A stretch of 43,635 nucleotides of DNA, taken from IMG/VR virus record IMGVR_UViG_3300010052_000146, positions 1 through 43,635 of that record; one strand, 5' to 3'. The stretch's first letter is position 1. Each line of letters opens with the position of its first letter. The stretch is from a virus (taxonomy: Duplodnaviria > Caudoviricetes). This document shows positions 1 through 43,635 of the stretch, in pieces. The notes beneath the pieces were generated by a model. The model had not been told where the DNA came from. It worked only from the letters and a program-made list of their open reading frames with translations, and did not search any database. The translations under genes and the position numbers were made by a program.

Positions 1-1296
1 CTAATTCCCTCCTCGCTTCCCCATCGCCTTCAAGGCGGCGGCCTGGTGATCCGGCCGATGGTGGCCGTAGTCGTCAATCAGGGTCTTGGGGTTCATGCCC
101 AAATAGCCGCTGGCTTCCCAGACGTCGGCCCCGTTCTCCATGAGCCAGGTCGCAGCGCTGTGGCGCTGCCAGTGCGGCGTAATCGCGGGATCTAGTCCGG
201 CGTCGGCGACGCAGCCCGCGTAGCCACGCCGGATGCGGCCGGCGAGAGGCCGGCCGCCGTGGTGGATGATGGCGCTGGTGGTCGTCAGCTCTCGCTTGGC
301 GCGCTCGGCCATCAGCGTCTCGTCGGCGGCCTTCCATCGCCGCATGTGGGCGAGCAGGCGCGGCGGGATGCGGACCAGCGGCCGGCGCTTGGTCTTGTGG
401 TCCTTCTCCTTCTTGCCGCGACGATAGATCACCGCCGCGTCGAGGTCGGCCCACGCCTGAACGGGGCTCTCGTGCCACAGCAGCTTCGGAATCACGCCAG
501 GGCGGGTTCCGGTGTAGAGCCCGATGAGGATGAAGCGTCTCAGGTGGGCGCGGTTCGCGCGCGACGAATCCTGCAGCCGCTTCCATCTCCCGTCCACCAG
601 GCGGTAGCCCATCGACGCCTTCAGCAGCGCCGCGGCTTGCGACCTGGTCAGTGCATCGCGATTGCTCTCCGGCTTTTCGGGAAGCCAGACCTTGGGGCGC
701 TTGATCAGGTGATACTCGTCGTCCCAGTACCCGATCGCGGCCGACAGGTCCTCCAGCTCGCGCCGGGCGCCCTGTTCGGTGACGTAGCGCAGTCCGGTCT
801 GATCGGTCGCCGCCGCCCCTGGATCGAGCGCCGCCTTCGCAGCCTTGAACGACTTGACCGGCTGGGTGATCCGGTGGGCCACGTAGGCCTGGCAACTGGA
901 GCGCCGCACGTCCGAAACGACCTGTTCGCCAAAGTAGGCCAGCAAGGTTCTGACGCGGATAGCGGTGGAGCCGGGATCGCTCAGCGTCGGCGCACGGCCC
1001 TTGGCGTAGTACGCCAGGACCTCCGCAATCAGGAGCCGATCGGGATCACTGCGGCGCTCGGCCTCGGCGGCTGGGCTGGCCGCTTCCGTGGGCCGCGGCG
1101 CCCACTTTTCGGCGATGTAGGCCGCGAGCTGCGACTCTGCACCGTCAGGGCCGTGCAGGCCGTCAGGGCCGCAGCCTGTGCTGATCTCAGTCGATCCGTC
1201 TCGGATGAAATAGATGTCGGGCAGCCGCCGGCCCGAGCGGTTGTCGGTGCGGCCTTTGCGGAGATAGAGGCGGGGGCCTTTGGCGGGACGCGGCAT
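1..1296 (-). CDS. int: Tyrosine recombinase (phage integrase)
   Basis: Catalytic motifs LYTGTRPG (R), PHWQRH (HxxR) and DDYGHH (Y); MPRPAKGPRL N-terminus typical of alphaproteobacterial prophage integrases. Confidence 0.95.
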   Translation of the reverse strand: MPRPAKGPRLYLRKGRTDNRSGRRLPDIYFIRDGSTEISTGCGPDGLHGPDGAESQLAAYIAEKWAPRPTEAASPAAEAERRSDPDRLLIAEVLAYYAKGRAPTLSDPGSTAIRVRTLLAYFGEQVVSDVRRSSCQAYVAHRITQPVKSFKAAKAALDPGAAATDQTGLRYVTEQGARRELEDLSAAIGYWDDEYHLIKRPKVWLPEKPESNRDALTRSQAAALLKASMGYRLVDGRWKRLQDSSRANRAHLRRFILIGLYTGTRPGVIPKLLWHESPVQAWADLDAAVIYRRGKKEKDHKTKRRPLVRIPPRLLAHMRRWKAADETLMAERAKRELTTTSAIIHHGGRPLAGRIRRGYAGCVADAGLDPAITPHWQRHSAATWLMENGADVWEASGYLGMNPKTLIDDYGHHRPDHQAAALKAMGKRGGN

Positions 1297-1529
1297 GGTT
1301 CCGGTGTAAAGAGAGCGGCCACGGCGGCCGGGGTGACGAACAATAGCCCTCTGACCCGCGCCGCCGTCAAATGGCCCCGGTTGATCGCGGTGCGCAGGCT
1401 GGCGACGGTCAGCGGCCCATCTGGCCAGAACACGGCGATGTACTCCACCAGGGTCATCTGGTCATCGTCGGCCCAGGCCTCGCGGCCCGGCCGGCGCTCG
1501 ATCCGGGCGAGGGGGGAGGGCCTAGCCAT
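1029..1529 (-). CDS. Putative excisionase / winged-helix DNA-binding protein overlapping int
   Basis: MTLVEY...FWPDGPLTVASLRTAINRGHLTAARVRGLLFVTPAAV resembles a MerR/Xis-type HTH; GAGGA SD before ATG at 1529; directly upstream of int. Confidence 0.65.
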   Translation of the reverse strand: MARPSPLARIERRPGREAWADDDQMTLVEYIAVFWPDGPLTVASLRTAINRGHLTAARVRGLLFVTPAAVAALFTPEPCRVPPKAPASISAKAAPTTARAGGCPTSISSETDRLRSAQAAALTACTALTVQSRSSRPTSPKSGRRGPRKRPAQPPRPSAAVIPIGS

Positions 1530-1980
1530 GGTCGGCGTCCTCTTCCTCACAATAGCGCTGCCAATCGCCTTCCCCGCGCACCCAGGCGTTGGCGCAGTCC
1601 TGGCATAGGTCCTCGCCGTCCAGGTTGGTGATCGCCCGCGCGCCGGGGTGATGGATGCACTCGGGTTCCGCGAGGATTTCGATGGCGGCGCCGAACGCGC
1701 GGGCAGTCAGGTGCAGCGTGCGAGCTTGGACGGACATCTTGTCCTGAGCCGAACGCCAGTGAGCATCGGAAACTGGGTATCCGTAGGTTTCCAGAGCCTT
1801 CGCCAGCAGCAGGCCCTTTTCGCGGACGTCATCGAGCGCGCAGATGAAAGCCGTCGCGGCATACATCATTGCCTCGCCGAGCTTCATGGTGGCGATAGCG
1901 TCGCTGGCGTCGTCCTTGCTCCACGCCCTACACGCGGCATCCCAGGTGCGGCGCGCTTCGTCTAGGCCCTTAACCGCCAT
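1522..1980 (-). CDS. Hypothetical phage protein with C-terminal Cys/His cluster
   Basis: Start MAVKG at 1980 overlaps the stop of the upstream gene; CIHHP...LCQDC possible zinc site. Confidence 0.6.
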   Translation of the reverse strand: MAVKGLDEARRTWDAACRAWSKDDASDAIATMKLGEAMMYAATAFICALDDVREKGLLLAKALETYGYPVSDAHWRSAQDKMSVQARTLHLTARAFGAAIEILAEPECIHHPGARAITNLDGEDLCQDCANAWVRGEGDWQRYCEEEDADHG

Positions 1981-2263
1981 GCCGAGCCCCCTGGAGCGCG
2001 CGAATTCGAGGCGCGTCGGGAGCGAACTGCGCGAGCTTGCCTTCGCCTTCGGCGGTCCATCGCCGCGCCTCGTCGCGCGCTTCCATGTAGTCGAGCCACA
2101 TGGCCGCGCCGTCGCTAGTGCGGCGACGCCATGCGCGCCAGGTCGCATTTATCTGAGTGCGGAGGGGTTGGGGCAGCGCCCTCCAGTGCGGCGTGCACAT
2201 AAACTGGCTCGGGCTACGCGCACACGCGCAGCCGACGGCTTGGCAGATGAGCGCCGCCATCAA
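1970..2263 (-). CDS. Small putative zinc-binding phage protein
   Basis: CQAVGC...FMCTPHWRALP motif (C-x4-C...CxxH); coupled to neighbours. Confidence 0.7.
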   Translation of the reverse strand: MMAALICQAVGCACARSPSQFMCTPHWRALPQPLRTQINATWRAWRRRTSDGAAMWLDYMEARDEARRWTAEGEGKLAQFAPDAPRIRALQGARHGG

Positions 2264-2760
2264 ACCCGCCCTCCATGCTGAGCCAGGACAGCGTCCGCCG
2301 CGCTCAGGATTTCAGAGAGCTGGCAGTCGGTGAAAAGCGTGCCTTGCGCAAATAGCGTGACGTAGCCGGCATAGCTTTCGCCCTCCGCCACGTCGACCTC
2401 TGACGACGGCACAGCGATCCGGTCGCCGGGCCGCGCGTGCGCTGCGCCAAAGCATCGCGCGTGCATGTCTACTTCGCCCGCCGGCACCTGAACCTCGTCG
2501 GGGTAGACCATTTGGCCGCAGGCCTCGCATTGGGGATAGTAGTCACCCTCAAAAGAGGTTCGCAGCAGCGAGGCTGTCTCCCTCAATTCCTGCACCAGCG
2601 CCGACCGTGGGACGATTGGGCGACGGTGCAACTTGTCGCCTCGTTCAATCGCGCGGATGAGGTTCTGAGCGTGGCACGCGGCGTTCTCGCGCCAGTGCTG
2701 GCGATCATGGATCAGCGCCCCAGCGATCAGGGGCATGACGTCGAAGGGAGGCGTGTTCAT
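2260..2760 (-). CDS. Hypothetical phage protein (CxxC...HxxC motif)
   Basis: Start MNTPPF at 2760 coupled to upstream stop; CEACG...MHARC. Confidence 0.6.
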   Translation of the reverse strand: MNTPPFDVMPLIAGALIHDRQHWRENAACHAQNLIRAIERGDKLHRRPIVPRSALVQELRETASLLRTSFEGDYYPQCEACGQMVYPDEVQVPAGEVDMHARCFGAAHARPGDRIAVPSSEVDVAEGESYAGYVTLFAQGTLFTDCQLSEILSAADAVLAQHGGRV

Positions 2761-3161
2761 CACGCAGCCCTCCGGCGCTGGAGGCCGCCCAGGCGGCCAA
2801 GCGGTTCCAGGGAGGCGAGCGCCGCTCGCAGGGCTTCGGCATTGCGGCCTTTCAGCCAGGCGTAGCCGATGAAGCGGGTGCGGTGGCCGAGCTGGTCTTC
2901 GGCGTAGACCCCGACGACCCGGCGCGGGCTGTCTTCGCCCTTCACCATGATTCGGTCGTCGCGCAGGTGCAGGGCCTGGTCGCGACGATCGCGGTGGATG
3001 CGCCGGACCAGCGCCGGCAGATCGGCGAAGACTGCCGGCTTGGTCAGCGGCGAGAGGTTGGGCAGCAGGGCGTAGTCGTAGTGGGCAGGCAAGGTCGGCC
3101 TCCTGAAATAGGCGACGGCGTCGGAAACGGCGGGGCGGGAGCGCTTGAGGCGCGGCGTCAT
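2760..3161 (-). CDS. Hypothetical phage protein
   Basis: 133-aa ORF with start/stop overlaps on both sides. Confidence 0.6.
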   Translation of the reverse strand: MTPRLKRSRPAVSDAVAYFRRPTLPAHYDYALLPNLSPLTKPAVFADLPALVRRIHRDRRDQALHLRDDRIMVKGEDSPRRVVGVYAEDQLGHRTRFIGYAWLKGRNAEALRAALASLEPLGRLGGLQRRRAA

Positions 3162-5767
3162 TCGTCGTCCTCGGCGTAAGGGCGCTCGACCAGCAGGGAG
3201 CGGACGCTGCGGTGGCGGGCGGCGGCATAGTTCGGGGCGACCATCGGATAGTCGCGCGGCAGGCCCCAGCGGTGGCGATAGGCGTCCGGTTCCAGGCCAT
3301 AGGCCGCCCGAAGGTGCTGGGTCAGGCTGAGGAACTTTCGGCCGTCCTCCAGACAGGTGATGTGGTCGGGCGTGATCGAGCGGCGGATGGGGACGGCCGG
3401 CTTGCGCTCTTCCTCTGACGCCAGCTTGACGTCGGCGATCACGAACGCGGCTTCCGTCTCCGCGACCACGGCGTTGAGCGTGGCCATGACCAGCAGGACC
3501 CGCGCCTGGACCAGGTCGGGATGCTCCTGGCCGTCGCTGTCCACGGTGAAGAACGGCGCGCCGCTGGCGTCGAAGATCACACCCAACTCGTCGCCCGTAC
3601 CGGCCGTCAGCGGGAAGCGGACTCCAACGCGATCGAACAGGTCCGCGCGCGAGAAGTCGTCGCTGCGTTCGATTTCCTCGCTCACGCAGTAGAGGGCTTC
3701 CCGCGCCTTCCTGTCGGCGACCTCGTCCACCAGCTCGTCAGCGTCGTGGTCCTGCGGCGCGGGGGCGGCGCTGGCCGGCTCATCCACCACGTTCAGCCAG
3801 GGGGTGCGGTATTCCGCGATCAGCTCGCGCGGCCAGCCGGCGGCTTCGTTCGCGTCCTCCAGCGCTTCGTCGGTCAGGTCCTGTTCGTCGGCCCAGGCTT
3901 GGCCCTGATCGGTCATGGCCGCGTGCGGCCCGTTAGGGAACACATGGCTGACCTTGATCAGGCGCAGATCGTTGGCGAGCCGCGCGAAGGACGCGTCGAG
4001 CCAGTACTTGCGAACCTGGGTCCAGCGCTCGCCCGTCACAGCGCCATCGTAGCCGTCGTCACCGTTGGCGAGCTTCATCGCCAGCTCCAGCATGGCGAGC
4101 CGTTCGAGGGGCGTCAGCTCGCGGAGCTGTGCCGGGGCGGCGGTCGGCGCGGGCGCGGCGTCGCGCTTTCCCCCTCCCCCACTGTTACGTGGTCCGCCGC
4201 CCTCGGCGATGCGCCGCGCCTCGTTGGCGCGAGTCAGGTTGGGGAAGCGGCGGCCGTTGACCACCAGGGGGTCATCGAAGACCAGCCAAGACTCGGGGAC
4301 CTGCAGCAGCGGGAGCTGGGGACGCTCGGCGATTTTCGCCTCCAGCCACGGCGCGTGCTGTTGCTCCACCAAGCGGGGTCGATGATCCTTGGTGTTGATC
4401 AGGCCGACGATATGCCGCGTCACCACTTCACACAGCGTCGCCCGGCCACGGAGGCCGAGGCATGAGCGGTAGCCGGTGTCGCTGAGGAAGGGCGCGTTTA
4501 GGTCATGGACATGCAGTTCGACATCGCCTCCGGGCGTGTATCGCGAAGGGCGTCCTCGCGCCGCGACGACGACGGGCATTCCGTTGATGTCGATCATGAA
4601 CAGGCCCTGTTGGCCGTACATCGGCGGCTCGCCGTCCGGCGCGGCGAGCGCGGCGGCGACGACGTCCGTCGCTGAGGGGCGCCCCTCCCGCGGGGCGGCC
4701 GACCCACTCGCCTCCCCGCCATTGAAGGCGTAGACGACCTGGTCGTAGCGCTCGGCCGCGGCGCACGCCGCGTTGGTATCGCCGCGGCGGATGGCGGCGT
4801 CGTACTCGTGCAGCTCGGCCAGCGCGGTCTTCAGGAGTTCGGCGCGGTCTTCGCCCTGAGGCTCCGGCGCGTCCAGATATGCCATATGGGCAGGGCGCGG
4901 AGGCGCCACCTCTTCCACGTCGATCTGATGGGGCTCGGGCTCCGCCGGCTTGGGGACTTTCACGGCGTTGCGCAGCCATTCCCAGGTGTGGTCGGGGCCG
5001 CCGGCCTCGTGCAGGGCGATGTCTTCGGGCGAGGCCTCGCGCAGGACCTTGGTCATTTCCTGAACGGTGCGCGGATCGCGGCCGGTGCGCAGCGCAGCCT
5101 CGCGCGCCGACCAACCGGTTTCCGCGATCAGCTCGGCATAGGCCCTCGCCTCTTCGATCAGGGTCAGGTTGGCCCGCTGGCCGTTCTCGACCAGGGCGAG
5201 ATAGCTGACCTGGCCGGCGGATCGTTCGCGCTGGATCGCGCGCAGTCGGCGGTCGGTCGGCCACAGGCCACGCTCGATCAGCAGGCCCACCGCGCGCCAG
5301 CGGCGTTCGCCCGCGGCGATGTCGTGGACCCCGTCATTATCCGGCGGGAAGACCACCAGGTTCTGAAGGACGTCCCCCGCGTCATGGATGGTCGCGGCTA
5401 GCGCCTCCAGCTCGGCCTCGTCGATGCGCTTGCGCGGCTGGAGCGGATTGGGGCGCAGCTCGTGGTGCGCCAGCATCATGACGTCGGTCGCCCCCCCGCC
5501 CTCGGCGACGGCCGCCCCGTTGGCCACGTCGATCGCGTGCAGCGCTCGGCGGCCGGCGTCGGTCAGGTCGAAGGGCTTGTCGTGGGTGACCAGGCCGTCG
5601 CGGTGGAGCAGGTCGAGCTGGCGGGCGAGGTTCTTGGAGTCGCGGCCCGAGGCAGCGGCGACGGCTTTCAGATCGGCCAACGGGCCGCCCGCGAAGGCGC
5701 GCAGGATGTCGACATTCTGGAGCGCGACGACCGTCAGGGCCGAAGGCGCAGGCGTGGGGGCGTTCAT
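3158..5767 (-). CDS. Multidomain protein: N-terminal HTH + ParB/Srx CTPase + HTH + KlcB-like region + C-terminal Ros/MucR zinc finger
   Basis: NPLQPRK, AAGERRWRA (GxRR) and ENGQRANL ParB motifs; PPMYGQQG...PFLSDTGYRS resembles KlcB; PAVPIRRSITPDHITCLEDGRKF...RWGLPRDYPMVAPNY is the MucR DNA-binding domain. Confidence 0.88.
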   Translation of the reverse strand: MNAPTPAPSALTVVALQNVDILRAFAGGPLADLKAVAAASGRDSKNLARQLDLLHRDGLVTHDKPFDLTDAGRRALHAIDVANGAAVAEGGGATDVMMLAHHELRPNPLQPRKRIDEAELEALAATIHDAGDVLQNLVVFPPDNDGVHDIAAGERRWRAVGLLIERGLWPTDRRLRAIQRERSAGQVSYLALVENGQRANLTLIEEARAYAELIAETGWSAREAALRTGRDPRTVQEMTKVLREASPEDIALHEAGGPDHTWEWLRNAVKVPKPAEPEPHQIDVEEVAPPRPAHMAYLDAPEPQGEDRAELLKTALAELHEYDAAIRRGDTNAACAAAERYDQVVYAFNGGEASGSAAPREGRPSATDVVAAALAAPDGEPPMYGQQGLFMIDINGMPVVVAARGRPSRYTPGGDVELHVHDLNAPFLSDTGYRSCLGLRGRATLCEVVTRHIVGLINTKDHRPRLVEQQHAPWLEAKIAERPQLPLLQVPESWLVFDDPLVVNGRRFPNLTRANEARRIAEGGGPRNSGGGGKRDAAPAPTAAPAQLRELTPLERLAMLELAMKLANGDDGYDGAVTGERWTQVRKYWLDASFARLANDLRLIKVSHVFPNGPHAAMTDQGQAWADEQDLTDEALEDANEAAGWPRELIAEYRTPWLNVVDEPASAAPAPQDHDADELVDEVADRKAREALYCVSEEIERSDDFSRADLFDRVGVRFPLTAGTGDELGVIFDASGAPFFTVDSDGQEHPDLVQARVLLVMATLNAVVAETEAAFVIADVKLASEEERKPAVPIRRSITPDHITCLEDGRKFLSLTQHLRAAYGLEPDAYRHRWGLPRDYPMVAPNYAAARHRSVRSLLVERPYAEDDE

Positions 5768-5786
5768 TGACTTGGTCCCTTGGGAC

Positions 5787-6176
5787 TTAGGCCGCGTATT
5801 CGAAGGCTTCGGGCGGAGCCCAGCCGGCGGCGTGCAGGTTGCTGAGGATTTCGCGGACCTGGTCGAGCGACATGCCGTCCCAGATGACGGCGATGACGAC
5901 CGGGTCCGCGCCGGTGGAAAGGTAGGGGACCATGTGCGCCGGCGGGTCGGAGAGAAGATCGATCTCCCCGCCCGCCGCCTCGACCGCGGCGACGGACTGC
6001 GGCGCCCGGGCGATGCGGCGGAGGATGGCGCGGACGACCAGAACGGGGTCCTTGTTCCAGAAGTCCCGCCAGCGGCGCGGGCTGGCGACGTCGTCGTGTT
6101 CCACGTCGGGGGCGAAGGGCGTCAGGTGGACGCCGATTGCCCGCTGCGTGGAGACGCGAGCGGCGCTCGCGTTCAC
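5787..6176 (-). CDS. Hypothetical protein
   Basis: 129-aa ORF coupled (GTGA overlap) to the upstream gene. Confidence 0.55.
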   Translation of the reverse strand: MNASAARVSTQRAIGVHLTPFAPDVEHDDVASPRRWRDFWNKDPVLVVRAILRRIARAPQSVAAVEAAGGEIDLLSDPPAHMVPYLSTGADPVVIAVIWDGMSLDQVREILSNLHAAGWAPPEAFEYAA

Positions 6177-6541
6177 CGCCAGACGCCGAAGAACCGGGCT
6201 TCGGTGGCGGGCCGCCCCTGGGCGAAGGCGAGATAGCTGGCGCTGGCCCGCTTCTCGGATTCGTCTGCGGCGAGGTCGAGCTGATCGGCGTGCTCGCCCG
6301 CCTCCAGATAGGCGGCGTCGGCGCGAAGGCAGCGGGCCAGGAACCGGGCGTCGCTGGAGGTTAGGACTTCGCGGCCGCCATCGCCCAAGCGGGCGATCAC
6401 CATGGCCTCGACCTTGGCCCCGGTGCGGACGCCGAGCGGGGTCAGGACCAGGGACGGCGACGGCTGGCTCTCGAGCTGCAGGATCACCGCGGCGATCCGC
6501 TCGGCCTCCAGGCTGATGGGCGTGTGGATTTGAGCGGCCAT
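6173..6541 (-). CDS. Hypothetical protein
   Basis: 122-aa ORF with GGGGGA SD. Confidence 0.6.
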   Translation of the reverse strand: MAAQIHTPISLEAERIAAVILQLESQPSPSLVLTPLGVRTGAKVEAMVIARLGDGGREVLTSSDARFLARCLRADAAYLEAGEHADQLDLAADESEKRASASYLAFAQGRPATEARFFGVWR

Positions 6542-6544
6542 CGC

Positions 6545-6925
6545 CTACAGTCCCCCGTCTTGAGCGGAGGGAGCCGATGACGGCGGACGAGTTGAAACTG
6601 AAGGTCGAGGCTCTGGAAGTTGTTCTGGGGCTGGTGATTGGTCACCTGCCGCCGGAGACGCAAGGCGCGCTGAGCAGGTTGCGCACAGACCTTCACCGGG
6701 GAGAGGAACTTGACCGGCGGGGGATCGACCGTCGCCTGTCGCTTCCGATTGACGACGTTCTGCTGCGCGCCGGGCTGCCCGCGCTTTGAGCCAGGCGCCG
6801 GCCTCGCGGATGTTCCGATAGATTCTGTCGCCGACTATGAGCTTTTCGCGCTCGCCGGCCGGGCTCAGCGGAAACGGGGCATCCCAGTCCGCATCGGCCA
6901 GGATGTCGTGGTCTTTCGTATGCAT
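6545..6925 (-). CDS. Hypothetical first gene of the early-left operon
   Basis: AGGGGGAG SD before ATG; stops 3 nt before the next gene; C-terminal half is low-complexity where it overlaps 6577-6789. Confidence 0.45.
   Translation of the reverse strand: MHTKDHDILADADWDAPFPLSPAGEREKLIVGDRIYRNIREAGAWLKARAARRAAERRQSEATGDGRSPAGQVPLPGEGLCATCSARLASPAAGDQSPAPEQLPEPRPSVSTRPPSSAPSAQDGGL
6577..6789 (+). CDS. Small hypothetical protein nested antisense in the early-left operon
   Basis: GGAGGGAG SD; protein-like helical sequence MTADELKLKVEALEVVLGLVIG. Confidence 0.55.
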   Translation: MTADELKLKVEALEVVLGLVIGHLPPETQGALSRLRTDLHRGEELDRRGIDRRLSLPIDDVLLRAGLPAL

Positions 6926-7066
6926 GGGCGCTCCCCCTCTGAAGGAAGGCGCCCGCGGCCAGGGCTGACTTACGGAATGGGCTAGACCGCCCCCCGAGTT
7001 CGGAGTTCGGCCAGGCCTAGGCGCGGGCGCTCAACGCCGTTGCGTCGGCGTCGAGGGAGAGGATTG

Positions 7067-7136
7067 GGACTATTGGTCCATAACGTCAAGACCGTGATCA
7101 GGACTTTTGGTAATTTTTGTCCATGACCGATTGTCC
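7067..7136. promoter_or_regulatory. Left operator/promoter (OL/PL-like)
   Basis: GGACTATTGGTCC 7067-7079, GGACTTTTGGTAA 7101-7113, GTAATTTTTGTCC 7110-7122, TGACCGATTGTCC 7124-7136; minus-strand TTGACG -35 at 7084-7089. Confidence 0.7.
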
Positions 7137-7178
7137 CGCCTTGGCCTGCTGGTCATCGACCAACGGCAAAGGTAGCCG

Positions 7179-7793
7179 CTACCGCCGCCGCCAAGGCCAC
7201 GCCGCGTGCATACGGCTGACCTGAGTGAGGGGGAGCTTGATTTCGCGCTCCGGGTTGTACTGGAACAGGAAGACGTAGCCGTCCTTCTGTCCTCGATATT
7301 CCTTCACAATCCCCGTCCCATCGCGCAGTTCGACGAGGACGTCCTCGTTGCGCACAGGCGGGATATCGGGCTCCACGACCACCTGTTCGCCGGATCGCAG
7401 TCGGGGGTGCATACTCTCGCCAACCAGCCGCAGGATAAAGGCTCCTGGCCGCATGATGCCGGCCGGCACGGTGATCTCGTCTAGGACTTGATCGCTCGCA
7501 AGCGCGACCCGGTCGTCACCGCCCAGGGCGGCATAGCCAAAGACCCGCACCCGCTGACCGGACCGGGCAGGCATAGCGCTCTCGCCAGACGCCCCAGCCT
7601 CGCCCGCCAGGAAAGACTGGATCACCTCAAGCTGACTCGCGGTGGGCTCGGTGTCCCGCTTCAGGCGCCTCGCGAGGTCGCTAGGGTCCAAGCCCAGCTT
7701 TTTCGCGAGCTGGTTCTTCGCACCGCGGGGCTTCTCTTCAAGTCGGTCGGCGATCGCACGCCAGGTCAGGATGTCGGCCATGAGGGCGAACAT
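7179..7793 (-). CDS. cI: CI-like repressor, HTH + S24 autopeptidase
   Basis: HTH KNQLAKKLGLDPSDLARRL; catalytic Ser in GESMHP and Lys in IVKEY; divergent from the cro-like gene; start could be 7781. Confidence 0.9.
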   Translation of the reverse strand: MFALMADILTWRAIADRLEEKPRGAKNQLAKKLGLDPSDLARRLKRDTEPTASQLEVIQSFLAGEAGASGESAMPARSGQRVRVFGYAALGGDDRVALASDQVLDEITVPAGIMRPGAFILRLVGESMHPRLRSGEQVVVEPDIPPVRNEDVLVELRDGTGIVKEYRGQKDGYVFLFQYNPEREIKLPLTQVSRMHAAWPWRRR

Positions 7794-7819
7794 CGGTGGA
7801 AAACCGGCGCGAGCGGTAT

Positions 7820-7880
7820 TGACCGATAGGCCGCGAATCACAGACCTCATACATGACGATTAGTCTTGGACTTTTAGTCC
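7820..7880. promoter_or_regulatory. Right operator region (OR-like)
   Basis: TGACCGATAGGCC 7820-7832, TGACGATTAGTCT 7854-7866, GGACTTTTAGTCC 7868-7880 between divergent cI and cro. Confidence 0.7.
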
Positions 7881-7893
7881 TATGATAGAGACC

Positions 7894-8142
7894 ATGAAAA
7901 ATAGCAACGCTCCAGCCTCTCTTTCCCCCTCCAGGCGAGTCCGCCAGTTGCTTGGCGCGAAGAAGCTCGCGGTGCTGTGCGACCGGACGACCGATGCCGT
8001 CCGCAAATGGGACCGGCCGCGCTCCAAGGGCGGACTGGGCGGGCTGGTCCCTGCCGAGTTCCAGGCCCGCATCCTCGCGGCGATCAGGAACGACGGTCAC
8101 CCGTTCACCGCTGCGGATCTGATCGCGGAGCCGGTGCAATGA
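7894..8142 (+). CDS. Cro-like HTH regulator
   Basis: LLGAKKLAVLCDRTTDAVRKW...GGLGGLVP; divergent from cI. Confidence 0.8.
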   Translation: MKNSNAPASLSPSRRVRQLLGAKKLAVLCDRTTDAVRKWDRPRSKGGLGGLVPAEFQARILAAIRNDGHPFTAADLIAEPVQ

Positions 8143-8330
8143 CCTCCGCCAATCCCCCCTGCCCGCACCTCTGCGAGGCCTGTGTAGATCGCATCGCGGC
8201 CCGGGTGATGGAGATCATCACTTCCTGGCCCACCGTCGAAATCGCCTCGGAAATCCACGCCGTGGCGGACACCGTGCGTGCCCACACGGCGTCGATCGAG
8301 GACGCCGCCCGCCGGGTGAACCGGCTATGA
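8139..8330 (+). CDS. Small hypothetical protein
   Basis: ATGA-coupled to cro; CPHLCEAC. Confidence 0.5.
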   Translation: MTSANPPCPHLCEACVDRIAARVMEIITSWPTVEIASEIHAVADTVRAHTASIEDAARRVNRL

Positions 8331-8761
8331 CCGACGCCTCGCTAAAGCCCGTCACCTTGCGCATGGACGCCAGAGGCGTCAGCGACGCCGATCTGGCCGC
8401 ACTAGTCTCCGGCCTCGATGCGGTCGAGGCCGGACTTCGAGAGCTTCAAGTAGAGGCCTCGGAAGAGCAGCGCGGCGATGTCCAGCGCGAAGGCTTCCAC
8501 GTCCGCGCGCTCCTGGCCTGGCCGCCAATCAACCGCGATCTCCATCGCAACGGCGGTGTTCGGCGGGAGTCGCGCGTCAATCTTGACGATCGCCTCTCCC
8601 GGCGCACCGGGACGAGCGGTCGCGTCGATTTCCCAGGCGAGCATGTCTGGCAATCGGTCATTCGCCATCTGAGTTCCTTGTTGTGGTTTGGCGACCACAA
8701 GGAACCACGCCCCGCCGAGTCGCCCCAAACGCGGCCCGGCGGGGCGGAGGGTCGGCCATGA
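8327..8761 (+). CDS. Hypothetical protein, overlapped by an antisense gene
   Basis: ATGA-coupled at both ends. Confidence 0.4.
   Translation: MTDASLKPVTLRMDARGVSDADLAALVSGLDAVEAGLRELQVEASEEQRGDVQREGFHVRALLAWPPINRDLHRNGGVRRESRVNLDDRLSRRTGTSGRVDFPGEHVWQSVIRHLSSLLWFGDHKEPRPAESPQTRPGGAEGRP
8402..8668 (-). CDS. Small hypothetical protein nested antisense in the early-right operon
   Basis: AAGGAA SD before ATG at 8668; MANDRLPDMLAWEIDAT... is protein-like. Confidence 0.5.
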   Translation of the reverse strand: MANDRLPDMLAWEIDATARPGAPGEAIVKIDARLPPNTAVAMEIAVDWRPGQERADVEAFALDIAALLFRGLYLKLSKSGLDRIEAGD

Positions 8762-9108
8762 CCAGCCGTTCCCGCCGCCATCCGCCGAAGCCGACCGCGG
8801 CCGACCTGGCCAAGCTGAACCGGCTGGTGATCCGCGCCCTGAAGCTGGCGGAGAAGCCGCTGGACGAGGGCCGTCGCCTGTCGCTCCAGCGCAGCGCCGA
8901 CGTGGCGTTCCGCGCCTGCCTGCCGGTCGGCCACCAGCATCGCGCCAACCCGTTCCTGGCGGTGATCAACCTGGGCAAGACCTGGTTCCGGCTGTCCGAA
9001 GACGACCGGCGGGCGCGGGCCGACGCGCTGCGGACCTACGCCCAGGCGTGCGAGGCGGCCCTGGCCGAACCCGCCGCCGGCGGGCGCAGGGCCGACATCG
9101 ATGGCTAA
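8758..9108 (+). CDS. Hypothetical protein
   Basis: GGAGG SD; overlaps MTase start. Confidence 0.6.
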   Translation: MTSRSRRHPPKPTAADLAKLNRLVIRALKLAEKPLDEGRRLSLQRSADVAFRACLPVGHQHRANPFLAVINLGKTWFRLSEDDRRARADALRTYAQACEAALAEPAAGGRRADIDG

Positions 9109-9817
9109 GCGTCCGAACGCCTCCGCAGGGGGGGGCTTCATGCATAGGGTGCTGCTGGCGCATCGGGACACGTCGGCCGACGAGATCGACTTCTTCCCCA
9201 CGCCGATCTGGGCGGCCCGCGCGTGCGGCGAGCTGGTGCTGCAACTGGACCCTCAGGCGCGCACCTGCTGGGAACCGGCGTGCGGCGCGGGACACATGGC
9301 GTTCGGGCTCGGCGACTATTTCCGCCGGGTCTACGCCAGCGACGCCTATCCCTATGACGGCAACCGCATCTTCGATTTCCTGAGCGACGGCCAGCCGCCG
9401 TTCGAAGCCGACTGGATCATCAGCAACCCGCCGTTCGCGCGGCTCGCCGACTTCATCCGCTTGGCCTATGCCCGCGCGCGCCGCGGGGTCGCGCTGCTGT
9501 GCCGCGCGGCGGTTCTGGAGAGCGCGGGCCGCTATGCCCTGCACATGGAGGAATGCCCGCTGACGGTGTTCGCGCCGTTCAGCGAACGCGTGCCCATGCA
9601 TCGGGGCCGCTGGGAGCCGGAAGGGTCGAGCGCGGCCTTCTACGCCGTGTTCGTGTGGATCAAGCCGGCCCTGCGCCCGCGCCGGTTCATGGCGCGGGTC
9701 GGGGGCGTCTATCGGCCGGCGACGATGCTCATTGCGCCGGGCGCCGAAGAGCGGCTGACGCGTCCTGACGACGCGCGGCTGTTCGGCGCCCTGGACCGCG
9801 CGAGGACCGGGCGGTGA
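9101..9817 (+). CDS. Orphan DNA amino (N6-adenine) methyltransferase
   Basis: DFFPTP, WEPACGAGHM (SAM motif I), IISNPPF (motif IV). Confidence 0.88.
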   Translation: MAKRPNASAGGGFMHRVLLAHRDTSADEIDFFPTPIWAARACGELVLQLDPQARTCWEPACGAGHMAFGLGDYFRRVYASDAYPYDGNRIFDFLSDGQPPFEADWIISNPPFARLADFIRLAYARARRGVALLCRAAVLESAGRYALHMEECPLTVFAPFSERVPMHRGRWEPEGSSAAFYAVFVWIKPALRPRRFMARVGGVYRPATMLIAPGAEERLTRPDDARLFGALDRARTGR

Positions 9818-9822
9818 TGACG

Positions 9823-10467
9823 CTAGTCTTCGATGCGCAGTTTTCGCTTGGGCGGAACGATCCTGCTGCCGGCCACGGACGCAGCGATGTCCCCCTGCCG
9901 TCCGATGTTCGTATGATGGGCGGAAAAGCCCGCAAGCAAGTTGTTCACTCCCCGGTAGAAGTCGGATCGGTCATCAAGGTCGCCGCCTGGGGCCGACAGC
10001 GCCGACAAGACGCGGTACACGGCATCAACTTCCTTGTCCGCAACGGACTCGCTAGCCGCCTCCAGATATCGACGGGCGGCCACGTTGAAGAAGCCGGAGC
10101 GGTTTATTCCCTCCCTTTCCGCATGGCGGTCGATCCGCTCAAGCAGGCTTCGCTGCAGGTAGACATTGACGCGTTCCGCCGCGTCGGGGGCCTCGACGGT
10201 CACCAACGCCCAAACCGCGCGCGGCGGAAGTTGACCCTCCATCCGCTCCATCAGGTCCAGGACAGGAGTCGGTTCGGGAAAGGACTCGCCGTCCTCGGCC
10301 ATGCCCTCAAGGTGCAGGGACAGCGCCTCTTCGGCCCTGGCCAGGGCCTCTTCGCCCGTGGCGCCAAACGAGACGCAGCCCGGGAGGTCGGGAAAGGTGA
10401 CTCCGAAACCGGGGTCACGCCTGTCGCCGTTGGGCTCCAGGACCACGGAGTAGGTGCGCTTAGCCAT
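9823..10467 (-). CDS. hicB: HicB antitoxin with RHH and C-terminal extension
   Basis: FGVTFPDLPGCVSFG...EEALARAEEAL; RVNVYLQRSLLERID...RSGFF RHH. Confidence 0.93.
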   Translation of the reverse strand: MAKRTYSVVLEPNGDRRDPGFGVTFPDLPGCVSFGATGEEALARAEEALSLHLEGMAEDGESFPEPTPVLDLMERMEGQLPPRAVWALVTVEAPDAAERVNVYLQRSLLERIDRHAEREGINRSGFFNVAARRYLEAASESVADKEVDAVYRVLSALSAPGGDLDDRSDFYRGVNNLLAGFSAHHTNIGRQGDIAASVAGSRIVPPKRKLRIED

Positions 10468-10497
10468 GGTGGGCCTCTGTCTGTGCGTGGTTGGGGG

Positions 10498-10686
10498 TCA
10501 CCGGAGGGTGACCCCGCTCTGAGTTTCTATCGACTTCAAGGTGCCTATCGGCATGTCCTTGACCGGGTGCGGGACCGTCACGCGGCCCGGCTTGGTCGGA
10601 TGCTTGAACTGCTTGTGCGAACCCTTGTGGGCCACTTCGCGCCAGCCGTCCGCCTCCAGGGCTTTGATGATGTCCGCGCTCTTCAT
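10498..10686 (-). CDS. hicA: HicA mRNA interferase toxin
   Basis: MKSADIIKALEADGW...KGSHKQFKHP...GRVTVPHP.KD.PIGTLKSI. Confidence 0.95.
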   Translation of the reverse strand: MKSADIIKALEADGWREVAHKGSHKQFKHPTKPGRVTVPHPVKDMPIGTLKSIETQSGVTLR

Positions 10687-10746
10687 GTGTGTGTTGTCGC
10701 ACACACAATCAAGCGGCGCAACATGTTTGTGTGTGAGTTCGCACAC
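10686..10746. promoter_or_regulatory. Two palindromic putative HicB operators
   Basis: TGTGTGTG-N6-CACACACA 10686-10707 and GTGTG-N6-CACAC 10731-10746. Confidence 0.65.
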
Positions 10747-10802
10747 TTCCTGACAGATTTGAGGAGGGGGTGCCGTCTCGCCCTCCCGTCAGGGGTGGCC
10801 GC

Positions 10803-11987
10803 ATGACCTCCCATACGAGCGCCGCTCGCATCTTCGATGAAGCCCGGCGGGCCGTGAGCGTCGAAGACCTGGCCACAAGGGCCGGGATCAAGCTGGTGCG
10901 CGCCGGGCGCGAGCGCCGTGGCCCCTGCCCGATCTGCGGCGCGGGGTCGAAGTCCGGTTCGCTGCCGTTCGCGGTCCGCGAGGGCGGTTTGAGCTTCCGC
11001 ACCTTCTGCGGCTGCAACCTGCGCGGCGATGTGGTGGACCTGGAGCAGGCCCTGGGTGGCGGAACCCTGGTCGAGGCGGCGCGGCGTCTGGTCGGGAACG
11101 AGTTCCGTAGTGCGCCCAGGCCGCAGCCGACCAGCGCCCCGGCGCAGACCGGCCCCAGCAATTCCGACCGGATCGCGATGGAGCTGTGGCAAGGGGCGAT
11201 CCCCATCGAGGGGACGCTGGTCGAGCGGTATCTGGCGGCGCGCGGGATCGCTCCGCAGATCATCGCGCGGGCCGCGCCCAATCTGCGGTTCCACGCCCTG
11301 GCGAAATGGGGCTGGGACGATTCGGCGCGAAGCTGGATCACCGCGCCGGCCATGCTGGTGCAGGTGCAGACGCCGGCCGGACCGACCGGAGGCGTCCACG
11401 CCACCTACCTGAACCGCTCTGGCCTCGGCAAAGCGGACCTGAAGCCGGCCAAGCGCATGTGGGGCCGTCAGGCCGACGCGGACGGCCGCCCCGGCGGCGC
11501 GTGGCTGATCGGGCCGGCGGGGGCGGGCGACCTGGTGACCGGCGAGGGGATTGAGAGCGTGCTGTCGGCCGCGACCCTGGCGCTGCGCGGCGGGCGGTTC
11601 ATGCGGGCGTGCGCGGCCCTGTCGCTGGACCGGCTGCAAGGCGGGCTGCTGCGTGACGATGAAGGATGCATCGACGTCGGCGCGCCCCAGCCCAATCCCG
11701 AGAGCCCGGCCTTTTCCTGGCCGCAGCCGCCCGGCTGGCCCTGGCGCGAGGTCCTGGTTGCGGTGGACCGCGACATGAGCCCGATCAAGCTTAAGGGCCG
11801 GACGGGACGGGGAAAGGTCTGCTGGTTCGAGTTCGGGCCTGCCGAGCGGGCGCAGCTATGCGGCCGGCTGGCGGTGGCCGCCTGGCGCGCCGCAGGCGCC
11901 CCGAAGGTGCGGGCGATCGCACCGCCCCCTGGTTTCGATTTCAACGACGAGCTGCGCCGGGTGCTGGCGCGGGAGAAGGACGCGTGA
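10803..11987 (+). CDS. Phage primase (CHC2-like zinc finger + Toprim)
   Basis: GPCPICG...FCGC.GDVVD; ERYLAARG; GVHATYL; VTGEGIES; VAVDRD; DFND. Confidence 0.85.
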   Translation: MTSHTSAARIFDEARRAVSVEDLATRAGIKLVRAGRERRGPCPICGAGSKSGSLPFAVREGGLSFRTFCGCNLRGDVVDLEQALGGGTLVEAARRLVGNEFRSAPRPQPTSAPAQTGPSNSDRIAMELWQGAIPIEGTLVERYLAARGIAPQIIARAAPNLRFHALAKWGWDDSARSWITAPAMLVQVQTPAGPTGGVHATYLNRSGLGKADLKPAKRMWGRQADADGRPGGAWLIGPAGAGDLVTGEGIESVLSAATLALRGGRFMRACAALSLDRLQGGLLRDDEGCIDVGAPQPNPESPAFSWPQPPGWPWREVLVAVDRDMSPIKLKGRTGRGKVCWFEFGPAERAQLCGRLAVAAWRAAGAPKVRAIAPPPGFDFNDELRRVLAREKDA

Positions 11988-13888
11988 GCGAGTTCGGCGA
12001 CTATGACGTGGTGGCTGACGACCGGTTCGAAGAGGATTCGGACGGCCCGGCCAAGGGCGTCCCGTTTCCCAATCCCGAGCTGAGCCAGTGCCCCATCGTG
12101 CCGCTGGGGTTCGAGGGCGGCCGGGTGGTGTTCGCCATGCCGGAGGGCGAGATCCGACGCGAGCTGGCGGCCAATGTCGGCAAGCTGCTGCGGACCGACA
12201 TTTTCGCCTGTGCGGAGGGCCAGACCTTCCTGACCTACTGGCGCGGCCAGGACGACAAGTTCCTGCGCGATCTGGCGACCATCTGGTTCGTGCGGAAGTG
12301 CCGTGAGGCCGGAAAATGGGACTCGAGCCGCCCCATGCGCTCGCTGGGCCTGTGGCTCGATGGCGACCGGATCGTCCTGCACCTGGGCGACCAGATTTGG
12401 CGGTTCGACGGCCCGCGCAAGCACGAGATGCTGAACGTCATCGCGGCTATCCGCGAGCGTGGGTCGGGGCCGCTGTACGAGCTGCGGCCCCCTGCCCCCC
12501 GGCCTGGAAAGAAGGGCGCGCCCGCCGATGAAGGGGCGTGGGTGCGCGAGACCCTGGACCTGTGGGAGTTCGAAGACCTGGGCGGCGGGTTGACCGGCGG
12601 CGATGTCGTGGCCGGTTGGCTGATGGCGGCGCTGCTGGGTGCCGTCGCGCCGTTCCGTGGCCATTTGCTGCTTAACGCCCTGGCCGGGAGCGGGAAGACC
12701 ACGCTCGTGCAGTTCGTCCACGGCCTGTTGTCGGCCCTGGCCGGCGACATCATCGATAGCTTTACCGAGGCGGGATTGCGCAACGACCTGGCCGGCAAGG
12801 CCCGGCCGGTGCTGCTGGACGAAACCGAGGGGCAGGACGGCATGGCCGGGCCTGGGCCGGTCGAGCGGGCGCTGGAGATGTTCCGGCGCATGGCGACCGG
12901 AAACGGCGGGAGCCGCCGCCAGGGCGATATCGGCGGCGGTTCGGTGACCCAGACCGCCGTCGGCGCGGTGCTCATGGCCGCGATCAATCCGCCCAAGCTG
13001 CTGCCGGCGGACGCCAGCCGAATTGTCGAAATCCGCATGTTGCCCATCAAGCCGGACAAGGGGACGACGCGGGCGCACCTGAAGGCCGCCATAGACAGGG
13101 CGCGGGCGCTGGGGCCGGCGCTGCTGACCCGGGCCATCAAGGGATCGTGGCGATATCGCGAGGACGTGGACGAGCTGACGGCCGCGATGGCGCGCACGGG
13201 GCTGGACCCCCGCACGGCCGATCTGGTCTCCATGCTGTCGGCCGGCCGTAGGCTGTTGCTGCACGACGACGCCCTGACCCCCGAAGAGGCGGACGAAGAG
13301 GTCCAGCGCTGGGCGCCGCTGCTGGCGCAGCGGGCGGCGGCCGACAGCGTGACCAATCCGGGGGCGGACGCCTTCGCCCATCTGCTGGCCGCCGACAGCG
13401 GGTTGCAGCTCAAGAGCGGCCGGCGCGAGACGCTGGGGGGCATGGTCCGCAGGGCGATCCGGCGCGATCACCTGGACACCGACATCCTGCCCAATCACGG
13501 GCTGAGGGTGACGTTCGACGCCGCGCCGGATGGGCGCAAGGGACCATGGCTGCTGGTCGCCAATAGCAGTCCGAAGTTGGAAGCGATCTTCCGACCGACC
13601 GTCTGGCGGGACTGGCGGCGGGCGCTCCAGAACCTCGATCACCTGGGACCGGACTACAAGACGTGGTCGCCCGCCAGCTCCCTGCGCTTCGGGCCGGGCG
13701 TGAAGCAGCGATGCCTCGCCATCCCCCTTACCCCCCTGTTCGAGGTGCAGATTCCCGCGCCAAACGGCAGGGCCGAACGGGATGAGAGGGGGCCGGAATC
13801 CGCGTCCGACATCCGGCGGCCGCGCCCCGTCCGTTCCGCTGCCGTTCCGCCTTCTGTTCCGGGTGAAGACCTTGATTGGCCTGACTAA
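11984..13888 (+). CDS. Replicative P-loop helicase/ATPase (primase partner)
   Basis: Walker A AGSGKTT, Walker B VLLDETE, ASR arginine finger; GTG start coupled to primase. Confidence 0.8.
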   Translation: MSEFGDYDVVADDRFEEDSDGPAKGVPFPNPELSQCPIVPLGFEGGRVVFAMPEGEIRRELAANVGKLLRTDIFACAEGQTFLTYWRGQDDKFLRDLATIWFVRKCREAGKWDSSRPMRSLGLWLDGDRIVLHLGDQIWRFDGPRKHEMLNVIAAIRERGSGPLYELRPPAPRPGKKGAPADEGAWVRETLDLWEFEDLGGGLTGGDVVAGWLMAALLGAVAPFRGHLLLNALAGSGKTTLVQFVHGLLSALAGDIIDSFTEAGLRNDLAGKARPVLLDETEGQDGMAGPGPVERALEMFRRMATGNGGSRRQGDIGGGSVTQTAVGAVLMAAINPPKLLPADASRIVEIRMLPIKPDKGTTRAHLKAAIDRARALGPALLTRAIKGSWRYREDVDELTAAMARTGLDPRTADLVSMLSAGRRLLLHDDALTPEEADEEVQRWAPLLAQRAAADSVTNPGADAFAHLLAADSGLQLKSGRRETLGGMVRRAIRRDHLDTDILPNHGLRVTFDAAPDGRKGPWLLVANSSPKLEAIFRPTVWRDWRRALQNLDHLGPDYKTWSPASSLRFGPGVKQRCLAIPLTPLFEVQIPAPNGRAERDERGPESASDIRRPRPVRSAAVPPSVPGEDLDWPD

Positions 13889-14061
13889 TTCGCCGGGCCG
13901 GAACGGTGGAACGCCCGGAACAACAGGGCGGCGTCCTGCGGGTAGGCGCAGGCGCAGGCGAGGACTGCTGTGCGTTCCGCCTGTTCCGGCTGTTCCACCC
14001 TCTTCTTTCTTCAAGTCTTTCAAGAAAATAGATCGGAACGGGGGTTGGAACGCCCCGGAAC
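13833..14061. repeat. Iteron array, putative replication origin
   Basis: 12 GGAAC/GTTCC pentamers in four triplets of alternating orientation, with an AT-rich tract at 14001-14031. Confidence 0.7.
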
Positions 14062-14091
14062 GGTCGCTTTCCGCCCTCCATGGAGCTGATC

Positions 14092-14856
14092 GTGGCTAAG
14101 CCCGCCGCCCTCTCGAACCGTCAGCGCCGCAAGGTGGCGAAGGCCAAGCCCGCCAAGCCGCGCTTGATCGCCGCCGCCATGGTCCCGACGACGCCGGACG
14201 AGCCCAAGGGCCTCGCCGCCCGGGTTCGGGCCGTCGAAGAGCTGGCCGAACGTGAGCGCCAGCGGGTCGGCGTGGACCTGGCCCTGGCCGTCGCCTTGGG
14301 CAACATCACGCCGGGCATGGCCGCAGAGGACTTCGGCATCTCGCCCGACCTGGGCAACGAGGTCATCGTGACGGATCGCGGCGTCGCCGGCCGCTGCACC
14401 CTGACTGTCCGTGGCCGTGATGGCCTGGAGGCCCTGCACCGGACCGGCGCGTTGACCGACGTGCAGGCCAAGGCCGGGCTGGCCTATCGCTACTGTTTCG
14501 AGAACCTGCCGCAGGGTCTGGGCTCGTCGCTGGGCAGCGTCGATGAAGGCCGGGTGACGCGGGACTGGACGCGCCTGGACCTGGGCTTCAACCACGAGGG
14601 CAAGCTGATCCACACGCTGTCGTCCTTCGGCCTGCATCGGGCCTATGTGTCGGTCCGCCTTGAGCAGATCGAACGTGCGGTGATCGCCGCGTCGGTGGAT
14701 GGCCGGGAGCTGGCCGCGCTGCGGGCGATCGCCGGGGCCGGCGAAAGCGTCCGTGATCTGGCCGGATCGGGCGGCCACGCCAAGGCCGCGTACCGCCGCG
14801 CCCTGGCCCGGGCTCTCCAGGTCGCAGCAGAGGTCTTGCGAATCGCGGCCCAGTGA
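14092..14856 (+). CDS. Putative late transcription regulator (Q-like position, C-terminal HTH)
   Basis: RDGLEALHRTGALTDVQAKAG.AYR motif; C-terminal HTH-like segment; last gene before terminator and cos; GGAG SD before GTG 14092. Confidence 0.6.
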   Translation: MAKPAALSNRQRRKVAKAKPAKPRLIAAAMVPTTPDEPKGLAARVRAVEELAERERQRVGVDLALAVALGNITPGMAAEDFGISPDLGNEVIVTDRGVAGRCTLTVRGRDGLEALHRTGALTDVQAKAGLAYRYCFENLPQGLGSSLGSVDEGRVTRDWTRLDLGFNHEGKLIHTLSSFGLHRAYVSVRLEQIERAVIAASVDGRELAALRAIAGAGESVRDLAGSGGHAKAAYRRALARALQVAAEVLRIAAQ

Positions 14857-14889
14857 GTTCACAACAAGCACATCGCTGAACTTGCGTCC

Positions 14890-14926
14890 GAAGCCCGCCC
14901 GGTCACCCGCCGAGGCGGGCTTTTCC
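14890..14926 (+). terminator. Intrinsic terminator before packaging genes
   Basis: AAGCCCGCC...GGCGGGCTTTT. Confidence 0.7.
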
Positions 14927-14953
14927 TTGCCCCGCAAGGGGGTCGAGGTTCGC

Positions 14954-15000
14954 GGGTCCTCCCCCGGGGGGCCGCCCCCTATGCGGTGGGGCTGAGCGCG
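14954..15000 (+). other. cos: Lambda-like cos site (cosQ + cosN)
   Basis: cosQ GGGTCCT at 14954-14960, then 23 nt ending TATG and a G-rich 12-13 nt segment ending CGCG, as in lambda; just upstream of the small terminase. Confidence 0.7.
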
Positions 15001-15047
15001 ATGGTTCGTTAGTTCGACCTCCGAATTCAATTTGAACACGGTGAACC

Positions 15048-15692
15048 ATGGCCCTGCTGATGAGCCAGACGGAGTTCGCCGCCCGCCATGGGGTCGGCAA
15101 ACCGGCCGTCTCCAACTGGAAACGTAAGAACCTGCTGGTCTTCGCCCCCGATCCTGAACGGCCGGGCAAGCTGCTGGTGGACGCCGAGAAGTCGGACATC
15201 CTGGTCCGCGGGTCGATCGACCCCACTCGTGGCCGGCCTCGGTCCGCGGATGGGGCGGGGAGCGCCGAAAGCGAGGGGTCCGGGGACGAGGTCCGCCCCG
15301 CTGTCCGGGCTCCAGCACTTGGCGCGCTGGAGCAGGCCCGCCTGGACGAGATGGTGCAGCGGACCCGGGGCCGGCGCATCGAGAACGATGCGCGCCTGGG
15401 GAACCTGGTCCCCATCAGCGAGTACGAACGCCGGGCCGGCGACCTGGGCCGCATGGTGCGGGAAGGCGTCCATGCGGTCTTGCGTCAGCAGGCGGAGCGG
15501 GTCGCAGCGGAGACGGACCCGCGGACGATCACGGCCGTCCTCGGCGAGGCCTTCGACCAGTTGTTCACCCGCGTGGCGAACGAAGTCGACGCACAGGCGA
15601 CGCTGGAGCGAGAGGTTGACCAGGTCCTCGCCAAGGTGACCGCCGAGGAAGTGGACAGCGAAGACGACGAGGAAGGCGCGGGAGAGGAATGA
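15048..15692 (+). CDS. Terminase small subunit (Nu1-like)
   Basis: N-terminal wHTH SQTEFAARHGVGKPAVSNW; coiled region with GNLVP; precedes GpA. Confidence 0.8.
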   Translation: MALLMSQTEFAARHGVGKPAVSNWKRKNLLVFAPDPERPGKLLVDAEKSDILVRGSIDPTRGRPRSADGAGSAESEGSGDEVRPAVRAPALGALEQARLDEMVQRTRGRRIENDARLGNLVPISEYERRAGDLGRMVREGVHAVLRQQAERVAAETDPRTITAVLGEAFDQLFTRVANEVDAQATLEREVDQVLAKVTAEEVDSEDDEEGAGEE

Positions 15693-17815
15693 ACGCCCCC
15701 GTTCTCGGCGCCGGCTGGGTCGAACCCGTCCTGGGTGCGAACGCCGCTCGCATCGACAAATCGTTCGCCACGGGCTTGCGGCCTCCGCCGCGCGTCAGCG
15801 TATCGGACTGGGCCGCGGAACATCGGGAGTTCGCAGAGGACGCCCCCTATCCTGGGAAGTGGGATCGGACGCGGGCGGCCTACCTGGACGAGATCATGGA
15901 CGTCCTGTCGCCGCACGACCCGGCGGCGCAGGTGTCCATCATCAAATGCGCGCAGTCGGGTGGCTCGGCGAGCGCCGAGAACTGGATGGGCTACGTTTCG
16001 GACGTCGCCCCCGGCCCGATGATGTACGTCCAGGCGACCATCACGGCGGCCAAGGATTGGCTGGCGGAAAAGTTCTGGCCGATGGTGGAGGCTACGCCCC
16101 GCCTCAACCCGGATCGGCGGGGAAGCATCGTCGGCCGGCGGGTCAAGGAAGGGGGTTCGAACGCCAACCGCGTGCGCTTCAAGCGCGGCGGCTGGATGCT
16201 GATCGCGGGCGCGAATTCGGCGGCCACGCTGCGTCAGCACTCCATCCGTTACGTGGTCGAAGACGATCTCGACCAGTGGCCGGACGACCTGAACCGGCAA
16301 GGATCGCCGGAAGGGATGGTGACGGCGCGCCTGCGGGCGTTCACACGGCAGGGGATCGCCAAGCGGCTCAAGATTTCGACGCCGACGAACAAGGGTGCAT
16401 CGAAAATCGGTCGGGCCTGGGCGGCCTCTGACCAGCGCCGCTACTACCTCAAGTGTCGGCACTGCCTCGCGCGCTTCGATCCGGTCTTCACCGACCTCAA
16501 ATACCCGGACGGCCGTCCCGATCAGGTGAAACTGATCACACCGTGCTGCCAGGAGCCGGTCGCGCACTGGGAAAAGGCTCTGATGAGCTTCGCCGATGGC
16601 TGGCTTGCGACGGCGCCGACCGAGGACGGCGAAGTCCCCGATCGGGTGATGGCGGAAAACGAGTTCCAGGGCTGGCGCAACGTGAAACGCGACGGCCTTC
16701 AGCCTGGGTTTCACATATCGGGGATCATCACCGCGTTCCAAACGTGGGCTGATCTTTGCAAAGGGTTCGTCGACGCACAGGGAGACGTCAACGCGCTCCG
16801 CACCTGGACCAATCTGGACCTGGGCGACGAGTTCGTCATGAGGGGCGACGCCCCTCCGGCCGAGTCGTTGCAGGTGCTGCGGTCGCAGGAGTGGGACAAA
16901 CACCAGCTTCCCTACGGGCCGATCGTTTTCACCCTGGCCTGCGACGTTCAAGGCGACGGGATCTACTTCGAAGGCCTCGGCTGGGCCTTCGGGCTGGAAA
17001 ACTGGAGCCTGGACCACGGCTTTCTGCCCGGCCCGACGGATATTCCGGGTCAAGGGGCATGGGCGGCGCTGGAAGAGTACGCGAAACGGACCTTCGTCCT
17101 GCCGGGTGGCAAAGCCTTCGGCTACGACATGATCGTGGTGGACGCTGGCTATCACACCGAGGGAGCAAAGGCGTTCTGCAAGCGGCGCCCTAACCGCCTC
17201 CCGGTCTTCGGGCGCGATGGTTGGACCCTGCCGATCCTCGGTCGCGGCCAGCCCATTCACTACGAGCAGGGCAAGAACAACCGCAACAAGCGCCGGAAAA
17301 AGGCCGGCGAGGATGCGTTCTTGGTCGGCACCTATGGCGCAAAGCTGTCGTGGTTCGGGTTCCTGCGCGCGTCGATCGAAACCGCCCAGGCCGAGCTGCG
17401 CGGCGAACGGCCTGAGCCTCTACGGGGCCGTGTGCATTTCGGTCGCCATGCGACGGACGACTATTTCGACATGCTCACCAGCGAGAGCTGCGTGGTCGAG
17501 GTGAAACGCGGTCATGCCCGCCGGGTTTGGAAGCCGGAGCCCGGCCGGCAAAACCACTGGCTGGACTGCCGCATCTACAACCGCGCCGCCGCTGAGGCGA
17601 TGTCGCTCGATAGCCGATCGTCGGCTGACTGGCTCGCGCTTCAGGCCGACCGGTACGCCTCCGTCGCACCCGGACAGGACGACCTGGTGGCGCGGATGAT
17701 CAACCCAGTTCCCGCGGCGACGCCTGCGCCCGCACCAACACCCGCCCAGCCCCGCCCGCAGGCCACCGAGACGGGCGACGCCGGCTGGATCGACAATCGG
17801 AAGGATTGGCTCTGA
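15689..17815 (+). CDS. Terminase large subunit, GpA family
   Basis: VSDWA, KCAQSGGS, KISTPT, SDQRRY..C..C, ACDVQ, VDAGY, NHWLDCRIY. Confidence 0.95.
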   Translation: MNAPVLGAGWVEPVLGANAARIDKSFATGLRPPPRVSVSDWAAEHREFAEDAPYPGKWDRTRAAYLDEIMDVLSPHDPAAQVSIIKCAQSGGSASAENWMGYVSDVAPGPMMYVQATITAAKDWLAEKFWPMVEATPRLNPDRRGSIVGRRVKEGGSNANRVRFKRGGWMLIAGANSAATLRQHSIRYVVEDDLDQWPDDLNRQGSPEGMVTARLRAFTRQGIAKRLKISTPTNKGASKIGRAWAASDQRRYYLKCRHCLARFDPVFTDLKYPDGRPDQVKLITPCCQEPVAHWEKALMSFADGWLATAPTEDGEVPDRVMAENEFQGWRNVKRDGLQPGFHISGIITAFQTWADLCKGFVDAQGDVNALRTWTNLDLGDEFVMRGDAPPAESLQVLRSQEWDKHQLPYGPIVFTLACDVQGDGIYFEGLGWAFGLENWSLDHGFLPGPTDIPGQGAWAALEEYAKRTFVLPGGKAFGYDMIVVDAGYHTEGAKAFCKRRPNRLPVFGRDGWTLPILGRGQPIHYEQGKNNRNKRRKKAGEDAFLVGTYGAKLSWFGFLRASIETAQAELRGERPEPLRGRVHFGRHATDDYFDMLTSESCVVEVKRGHARRVWKPEPGRQNHWLDCRIYNRAAAEAMSLDSRSSADWLALQADRYASVAPGQDDLVARMINPVPAATPAPAPTPAQPRPQATETGDAGWIDNRKDWL

Positions 17816-18039
17816 TGCCAGCACCCGACTACGCCGTGGAGATCGACCGCCTCGAAGCGGCGCTCAGCTCGGGCGAATTGACGATCGAGCAGGACGGCGA
17901 GCGCGTGACCTATCGCAGTCGCGCCGACCTGGAAGGCGCTCTGACCTATTTCCGCAATCAGGCCGCGTCGGCGACCGGCGTCGGGCAGGCCTCGCGGTCT
18001 CAATTCGGGTTCCGGCCCGCCGGCTACAGCAAGGACTGA
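17815..18039 (+). CDS. gpW-like head-tail joining protein
   Basis: LEAALSSG...DGERVTYRSRADL. Confidence 0.85.
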   Translation: MPAPDYAVEIDRLEAALSSGELTIEQDGERVTYRSRADLEGALTYFRNQAASATGVGQASRSQFGFRPAGYSKD

Positions 18040-19526
18040 TGATGAAGCTCGGCGAAGTCATCGACCGGATCATCGAACCGTTCGACCCGGGCCGCGTGCG
18101 CCGCCGGATGGCGGAACGCGCTGCCGTGGAGGCGATGCGGGATTACGATGTCGCCCGGCGCGGACGGAGAACGCAAGGCTGGCGGCGTGTTAACAGCAGC
18201 GCCGACCGCGAGGGCGAAAAGGGCCGTGAACGGGCGGCGTCGGCCGGCTACGACCTGGTCCGTAACAACATCTATGCCGCCGCCATTGAGGCGCAGCTCA
18301 AGGCGCATCTGGTCGGGGATGGGATCGCGATCAAGGCGACCCACCGCCTGAAGAAGGTGGCCAAGCGCGCGCAGGAGGATTGGGACTCGTTCGCAGCGTC
18401 TCGCGTCGATGGGCGACAGGACATCTACGGTGTGCAGCGACTGTCGTGCAGCGGCATGATCGTCGGCGGTGAAACGCTGATCGTCTGGCAGCCGGACGAC
18501 CAAGGCCCAAACGGGCGCTGCCGGGTCCTGGAGGGCGCTTACCTCGACGCGACCAAGAATCGTGACGTCGAGAGCGAAAACCTGATCGTGCAGGGCGTCG
18601 AGTTCAACGATCGCGGCGACCGGGTCGCGTACTGGCTGTTCGACCGGCATCCCGACGACCACGGATTTCGGGCTCGGGATTCGCGTCGGTTCCTGGCTGA
18701 GCACGTCGATCATGTGTTCGACCAGGTGCGACCTGGCCAGACCCGCGGCGTGTCCTGGCTCGCGCCCCACGCCCTCCCCCTCCGCGACATCAGCGAGCTT
18801 CAGGACGCTGGCCTGATGCGCGAGAAGATCGCCGCCTGCGTGGCGCTGATCCTGACGCCAGGGGAGAACGGGGGTCCGACCACTCCATTCGACGGAGCTG
18901 CGTCCGAACAGGCCGGCTCAAACGAGCCCGAAACGCTACGTCCTGGCCTGATTTTGCGCGCTCGCCCCGGCGAGACGGCGACGACTTTGACCCCCACGCC
19001 CAGCAATGGTGCGCGCGATCTGGTCAAACAGCAGTTGATGGGCGTCGCGGCCTCGACGGTGCCCTATCACATCCTGAGCGGCGACCCGAGCGAGGCGAAT
19101 TACTCGTCGCTCCGGGCGATTACCAACCCGTTCCACACCCGTCTGGACGATGTCCAGCAGAACATCCTCGTGCCGTTCCTCGCGGCGCCGGCTTTCGAGC
19201 GCCGGATGAAGCGCCTGGCGCTCATGACCGGCGACAAGCGGTTCCTGGAAGTGGTCCCCGAATGCGCGTTCCCGCCGCGTCGCTACAACGACCCGATCAA
19301 GGACCTGACCGGGGAACTTCTCGAAATCCGGGCTGGCCTGAAGTCGTTCGACAAGGCGCTTTCCGAACGCGGGTTGAGTGTTGAGGACCAGCTCGCGCTG
19401 ATCAAGACCATGAACGACCTGATCGACGCTTACGGCTTAGCGCTCGAGATCGACCCGCGCCGCTTGACGACCAGCGGCGTCCTCCAGGCCGCGACCGGCT
19501 ATCTCGCCGGCAAGCAACAGGACTAG
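18039..19526 (+). CDS. Portal protein, lambda family
   Basis: DLVRNN, VGDGI, QGVEF, RPGQTRGVSW, SGD.S.ANYSSLR. Confidence 0.95.
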   Translation: MMKLGEVIDRIIEPFDPGRVRRRMAERAAVEAMRDYDVARRGRRTQGWRRVNSSADREGEKGRERAASAGYDLVRNNIYAAAIEAQLKAHLVGDGIAIKATHRLKKVAKRAQEDWDSFAASRVDGRQDIYGVQRLSCSGMIVGGETLIVWQPDDQGPNGRCRVLEGAYLDATKNRDVESENLIVQGVEFNDRGDRVAYWLFDRHPDDHGFRARDSRRFLAEHVDHVFDQVRPGQTRGVSWLAPHALPLRDISELQDAGLMREKIAACVALILTPGENGGPTTPFDGAASEQAGSNEPETLRPGLILRARPGETATTLTPTPSNGARDLVKQQLMGVAASTVPYHILSGDPSEANYSSLRAITNPFHTRLDDVQQNILVPFLAAPAFERRMKRLALMTGDKRFLEVVPECAFPPRRYNDPIKDLTGELLEIRAGLKSFDKALSERGLSVEDQLALIKTMNDLIDAYGLALEIDPRRLTTSGVLQAATGYLAGKQQD

Positions 19527-19531
19527 ATCCG

Positions 19532-21505
19532 ATGACAACTCGTCAGACCCGCCGCCAGGTCGCCCTGGCGGTGCAACGTCGTGCGTCCGATGCGTCGAGC
19601 TACAGCGCCGACGCCCGCACGGTCGATCTCACGGCCGCGACCGGCACGCGAGTTCTCCGCTGGTCCTGGGACCGCGACTACTACTGGGAAGTCCTCGACT
19701 GCAGCGAAGGCGCCGTGGACCTCGGTCGCGTCGAGCGCGGCGTGTGCCCCCTGCTGGACGCCCATTCGCGCTGGAGCATCAAGGACCAGCTCGGAAAGAT
19801 CACCGGCGCCAGGTTCGAAGCCGGCGCCCTCATCACGCCGGCGCAGTTCGGCGAATCCGACGCCGCCCGGGAGGCTGAAGCCCAGGTCGCCGCGGGCGTC
19901 ATCAAGGGCGTGAGCATCGGCTACCGGGTCCTTGAGCTGACCCTGACCGAACACAAGGACGGCGACTATCCCGTCTACACCGCCACCCGCTGGGAGCTGC
20001 TGGAAGTCTCCCTTTGTCCCGTTCCCGCCGACCCGGACGCAGGGGTCCGGTCGGGTAGTGGATCGCACCCCTGCATCATCGTGGAGAACCGGCATATGGA
20101 ACCGGAAGAGAACGGCAACCCCGGCCAGGCGCCGGCCATCGAATCCCGCGCGGCTCCGGCCGCGCCGATCGCGCCCGAGCCCCCGGTTCGGACGGTTCAG
20201 CAGCCCGCGCCGGCTGCGCCTGCGAGCGCCGCTCGCATGTCCCCGGCCGAAGCGCTGGACTTCGTGGACGACGCCCGCGCCTTCGGCGACGACATCGCGA
20301 CCCAGGCCCGCGGCTGGGCGACCGACCTGACGCCGGACGTGGCTCGTCAGAACCTTCTGCGCGCTGCTGCGGACGCCCAGCGGGGCGAGGCGCCGCTGCG
20401 GCCGACCCAGGGCAACATCCGCGTCACCGTGGACGAGCGGGACACCGCCCGGGCGGCCATGGAGAACGCCCTGGAACATCGCAGCGACACTTCGGTGGCG
20501 CTGACCGACGCCGCTCGGGAGTGGCGCGGCATGACCCTGCTGGAGATGGCTCGCTACAGCCTGGAGAAAAATGGCGAGAAGCGGGTCCGTGGCCTCAATC
20601 GTCGTGAACTGGCCGACATGGCCCTTTCCCGGGCCCACGCGACGACGGATTTCCCGTTCATCCTGTCGAATGTCGCCGGCAAGACGCTGCGGCGTGGCTA
20701 TGAGCAGGCCCCGCAAACCTTCAAGCGGTGGCAGCGCAAGGCCACGGCGTCTGATTTCAAGCAGATCACCCGCCTGCAGCTCGGCGGCGCCCCCGACTTC
20801 CTGCTGGTGCCTGAAGGCGGGACCTTCAAGATGGGGACCATCGGCGAAGGCCGGGAAGTCTACGCGCTGGCCACCTATGGCCGTCGCCTGTCGTTCACCC
20901 GGCAGATGATGATCAACGATGACCTCGACGCCTTCGTGCGCCTCGCGCAGATGCTTGGCGCGGCGGCGGCGCGCTTCGAATCCGATGCTGCGTATGCGCC
21001 GCTCAACGGCAACCCGAACATGGCGGACGGCATTCCGCTGTTTCACGCCAATCACAAGAACCTCGCGGCGATCGGGGGTGCGATTTCCGAGGGCACTCTG
21101 ACCGACGCGGACGTGGCGATGGGCAGCCAGACGGGGCTCCAGGGCGAAGTCCTCAACATCTCCGGCAAGTACCTGCTGGTGGGTCGCAAGGACCGCGTCC
21201 CGGGCATGAAGATGCTCTCGGGTGTACAGGCGAACACGACCGGCGACGTCAACGTCTTCGCCAACTCGCTGGAGCTGATCGTGGAGTCGCGGCTCAACCG
21301 CGCTGCGGGGCCGCAACCCTACTACGTCGCTGCGGACGCCAACGAGATCGATACGATCGAGTACTGCTATCTGGAAGGCGACGAGGGCGTCTATCTCGAA
21401 GAGCGTCAGGGCTACGAGAGTGACGGCCTGGACCTGAAGGCCCGTCTCGATTTCGCGGTGAAAGCCATCGATCACCGCGGCCTCTACAAGAACCCCGGCC
21501 TGTAA
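19532..21505 (+). CDS. Prohead protease-major capsid fusion
   Basis: PLLDAH, VSIGY, EVSLCPVPAD protease motifs; TTDFP.IL, YGR...TRQMMINDDL capsid motifs. Confidence 0.93.
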   Translation: MTTRQTRRQVALAVQRRASDASSYSADARTVDLTAATGTRVLRWSWDRDYYWEVLDCSEGAVDLGRVERGVCPLLDAHSRWSIKDQLGKITGARFEAGALITPAQFGESDAAREAEAQVAAGVIKGVSIGYRVLELTLTEHKDGDYPVYTATRWELLEVSLCPVPADPDAGVRSGSGSHPCIIVENRHMEPEENGNPGQAPAIESRAAPAAPIAPEPPVRTVQQPAPAAPASAARMSPAEALDFVDDARAFGDDIATQARGWATDLTPDVARQNLLRAAADAQRGEAPLRPTQGNIRVTVDERDTARAAMENALEHRSDTSVALTDAAREWRGMTLLEMARYSLEKNGEKRVRGLNRRELADMALSRAHATTDFPFILSNVAGKTLRRGYEQAPQTFKRWQRKATASDFKQITRLQLGGAPDFLLVPEGGTFKMGTIGEGREVYALATYGRRLSFTRQMMINDDLDAFVRLAQMLGAAAARFESDAAYAPLNGNPNMADGIPLFHANHKNLAAIGGAISEGTLTDADVAMGSQTGLQGEVLNISGKYLLVGRKDRVPGMKMLSGVQANTTGDVNVFANSLELIVESRLNRAAGPQPYYVAADANEIDTIEYCYLEGDEGVYLEERQGYESDGLDLKARLDFAVKAIDHRGLYKNPGL

Positions 21506-21519
21506 CCGGCACATTGTGA

Positions 21520-21551
21520 CGGGGCCGCCTTCGCGGCGGCCCCGCTTTCTT
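21520..21551 (+). terminator. Intrinsic terminator after capsid gene
   Basis: CGGGGCCGCC-TTCGC-GGCGGCCCCG followed by CTTTCTT. Confidence 0.75.
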
Positions 21552-21640
21552 CCACCAGCATAGAGACCCGACGCCCTCGCGGGGGCGCCCGTTGTCTATG
21601 CCGGCATGATCCCGGCGAGCATCAGCAAAGGGACTATCCA

Positions 21641-21979
21641 ATGAAAAACATGGTTTCCGAGGGTGACACCCTCGACTTCATCGCGCCGGCTGGCGGCGTG
21701 ACCGGCGGTTCCGGCATCTTGATCGGCGTCGCCTTCGGCATCGTCGTCGCGTCGGTCGCGGCTGGGGAAACGGGCACGGCCAAGCTGCGCGGCGAGTACG
21801 ATCAGCCGGCGGAGGGCGGCGCCGGCCTCGACATTGCTCAGGGCGGCCTCGTCTACTGGGACAACGCCAACAAGCGGATGACCAAGACGGCGGCCGGCAA
21901 CACCAAAGTCGGCTACGCCACGGTCGCCAAGGCCGCCGCCGATACGTCGGTGCGCCTCCGCCTGGTCGCCGCGATCTAG
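21641..21979 (+). CDS. DUF2190-type capsid cement protein
   Basis: MKN...G..L...AP.GGV..G; G.LVYWD; G.A..A.....V.LRL. Confidence 0.85.
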   Translation: MKNMVSEGDTLDFIAPAGGVTGGSGILIGVAFGIVVASVAAGETGTAKLRGEYDQPAEGGAGLDIAQGGLVYWDNANKRMTKTAAGNTKVGYATVAKAAADTSVRLRLVAAI

Positions 21980-22023
21980 GCCGACCCGGGAACCCCAACC
22001 TCAAAAGCAAACGGAGAGGCGCT

Positions 22024-22443
22024 ATGCGCTCGATCTTCCCGGGCCTTATGGCCCATGCGGCGCTGGCCGCTCTTCAGAATGACGGCGCTGCGGCTGCCCC
22101 TTTGGCTAACGCAGCGGCGACGGCGCCTGCGACGGCCGAGCCCGCCCCGGCAGCTCCCTCCCCGCCCGCAGAAGGAGCGCCCCCGGCTGCGCCGTCCCTG
22201 GCCCCGGATAAGCCTGCAAAGGCGGAAAAGCCCGCCAAGCGCACGAAGGCCGACGAACCCGCGACCGACGGCCGGACCACCATGGCCTGGACCGGCGCCG
22301 GCCACGCGATCAAGCTGAACACCCTCGTCAGCGTGCCGGCTGACCTGGCCGATACGCTGCGCAGCTCCGGCCGCGCGCGCGACGCCGAGAGGGCCGAGAT
22401 CGAGGCCTATGATCTGCCGATCCATGGCCTAGACGCGGTCTGA
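22024..22443 (+). CDS. Ala/Pro-rich hypothetical virion protein
   Basis: GGAGAGG SD; lies in the head module. Confidence 0.6.
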   Translation: MRSIFPGLMAHAALAALQNDGAAAAPLANAAATAPATAEPAPAAPSPPAEGAPPAAPSLAPDKPAKAEKPAKRTKADEPATDGRTTMAWTGAGHAIKLNTLVSVPADLADTLRSSGRARDAERAEIEAYDLPIHGLDAV

Positions 22444-22445
22444 AC

Positions 22446-22772
22446 ATGAACCGCCCCCTTGAGCGCCGCCAGCGCGTCCTCGCCTCGGTCTACGACCACT
22501 ATGGCGAAGCCGCTCAGTGGACCCAGGGGGGCGGCCCACCGACGGGTTGTGTCGTGCGCCGTCGCGGCGGCGAAGGCCTGGCCGGCTACGGCGACAGCCA
22601 GGCGATTGTCGGTGAAGCCTGGATGCGCGTCCGCGTCACCGAGCCATTCGAGCCAGGCCGCGGAGATCTGATCGAGATCGTCGACACGGGAGAGAAATTC
22701 CAGGTCGGAAATCGACCGCGGAAGACCAAGACCGGCCTGGAATGGGTCATCGAGCCGATCGGCCTTGGCTGA
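22446..22772 (+). CDS. Head-tail joining protein (FII-like)
   Basis: Size, position and P..GDLIEI...W motif. Confidence 0.7.
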   Translation: MNRPLERRQRVLASVYDHYGEAAQWTQGGGPPTGCVVRRRGGEGLAGYGDSQAIVGEAWMRVRVTEPFEPGRGDLIEIVDTGEKFQVGNRPRKTKTGLEWVIEPIGLG

Positions 22773-23401
22773 TGGACTTCCGCGTGAACATGACCGGGCT
22801 CAACGAGGGATTGGCCGGTGCAGAGGCGGATATCGCGGCATCGGTAAGCGCTGCGGTAAGGGAAGCAACCCAGCTCCTACAGGACGAAGCGCGCCGGCAG
22901 GTGGAAGAGGCCGGGCTGGGGACGCGTCTGGCTCGTACATGGCGGCGACAGGTGTTTCCGACTACCCGCGACAGCGTGGATGCGGCCGGGTGGATTTACA
23001 CAAAGGCCCCCAAGCTGATCGACGTCTTCGACCGTGGCGCAACTATCGTGCCCTTGGGTGGTCGGCGATACCTCGCCATTCCGACCGAAAATGTGCCGCT
23101 GAAGCGGCGGCGGCGCATGACGCCATTGGAGGTCGAGGCGGCCTTCAATCAAGACCTGATTATCCGGCAGAACGCGAAGGGCACGGTGCTCGGGTTCGTG
23201 AACGTTTTGCAGTCGCGCAACCTCCGCGGCTTTCGTCGGGCAACAGCGCGGCGTCTCGCGCAAGGCCGCGGCCTGAAGCTTGTCCTGATGTTCGTGTTCG
23301 TGCGGCAGGCCGTCCTTCGCAAGCGATTGAATTTGGCGGCCCTTGAGGCGCCTGCGCTTGCCCGCTGGCCCGGCCTTCTCGCCAAGCACTGGAGAGCCTG
23401 A
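22772..23401 (+). CDS. Tail completion protein (gpZ-like/DUF6441-like)
   Basis: AGLG.RLARTWR, KAP.LI..FDRGATI, YLAIPT, LRKRLNL. Confidence 0.75.
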   Translation: MDFRVNMTGLNEGLAGAEADIAASVSAAVREATQLLQDEARRQVEEAGLGTRLARTWRRQVFPTTRDSVDAAGWIYTKAPKLIDVFDRGATIVPLGGRRYLAIPTENVPLKRRRRMTPLEVEAAFNQDLIIRQNAKGTVLGFVNVLQSRNLRGFRRATARRLAQGRGLKLVLMFVFVRQAVLRKRLNLAALEAPALARWPGLLAKHWRA

Positions 23402-23832
23402 TGGAAAGCCATCGCGAGAAGGTGCTGAACGCGCTGAAGGCGCTTATCGTCACTGCCCTGCCGAATGCGGACGTCGCCCGCAACGGCGACGAGGATCGCA
23501 TCGGCCCGGGCGGCGCGGCCAACATCAATGACGGCGATCCGGGCGAGCCGGACGTTCTGCTGTCGCCGCTCAGCTACACCTATTCGCACCGCATCCCGGT
23601 CGACCTCGCCGCCTACGAGAGCGCGACCAAGAGCCGGGAAGCGGTGCTGGACGAAATGCTGGCGGCGGTCGGCCTGGCCATCGAGGCGGACCGCACCCTG
23701 GGCGGCCTTTGCGAATGGCTGGAGCCCGAGGCGCCCATCACCGACGACGCCGACCCCTTCGGCTCCCAGCCGCTGCGCTGGACCTCGCTGGGCGTCCTCG
23801 CCGTCTACACGACGAAAAACCCCCTCACCTGA
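23401..23832 (+). CDS. Tail terminator-like protein
   Basis: S.RE.VL.AL, DGDPGEPDVLLSP..Y.Y.H, ADRTLGGLC.W, Y.T.NPL. Confidence 0.75.
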   Translation: MESHREKVLNALKALIVTALPNADVARNGDEDRIGPGGAANINDGDPGEPDVLLSPLSYTYSHRIPVDLAAYESATKSREAVLDEMLAAVGLAIEADRTLGGLCEWLEPEAPITDDADPFGSQPLRWTSLGVLAVYTTKNPLT

Positions 23833-23844
23833 CGGAGAACTGCA

Positions 23845-25134
23845 ATGCGTCGCGCACGCGGAGCCAACGCCATCATGGCGATGGCGTTCAACAACTCGGG
23901 CGCCTATGGCGCTATTCCGGTCGCCGGCTGGCACAAGGTGCCGTTCGCCTCCGCAAACCTCGGGGAAGAACAGGCCCTGATCGAGAGCGACCTACTCGGC
24001 TACGGACGCGCTCCGCTCCCGCCGAGCAAGGACGTCATCAACAACGACGGCGACGTTCGCGTCCCGGTCGATCTCAACAACTTCGGCTATTGGCTCAAGC
24101 TCCTGATGGGCGCACCGCAGACCGAGGCGGGCCTCCCTGCGACCGGCTCCATCACCTTCACGCAGCAGCCGGAGGACGAAGCGACGATAACGATCGCCGG
24201 CCAGGCCTTCACCTTCGTTGTGGGCGCGCCTGCGGCCAATGAGATCAGGATCGGCGCGAACCTGCCGATGACGGTCGAGAATGCGGTGCGTGCGCTGAAC
24301 GTCAGCGCCGTCGCGGGTGTCGCCGCTTCGACGTACCGCGCCAGCGCCGATGGGTTCGCCATCCTGATCGAACACGATGCGCTCGGCCTGGGCGGTAATG
24401 CCCGCACCTTGGCCGCCAGCGCCGACGCGCACGCGGTTCTGTCGGGCGCGACCCTCACGGGTGGCGCAGCGGCCGGAGCCTTCCGAAACGTGTACGAGGC
24501 CGGCGCCCTGGAGCTGCCCGACGCCTGCGTGGAGATCGGCCTGCCGGATGCCGGCTCTTTCGGCGTGAACTTCGGCGTCATGGCGAACACCCTGGGGATC
24601 GAGCTGCAGCGCAGCGGCCACCTGGCCGCGACGATCGGGCTCATCGCTCAGGGCGAGCGCCGGGACGTCGTCACCGCGGCTGCGGCCGCCGATGAACAGC
24701 CGATCGAGCGGTTCAGTCAATTCTCGGGGGTGATTGAGCGTCAGGGCGTGCCGCTCGGCGACGTCGTCTCGGGAACGTTCAACTACTCGAACGGCCTGGA
24801 CAAGGTCGAGGTCATCCGCCCCGACGGCCGGATCGCGGGCGCCGACCCCGGCATGATGTCCTCCAACGGCAACCTGGTCACGCGGTTCAAGGACACCAGC
24901 ATGATCGACATCGCCCTGAACGGCGAGCCGATCGACTTGACCTGGTCGTGGCGCATCTCGGCAGCCAAGCAACTCCGCCTGACGCAGCACAGCGTCTATC
25001 TGCCCAAGCCGCGTTTCCCGATCAGCGGCCCCGGCGGCGTCCAGGGAACCTTCGCCTACCAGGCTTCGGCCAAGGCGGGTTCGACGAGTTTCCTGACCGC
25101 CTCGCTGATCAGCGGCTTCGATCACTCGGCCTGA
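23845..25134 (+). CDS. Tail tube protein with inserted domain
   Basis: RARGAN, LGEEQ.LIESDLLG.GR.P, N.LD.VE.IR.DG.I.GADPG, VYLPKP...ISGPGGVQ. Confidence 0.85.
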   Translation: MRRARGANAIMAMAFNNSGAYGAIPVAGWHKVPFASANLGEEQALIESDLLGYGRAPLPPSKDVINNDGDVRVPVDLNNFGYWLKLLMGAPQTEAGLPATGSITFTQQPEDEATITIAGQAFTFVVGAPAANEIRIGANLPMTVENAVRALNVSAVAGVAASTYRASADGFAILIEHDALGLGGNARTLAASADAHAVLSGATLTGGAAAGAFRNVYEAGALELPDACVEIGLPDAGSFGVNFGVMANTLGIELQRSGHLAATIGLIAQGERRDVVTAAAAADEQPIERFSQFSGVIERQGVPLGDVVSGTFNYSNGLDKVEVIRPDGRIAGADPGMMSSNGNLVTRFKDTSMIDIALNGEPIDLTWSWRISAAKQLRLTQHSVYLPKPRFPISGPGGVQGTFAYQASAKAGSTSFLTASLISGFDHSA

Positions 25135-25167
25135 CGGCCGGAAATCCCATTCGCCTAAGGACAGCCA

Positions 25168-25722
25168 ATGCCCAGACTTGCCAGGGGTCGCGAACCGACC
25201 TGGATCACACTCACGGAGGCGACGAAGGAGGAACCGGCGTGCCGGGTTCTTGTTCGACCCTACACGATCGCCGGAAAATCGGTCGGGCTGCTGGCGCTGC
25301 GCAATGCACTGGAATGTGGAGCGACGGCGCCTGAGGGCAACATCGCCTTTTCGGTCGGCCTGGCGACCTGGGCAGTAATGGAGTGGGAGGGGGTTGGCGA
25401 TGAAGCTGGCGAGCCGGTCCCCTGCACGCGCGACGATGTCCGCCTTCTGATGGAGCAGCACGAGGCCGCCTTCGCAGCGTTCGAGCGACTGTATGTGACG
25501 CCCGCCATTGAGGGCGACAACGAAAAAAACGGATCATCGCCCTCGCCGCATGGCACTTCGCCGGCCGGGGCGGCTCCGAGGAAGACGAAGAAGAAGACCA
25601 AGGCGAAGGTGCGCCGTGGGGCGGGCGCAGCTACTGCGACGGCTGCGCCTGCCAAAGCGGCGAATGCCCGTACCGCCGCCACCAGCCGCAAAGCGACGAA
25701 GGCCGCGCCGTCTGGGGTCTGA
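25168..25722 (+). CDS. Tail assembly chaperone (G-like)
   Basis: WEGVGD..G.P.P, YV.P.....EKN; between tube and TMP. Confidence 0.8.
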   Translation: MPRLARGREPTWITLTEATKEEPACRVLVRPYTIAGKSVGLLALRNALECGATAPEGNIAFSVGLATWAVMEWEGVGDEAGEPVPCTRDDVRLLMEQHEAAFAAFERLYVTPAIEGDNEKNGSSPSPHGTSPAGAAPRKTKKKTKAKVRRGAGAATATAAPAKAANARTAATSRKATKAAPSGV

Positions 25723-25898
25723 TCCAGGCCTGTCATCGCCAGATGCGCGCATCTGACGGCGTGATCTACGGCCTCGACTTCCCGGCGGTGCTGTCGCTCG
25801 CCGAACACCTCGACCTCGACCTCTCGCTGGTCGCCGAGGTCCTGCCCTTCATCGAACCCCACGTCGTCACCGCCTGGAGGCGGGAGGAAGAGCCATGA
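25524..25898 (+). CDS. Frameshift-extended tail chaperone (GT-like) C-terminal segment, reached by -1 slip
   Basis: A-AAA-AAC slippery site at 25524-25530; -1 frame open RIIALAAWHF...YCDGC...GLDFPAVL...EVLPFIE to TGA 25898, coupled to TMP ATG. Confidence 0.8.
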   Translation, partial: KKRIIALAAWHFAGRGGSEEDEEEDQGEGAPWGGRSYCDGCACQSGECPYRRHQPQSDEGRAVWGLIQACHRQMRASDGVIYGLDFPAVLSLAEHLDLDLSLVAEVLPFIEPHVVTAWRREEEP

Positions 25899-28393
25899 GC
25901 GGACAAGTTCGTCAGGTCGCCTTCCGCCTGAAGAGCGACGGCAAGGCCGAAGTCCAACGCGACTTCAAGGACGTCGGAGACTCTGGCGCCAAGGCCTACG
26001 CTCATATCGAACAGGCGGCCATCGAGGCCGGCCACGCGGCCGATCGGCAGATGGCCAAGTATCGGGAAATGGCCAAGGCGGCGGAGGCGGCCGGCAAGGC
26101 GGCCGACGCCCAGCGGCGGATCAACGCGCTGCTGGGCGTCAACGCGCCGGTCGGCAAGTCGGCCAAGGACAGCATGGAAGCCTTCATGCAGGCGCCCGGG
26201 CGCGGGCTCTCGACCATGCAGCGGCAAACGCTGGTCTATACCGCCTCCGACGTGTTCGCGTCGGCCGCCTCGGGCATGAACCCGGCGATGATCGCAATGC
26301 AGCAGGGACCGCAGGTCCTTCAAGCGTTCGTGGTCGAAGGCGGCAAGGCGGCCGCGACCATGCTCAAGCTCGGGGTGGCGGTTGGTGTACCGGCCACCGC
26401 GGTTGGGCTGATGACTGCCGCCTTCCTGGCCCAGCGCGAGGCGAACCGGCAGCTCGAAATCTCGGTCAGCGGGATCGGCGCGGCGAGCGGCGAGAGCGCC
26501 GACAGCCTGCGCGCCCTGGCCGACGCCAACCGCGACGCCGGCAAGCTCACGGCCGGCGCGGCGCGGGAAATGGCGGGCGCCTATGCCGAGACGGGCCGGA
26601 TCGGCGGCCAGGTGATCGGCCAACTCATTGCCGATACGCGGGCCTATGCGACCGTGACCCGCCAGGACGCCAAGGCCGCGACGTCGGAGCTGGCCAAGGC
26701 CTTCGCCGATCCGGCCAAGGGGGCGGAGCTGCTGAACAGCAAGCTCGGCCTGCTGGACGACGGGACCATGCGGTACATCCAGACCCTGCTGGAGCAGAAC
26801 CGCGCGACCGACGCCCAGCTCGTGCTGGCCGACGCCCTGTCGCGCCGCCTGGAGAACACCGCGTCCAGCGTCTCCGTTCTCGGCGGTGCGTGGGATGAGG
26901 TGAAGCGGAAGGCGGCGGGCGCATGGGAGTGGATGGGCAAGGCCGTGGACCGCGCCTTGGGCGGCGGCCCGGCGCTCGCCCGTATCCAGGACCTGACGAA
27001 CGAGCGGGCCGTGCAGGCCCAGGTTCCGTTCGGGATGGGCAACCGTCGCGTTCAGGAGATCGACGCCGAGCTGGCCAAGATCCGATCGCAGGAGGCCGCC
27101 CGGGCCCGTCAGGCCGAACAGACCCGCGCCAACCTGATCGCCTCTGACGCCCGCACAGTGCAGGACCGCGTCAACCCGCTCCCCGGCCGCCTGCGCGAGC
27201 TGCGGGCCGACGAAGCGAAGTTGAAGGGCGCGCTCGACAAGGGCCTGCTGACGGACACCGCGCAGGCGCAGAAGGACCTCGCGGCGCTGCGCAAGGAGAT
27301 CAAGGCCGTCGAGGCCGGCTATACCAGCGCCAGCGCCCAGGCGAGCGCTCTGGCGCGCGAGAGCCGCGAGGGTGCGAGCGCCGCTCGCAAGGCGGCCCGG
27401 GAAGCCGAACGGGAGGCTAAGGAGGCCGAGCGCCAGGCTAAGCGCCTGGCCGACCTCCAGTCGCGCGACCATCTCGCGCTCGCCAAGGCGCAGGGCATCA
27501 AGGTCCTGATCGAAGAAGCCGAGCGCGAAGGCCGAGTTCGCAGCCTGACCAACGAGTATGAGTCGGCGGGCCTGTCGCTGACCCGCGCGCGACTTCTCGC
27601 CCAGCAGCAGGTTTCGATGGAGACCCAGGCCGAGTTCGAAGCGCGCCGCAAGCTGGCGACCGAGCTTCCGACCGACTTCGTCTCGACCCAGGACGCCTTG
27701 AAGCGTCAGGAACTGATCCTGGCCGGGGCGAACGACAACATCGACGCCGCCAAGCAGATGAAGGGGGCCTATGAGTCCGCCTTCGACCGGATTGGCGACA
27801 TGCTCGCCGCGGGCAAGACCGACTGGTCGAGCTATCGCGACGCGGGCAAGGCGGCGATCAACGACATCATCGGCGAGATGCTGCGTCTGGCGGCCATCAA
27901 CCCGCTTAAGAACGCGCTCTTCGGCCAGAACAATCCGACCCTCGGGAGCGGCGGCATCCTCGGCGCCATCTTCGGCAAGGGCGGCGGATCGAAAGCCGGT
28001 CTCCTGCCTGGCGAATGGCCGCCGATGCAGCTCCCCGAGCGCTGGAATTTCGGCGGCGGCTCGATCCTCAGTTCGGTGTTCAAGGTTCTGCGCATCCCCG
28101 GTTTCGCCGCGGGTACGGACTACGCGCCGGGCGGCTGGGCCAAGGTCGGCGAGTATGGCGAAGAGCTGGTGCGCCTGCCGCGCGGGTCGCAGGTGTTCAA
28201 CGCCCAGCGGACCGCGGCCATGACCAAGGGTGGCGGCGACGTCTCGGTGCCGATCAGCATCAGCATCGACGCTCGCGGCGCTGGCCCACGCGAGGTCGAG
28301 GCGTTGAGCGCTCGCCTGGACCGCTTCGAGCGGGAGTTCCCGGGCCAAGTGGTGGCGGTCGTGACCGACGCCCGCGAACGACGGTGGATGTAG
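25895..28393 (+). CDS. Tail tape measure protein
   Basis: Ala-rich helical; SGMNP.MIAMQQGPQV, AFADP.KG, C-terminal PGFA.GT...GG.A.VGE.G.ELV.LP.GSQV. Confidence 0.92.
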   Translation: MSGQVRQVAFRLKSDGKAEVQRDFKDVGDSGAKAYAHIEQAAIEAGHAADRQMAKYREMAKAAEAAGKAADAQRRINALLGVNAPVGKSAKDSMEAFMQAPGRGLSTMQRQTLVYTASDVFASAASGMNPAMIAMQQGPQVLQAFVVEGGKAAATMLKLGVAVGVPATAVGLMTAAFLAQREANRQLEISVSGIGAASGESADSLRALADANRDAGKLTAGAAREMAGAYAETGRIGGQVIGQLIADTRAYATVTRQDAKAATSELAKAFADPAKGAELLNSKLGLLDDGTMRYIQTLLEQNRATDAQLVLADALSRRLENTASSVSVLGGAWDEVKRKAAGAWEWMGKAVDRALGGGPALARIQDLTNERAVQAQVPFGMGNRRVQEIDAELAKIRSQEAARARQAEQTRANLIASDARTVQDRVNPLPGRLRELRADEAKLKGALDKGLLTDTAQAQKDLAALRKEIKAVEAGYTSASAQASALARESREGASAARKAAREAEREAKEAERQAKRLADLQSRDHLALAKAQGIKVLIEEAEREGRVRSLTNEYESAGLSLTRARLLAQQQVSMETQAEFEARRKLATELPTDFVSTQDALKRQELILAGANDNIDAAKQMKGAYESAFDRIGDMLAAGKTDWSSYRDAGKAAINDIIGEMLRLAAINPLKNALFGQNNPTLGSGGILGAIFGKGGGSKAGLLPGEWPPMQLPERWNFGGGSILSSVFKVLRIPGFAAGTDYAPGGWAKVGEYGEELVRLPRGSQVFNAQRTAAMTKGGGDVSVPISISIDARGAGPREVEALSARLDRFEREFPGQVVAVVTDARERRWM

Positions 28394-28397
28394 TCGC

Positions 28398-29075
28398 ATG
28401 ATCCTCTATCCCCGAGACATGCCGGAGATCGGTCCGGCGCGTCAGACGTTCGAGCTGAACCGCGTCGATCTGCTGTCGCGCGAGGCCTCGGGCCGCGCCG
28501 GCGCCATGTCGGTCGGCCAGCCCGTGTGGGCGGCCGAATGGACGCTGGGCGACCGCTTCGGCGACAAGCTGTCCGACGAGTGGCGCGCCTGGGTCGCCTC
28601 GCTGGAAGGGGCCACGCGAACCTTCATCGGCCGGGACATTGAGCGGCCCTTTCCCAAGCTCTACGCGCAGGGGTTCGGCGGCATGATGCGGGCCGGCGGC
28701 GGCGCGTTCGACGGCTCGGCCGGCTGGTCCTTTAGCCTGGCCTTCGGCGGCGTGCCCCAGCTCCAGTTGACCGGCCTGCCGGCGGGCCTGGTGATTTCGG
28801 CCGGCGACTATGTCGATTTCCGCTGGCAGACCGGAGGCGAGGCGCGCCGCTCGCTCGTGCGCAGCCTGGAGAAGGTCACGGCCAGCGCCGGGGGCGTCGC
28901 GGTGTTCGCCACCGCGCCGGCTGTCCCGGCGCTGACGCCACCGGGCGCCGTCGCGCATCTGGATTGGGCGGGCTGCATCATGCGGCTGGTCCCGAGCCTG
29001 ACGAAGCTGACCGCCATGGACCGCGCCCGGGCCGTGGGCGGCCAGATCACCGCCGTGCAGGACCTGCTGCCGTGA
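28398..29075 (+). CDS. Distal tail protein (putative)
   Basis: Follows TMP; W.AWVASL.G...F; L...GDYV. Confidence 0.65.
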   Translation: MILYPRDMPEIGPARQTFELNRVDLLSREASGRAGAMSVGQPVWAAEWTLGDRFGDKLSDEWRAWVASLEGATRTFIGRDIERPFPKLYAQGFGGMMRAGGGAFDGSAGWSFSLAFGGVPQLQLTGLPAGLVISAGDYVDFRWQTGGEARRSLVRSLEKVTASAGGVAVFATAPAVPALTPPGAVAHLDWAGCIMRLVPSLTKLTAMDRARAVGGQITAVQDLLP

Positions 29076-29710
29076 AGGATTTCGGACCTGCCGCACGCGA
29101 GGCCATCGCGGCCGGCCGCGCCATGAGCGTCGGGGCGGTGTTCATCGCCATTCCCGGCGAGCCGTTCGCGGTCTGGGGTGGATACGGCGACCTTGAGATC
29201 GACGGAGCGACGCACACCGGCATCGGCGATCGGGGGCTGGTCAGTTCGTCGTCTGGCGCGGTCGGATCGGGCGACCAGGGGGTCACGCTGGAGCTTTCCG
29301 GCATCGAGCCGAAGGTGTTGGAGCTGGTCGATACGCAGTCGGCCAATCGAGCCGAGGTCGTGGTTCGGCGGCTGATCTTCGACTCCAGCGCGCGCACGCT
29401 TCTGGCCTCCCCCGTTTTCTCGCGCGGCCGACTGGACAAGATCAGCACCAAGGACACCATCGGCGGCACCGCAATCATCCGAGCCATGGTCGAGGGCGCG
29501 GTGCGTGGCCTCGGGCGGATGGGCGGGCGGATGCGCAGCAACGCCGACCAGCGGCTGTGCGATCCCGCCGACGCCGGGATGGCCCTGGTCGCCCATGCCG
29601 GCGAAACCTCGATCTATTGGGGCGGCAAGCCCGCCCAGACCGGCCAACAGGCGTTCGGCGCGACCAAGGTCGTGGCCGACGCGCTCAACAAGTTCTTCGG
29701 GTTCAGATGA
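29072..29710 (+). CDS. Tail tip/hub protein (putative)
   Basis: VWGGYGDL..DG..H.GIG; Q....P.D.G...V.......I.WG. Confidence 0.65.
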   Translation: MKDFGPAAREAIAAGRAMSVGAVFIAIPGEPFAVWGGYGDLEIDGATHTGIGDRGLVSSSSGAVGSGDQGVTLELSGIEPKVLELVDTQSANRAEVVVRRLIFDSSARTLLASPVFSRGRLDKISTKDTIGGTAIIRAMVEGAVRGLGRMGGRMRSNADQRLCDPADAGMALVAHAGETSIYWGGKPAQTGQQAFGATKVVADALNKFFGFR

Positions 29711-30108
29711 CCGCTCGAAATTACGAGGTGCTGCTGCGCTACCTGACGCAGCGTTCGCGCACGCCGTTCGCATGGGGGCGCGAGGCCAACGATTGCGTCA
29801 GCCACATGCTGGGCGCCCTGGAAGCGCAGGGAACGCCGCTCGATCCCGCGACCCTGCCGGCGTGGTCGAGCGAGCGCGGCGCGGTGCGCGTTCTGGCGCG
29901 GCTGGGCGGCCTCGAGGCGGCGTTGAGCGCTTGGTTGCGTCCGATCCCGCCGGCCATGGCTCAGCGAGGCGACGTTGCCGTCGCGGCCGGCCCGGACGGC
30001 GAGCTGGCCGTGCTGATCGTCGAGGGTGACACGCTGGTCGGCCCGAGCCCGGCCGGCCATCAGCGGCTGGCGCGCTCGCGCATGGTCAAGGCCTGGAGCG
30101 CGACGTGA
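29707..30108 (+). CDS. NlpC/P60-like tail assembly protein (DUF6950-like)
   Basis: PFAWG...DC, AQRGDV, AW C-terminus. Confidence 0.75.
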   Translation: MTARNYEVLLRYLTQRSRTPFAWGREANDCVSHMLGALEAQGTPLDPATLPAWSSERGAVRVLARLGGLEAALSAWLRPIPPAMAQRGDVAVAAGPDGELAVLIVEGDTLVGPSPAGHQRLARSRMVKAWSAT

Positions 30109-33100
30109 TCCGGCTTGTCGTCTTGATCGCCACGGCGCTGCTGCTTTCGGCCGCGCCGGCCTGGGGGCTGCCCGTCGCGGCCGTCGCCGCTGTCATCGGC
30201 GTGTCGGCCGGCGGCATCGTCGCCGCGGCGGCGACCTTCGTCGTCAACACCGTGATTTCGATGGGCCTGAGCGCCCTGACGAGCAAGCTGTTTGCGCCGA
30301 AGATGCCGAATTCGGCGGAGGCTGCGCAGGACCGGCAGGCGAGCATTACCCAGCTCAACGTCGGCGAAGTCGCGCGCGAGTTCGTGTTCGGCGAGACGGC
30401 CAACGCCGGCAGCCTGGCGGCCGCCTTCAACTACGGCGGCAAGTACGGGACTGACCACGTCGTGAAGGTCGTCGTGGTCGCCGACCACAAGTGCGACGGG
30501 CTGAAGAGCATCCTCATCAACGACAAGGAAGTGGGGTTCGTCGCGGATGGCCCGGTCGCCGACTACAACAACCAGCTCTCGATCTATTGGCGGGACGGGT
30601 CGGAGGGCCAGCAGTTCCCCGCGGCGCTGCTGGCGGCCTGGAAGGCCTCGCAGCTCCATAGCTCCACCGCGCCTGAGACGGGCAACATCCTGACCGGCTG
30701 CGCCTACATCGTCTTCGACTATCTGTGCGACGCGCCGGACGCCACGAACCCGATCTGGGGCGGCAATCACCCGCAGTTCCTGCCGGTGATCCGTGGCAAG
30801 CGCTGCTACGATCCACGCAAGGACTCGACCGTCCCGGGCGGCTTCGGCCCGCACCGTTGGAACGATCCGTCGACCTGGGAGTGGACCCGCAATCTCGCGC
30901 TGATCCGCTACAACTGGCTGCGCGGCGCCTACTATCTCGACCGGGTGAACGAGCCGCGCCACCTGCTGGTCGGCCGCGGCCTGTCGGCGATCCAGGCGCC
31001 GCCCGAGCGCATCATCGCTGCGGCCAATATCTGCGACGAGCTGGTGGACAACCTGCAAGGCGGAACCGAGCCCCGCTATCTCGCCGACGGTGTCATTCGC
31101 GCGTCCCAGCCCTTCGACCAGGTCGAGGCGCTGTTCGAGGCCTGCTGTGGCGGCAAGATCGTCCAGCCCGAGGGCGGCGTAGACCTCGAACCCGGCCAGG
31201 CGCGCACGCCCGTCGCCCAGATCACCGACGACAACCTGGTGGATGGCCGCGAGGTCGAGTTCGATCACTTCGCGTCCGACGCCAACCGGGTGAACACCAT
31301 CATCCCACGCTATATCGAACCGTCGCAGCGCTATGCCGACCACGCCGCGCCTGTCCTGCGCGACACGCTGGACGTCCTGGCCGAAGGACCTCGCGAAGAA
31401 ACCCTGGTCCTGCCGTTCGTGACCCGCGTCACCCAGGCCCTGCGAGTCGGCGAGATGCGCCGCCGGCAGGCGCGGCTTGAGCGGACCGCCAAGATCACGT
31501 TGCCGCCCTGGTTCGCGGAGATCGAGGAAGGCGACTGGATCGAGTGGACGTCGAAGCGCCACACGGACAATCAGCCCGTCGTCTTCCGGGTGGGCTCGTA
31601 CAGCCTCAGCGAAGGTTGGGAGAACAGTCTCGTCCTGTCGGAGACGGCATACAGCGTCTACGGCTTCGGAGGCTTGCCGCTGCCGTCCTCGGGCGGCCAG
31701 AACCCGACCGTACCGCCCGGCGCCCTGGTGCTGGAGGGCGTCACCGCCCAGGCGATCCAGATCGAGGGCGAGAACACGCTCGTCCCGGCGGTCAAGTTCG
31801 GCTGGACCAAGCCCGTCGATCCCGCCGTCACCCGCATCCGCGCCGAGATCCGAAAGGTAGGCCAGCAGGTCACGGCCCCGACCACGACCGACAACGTCAA
31901 TGCCGGCGAGCTGCTGGTGACCAACGGCGTGCCGATCCAGGCGAGCATCGAGGCGCGCCTGGTCCCGCTGGGCGAGCCCGGACGGCCCATCATCCCCTCG
32001 CCCTGGATCGCGCTTACGACCGGCGAGCTGCGCGTGCCCGGCATCACCACGATTGGCGGCATGACGCCCGAGCAGCTCGTGGCGGAGCTGAAGGCGGCTA
32101 GCGCCAAGGGCGATGCGCTGACCAAGTCGATGATGGAGGCGTTTCTGCGCCTGAGCGAAGAGCGCGATCAGCTTTTCAAGGAGACGTTCTTCAACGGCCG
32201 CCGCATCCGCACGATCGTCCTGGACGAGATCGAAGAGCGGACCGAGGGCGACGCCTTCATCATGAGCCACGTCAACCTGATGGGGCTCAAGGTCGATGGC
32301 GGTTCGGCCTGGCGCATGAGCGACACGACGCTGAAGGCGACGGCCACCATGACCTGGGGGCAGTACCGCGACAGCCTGCAGGCCAGCTTCGGCTCGGTGA
32401 ACGCTGCCATCACGTCGGAGGCCACGACCCGGGCCAGCGCCGACAGTGCGCTCGCCAATTCACTCAGCGTCGTCTCGACCACGGTCAACGGCCACACGGC
32501 GAGCATCACGCAACAGTCCACCTCGATCGACGGCCTCAAGGCGCAGTACGTCCTGGCGGTCACCGCCGGCAACCGCGTCGCCGGCATGAGGCTCGCGGCC
32601 GGCGGCGGCGTCTCGTCCATCGCCTTCAGCGCCGATCAGATCGGCTTCAGCAACGGCGTCACCGACAAGTATCCCTTCGCGATCGTCGGCAACGAAGTCC
32701 ACGCGACCAGCTTCCGCGTCGATCGTGTGTTCGCCAACTCCATCGTCACGGACAGCCTGGTCGGCGGGGCCGTCACGTCGATGCTCTATTCCGAGCAATC
32801 GGCCGGCGGCGTCGGTATCGGCGGGTCGGAGACGCAGATTTTCAGCATGTCCTTCACCTCGACGGGTGGGGCGCACGCGCTGCATCTGAACGTCCAGGCG
32901 GGCCACACAGGCGGCGGCGAGGCCGGCGTGCTGGTGACGATCCGACGCAACGGCGGCCTGATCGGCACGCGATCCTTCTGGCTGCGGCAGTCCTTTTCCT
33001 ACACCGGGTCCTTCTCGGTCTTCGACCAGCCCGGACCGGGAACCCACAGCTACACGATCAGCGTGGCCGAAACCCCCGGCTCCGACCACCTGGGCGTCGC

Positions 33101-33140
33101 CCAATCCTCCAACATGATCATCACGGAGCTGAAGCGGTGA
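30105..33140 (+). CDS. Tail tip attachment protein J-like
   Basis: GK.CYDPRKDST..G.G.HR..DPSTWEW; AANICDE; E.GD.I; C-terminal fibre repeats and F.AD. Confidence 0.88.
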   Translation: MIRLVVLIATALLLSAAPAWGLPVAAVAAVIGVSAGGIVAAAATFVVNTVISMGLSALTSKLFAPKMPNSAEAAQDRQASITQLNVGEVAREFVFGETANAGSLAAAFNYGGKYGTDHVVKVVVVADHKCDGLKSILINDKEVGFVADGPVADYNNQLSIYWRDGSEGQQFPAALLAAWKASQLHSSTAPETGNILTGCAYIVFDYLCDAPDATNPIWGGNHPQFLPVIRGKRCYDPRKDSTVPGGFGPHRWNDPSTWEWTRNLALIRYNWLRGAYYLDRVNEPRHLLVGRGLSAIQAPPERIIAAANICDELVDNLQGGTEPRYLADGVIRASQPFDQVEALFEACCGGKIVQPEGGVDLEPGQARTPVAQITDDNLVDGREVEFDHFASDANRVNTIIPRYIEPSQRYADHAAPVLRDTLDVLAEGPREETLVLPFVTRVTQALRVGEMRRRQARLERTAKITLPPWFAEIEEGDWIEWTSKRHTDNQPVVFRVGSYSLSEGWENSLVLSETAYSVYGFGGLPLPSSGGQNPTVPPGALVLEGVTAQAIQIEGENTLVPAVKFGWTKPVDPAVTRIRAEIRKVGQQVTAPTTTDNVNAGELLVTNGVPIQASIEARLVPLGEPGRPIIPSPWIALTTGELRVPGITTIGGMTPEQLVAELKAASAKGDALTKSMMEAFLRLSEERDQLFKETFFNGRRIRTIVLDEIEERTEGDAFIMSHVNLMGLKVDGGSAWRMSDTTLKATATMTWGQYRDSLQASFGSVNAAITSEATTRASADSALANSLSVVSTTVNGHTASITQQSTSIDGLKAQYVLAVTAGNRVAGMRLAAGGGVSSIAFSADQIGFSNGVTDKYPFAIVGNEVHATSFRVDRVFANSIVTDSLVGGAVTSMLYSEQSAGGVGIGGSETQIFSMSFTSTGGAHALHLNVQAGHTGGGEAGVLVTIRRNGGLIGTRSFWLRQSFSYTGSFSVFDQPGPGTHSYTISVAETPGSDHLGVAQSSNMIITELKR

Positions 33141-33382
33141 AAATTGCCGTGTTCAATGCTGCTGGCGAGGCGACCCAGATCATCGCCGGCCCCGAGCTGC
33201 ACCTGGTCGCCAACCTGTGGATGCTGCCGGCGGACCAGCAGACTCGCGTCCTCGACGGCACGTCGTTCGAAGGCGTGGTGTCTCTCGTCGGCTTGCGGGA
33301 GAACGAGGCCGGCGTGGAGAGCTATGCGGCGCTCCCGCCCCTGGACGAGTTCGACGCCATCGTGGCTGGGGGCGCCCGATGA
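33137..33382 (+). CDS. Small hypothetical tail protein
   Basis: Coupled at both ends. Confidence 0.6.
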   Translation: MKIAVFNAAGEATQIIAGPELHLVANLWMLPADQQTRVLDGTSFEGVVSLVGLRENEAGVESYAALPPLDEFDAIVAGGAR

Positions 33383-35586
33383 GCCTGACCACGACGCAGC
33401 TCGCCAGCAACTTCGCCGACGAGCTGACCGGCCAGGGCGTGGCGCTGGACGACAAGCCGGCCTTCGTCGCCGCCTTCGCCGGGATGCTGACGGCCTGGCT
33501 GGGCGGCGAGGACGCGCTGCCCGCGGACACCGCCTATCGGCTCATGCAAGTCATGGGGTCCTGGAACCTCGACCAGCTCCAGCGCCTGGAGTGGTGGACC
33601 GGCTCGGCGACGGGCGGCCCGAACGGAGACGGAGAGTATCCGCAGACAAACGCGGCCGGCGTGACGACGTTGTTTCCCAGTCGCGCCAAGATGATGCAGG
33701 TGACGGCCAAGGGCGACCCGGGCGGCGTCGCCTATACCTTCTCGACCGCCACGGGGGCGGCCGATCCGGGCGCGGGCAAGCTGCGGTTCGATAGCGCCAC
33801 GCCGGCCGACGTCACGAAGCTGTTCGTGGACAATCTCGGTGCGACCGGCGGGAACCTGGTCGGCTGGCTCGCCGGCATGGGGGCTTCGACGTCGGTCCAG
33901 AAGGGCCTGCTCGTCGTCCAGGCGGGCAGCACGGCCGCGCCGCTGGTCTTCCGTCTGACCGCTGCGCCAATCGACCGGGCGGGCTACTACGAGCTGCCGG
34001 TGGCGCGGTTGGCGGGGACGGTGCTGCCGGCGGACGGGGCCAGCCTGACCCTGCTGTTCGCGCCCAGCGGCGACCGTGGCGAAGGCGTGCTGAAGGGCGT
34101 CGGTGCGCCCGCCGCAGGCCTGGGCGTCGTCGGCGACGCCTATCTGCGGCTCGATACCGGCGACTGGTATCAGAAGACCGGCGGCGGCTGGGGCGCGCCG
34201 ATCGCGCAGACCGAGGTCGCCTCGCTGTTGGCCCAGGCGGTGGCGGCACGGGACGCGGCGCAGACGGCGCAGGGGATCGCCGTGCCGGCGGCGGGCGTGG
34301 CGAGCGATGCGGCCGAGGCGGCCATCGAGGCGCGCGACATCGCAATCGACAAGGCCGGCGAGGCCCATGACGACCGGGTCGCTGTCGGCAACGACAAGGC
34401 GGACATGGCCGCCTGGCTCACGGCCTTCGCGGGCGACAAGGACGCGGTCGAGGCGTGGCTCGCGCAGTTCGCTATCGACAAGGCCGCGGCTATTGCGGCG
34501 GCCGCCACCGCGACCACCAAGGCGGCCGAAGCGGCCGCGTCCGCCGCTTCGGTGGATGGCCCGCTGATCGCCAGTCGGCTCAACGCTCTGGAGGCCGGGC
34601 AGGCGTCGATTGAGACCAGCCTGCGCTCCGACGTCCTGCGGTTGATGATGCAGCTCACTGAGGTGCGGCTGAACCAGGTCGGCACGCCGCACGGCTGGGC
34701 CGACAGCTTTGACGATACGGACGGGGTCGATGCAGCGGCCTCGACCGGCGAGGTCTATGACGCGGCCGGCAAGCTCTATTACGGCGACCGTAGCGCCTAT
34801 GAAGCGGTGCAGAGCCTGCCGGCGATGACGGCGAACAATGCTCCGGCGGGACATGTGGTCGCGGCCAGCAATGAGAACTCGGCGAGCCAGGCGGCGTGGA
34901 AGGCATTCGACCGGGACCTGAACACGAACAACTTCTGGACCTGCAACAATCCTTCCGCCTCGCCTCAATGGTTGCGGCGCTCGGCTCCTGGGCCGATCAC
35001 CGTCAAGGCCTACCGCTTCCTGATGCCGTATTTCCAGAGTGGGACGCTGCAGAACTGGAAACTGCAGGGGTCGAGCGATCTTGCGGCCTGGGTCGATCTG
35101 CATTCGATCGCGGGCGCGACGCTTAATGCGAGTTCGTGGACACCGAACTACATCGTCCCGAGCGCGTCGCCCTATCAGCACTATCGGGTGCTGATTACCG
35201 GCGCGCCCCTGGGCTCCGGCAACGTCGCGATATCCGAGCTGGAGCTATTCCAGCTCTCTCCGCCGGCCGAGCTGGACCTTCGTAGCGCAGCCGGCGGGGC
35301 CTTCGCCGTCCCCACGCGCGCGTCGCTGATCGTTCTGGCCAGGGCCGTCACGGGGTCTGGCGTCGTGCCCGGCACAAACCTGAAGGGCTATGTCAGCCGG
35401 ACGGGCGGGGCGAGCTGGACCGAGGTCACGCTGGTCGCGCGCGATACGGCTGGCGGCTTCACCTACTTTGAGGCGCTGGGCGCCGACATCAGCGGCCAGG
35501 CGGCCGGCTCGTCCATGAAGTGGCGGGTCTGGACGTCGGCCGTCGATCAGATCGACGTCGGCGCCGTCGCCATCGGATGGAACTGA
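33379..35586 (+). CDS. Tail fibre protein with discoidin/F5-8-like carbohydrate-binding domain
   Basis: Ala-rich coiled coil; AWKAFD...W...QWL...WKLQGS.D..W.DL...YQHYR...I.ELEL. Confidence 0.75.
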   Translation: MSLTTTQLASNFADELTGQGVALDDKPAFVAAFAGMLTAWLGGEDALPADTAYRLMQVMGSWNLDQLQRLEWWTGSATGGPNGDGEYPQTNAAGVTTLFPSRAKMMQVTAKGDPGGVAYTFSTATGAADPGAGKLRFDSATPADVTKLFVDNLGATGGNLVGWLAGMGASTSVQKGLLVVQAGSTAAPLVFRLTAAPIDRAGYYELPVARLAGTVLPADGASLTLLFAPSGDRGEGVLKGVGAPAAGLGVVGDAYLRLDTGDWYQKTGGGWGAPIAQTEVASLLAQAVAARDAAQTAQGIAVPAAGVASDAAEAAIEARDIAIDKAGEAHDDRVAVGNDKADMAAWLTAFAGDKDAVEAWLAQFAIDKAAAIAAAATATTKAAEAAASAASVDGPLIASRLNALEAGQASIETSLRSDVLRLMMQLTEVRLNQVGTPHGWADSFDDTDGVDAAASTGEVYDAAGKLYYGDRSAYEAVQSLPAMTANNAPAGHVVAASNENSASQAAWKAFDRDLNTNNFWTCNNPSASPQWLRRSAPGPITVKAYRFLMPYFQSGTLQNWKLQGSSDLAAWVDLHSIAGATLNASSWTPNYIVPSASPYQHYRVLITGAPLGSGNVAISELELFQLSPPAELDLRSAAGGAFAVPTRASLIVLARAVTGSGVVPGTNLKGYVSRTGGASWTEVTLVARDTAGGFTYFEALGADISGQAAGSSMKWRVWTSAVDQIDVGAVAIGWN

Positions 35587-35589
35587 CCC

Positions 35590-35886
35590 ATGCCTCTTCG
35601 CCCCATGGGGAGCGTAAGGCTCCCGACCGACGCCCCGGACGCCCCGCAGCCGGTTCCGTTCAAGGTCTCGCGGATGCAGGCCAAGCAGGCGCTGCTGGCC
35701 GGAGGGCTGCTCGCGACCTTCGATGCTGCGGTGGCCGCCAGCGGCAACCCGGTCCTGCAGCTCTACTACGCCGAGACGTCCGACTTTCACCGCGACCACC
35801 CGGACCTCGTCGCTTTCATGGCCGCGCTCGGCATGACTGACGACCAGGTCGATGACCTCTTCAGGGCCGCCGCCCTGATCACCTGA
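35590..35886 (+). CDS. Small fibre-associated protein
   Basis: VSR.QAK.AL, F.R.HP.L......LG.T..Q.DDLF.AA. Confidence 0.7.
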   Translation: MPLRPMGSVRLPTDAPDAPQPVPFKVSRMQAKQALLAGGLLATFDAAVAASGNPVLQLYYAETSDFHRDHPDLVAFMAALGMTDDQVDDLFRAAALIT

Positions 35887-35960
35887 CGTGCGAGCGCCGC
35901 TCGCACCCACACCCGGGCGAATGGGATTCGCCTGATCCAACCCCATCGAAAGGACTGCCC

Positions 35961-36632
35961 ATGCGTCTCCGCATTCTGGGCGCGTGCGCCTGTGCGTTCG
36001 CGCTGATCTCCGCCACCTCCCTGGCCGCTGAGCGCTCGGTGGGCGATGCGCGCGCCGCCCGAACCTACATCGAGGTTGTCACGGTCGATCCGCTGACGGG
36101 CCTGCCCCAGTCCGGTGGCGGGACCGGGGGTGGCGGCGCGGCCACGATCGCGGACGGTGCGGACGTCGCGACCGGCGGGAAGCTCGATAATGCTTGGAGC
36201 GGAACCGGGTCCGGCTCGGTCATCGCCATCCTGAAGTCGATCCGGGCGCTGGACGCGTCGATCGACGCGAAGCTGGGCGCGGCTCTGCCCCGCACCCTGT
36301 CCACGCCGTACTTCAACGCGGCGCTGGCGGCGACGCCGCAGCTCGTCAGCGTCGGGCCGCGGGTGCTGGCCGACTACTACCTGGAGAACCCGGACGTCGG
36401 CTCTCGCGCGTGCCTCCAGGTCTTCAACGCCGCCTCGGCCGGGGCGGTGACGGTGGGCACGACGACGCCCGTTCGGGCGATCTGCCTGGGGCCTGAAGAG
36501 CGGGCGAACATCAGCGCCCTTCGCCTCGACTTCGCCGCCGGCATCGTGATCGCCGCGACCTCGACTCCGACCGGGTCGGGCGCGCCGGCCACGGCCCTGG
36601 TGGTCAACCTGGGGACGGAGCCGCGCCAATGA
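35961..36632 (+). CDS. Hypothetical protein with signal-peptide-like N-terminus
   Basis: MRLRILGACACAFALISATSLA-AE; C-terminal beta domain LQVFN...TVGTTTP...F..GI..A.T. Confidence 0.7.
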   Translation: MRLRILGACACAFALISATSLAAERSVGDARAARTYIEVVTVDPLTGLPQSGGGTGGGGAATIADGADVATGGKLDNAWSGTGSGSVIAILKSIRALDASIDAKLGAALPRTLSTPYFNAALAATPQLVSVGPRVLADYYLENPDVGSRACLQVFNAASAGAVTVGTTTPVRAICLGPEERANISALRLDFAAGIVIAATSTPTGSGAPATALVVNLGTEPRQ

Positions 36633-38965
36633 GCCTGACCCTGACCGGCGCCAGCAAGAAGAAGCGGATGCGCGCGGCGCTGGCGATCGCAGTCGGAGTT
36701 TCCTGGCTCGCCCTGGACGCCTATCTCGGGCCGGTGCCGGCCGGCAACCTGGTCACGGTCAGCAACGTCACCGGCCTGCCGTTCGAGGTCTTGCCGGCGG
36801 GTGCGCCGATCTATCGCGGTCTGCTGGTCGGCCCCAGCCCGGGCTGGGACGGGACGGGCGGCCGAGGCTACGGCGGCGCCAATCCAGCCGCGCCGGTCGA
36901 TCCGGCTCGCGTCACAGCCAAGCCGGTCTGCCGGAATGTCGATGTGCCCGGTCAGTGGTTCGACGATGACCTGGTGCAGGGTTGCTACGCTGCCGCAGAG
37001 GGCGGGGTGCGGGTCTACTACTGGTCCGAGGGCACGCGGACCGAAGTTCCCCTCTCGACGCGGTTGTGGGCTGACGCGAACGGCAAGCGGCGGAAACTGA
37101 TCGCCTATTGGGTCACACACGATCACTCCGCCTACATCGCCCAAGTCCCGGCCGGCGGGGAAATCCAGTGCTACTGGGAGGTCGTACCGAACGATCCGAC
37201 CATGCAATCCATCGTGCGTCCGGTCGACAAGTTCTGGGCCAAGCCGGCCGGCCAGCTCTACGAGAACGACATTGCGTTCGGGACAGGCCTGCCCACGGTC
37301 GCGGGGGCGAGCTATCCGACCCTCTCGGCCGCCCTGCAATATGTTCGGTCGACCAGCAAGAACAACGTGCGCCTGACCTGCATGACGACCGGCCTCTATG
37401 ACATGGTTACGTCGAGCGGCACGCAGGGGTTCAATGGCGGCTTCGTCCATATCCGCTCGGCTCCTGGCGTCACCTGCACCATCGGCAAGTCGGTTGCGCC
37501 GGTCACCGATGGTGGGGTGAACATGAGACCGTCCCTGGACAGCCTCCACCTGATCGGAAGCGGCGTCGTCTTCGACTTCTCCTGGTCCGGCACGCTCTAT
37601 GCGGACCTGACGACCCGCTGGCATTGGCTCGATGGCTGCCGCGTGACGAACTCCCGCGGGGCCAACAGCTACTGGCTCAAGGGCGGCCGGCCGACCCTGT
37701 TCCGCACGGTTGCCCCTGTGGCCGGCGAGGGCGGTATCGCGCACTACTTCACCGAGGTTGATTGCGACAATCTCGCCCAGCCGTTCGTCAGCCAGGCGCT
37801 GGCGCGCAACTGCACCCTGACGAACACCCGGGCGGACATCTTCACCGGCATTCGCTGCGCGATCGGCAACACGATCACGAACTACAGCAACGCGTTCTGG
37901 ACCCAGGATGTCGTGGCTTTCACCGTGACCTATACCGGCCCAGCGGCCACCGCCACGATCGAGAAAATCGGGATCAACGGCTCGGTGGGGCCAATTCGCA
38001 TCACCGACGCCCTCAACGGCTCAAGGGACGTTGCTCTAGGGACCTCGGTCGCCAGCGCGAACTACAATGTCGCGGACGTAGTCGCGCAGATCAACGCGTA
38101 CGGGGGCGGCTGGTCGGCGACCCCCGGCGCCAACGCGGACTGGGACGATCGTCAAGCTTGCCGCCTGACGAAGGCTGGGAATGCGTCGAACTCCTTCGGC
38201 TCATTCGCGCCGATCTCGGTTAAGGACGCGGTCGTCACCCTAGTGACGGCGTTCGATATCCACGGCGACTTTTACCAGCAGGTCAGCGCGCAGCAGAACA
38301 TCGTCATCCTTGGCAACCGCGCCATCGGCTTCAACAACGCCCAGTTCGCGCTGTTCGACGGGTCGGGCAGCAAGGACATCTTGTTCGCCAACAACACGGT
38401 TATCGGCATCGACAACGTTGCGACCACCCAGGTTAGCGGCGTGCAGAGCAACCTTCGCATCCTGCACAACACCAATCCGACCTCGCCCTTCCTCATGCGC
38501 AGCGGCTTCAATCCGGACGCCTATTGTCGGATGGCGAACAACGTCTTCCGGTCACTGAGCTGGGAGGGCGCGCCCGACGCGGACATCAAGATCGCGGACA
38601 ATCACCTGTTGTTCGGAACCGTGCCGGCGCTGGCGACGGGCACGAGCATGGGGGGGACCGTCGCCACCCTATGGTTGGACGCTGCGAATGACGACTTCCG
38701 TCCGGTGGGCCTGCTGCTTTCCAACCAGGTGGCTCCCGTGATCGGGCATGACGAGCTGGGCGCCTACCGGCCAGCGCTGTGTCCTAAGGGCGCGCAAGGC
38801 GAGCGGTTCCTCGGCGGCCCGCTACCGAAGGATGTCGCGATGTCGCTGCTGGCGATCTCGCCGACCTTGCCCGGCGGATCGGCCGGTACTGCCGGGCTGC
38901 AATGGAAAAAGGCCCCGCTCGAAAGCGGAGCCTCTGCCACGTTGTTGCTGTCCTTCGCAGCCTAG
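36629..38965 (+). CDS. Right-handed beta-helix (pectin lyase-like) protein, putative tailspike/depolymerase
   Basis: Asn/Thr/Gly-rich parallel beta repeats, YPTLSAAL, IHGDFYQ, NIVILGN, ILFANNT, DDFRP. Confidence 0.7.
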   Translation: MSLTLTGASKKKRMRAALAIAVGVSWLALDAYLGPVPAGNLVTVSNVTGLPFEVLPAGAPIYRGLLVGPSPGWDGTGGRGYGGANPAAPVDPARVTAKPVCRNVDVPGQWFDDDLVQGCYAAAEGGVRVYYWSEGTRTEVPLSTRLWADANGKRRKLIAYWVTHDHSAYIAQVPAGGEIQCYWEVVPNDPTMQSIVRPVDKFWAKPAGQLYENDIAFGTGLPTVAGASYPTLSAALQYVRSTSKNNVRLTCMTTGLYDMVTSSGTQGFNGGFVHIRSAPGVTCTIGKSVAPVTDGGVNMRPSLDSLHLIGSGVVFDFSWSGTLYADLTTRWHWLDGCRVTNSRGANSYWLKGGRPTLFRTVAPVAGEGGIAHYFTEVDCDNLAQPFVSQALARNCTLTNTRADIFTGIRCAIGNTITNYSNAFWTQDVVAFTVTYTGPAATATIEKIGINGSVGPIRITDALNGSRDVALGTSVASANYNVADVVAQINAYGGGWSATPGANADWDDRQACRLTKAGNASNSFGSFAPISVKDAVVTLVTAFDIHGDFYQQVSAQQNIVILGNRAIGFNNAQFALFDGSGSKDILFANNTVIGIDNVATTQVSGVQSNLRILHNTNPTSPFLMRSGFNPDAYCRMANNVFRSLSWEGAPDADIKIADNHLLFGTVPALATGTSMGGTVATLWLDAANDDFRPVGLLLSNQVAPVIGHDELGAYRPALCPKGAQGERFLGGPLPKDVAMSLLAISPTLPGGSAGTAGLQWKKAPLESGASATLLLSFAA
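38906..38934 (-). terminator. Intrinsic terminator of the PEP-CTERM gene
   Basis: Minus strand AGGCTCCGCT-TTCG-AGCGGGGCC-TTTTT. Confidence 0.75.
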
Positions 38966-39537
38966 GCGGCGACGGTGGGGCTGCGCCGCCTGCGCAGCGC
39001 GGCCCCGGCCAAGCCAAATCCAGTGATCATCATTGCCCAGGTGCTGGGCTCCGGGACGCCGCCGGGCTCCATCGGTCCCTCGACATAGTCGAACACGATG
39101 TTGTCGATGTAGAAACCGCCGATCGCGCGCCAATCGCCTTGGCTGGAACTGACCTCGCGCGTCGTATAGTCCTGAACGATATGGGTCCACTCGCCGCCAG
39201 TGAGGTTGAAGACGTACTTGCCTTCGTCGAACACCCCCGGCTTGGCCCCAAGCGTCAGCACCGTGTCCACGACGGCGCGGACATCGAACGAGCGCAGGGT
39301 GTAGATCCGGCCGGAGTACGGTTCGAAGAAGAGCTGCCCCCAGGTCGGCGCAGGCATCGGGTAGTAGGACGGCACATACAGCGCGCCGCTTACGATTGAG
39401 CCTCCAGCGGCCGGGTCAAGGACGCCCCCGCCCGTGATGTCGTTCGTGTCGAACGTGATGGTCGTTGTGGCGGCCGAGGCGGACTCTGCCGCGGCGATGG
39501 TGACGGCCGCGACGGCGGCGGCGGCGAACATCTTCAT
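38962..39537 (-). CDS. PEPxxWA-CTERM exosortase-sorted surface protein (moron)
   Basis: Sec signal MKMFAAAAVAAVTIAAAESASA; C-terminal GGVPEPSTWAMMITGFGLAGAALRRRR. Confidence 0.93.
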   Translation of the reverse strand: MKMFAAAAVAAVTIAAAESASAATTTITFDTNDITGGGVLDPAAGGSIVSGALYVPSYYPMPAPTWGQLFFEPYSGRIYTLRSFDVRAVVDTVLTLGAKPGVFDEGKYVFNLTGGEWTHIVQDYTTREVSSSQGDWRAIGGFYIDNIVFDYVEGPMEPGGVPEPSTWAMMITGFGLAGAALRRRRSPTVAA

Positions 39538-39595
39538 AACTGATTAACCCTCCAACCAGGGCGTGCAGACGACTCCTCTGGGGTTGCTCTGTCAA
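39533..39595 (-). promoter_or_regulatory. Putative promoter/SD of PEP-CTERM gene
   Basis: Minus-strand TTGACA at 39590-39595; GGAGG SD; TTCA-N7-TTAAC at 39533-39548. Confidence 0.45.
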
Positions 39596-39660
39596 GGTTG
39601 TACTCGCGGCCGGTGAAATCACCCGCTGCGCCCGCTCCAAAATCGCGAAAGGAGGGCGCA

Positions 39661-40002
39661 ATGCCCTATCGAGATCCCGCCTGGTGGCGGGAGGTCGCCC
39701 CGGCGCTGGCCGGGGGGCTGATGTCGGCGCTGTTCGTCGCGTTCCTGGCGGCCGCGGCCCCCAGGCCCTGGCCGGCGGGCCACATCACCAAGGCCATCGT
39801 GGAGACGCTGGCGGCCTGGATCGTCGGGACGCTGGCGGCGATCTACATGGGGCCGCTCGTCGCCCAGCTCGCCCATCTGGAGGGCGCGGAGGCCATCGGC
39901 GGGGTCAAGGTGATCGTCGGCGTGGTTGGCTGGCGCGCCCTGCCGTTCCTGATGGACATGGCCCTGAAGGTCGCCCGCAGCCAGGCGGAGAAGGTCCAAT
40001 GA
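39661..40002 (+). CDS. Putative holin
   Basis: Three hydrophobic segments; AAAGGAGG SD; first gene of the lysis cassette. Confidence 0.7.
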   Translation: MPYRDPAWWREVAPALAGGLMSALFVAFLAAAAPRPWPAGHITKAIVETLAAWIVGTLAAIYMGPLVAQLAHLEGAEAIGGVKVIVGVVGWRALPFLMDMALKVARSQAEKVQ

Positions 40003-40280
40003 CCAGCTTCTCCGTCATCGCGATCGCGGCCTTGGCGGTCGTGGCGTTCGCGTCGGGCCTGCGGGCCTTGCTCCAGACGCCGCGCCTGCCGATCGCGCCC
40101 AATGCGCCGACAGCCGAGTGTCTGCTTTACGACCTGGTCGCTGGCTTCGCCGCCCTGCGGGCCTGGGTGATTTTCGAGCGCCAGCAGCCGGTCGGCTTCA
40201 CGGAAATGACCCTCATGGTCGTGTGGGCCGCTGCTGCGGCGCTGGGCCTCGCCAAGGTGCTGATCTATGCGCGCCGCTAG
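39999..40280 (+). CDS. Second small membrane protein (holin/antiholin-like)
   Basis: Three hydrophobic segments; coupled to holin and endolysin. Confidence 0.6.
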   Translation: MTSFSVIAIAALAVVAFASGLRALLQTPRLPIAPNAPTAECLLYDLVAGFAALRAWVIFERQQPVGFTEMTLMVVWAAAAALGLAKVLIYARR

Positions 40281-40887
40281 TCCCCTGATCACCGCCGCGC
40301 AGCTCCAGCGCTTCGCCCTGCGCTGCGATTTCATGGCCCTCGCGCCCGCCCTCGATGCGGCGTGCCGGCGGTTCGATATCACCACACCGAGTCGGCTGCG
40401 GCACTTCATGGGGCAGGTGCATCACGAGAGCATGGGTCTGACACGGCTCGAGGAAGCGCTGAGCTATAGCGCCGACCGGCTGTGCGAGGTCTGGCCGGCC
40501 AGGTTCCCCAACGCCGCGTCCGCTGCGCCTTTCGCGCGCAACCCCCGCGCCCTGGCGAACAAGGTCTATGGCGGACGCATGGGCAATGTCGGCCCGGACG
40601 ACGGCTGGCGCTATCGCGGCCGTGGCCTGCTGATGACCACGGGCCGCCAGAACTACGTCGAAGCCGGCGAGCTGATCGGCCTCGACCTGATCGCGCAGCC
40701 GGAGCTGCTGGGGCAGGCGAGGGCCGCGGCGCTCGCGGCGGCGGCGTTCTGGACGCTCAACGGCTGCAACGCCCTGGCCGACCGCGACGAGCTGGAGCTG
40801 GTGACGCGGCGCATCAATGGCGGGCTGAACGGTCTGGCCGACCGCCGTGTCCAGACGCAGCGCGCCGGGCTGATCTGGCGCGAGTGA
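40267..40887 (+). CDS. Endolysin, glycoside hydrolase family 19
   Basis: F.GQ..HES, LEE.L.Y, GN....DGWRYRGRGL...TG..NY, TRRINGG.NGL.DR. Confidence 0.93.
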   Translation: MRAASPLITAAQLQRFALRCDFMALAPALDAACRRFDITTPSRLRHFMGQVHHESMGLTRLEEALSYSADRLCEVWPARFPNAASAAPFARNPRALANKVYGGRMGNVGPDDGWRYRGRGLLMTTGRQNYVEAGELIGLDLIAQPELLGQARAAALAAAAFWTLNGCNALADRDELELVTRRINGGLNGLADRRVQTQRAGLIWRE

Positions 40888-40941
40888 CTTCCGCTCATCG
40901 GGCGCCCTGCCGGCGGGCCGCCGGACATCCATGAGGACGAT

Positions 40942-41181
40942 ATGAGACTGTCTGTAATCGCGGCGTGCTGCGCCGCGTTGAGCCTTGGCGCGTGTCAGTC
41001 GCCGGCCGGCCTGGTCGAGGGCGTGAAGGCGCTGAACGACGGCTGTGACCGCGAGGTCGAGGCGACGATGACGTTCGCCACGCCGATGCCGCCGAGCGGA
41101 TCGGTGAAGATCAGGAAGACCTGCAGAGCTGCCGGCGGCGTCCAGGCGGGCGCAGTCGTGCCGGTCGGGCCTTCGCCGTGA
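40942..41181 (+). CDS. Small lipoprotein (possible o-spanin)
   Basis: Lipobox LGAC after a hydrophobic leader; two further Cys; follows endolysin. Confidence 0.65.
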   Translation: MRLSVIAACCAALSLGACQSPAGLVEGVKALNDGCDREVEATMTFATPMPPSGSVKIRKTCRAAGGVQAGAVVPVGPSP

Positions 41182-41624
41182 GCAGCTTCACCGATGCCTG
41201 GTTCGAGCCGGTCTATCTTCCGAACGGCAAGCGCAAGACGCGTAACGGCCGGCCGGTCTTCGCCGTTCGGGGACCTGACGGCGACGGCTTCGTCTACGAG
41301 ATCGGCTTCAAGGGCTCGGGCCTCGGGATCAAGTGCCGCGAGGGCTATGAGACCGATCTTGCGAGCGATCCGACCGGAATCCTCGACCTGACCGGCGTGG
41401 CCGTCCAGGCGGCCGTCGAGTTCGCGCTGCACGATCTTGTGCGGGAGGATGGTCGGTTCTCAAAGCTGGCCGGCGACGCGATCTTGCTGATGGCCATGGA
41501 GTCGCGCGGCGTCGATCCGCTCGTGCGTGAGCTGATCTTCGCGGCGGTGCGGCTGAACAACAGCCGGACCCGGCACAATCCCGACGAGCTGGTGTTCGGG
41601 CCGGGGGTGATGCCGCCGTACTGA
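41178..41624 (+). CDS. DUF1353-like protein
   Basis: GYETDLAS.P and ALHD motifs. Confidence 0.7.
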   Translation: MSSFTDAWFEPVYLPNGKRKTRNGRPVFAVRGPDGDGFVYEIGFKGSGLGIKCREGYETDLASDPTGILDLTGVAVQAAVEFALHDLVREDGRFSKLAGDAILLMAMESRGVDPLVRELIFAAVRLNNSRTRHNPDELVFGPGVMPPY

Positions 41625-41734
41625 GTTGTCTATCGGGCGTAAACAACCCGCGCTGTGCTGAGGCTATCGAACACGCCTCCTACAAAGACCCGGCTTGGCG
41701 TCAACTCGACGTCGAACTGGAAAGGAGGTGTCCC

Positions 41735-41806
41735 ATAGAACCGTTTCTGATTATCGCGATGATCCTGGCGCTCTCGATCTTCGCGGCGACCTTGAAGTCG
41801 CTCTAA
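41735..41806 (+). CDS. 23-aa hydrophobic peptide, type I toxin-like (ATA at start position)
   Basis: AAAGGAGGTG SD then (M/I)EPFLIIAMILALSIFAATLKSL*; anti-SD upstream; terminator downstream. Confidence 0.5.
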   Translation: MEPFLIIAMILALSIFAATLKSL

Positions 41807-41812
41807 CAATTA

Positions 41813-41844
41813 GCCCCGCCGGTTCATGCCGGCGGGGCCTTTTC
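41813..41844 (+). terminator. Intrinsic terminator between late operon and convergent SRAP gene
   Basis: GCCCCGCCGG-TTCATG-CCGGCGGGGC-CTTTTC. Confidence 0.8.
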
Positions 41845-41852
41845 TGTTCGGA

Positions 41853-42515
41853 TCAGGCTGGGCGCGGTTCGGGAGGATCAAACGCCAGGAAGCCGGCCGG
41901 TGGTGACGTGAGGGCGTCCGCGACGTCAGCAGCCGGGTCCAGCCAAACGTCCACGCTATCGCCGTTCAGGAACACCGGCTGACGATTGTGGAACGGCTCC
42001 ATGTCATCGCCTGGGTGAACGCCCTGCATGACCATGGTGTAGCTCTCCACCGGCCCCTCGGGCAGATCGGCCCGTCCCCACAGGCCCGCGAGAAAGAGGG
42101 GGCCGCCGTTCGCCGCCGAGATCCGATGCTTGGTCATCGAGCCCTTGGGACCGGTGAATTCGCAGAACGATGTCGCCGGGATCACGCAGCGGCGGCGCTT
42201 GAAGGCGTCGCGAAACGACGCCTTTGTGGCCATCTCTTCAGAGCGGCAGTTGTTCGTCGCGGCCTTCCAGTCCTTGGCGGCGCCCTTGTGGAAGAACGGG
42301 ATCAGGCCCCAGCGGCCAACCGCCGGCTCCAGCGCGCCGCCCGGAATGGCTGGATCGGCAGGGCGGAAGAACAAGCCGTCATACTTGGGGTAGACGTCCT
42401 TGCGCCATGTGAGGTTCGAGGTGTCCGCCGGCATCAGCAGCACCCGGCCCAGGAACTTCTCGTGATCCTCGGCCCAGTCGATGAGGGCCTGTTCATTCTG
42501 GTAGTTGTTGCACAT
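41853..42515 (-). CDS. SOS response-associated peptidase (SRAP/YedK/HMCES family)
   Basis: N-terminal Cys2 (MCNNY), RWGLIP, NCRSE, F..RRCVIPA..F.E, AGLW, HNRQPV. Confidence 0.92.
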   Translation of the reverse strand: MCNNYQNEQALIDWAEDHEKFLGRVLLMPADTSNLTWRKDVYPKYDGLFFRPADPAIPGGALEPAVGRWGLIPFFHKGAAKDWKAATNNCRSEEMATKASFRDAFKRRRCVIPATSFCEFTGPKGSMTKHRISAANGGPLFLAGLWGRADLPEGPVESYTMVMQGVHPGDDMEPFHNRQPVFLNGDSVDVWLDPAADVADALTSPPAGFLAFDPPEPRPA

Positions 42516-42553
42516 GGGGCGCCTCCCAGGACGTGACCTTGCCTCGTCCTGCG

Positions 42554-43147
42554 TCAGGCGACCAGCCCGCGGTCGAGATCGCGGCGGCGCTGGGCCTCGG
42601 CCAGGCGCTCGTCCAGGGCCGTGCGCCAGGAGGGCGGCTTGCCGTTCGGGTCATGCCAGAGGAATTCGACGGTCCAACGGTCGCCGTGACATTTGCCGCA
42701 GTTCCCCTTGATCAGACGGCCAATATCCCTGATCGACGTAGAGGCGTCTCCACGGCCGGCCGCGCCGAGCTGGCGGGCGAGGGCGGCGACACTCGTCACC
42801 CGCGGCTCGCGGCAGCGGTCGCAGAATATCCGGGCGGCGACGTTTGGGCGCCCGACGAGCTGGCGCAGGGTGATGACCTGGCCGCCCCTGGGGGCGAACT
42901 GCATGCTGCACCCGCTGAGGTGATTGCAGCGGAACGTCTTGATCACGAGTGACATCTGGACGTCAGCCATGCCCTGTTTGATCAGGCGCGGAAATTCGAC
43001 GTAGTAGGTCCGCCGGCACTCCTGCGTCTGGCAGCGCCCGACCATCTCGGCATGCCGCTGCATGTAGCCGAAGACCGTCGTCACTTCCTCGATATAGCCG
43101 TTCGCGACCGTCCAGCCCTTCGGCGGAAAATGGCCATTGTCGTTCAT
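42554..43147 (-). CDS. Tandem zinc-ribbon-like hypothetical protein
   Basis: Four Cys pairs: CQTQEC/CNHLSGC and CDRC/CGKC. Confidence 0.7.
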   Translation of the reverse strand: MNDNGHFPPKGWTVANGYIEEVTTVFGYMQRHAEMVGRCQTQECRRTYYVEFPRLIKQGMADVQMSLVIKTFRCNHLSGCSMQFAPRGGQVITLRQLVGRPNVAARIFCDRCREPRVTSVAALARQLGAAGRGDASTSIRDIGRLIKGNCGKCHGDRWTVEFLWHDPNGKPPSWRTALDERLAEAQRRRDLDRGLVA

Positions 43148-43180
43148 GGCGGGGTCGTGGCCCGCGGGACGCGAGACATG

Positions 43181-43447
43181 TCATCTGGCCTGCTTTGGCC
43201 AGGCCAGGACCGCGCTGCCGGCGTAGCTGCCCAGCAGGACGCCTGAAAAATAGCAGCGGGCGCCCTTGGCGACCGCGGTGACCCAATAGGGCGCGTCCAA
43301 GTCATCGATCGGCGACTCAACCTCTTGCCAGCCCGATTCTGACGCCCGCAGCGCCATCTCCTTGATCCGGGCCTTGTCCCGTTCGCTGAACCCGAACCGC
43401 TCGAAATAGGCCGCGTGCTGGAGGTCCCTAGCCTGCGCTTGCGCCAT
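43181..43447 (-). CDS. Hypothetical protein
   Basis: 88-aa ORF in the same operon. Confidence 0.55.
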   Translation of the reverse strand: MAQAQARDLQHAAYFERFGFSERDKARIKEMALRASESGWQEVESPIDDLDAPYWVTAVAKGARCYFSGVLLGSYAGSAVLAWPKQAR

Positions 43448-43449
43448 GA

Positions 43450-43635
43450 TCAGCCATCCACAAGTTTGAACGCCGCCCGTCGCTCCGCTGCCGCCGCGCC
43501 GCGTCTCATGCGGGCCAGCATTTCGGGATCATCGAAAATTACGCGGTCCCCTGGTCCCACGCGTCCCATGATCATGCCTGGCTTCATGAGCCATTCGGCC
43601 GGCGCAGGCGCGCCGGGTCGGTCGTTGTCGTTCAT
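43450..43635 (-). CDS. Hypothetical protein
   Basis: 61-aa ORF at the window edge ending RRAAFKLVDG. Confidence 0.5.
   Translation of the reverse strand: MNDNDRPGAPAPAEWLMKPGMIMGRVGPGDRVIFDDPEMLARMRRGAAAAERRAAFKLVDG

Follow-up and report, generated by a model that had tools for sequence, protein, structure and literature searches.

The question raised by this locus is what a ParB-type protein does in a temperate phage that has no ParA, and on which DNA it acts. The window, that is the whole stretch of 43,635 nucleotides analysed, carries at positions 3158..5767 (minus strand, as are all domains of the protein given below) the gene for a ParB-like modular protein of 869 aa. The gene lies in a leftward early operon, with the repressor on one side and the integrase on the other, which agrees with its preliminary description as an early phage protein. 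Inspection of the translation located the three motifs NPLQPRK, GERRWRA and ENGQR. The ParB CTPase fold, with boxes I–III intact, was placed at aa 96-198 (5174..5482) from motifs, profiles and a fold match, and the ParB_N profile matched aa 96-195 with an E value of 4e-12. It is followed by a ParB-type HTH DNA-binding domain at aa 199-272 (4952..5173), assigned by profile and alignment; the HTH_ParB profile covered aa 200-243 with a score slightly below its cut-off. The arrangement that marks the ParB family, an N-terminal domain with boxes I–III and then an HTH domain, was found, and the TIGR00180 score was 75.4 (cut-off 58.45). Judged by its sequence, the protein is probably a CTP clamp; according to the available text of a ParB-fold survey preprint, ParB folds may use ATP or GTP and the nucleotide is not predictable from sequence.

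Fold searching identified a MarR-like winged helix at aa 10-85 (5513..5740; Z 10.4, rmsd 1.6, 71 aligned residues), occupying the N-terminus, the place of the ParA-binding peptide in canonical ParB. Besides the KlcB and MucR regions treated below, the tail contains a small optional motif at aa 497-525 (4193..4279), present in 46 of 149 relatives, and two domains without a name. The first, at aa 548-662 (3782..4126; 137/149 relatives), is a repeat domain of one to three copies per protein and probably winged-helix-like: its profile also matches the N-terminal winged helix of relatives, and it found no match in Pfam or PHROG. The second, at aa 678-782 (3422..3736; 85/149 relatives), is folded in the AlphaFold2 model and by its position alone is a candidate C-terminal dimerisation gate. 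Pfam and PHROGs gave no name to further tail domains. The model shows separate domains joined by linkers (mean pLDDT 79, pTM 0.33), and whole-model fold searches gave matches limited to the winged helix, the ParB core and Ros. The protein is a genuine multi-domain fusion. A frameshift artefact was excluded, as two proteins from other assemblies (P0003 and P0004) show the identical full architecture; the fusion of an N-terminal HTH, an intact ParB CTPase with its HTH, a KlcB-like region and MucR that was read from the ORF at first is thus borne out by profiles and folds and is not unique.

The ParB-like core was found in 149 of the 151 top relatives, a large family in Caulobacteraceae prophages, and the N-terminal winged helix in all 149. 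Phages of this family encode integrases. Among 50,697 records, no cultured phage covers the 869-aa protein, a metagenome scan returned two loci, and a single-sequence primase scan gave no matches. ParA gave no match in the prophage, as initially noted, and none in 56 related loci. Together with the lack of clustered canonical parS and the dispersal of the element's own sites, this led to the rejection of a ParABS partition system.

Those sites are copies of the 17-mer palindrome TGCGAGCG-N-CGCTCGCA, found seven times in the window with up to two mismatches (0.13 expected); exact 13-mers of the palindrome occur six times (0.04 expected). Site 1 (2814..2830, one mismatch) lies within the gene downstream of the ParB-like gene, site 2 (6155..6171, two mismatches) at the start of the gene upstream, site 3 (10814..10830, one mismatch) within the primase, and site 4 (15736..15752, one mismatch) within the terminase large subunit. 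The other three are exact: site 5 (20221..20237) within the protease-capsid gene, site 6 (27373..27389) within the tape measure gene, and site 7 (35889..35905) in the tail region, outside the genes checked. Thus, six of the seven are intragenic and none falls in the repressor-cro spacer. Within coding sequence the palindrome is maintained via GCT, which makes up 7% of Ala codons. The spacing is even, about one site per 5 kb along the phage DNA, with 99% of the circular genome at most 5 kb from a site; the gap CV was 0.18–0.52 compared with 0.81–0.88 for random placement (P<0.01 in 6/7 genomes). The preliminary description was right that canonical parS is missing (its consensus gave one match with three mismatches, at chance level), but it overlooked this non-canonical palindrome.

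Related prophages carry 4–12 copies of the same or a sister palindrome, nearly all within the prophage. In host genomes of 3–5 Mb, the exact matches inside one prophage-sized stretch were 6/6, 12/12, 8/10, 8/9, 6/7, 8/8, 8/9 and 8/8; the sites are confined to the prophage, with almost none on the host chromosome. As with proteins of the KorB, VirB and BisD type, the putative cognate palindromes are therefore on the protein's own element. In a reverse scan by the site alone, the exact 17-mer was found in 26 viral contigs, 13 of them with at least three sites; 11 of these 13 encode a ParB, and the remaining two are 62% and 48% complete. Among phages selected by their primase, gene and sites occurred together in 27 of 35 long loci. 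For six discordant loci, the whole records hold both when one mismatch is allowed, while the two gene-less phages, both incomplete records, have zero and two one-mismatch sites. Before this follow-up, a Fisher test on the set gave p 0.095, with just those two incomplete gene-less phages. Since the gene is present in 33 of the 35, co-occurrence is weak evidence in this set. In addition, one locus (G017) has the ParB-like gene and no exact site of the searched type, and several loci showed no repeated exact palindrome.

These counts bear on whether the palindromes are targets of a different phage factor, for instance the repressor using them as dispersed operators, while the ParB-like protein just co-occurs in the lineage. 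Besides the near-universal gene, the trees leave room for such a reading, as they do not discriminate between ParB and primase: site type changed 10 times on the primase tree and 8–9 times on the ParB tree, with about equal clustering. But one and the same site was found alongside repressors that clearly differ, and different sites alongside repressors that closely resemble each other; this comparison, made by eye, disfavours the repressor as the binder. Nor are the genes neighbouring the ParB-like gene universal. The 133-aa gene that overlaps its stop (2760..3161, minus strand; phrog_30753; no fold match for its protein) has a homologue in 36 of 56 related loci and is not needed for sites, being undetected in several site-bearing phages. 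With sites missing or decayed where the ParB-like gene is absent, and with the residue described next, a different binder is improbable.

Alignment columns were ranked by their association with site type. Residue 263, a glutamate here, came first of 267 columns, and it aligns with the known ParB/Noc specificity position 201 (G201 in ParB, R201 in Noc). The R/K/S grouping of this residue was chosen post hoc, with the data already seen, and the phylogeny-controlled independent-pairs test comprised four pairs, of which two agree, none opposes and two show no difference (p 0.5). Site type appears to track best with the residue at this position, although four pairs are too few to control for phylogeny. 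Since the sites are private to the prophage and co-occur with the gene, the early ParB-type protein most likely loads at the phage palindromes and coats the phage DNA.

The C-terminal MucR/Ros DNA-binding domain at aa 785-858 (3194..3415), an optional cargo, had at first been taken to define the function of the protein. The ROS_MUCR profile matched aa 767-856 above its cut-off (E 2e-28) and Ros87 (2jsp) matched aa 785-858 (E 9e-20). The zinc-finger-type C-terminal domain of the MucR/Ros family is therefore present, while the N-terminal domain by which free MucR oligomerises is absent, the Ros match starting at aa 785, both as originally described. Ligands C805, D808 and H818 are retained; the fourth is missing, likewise in host MucR1. 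In the recognition helix, L813, T816 and Q817 replace K, K and R, leaving none of the three basic residues, and the C-terminal tail is acidic, so that the DNA contacts of MucR (two Lys and one Arg in the helix, plus a basic tail) are lacking. The lost basic residues are required for DNA binding in MucR/Ros, according to the available text of PMC9410896, PMC7710501 and PMC11662661. Across 37 MucR fusions the helix is intact in 16 and the distal basic patch in none (41/58 in free MucRs). MucR is carried by 31 of the 149 core-bearing relatives, which does not support it as the part that defines the function, and at least nine MucR changes are forced on the ParB tree. The domain probably goes back to a single capture from host MucR1, with shuffling afterwards. 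A promiscuous phage module was rejected: for 143 relatives, 79 viral loci were returned and 62 parsed (17 left unparsed), with 11 fused to this ParB and 51 free MucR.

An action in trans had also been proposed, in which the protein would work on the host chromosome, displace or mimic MucR there and rewire genes of the cell cycle. The nearest free relatives of the domain are indeed Caulobacteraceae MucR1 proteins, and dN/dS values of about 0.1–0.3 in seven pairs show purifying selection on it. The available texts add that MucR1/2 govern G1 genes (PMC4083442) and that HerB, a ParB-like protein encoded on a plasmid, reprograms transcription in the host (PMC13370423). Against these points stand the near-absence of candidate loading sites from host chromosomes, the 118/149 relatives without MucR, the missing oligomerisation domain and the loss of basic residues in helix and distal patch. 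Rewiring of the host MucR regulon is unlikely because the domain in this copy is without DNA-contacting basic residues, and action in trans as a whole is highly improbable. With a GC content of about 68% and only about 1% of its windows low in GC, the prophage has little AT-rich DNA for MucR to silence, and MucR cargo was not associated with AT-rich phage DNA (13 versus 24 loci, p 0.10). Local counter-silencing on phage DNA is possible, chiefly for the 16 fusions with an intact helix.

The second optional cargo, the N-terminal region of KlcB at aa 306-480 (4328..4852; 8/149 relatives), was identified by sequence and structure. Residues 307-471 are 37% identical to residues 29-189 of an IncP KlcB (E 7e-17), and the structure has a TM of 0.81 to a KlcB cluster. 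The region matched 331 plasmid records; the 20 matches listed bear no gene name other than klcB. It corresponds to the N-terminal region of KlcB as described by the Pfam families KlcB_N (PF27393) and KlcB_3rd. The KlcB-like middle first recognised thus holds for the N-terminal region and leaves out the KorA/TrbA-like module that contacts KorB: this lies at KlcB residues 218-247, outside the matched stretch, which excludes a role as a KorA-like clamp lock. The fusion suggests that the KlcB N-region may also ride clamps on IncP plasmids, joined via its KorA-like module, a testable idea for a protein whose role is left open in the available text of PMC13768133 and PMC2665229.

By analogy with C. 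crescentus ParB, Noc and KorB, a dimer would dock on the palindrome through its HTH domain, CTP would shut the N-terminal gate, and the closed ring would slide some kilobases along the DNA. Since 99% of the circular genome is within 5 kb of a site, sliding could cover the DNA without a break once infection or induction has taken place. The tail would be a platform showing exchangeable cargo on phage DNA alone; an intact MucR helix would contribute weak DNA contacts, locally competing with host MucR, while the domain of this copy is more likely a protein surface or decoy. The coat may serve shielding, gene control or tethering. Shielding of the phage chromosome from host DNA-binding and defence machinery may be its main purpose, which is put at somewhat less than an even chance; a whole-genome coat under host pressure suits the regular placement of the sites within genes and the rapid exchange of cargo.

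The same clamp and sites could instead serve long-range control of phage operons in the manner of KorB, VirB and BisD, stopped at promoters by a partner or by its own winged helices, of which it has several. KorB was the top structural row for the ParB core, tied with Spo0J (Z 10.9), KlcB is a member of the KorB circuit, and the available text of PMC13768133 puts 12 sites for KorB on the roughly 60 kb of RK2, a similar density. But the sites are evenly spaced rather than promoter-linked and mostly in genes, and BisD manages about 50 kb with two sites (PMC12409273, available text), making operon control rather unlikely. Lower still is the probability that a ParA-less coat positions or segregates the excised circle, tethered to the nucleoid by extra DNA-binding domains or recruiting host SMC or ParA. 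The missing ParA, the extra winged helices and the MucR helices left intact would suit it, while the integrases and the winged helix in place of a ParA-binding peptide would not. Moreover, a centromere requires clustered rather than evenly spread sites. The best explanation overall, held with a little less than even confidence, is a CTP-closed sliding clamp with sites about every 5 kb that would coat the whole phage chromosome, probably for insulation.

More tentatively still, Caulobacteraceae temperate phages may build their own chromatin, with a ParA-less CTP clamp, private and even sites, phage-only cover and captured, changing domains including a host-silencer decoy. If so, clamp and site would co-diversify, and co-infecting phages would keep separate coats. 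With protein, site and candidate specificity residue named, the system is testable at once in Caulobacter, and the several natural variants of protein and site could supply orthogonal pairs for labelling DNA as well as a ready-made series for studying the recognition code. A literature search, with most subscription papers outside its scope, found no paper on this phage family, the MucR fusion or the palindromes. The word 'MucR' does not occur in the available text of the ParB-fold survey preprint, whose supplements, outside the search, may list such proteins; extra-domain MucRs and phage-borne MucR are mentioned in general terms in the available text of PMC7710501.

Among known systems, Noc with its NBS sites is likewise an orphan ParB-family clamp with dispersed palindromes and the same specificity position. 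It gave the best NCBIfam score (86.8 bits, below the cut-off of 315) and the best Foldseek rows for the model. Noc is a membrane-binding chromosomal protein of Bacillota, whereas the protein described here is phage-encoded and has a winged helix and a long tail. From MucR/Ros proteins, whose C-terminal DNA-binding fold it shares with Caulobacteraceae MucR1 as the closest, it differs in lacking the oligomerisation domain and basic tail and, in this copy's clade, in a degenerate recognition helix. HerB (YfjB) of the plasmid leading region likewise belongs to a mobile element and is an orphan ParB-like protein expressed early, but it binds the host chromosome (PMC13370423, available text), whereas the candidate sites here are on the phage. 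In the available descriptions, Shigella VirB (virS) is a ParB-like CTP clamp without ParA; it works against a xenogeneic silencer, acts on AT-rich promoters and has no silencer domain. The phage protein has GC-rich DNA, even intragenic sites and a silencer DNA-binding domain as optional cargo. BisD of ICEclc (bisS), as far as the available text of PMC12409273 goes, is a ParB-like clamp with an added domain that slides on its own integrated element; it uses two sites, its activator domain is fixed and it has BisC as a partner, in contrast to the 4–12 sites and exchangeable tails of the phage family. KorB/O_B of IncP-1 RK2 shares the ParB-CTP clamp, a density of roughly one palindrome in 5 kb across a whole mobile element and the KlcB link (PMC13768133, available text), but KorB has ParA (IncC) and partitions, whereas the phage protein is without ParA on an element that integrates, and has an N-terminal winged helix and a fused KlcB N-region without the KorA-like module. 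If true, the coat reading would add integrating phages, with a layout spanning the entire genome, to the chromosomes, plasmids and ICEs that have ParB-type sliding clamps.

The provirus is complete (43,635 bases, about 68% GC) and carries an integrase (1-1296), an S24 repressor (7179-7850), a methyltransferase, a primase, and genes for a lambda-like head and tail. The ParB-type ORF (5767-3158, minus strand) lies in a leftward early operon with the repressor on one side and the integrase on the other, and the nearest named relatives of its product are from Phenylobacterium, Caulobacter and Brevundimonas. Its stop codon is overlapped by a 133-aa phrog_30753 gene (2760-3161, minus strand) with a homologue in 36 of 56 related loci; a fold search of this product gave no match, and it is a possible partner of the ParB-type protein. 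GC is lowest on either side of the repressor gene (47-50% at 7050-7150 and 7800-7900), and these stretches are the likeliest candidates for host MucR binding within the window.

The ParB, HTH, KlcB and MucR/Ros parts named in the preliminary description were all confirmed: ParB_N and ROS_MUCR exceed Pfam cut-offs, Ros87 matches with E 9e-20, and KlcB shows 37% identity across aa 307-471 and a TM of 0.81 in structural comparison. The N-terminus is a MarR-like winged helix, and the AlphaFold2 model predicts domains standing apart, joined by linkers. The reported lack of a ParA gene held for the prophage and extended to the 56 related loci.

The family census comprised the window protein and its best 150 matches among 1.84 billion representatives, with winged helix and ParB together in 149. 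Among these, the repeat domain occurs in 137, the unnamed C-terminal domain in 85, KlcB in 8, MucR with KlcB in 3 and MucR in 31, a count possibly too high because the search profile was seeded with MucR-rich sequences. The 92-row ParB tree (three truncated rows scored as MucR-less; relatives P0014 and P0028 excluded) requires 11 changes in MucR presence, at least 9 of them forced. Relative P0002 has a core nearly identical to that of the window protein, a different middle module and a MucR of intact type. These changes and this module swap indicate that the tail is exchangeable cargo. Other cargo, at locus L026:8814-10004 and in P0028, matches unnamed PHROG modules common to unrelated phage proteins.

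A branch adjoining Caulobacteraceae MucR1 separates the 30 fused MucR domains from the others (SH-aLRT 91, 72 columns), which is compatible with a single capture, and the long MucR fusions among 62 parsed viral loci are all to ParB of the window-protein type. Passages of PMC9410896, PMC11662661 and PMC7710501 describe the recognition-helix and distal basic residues of MucR as required for DNA binding. All three recognition-helix residues are present in 16 of 37 fused domains versus 57 of 58 free MucRs, and 18 of the 37 have at most one (4 via a one-residue insertion). The distal patch is found in 0/37 fused and 41/58 free domains. The window's domain has none of the three and an acidic C-terminal end. 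The fused domain is conserved (dN 0.19 vs dS 0.75, window against locus L083). The MucR domain is optional in the family and, judged by its sequence, disarmed in the window copy. Free-standing MucR genes make up 51 of the 62 parsed viral MucR loci (L187-L254). Almost all of them are full-length and have the basic tail, which means that a complete silencer is carried by many alphaproteobacterial phages.

A search for palindromes common to loci with an identical recognition helix gave a single clear match, missing from all 45 control loci. The 17-mer, TGCGAGCG-N-CGCTCGCA, has seven window copies at up to two mismatches (0.13 expected), six of them intragenic; the most frequent of the Ala-Ala-Arg encodings uses the rare GCT codon (4/16). 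Sister half-sites are GCGCACG, GCGAACC (about 250 matching stored viral stretches, a search-tool estimate) and GCGAACG. Most family loci repeat the 17-mer or a sister type, and some have no repeated sites. Spacing is evener than random in 6/7 genomes, and every point of the circularised window lies within 5.3 kb of a site. In one member of the family (G019:C1:8004-9965) box II has diverged to GQRRW, yet 9 exact sites are present, and further box II variants are found among relatives. One contig (G024:C1, L380-L381) contains eight copies of an asymmetric hybrid, one half being GCGCACG and the other GCGAACG, which may be intermediate between the two types. Two-copy palindromes of different sequence in L017, L020, L022, L098, L102, L110 and L256 are possibly repressor operators.

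Over 267 columns and 52 sequences, residue 263 was the column most associated with site type, with R, K or S in 18/20 cases of inner-C sites and 0/32 of inner-G. At a 50% identity cut it was still first for inner base but dropped to third when four types were distinguished. Its counterparts in the alignment are C. crescentus ParB G201 and Noc R201, described in passages of PMC7383237 as a specificity position where Arg reads a C:G pair. The base register there and in the phage sites is not the same. Against the association, an independent-pairs test was not significant.

Scanning 2.9 million viral contigs with the 17-mer returned 26, of which 13 had at least three sites; 11 of these encode ParB, 9 of them outside the initial set of relatives, and the other two are partial records. 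MucR was found in none of the nine ParB proteins assembled from these contigs. In whole bacterial genomes, exact sites are nearly confined to the prophage (6 + 2 on two contigs in G015; none in G017; G013 too fragmented to judge). Of 35 long loci for which primase was the sole selection criterion, 27 carried both the ParB gene and the sites, 5 just the gene, 1 just the sites and 2 neither (p 0.095). On whole records, the sites-only locus had the ParB gene and the gene-only loci had 2-8 sites at one mismatch; the two gene-less records had 0 and 2 decayed sites. Repressor type did not track site type. Against a link between gene and sites, site types cluster on primase trees about as well as on ParB trees. 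One prophage without the ParB core has a short C-terminal-domain remnant (G021:C1:23083-23643) and two one-mismatch sites, possibly decay following gene loss.

Most likely, the clamp would load at the palindromic sites with CTP and spread until the phage chromosome is covered. Such a whole-genome coat is favoured over promoter control because the sites are evenly spaced and intragenic, and early expression with fast cargo turnover points to conflict with the host; on these grounds, shielding is the favoured purpose, followed by gene control and then by tethering. The earlier proposal, made from the MucR domain, that host cell-cycle genes are rewired is unlikely, since candidate sites are nearly absent from the host chromosome and that domain is optional and here disarmed.

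ParABS, MucR silencer and whole-KlcB identities were each rejected, the KlcB match stopping short of the KorA-like module. By analogy, the closest working likeness would be KorB on RK2, for which passages of PMC13768133 give 12 KorB sites in about 60 kb and KlcB as a putative clamp partner; the protein also resembles VirB, BisD, Noc and HerB. A ParB-fold survey (10.1101/2025.10.10.680097) describes orphan ParBs in prophages; MucR and Caulobacter are both unmentioned in its main text. The reading of the ParB-type protein as a putative, variant form of the regulatory ParB clamps is well supported by sequence comparison.
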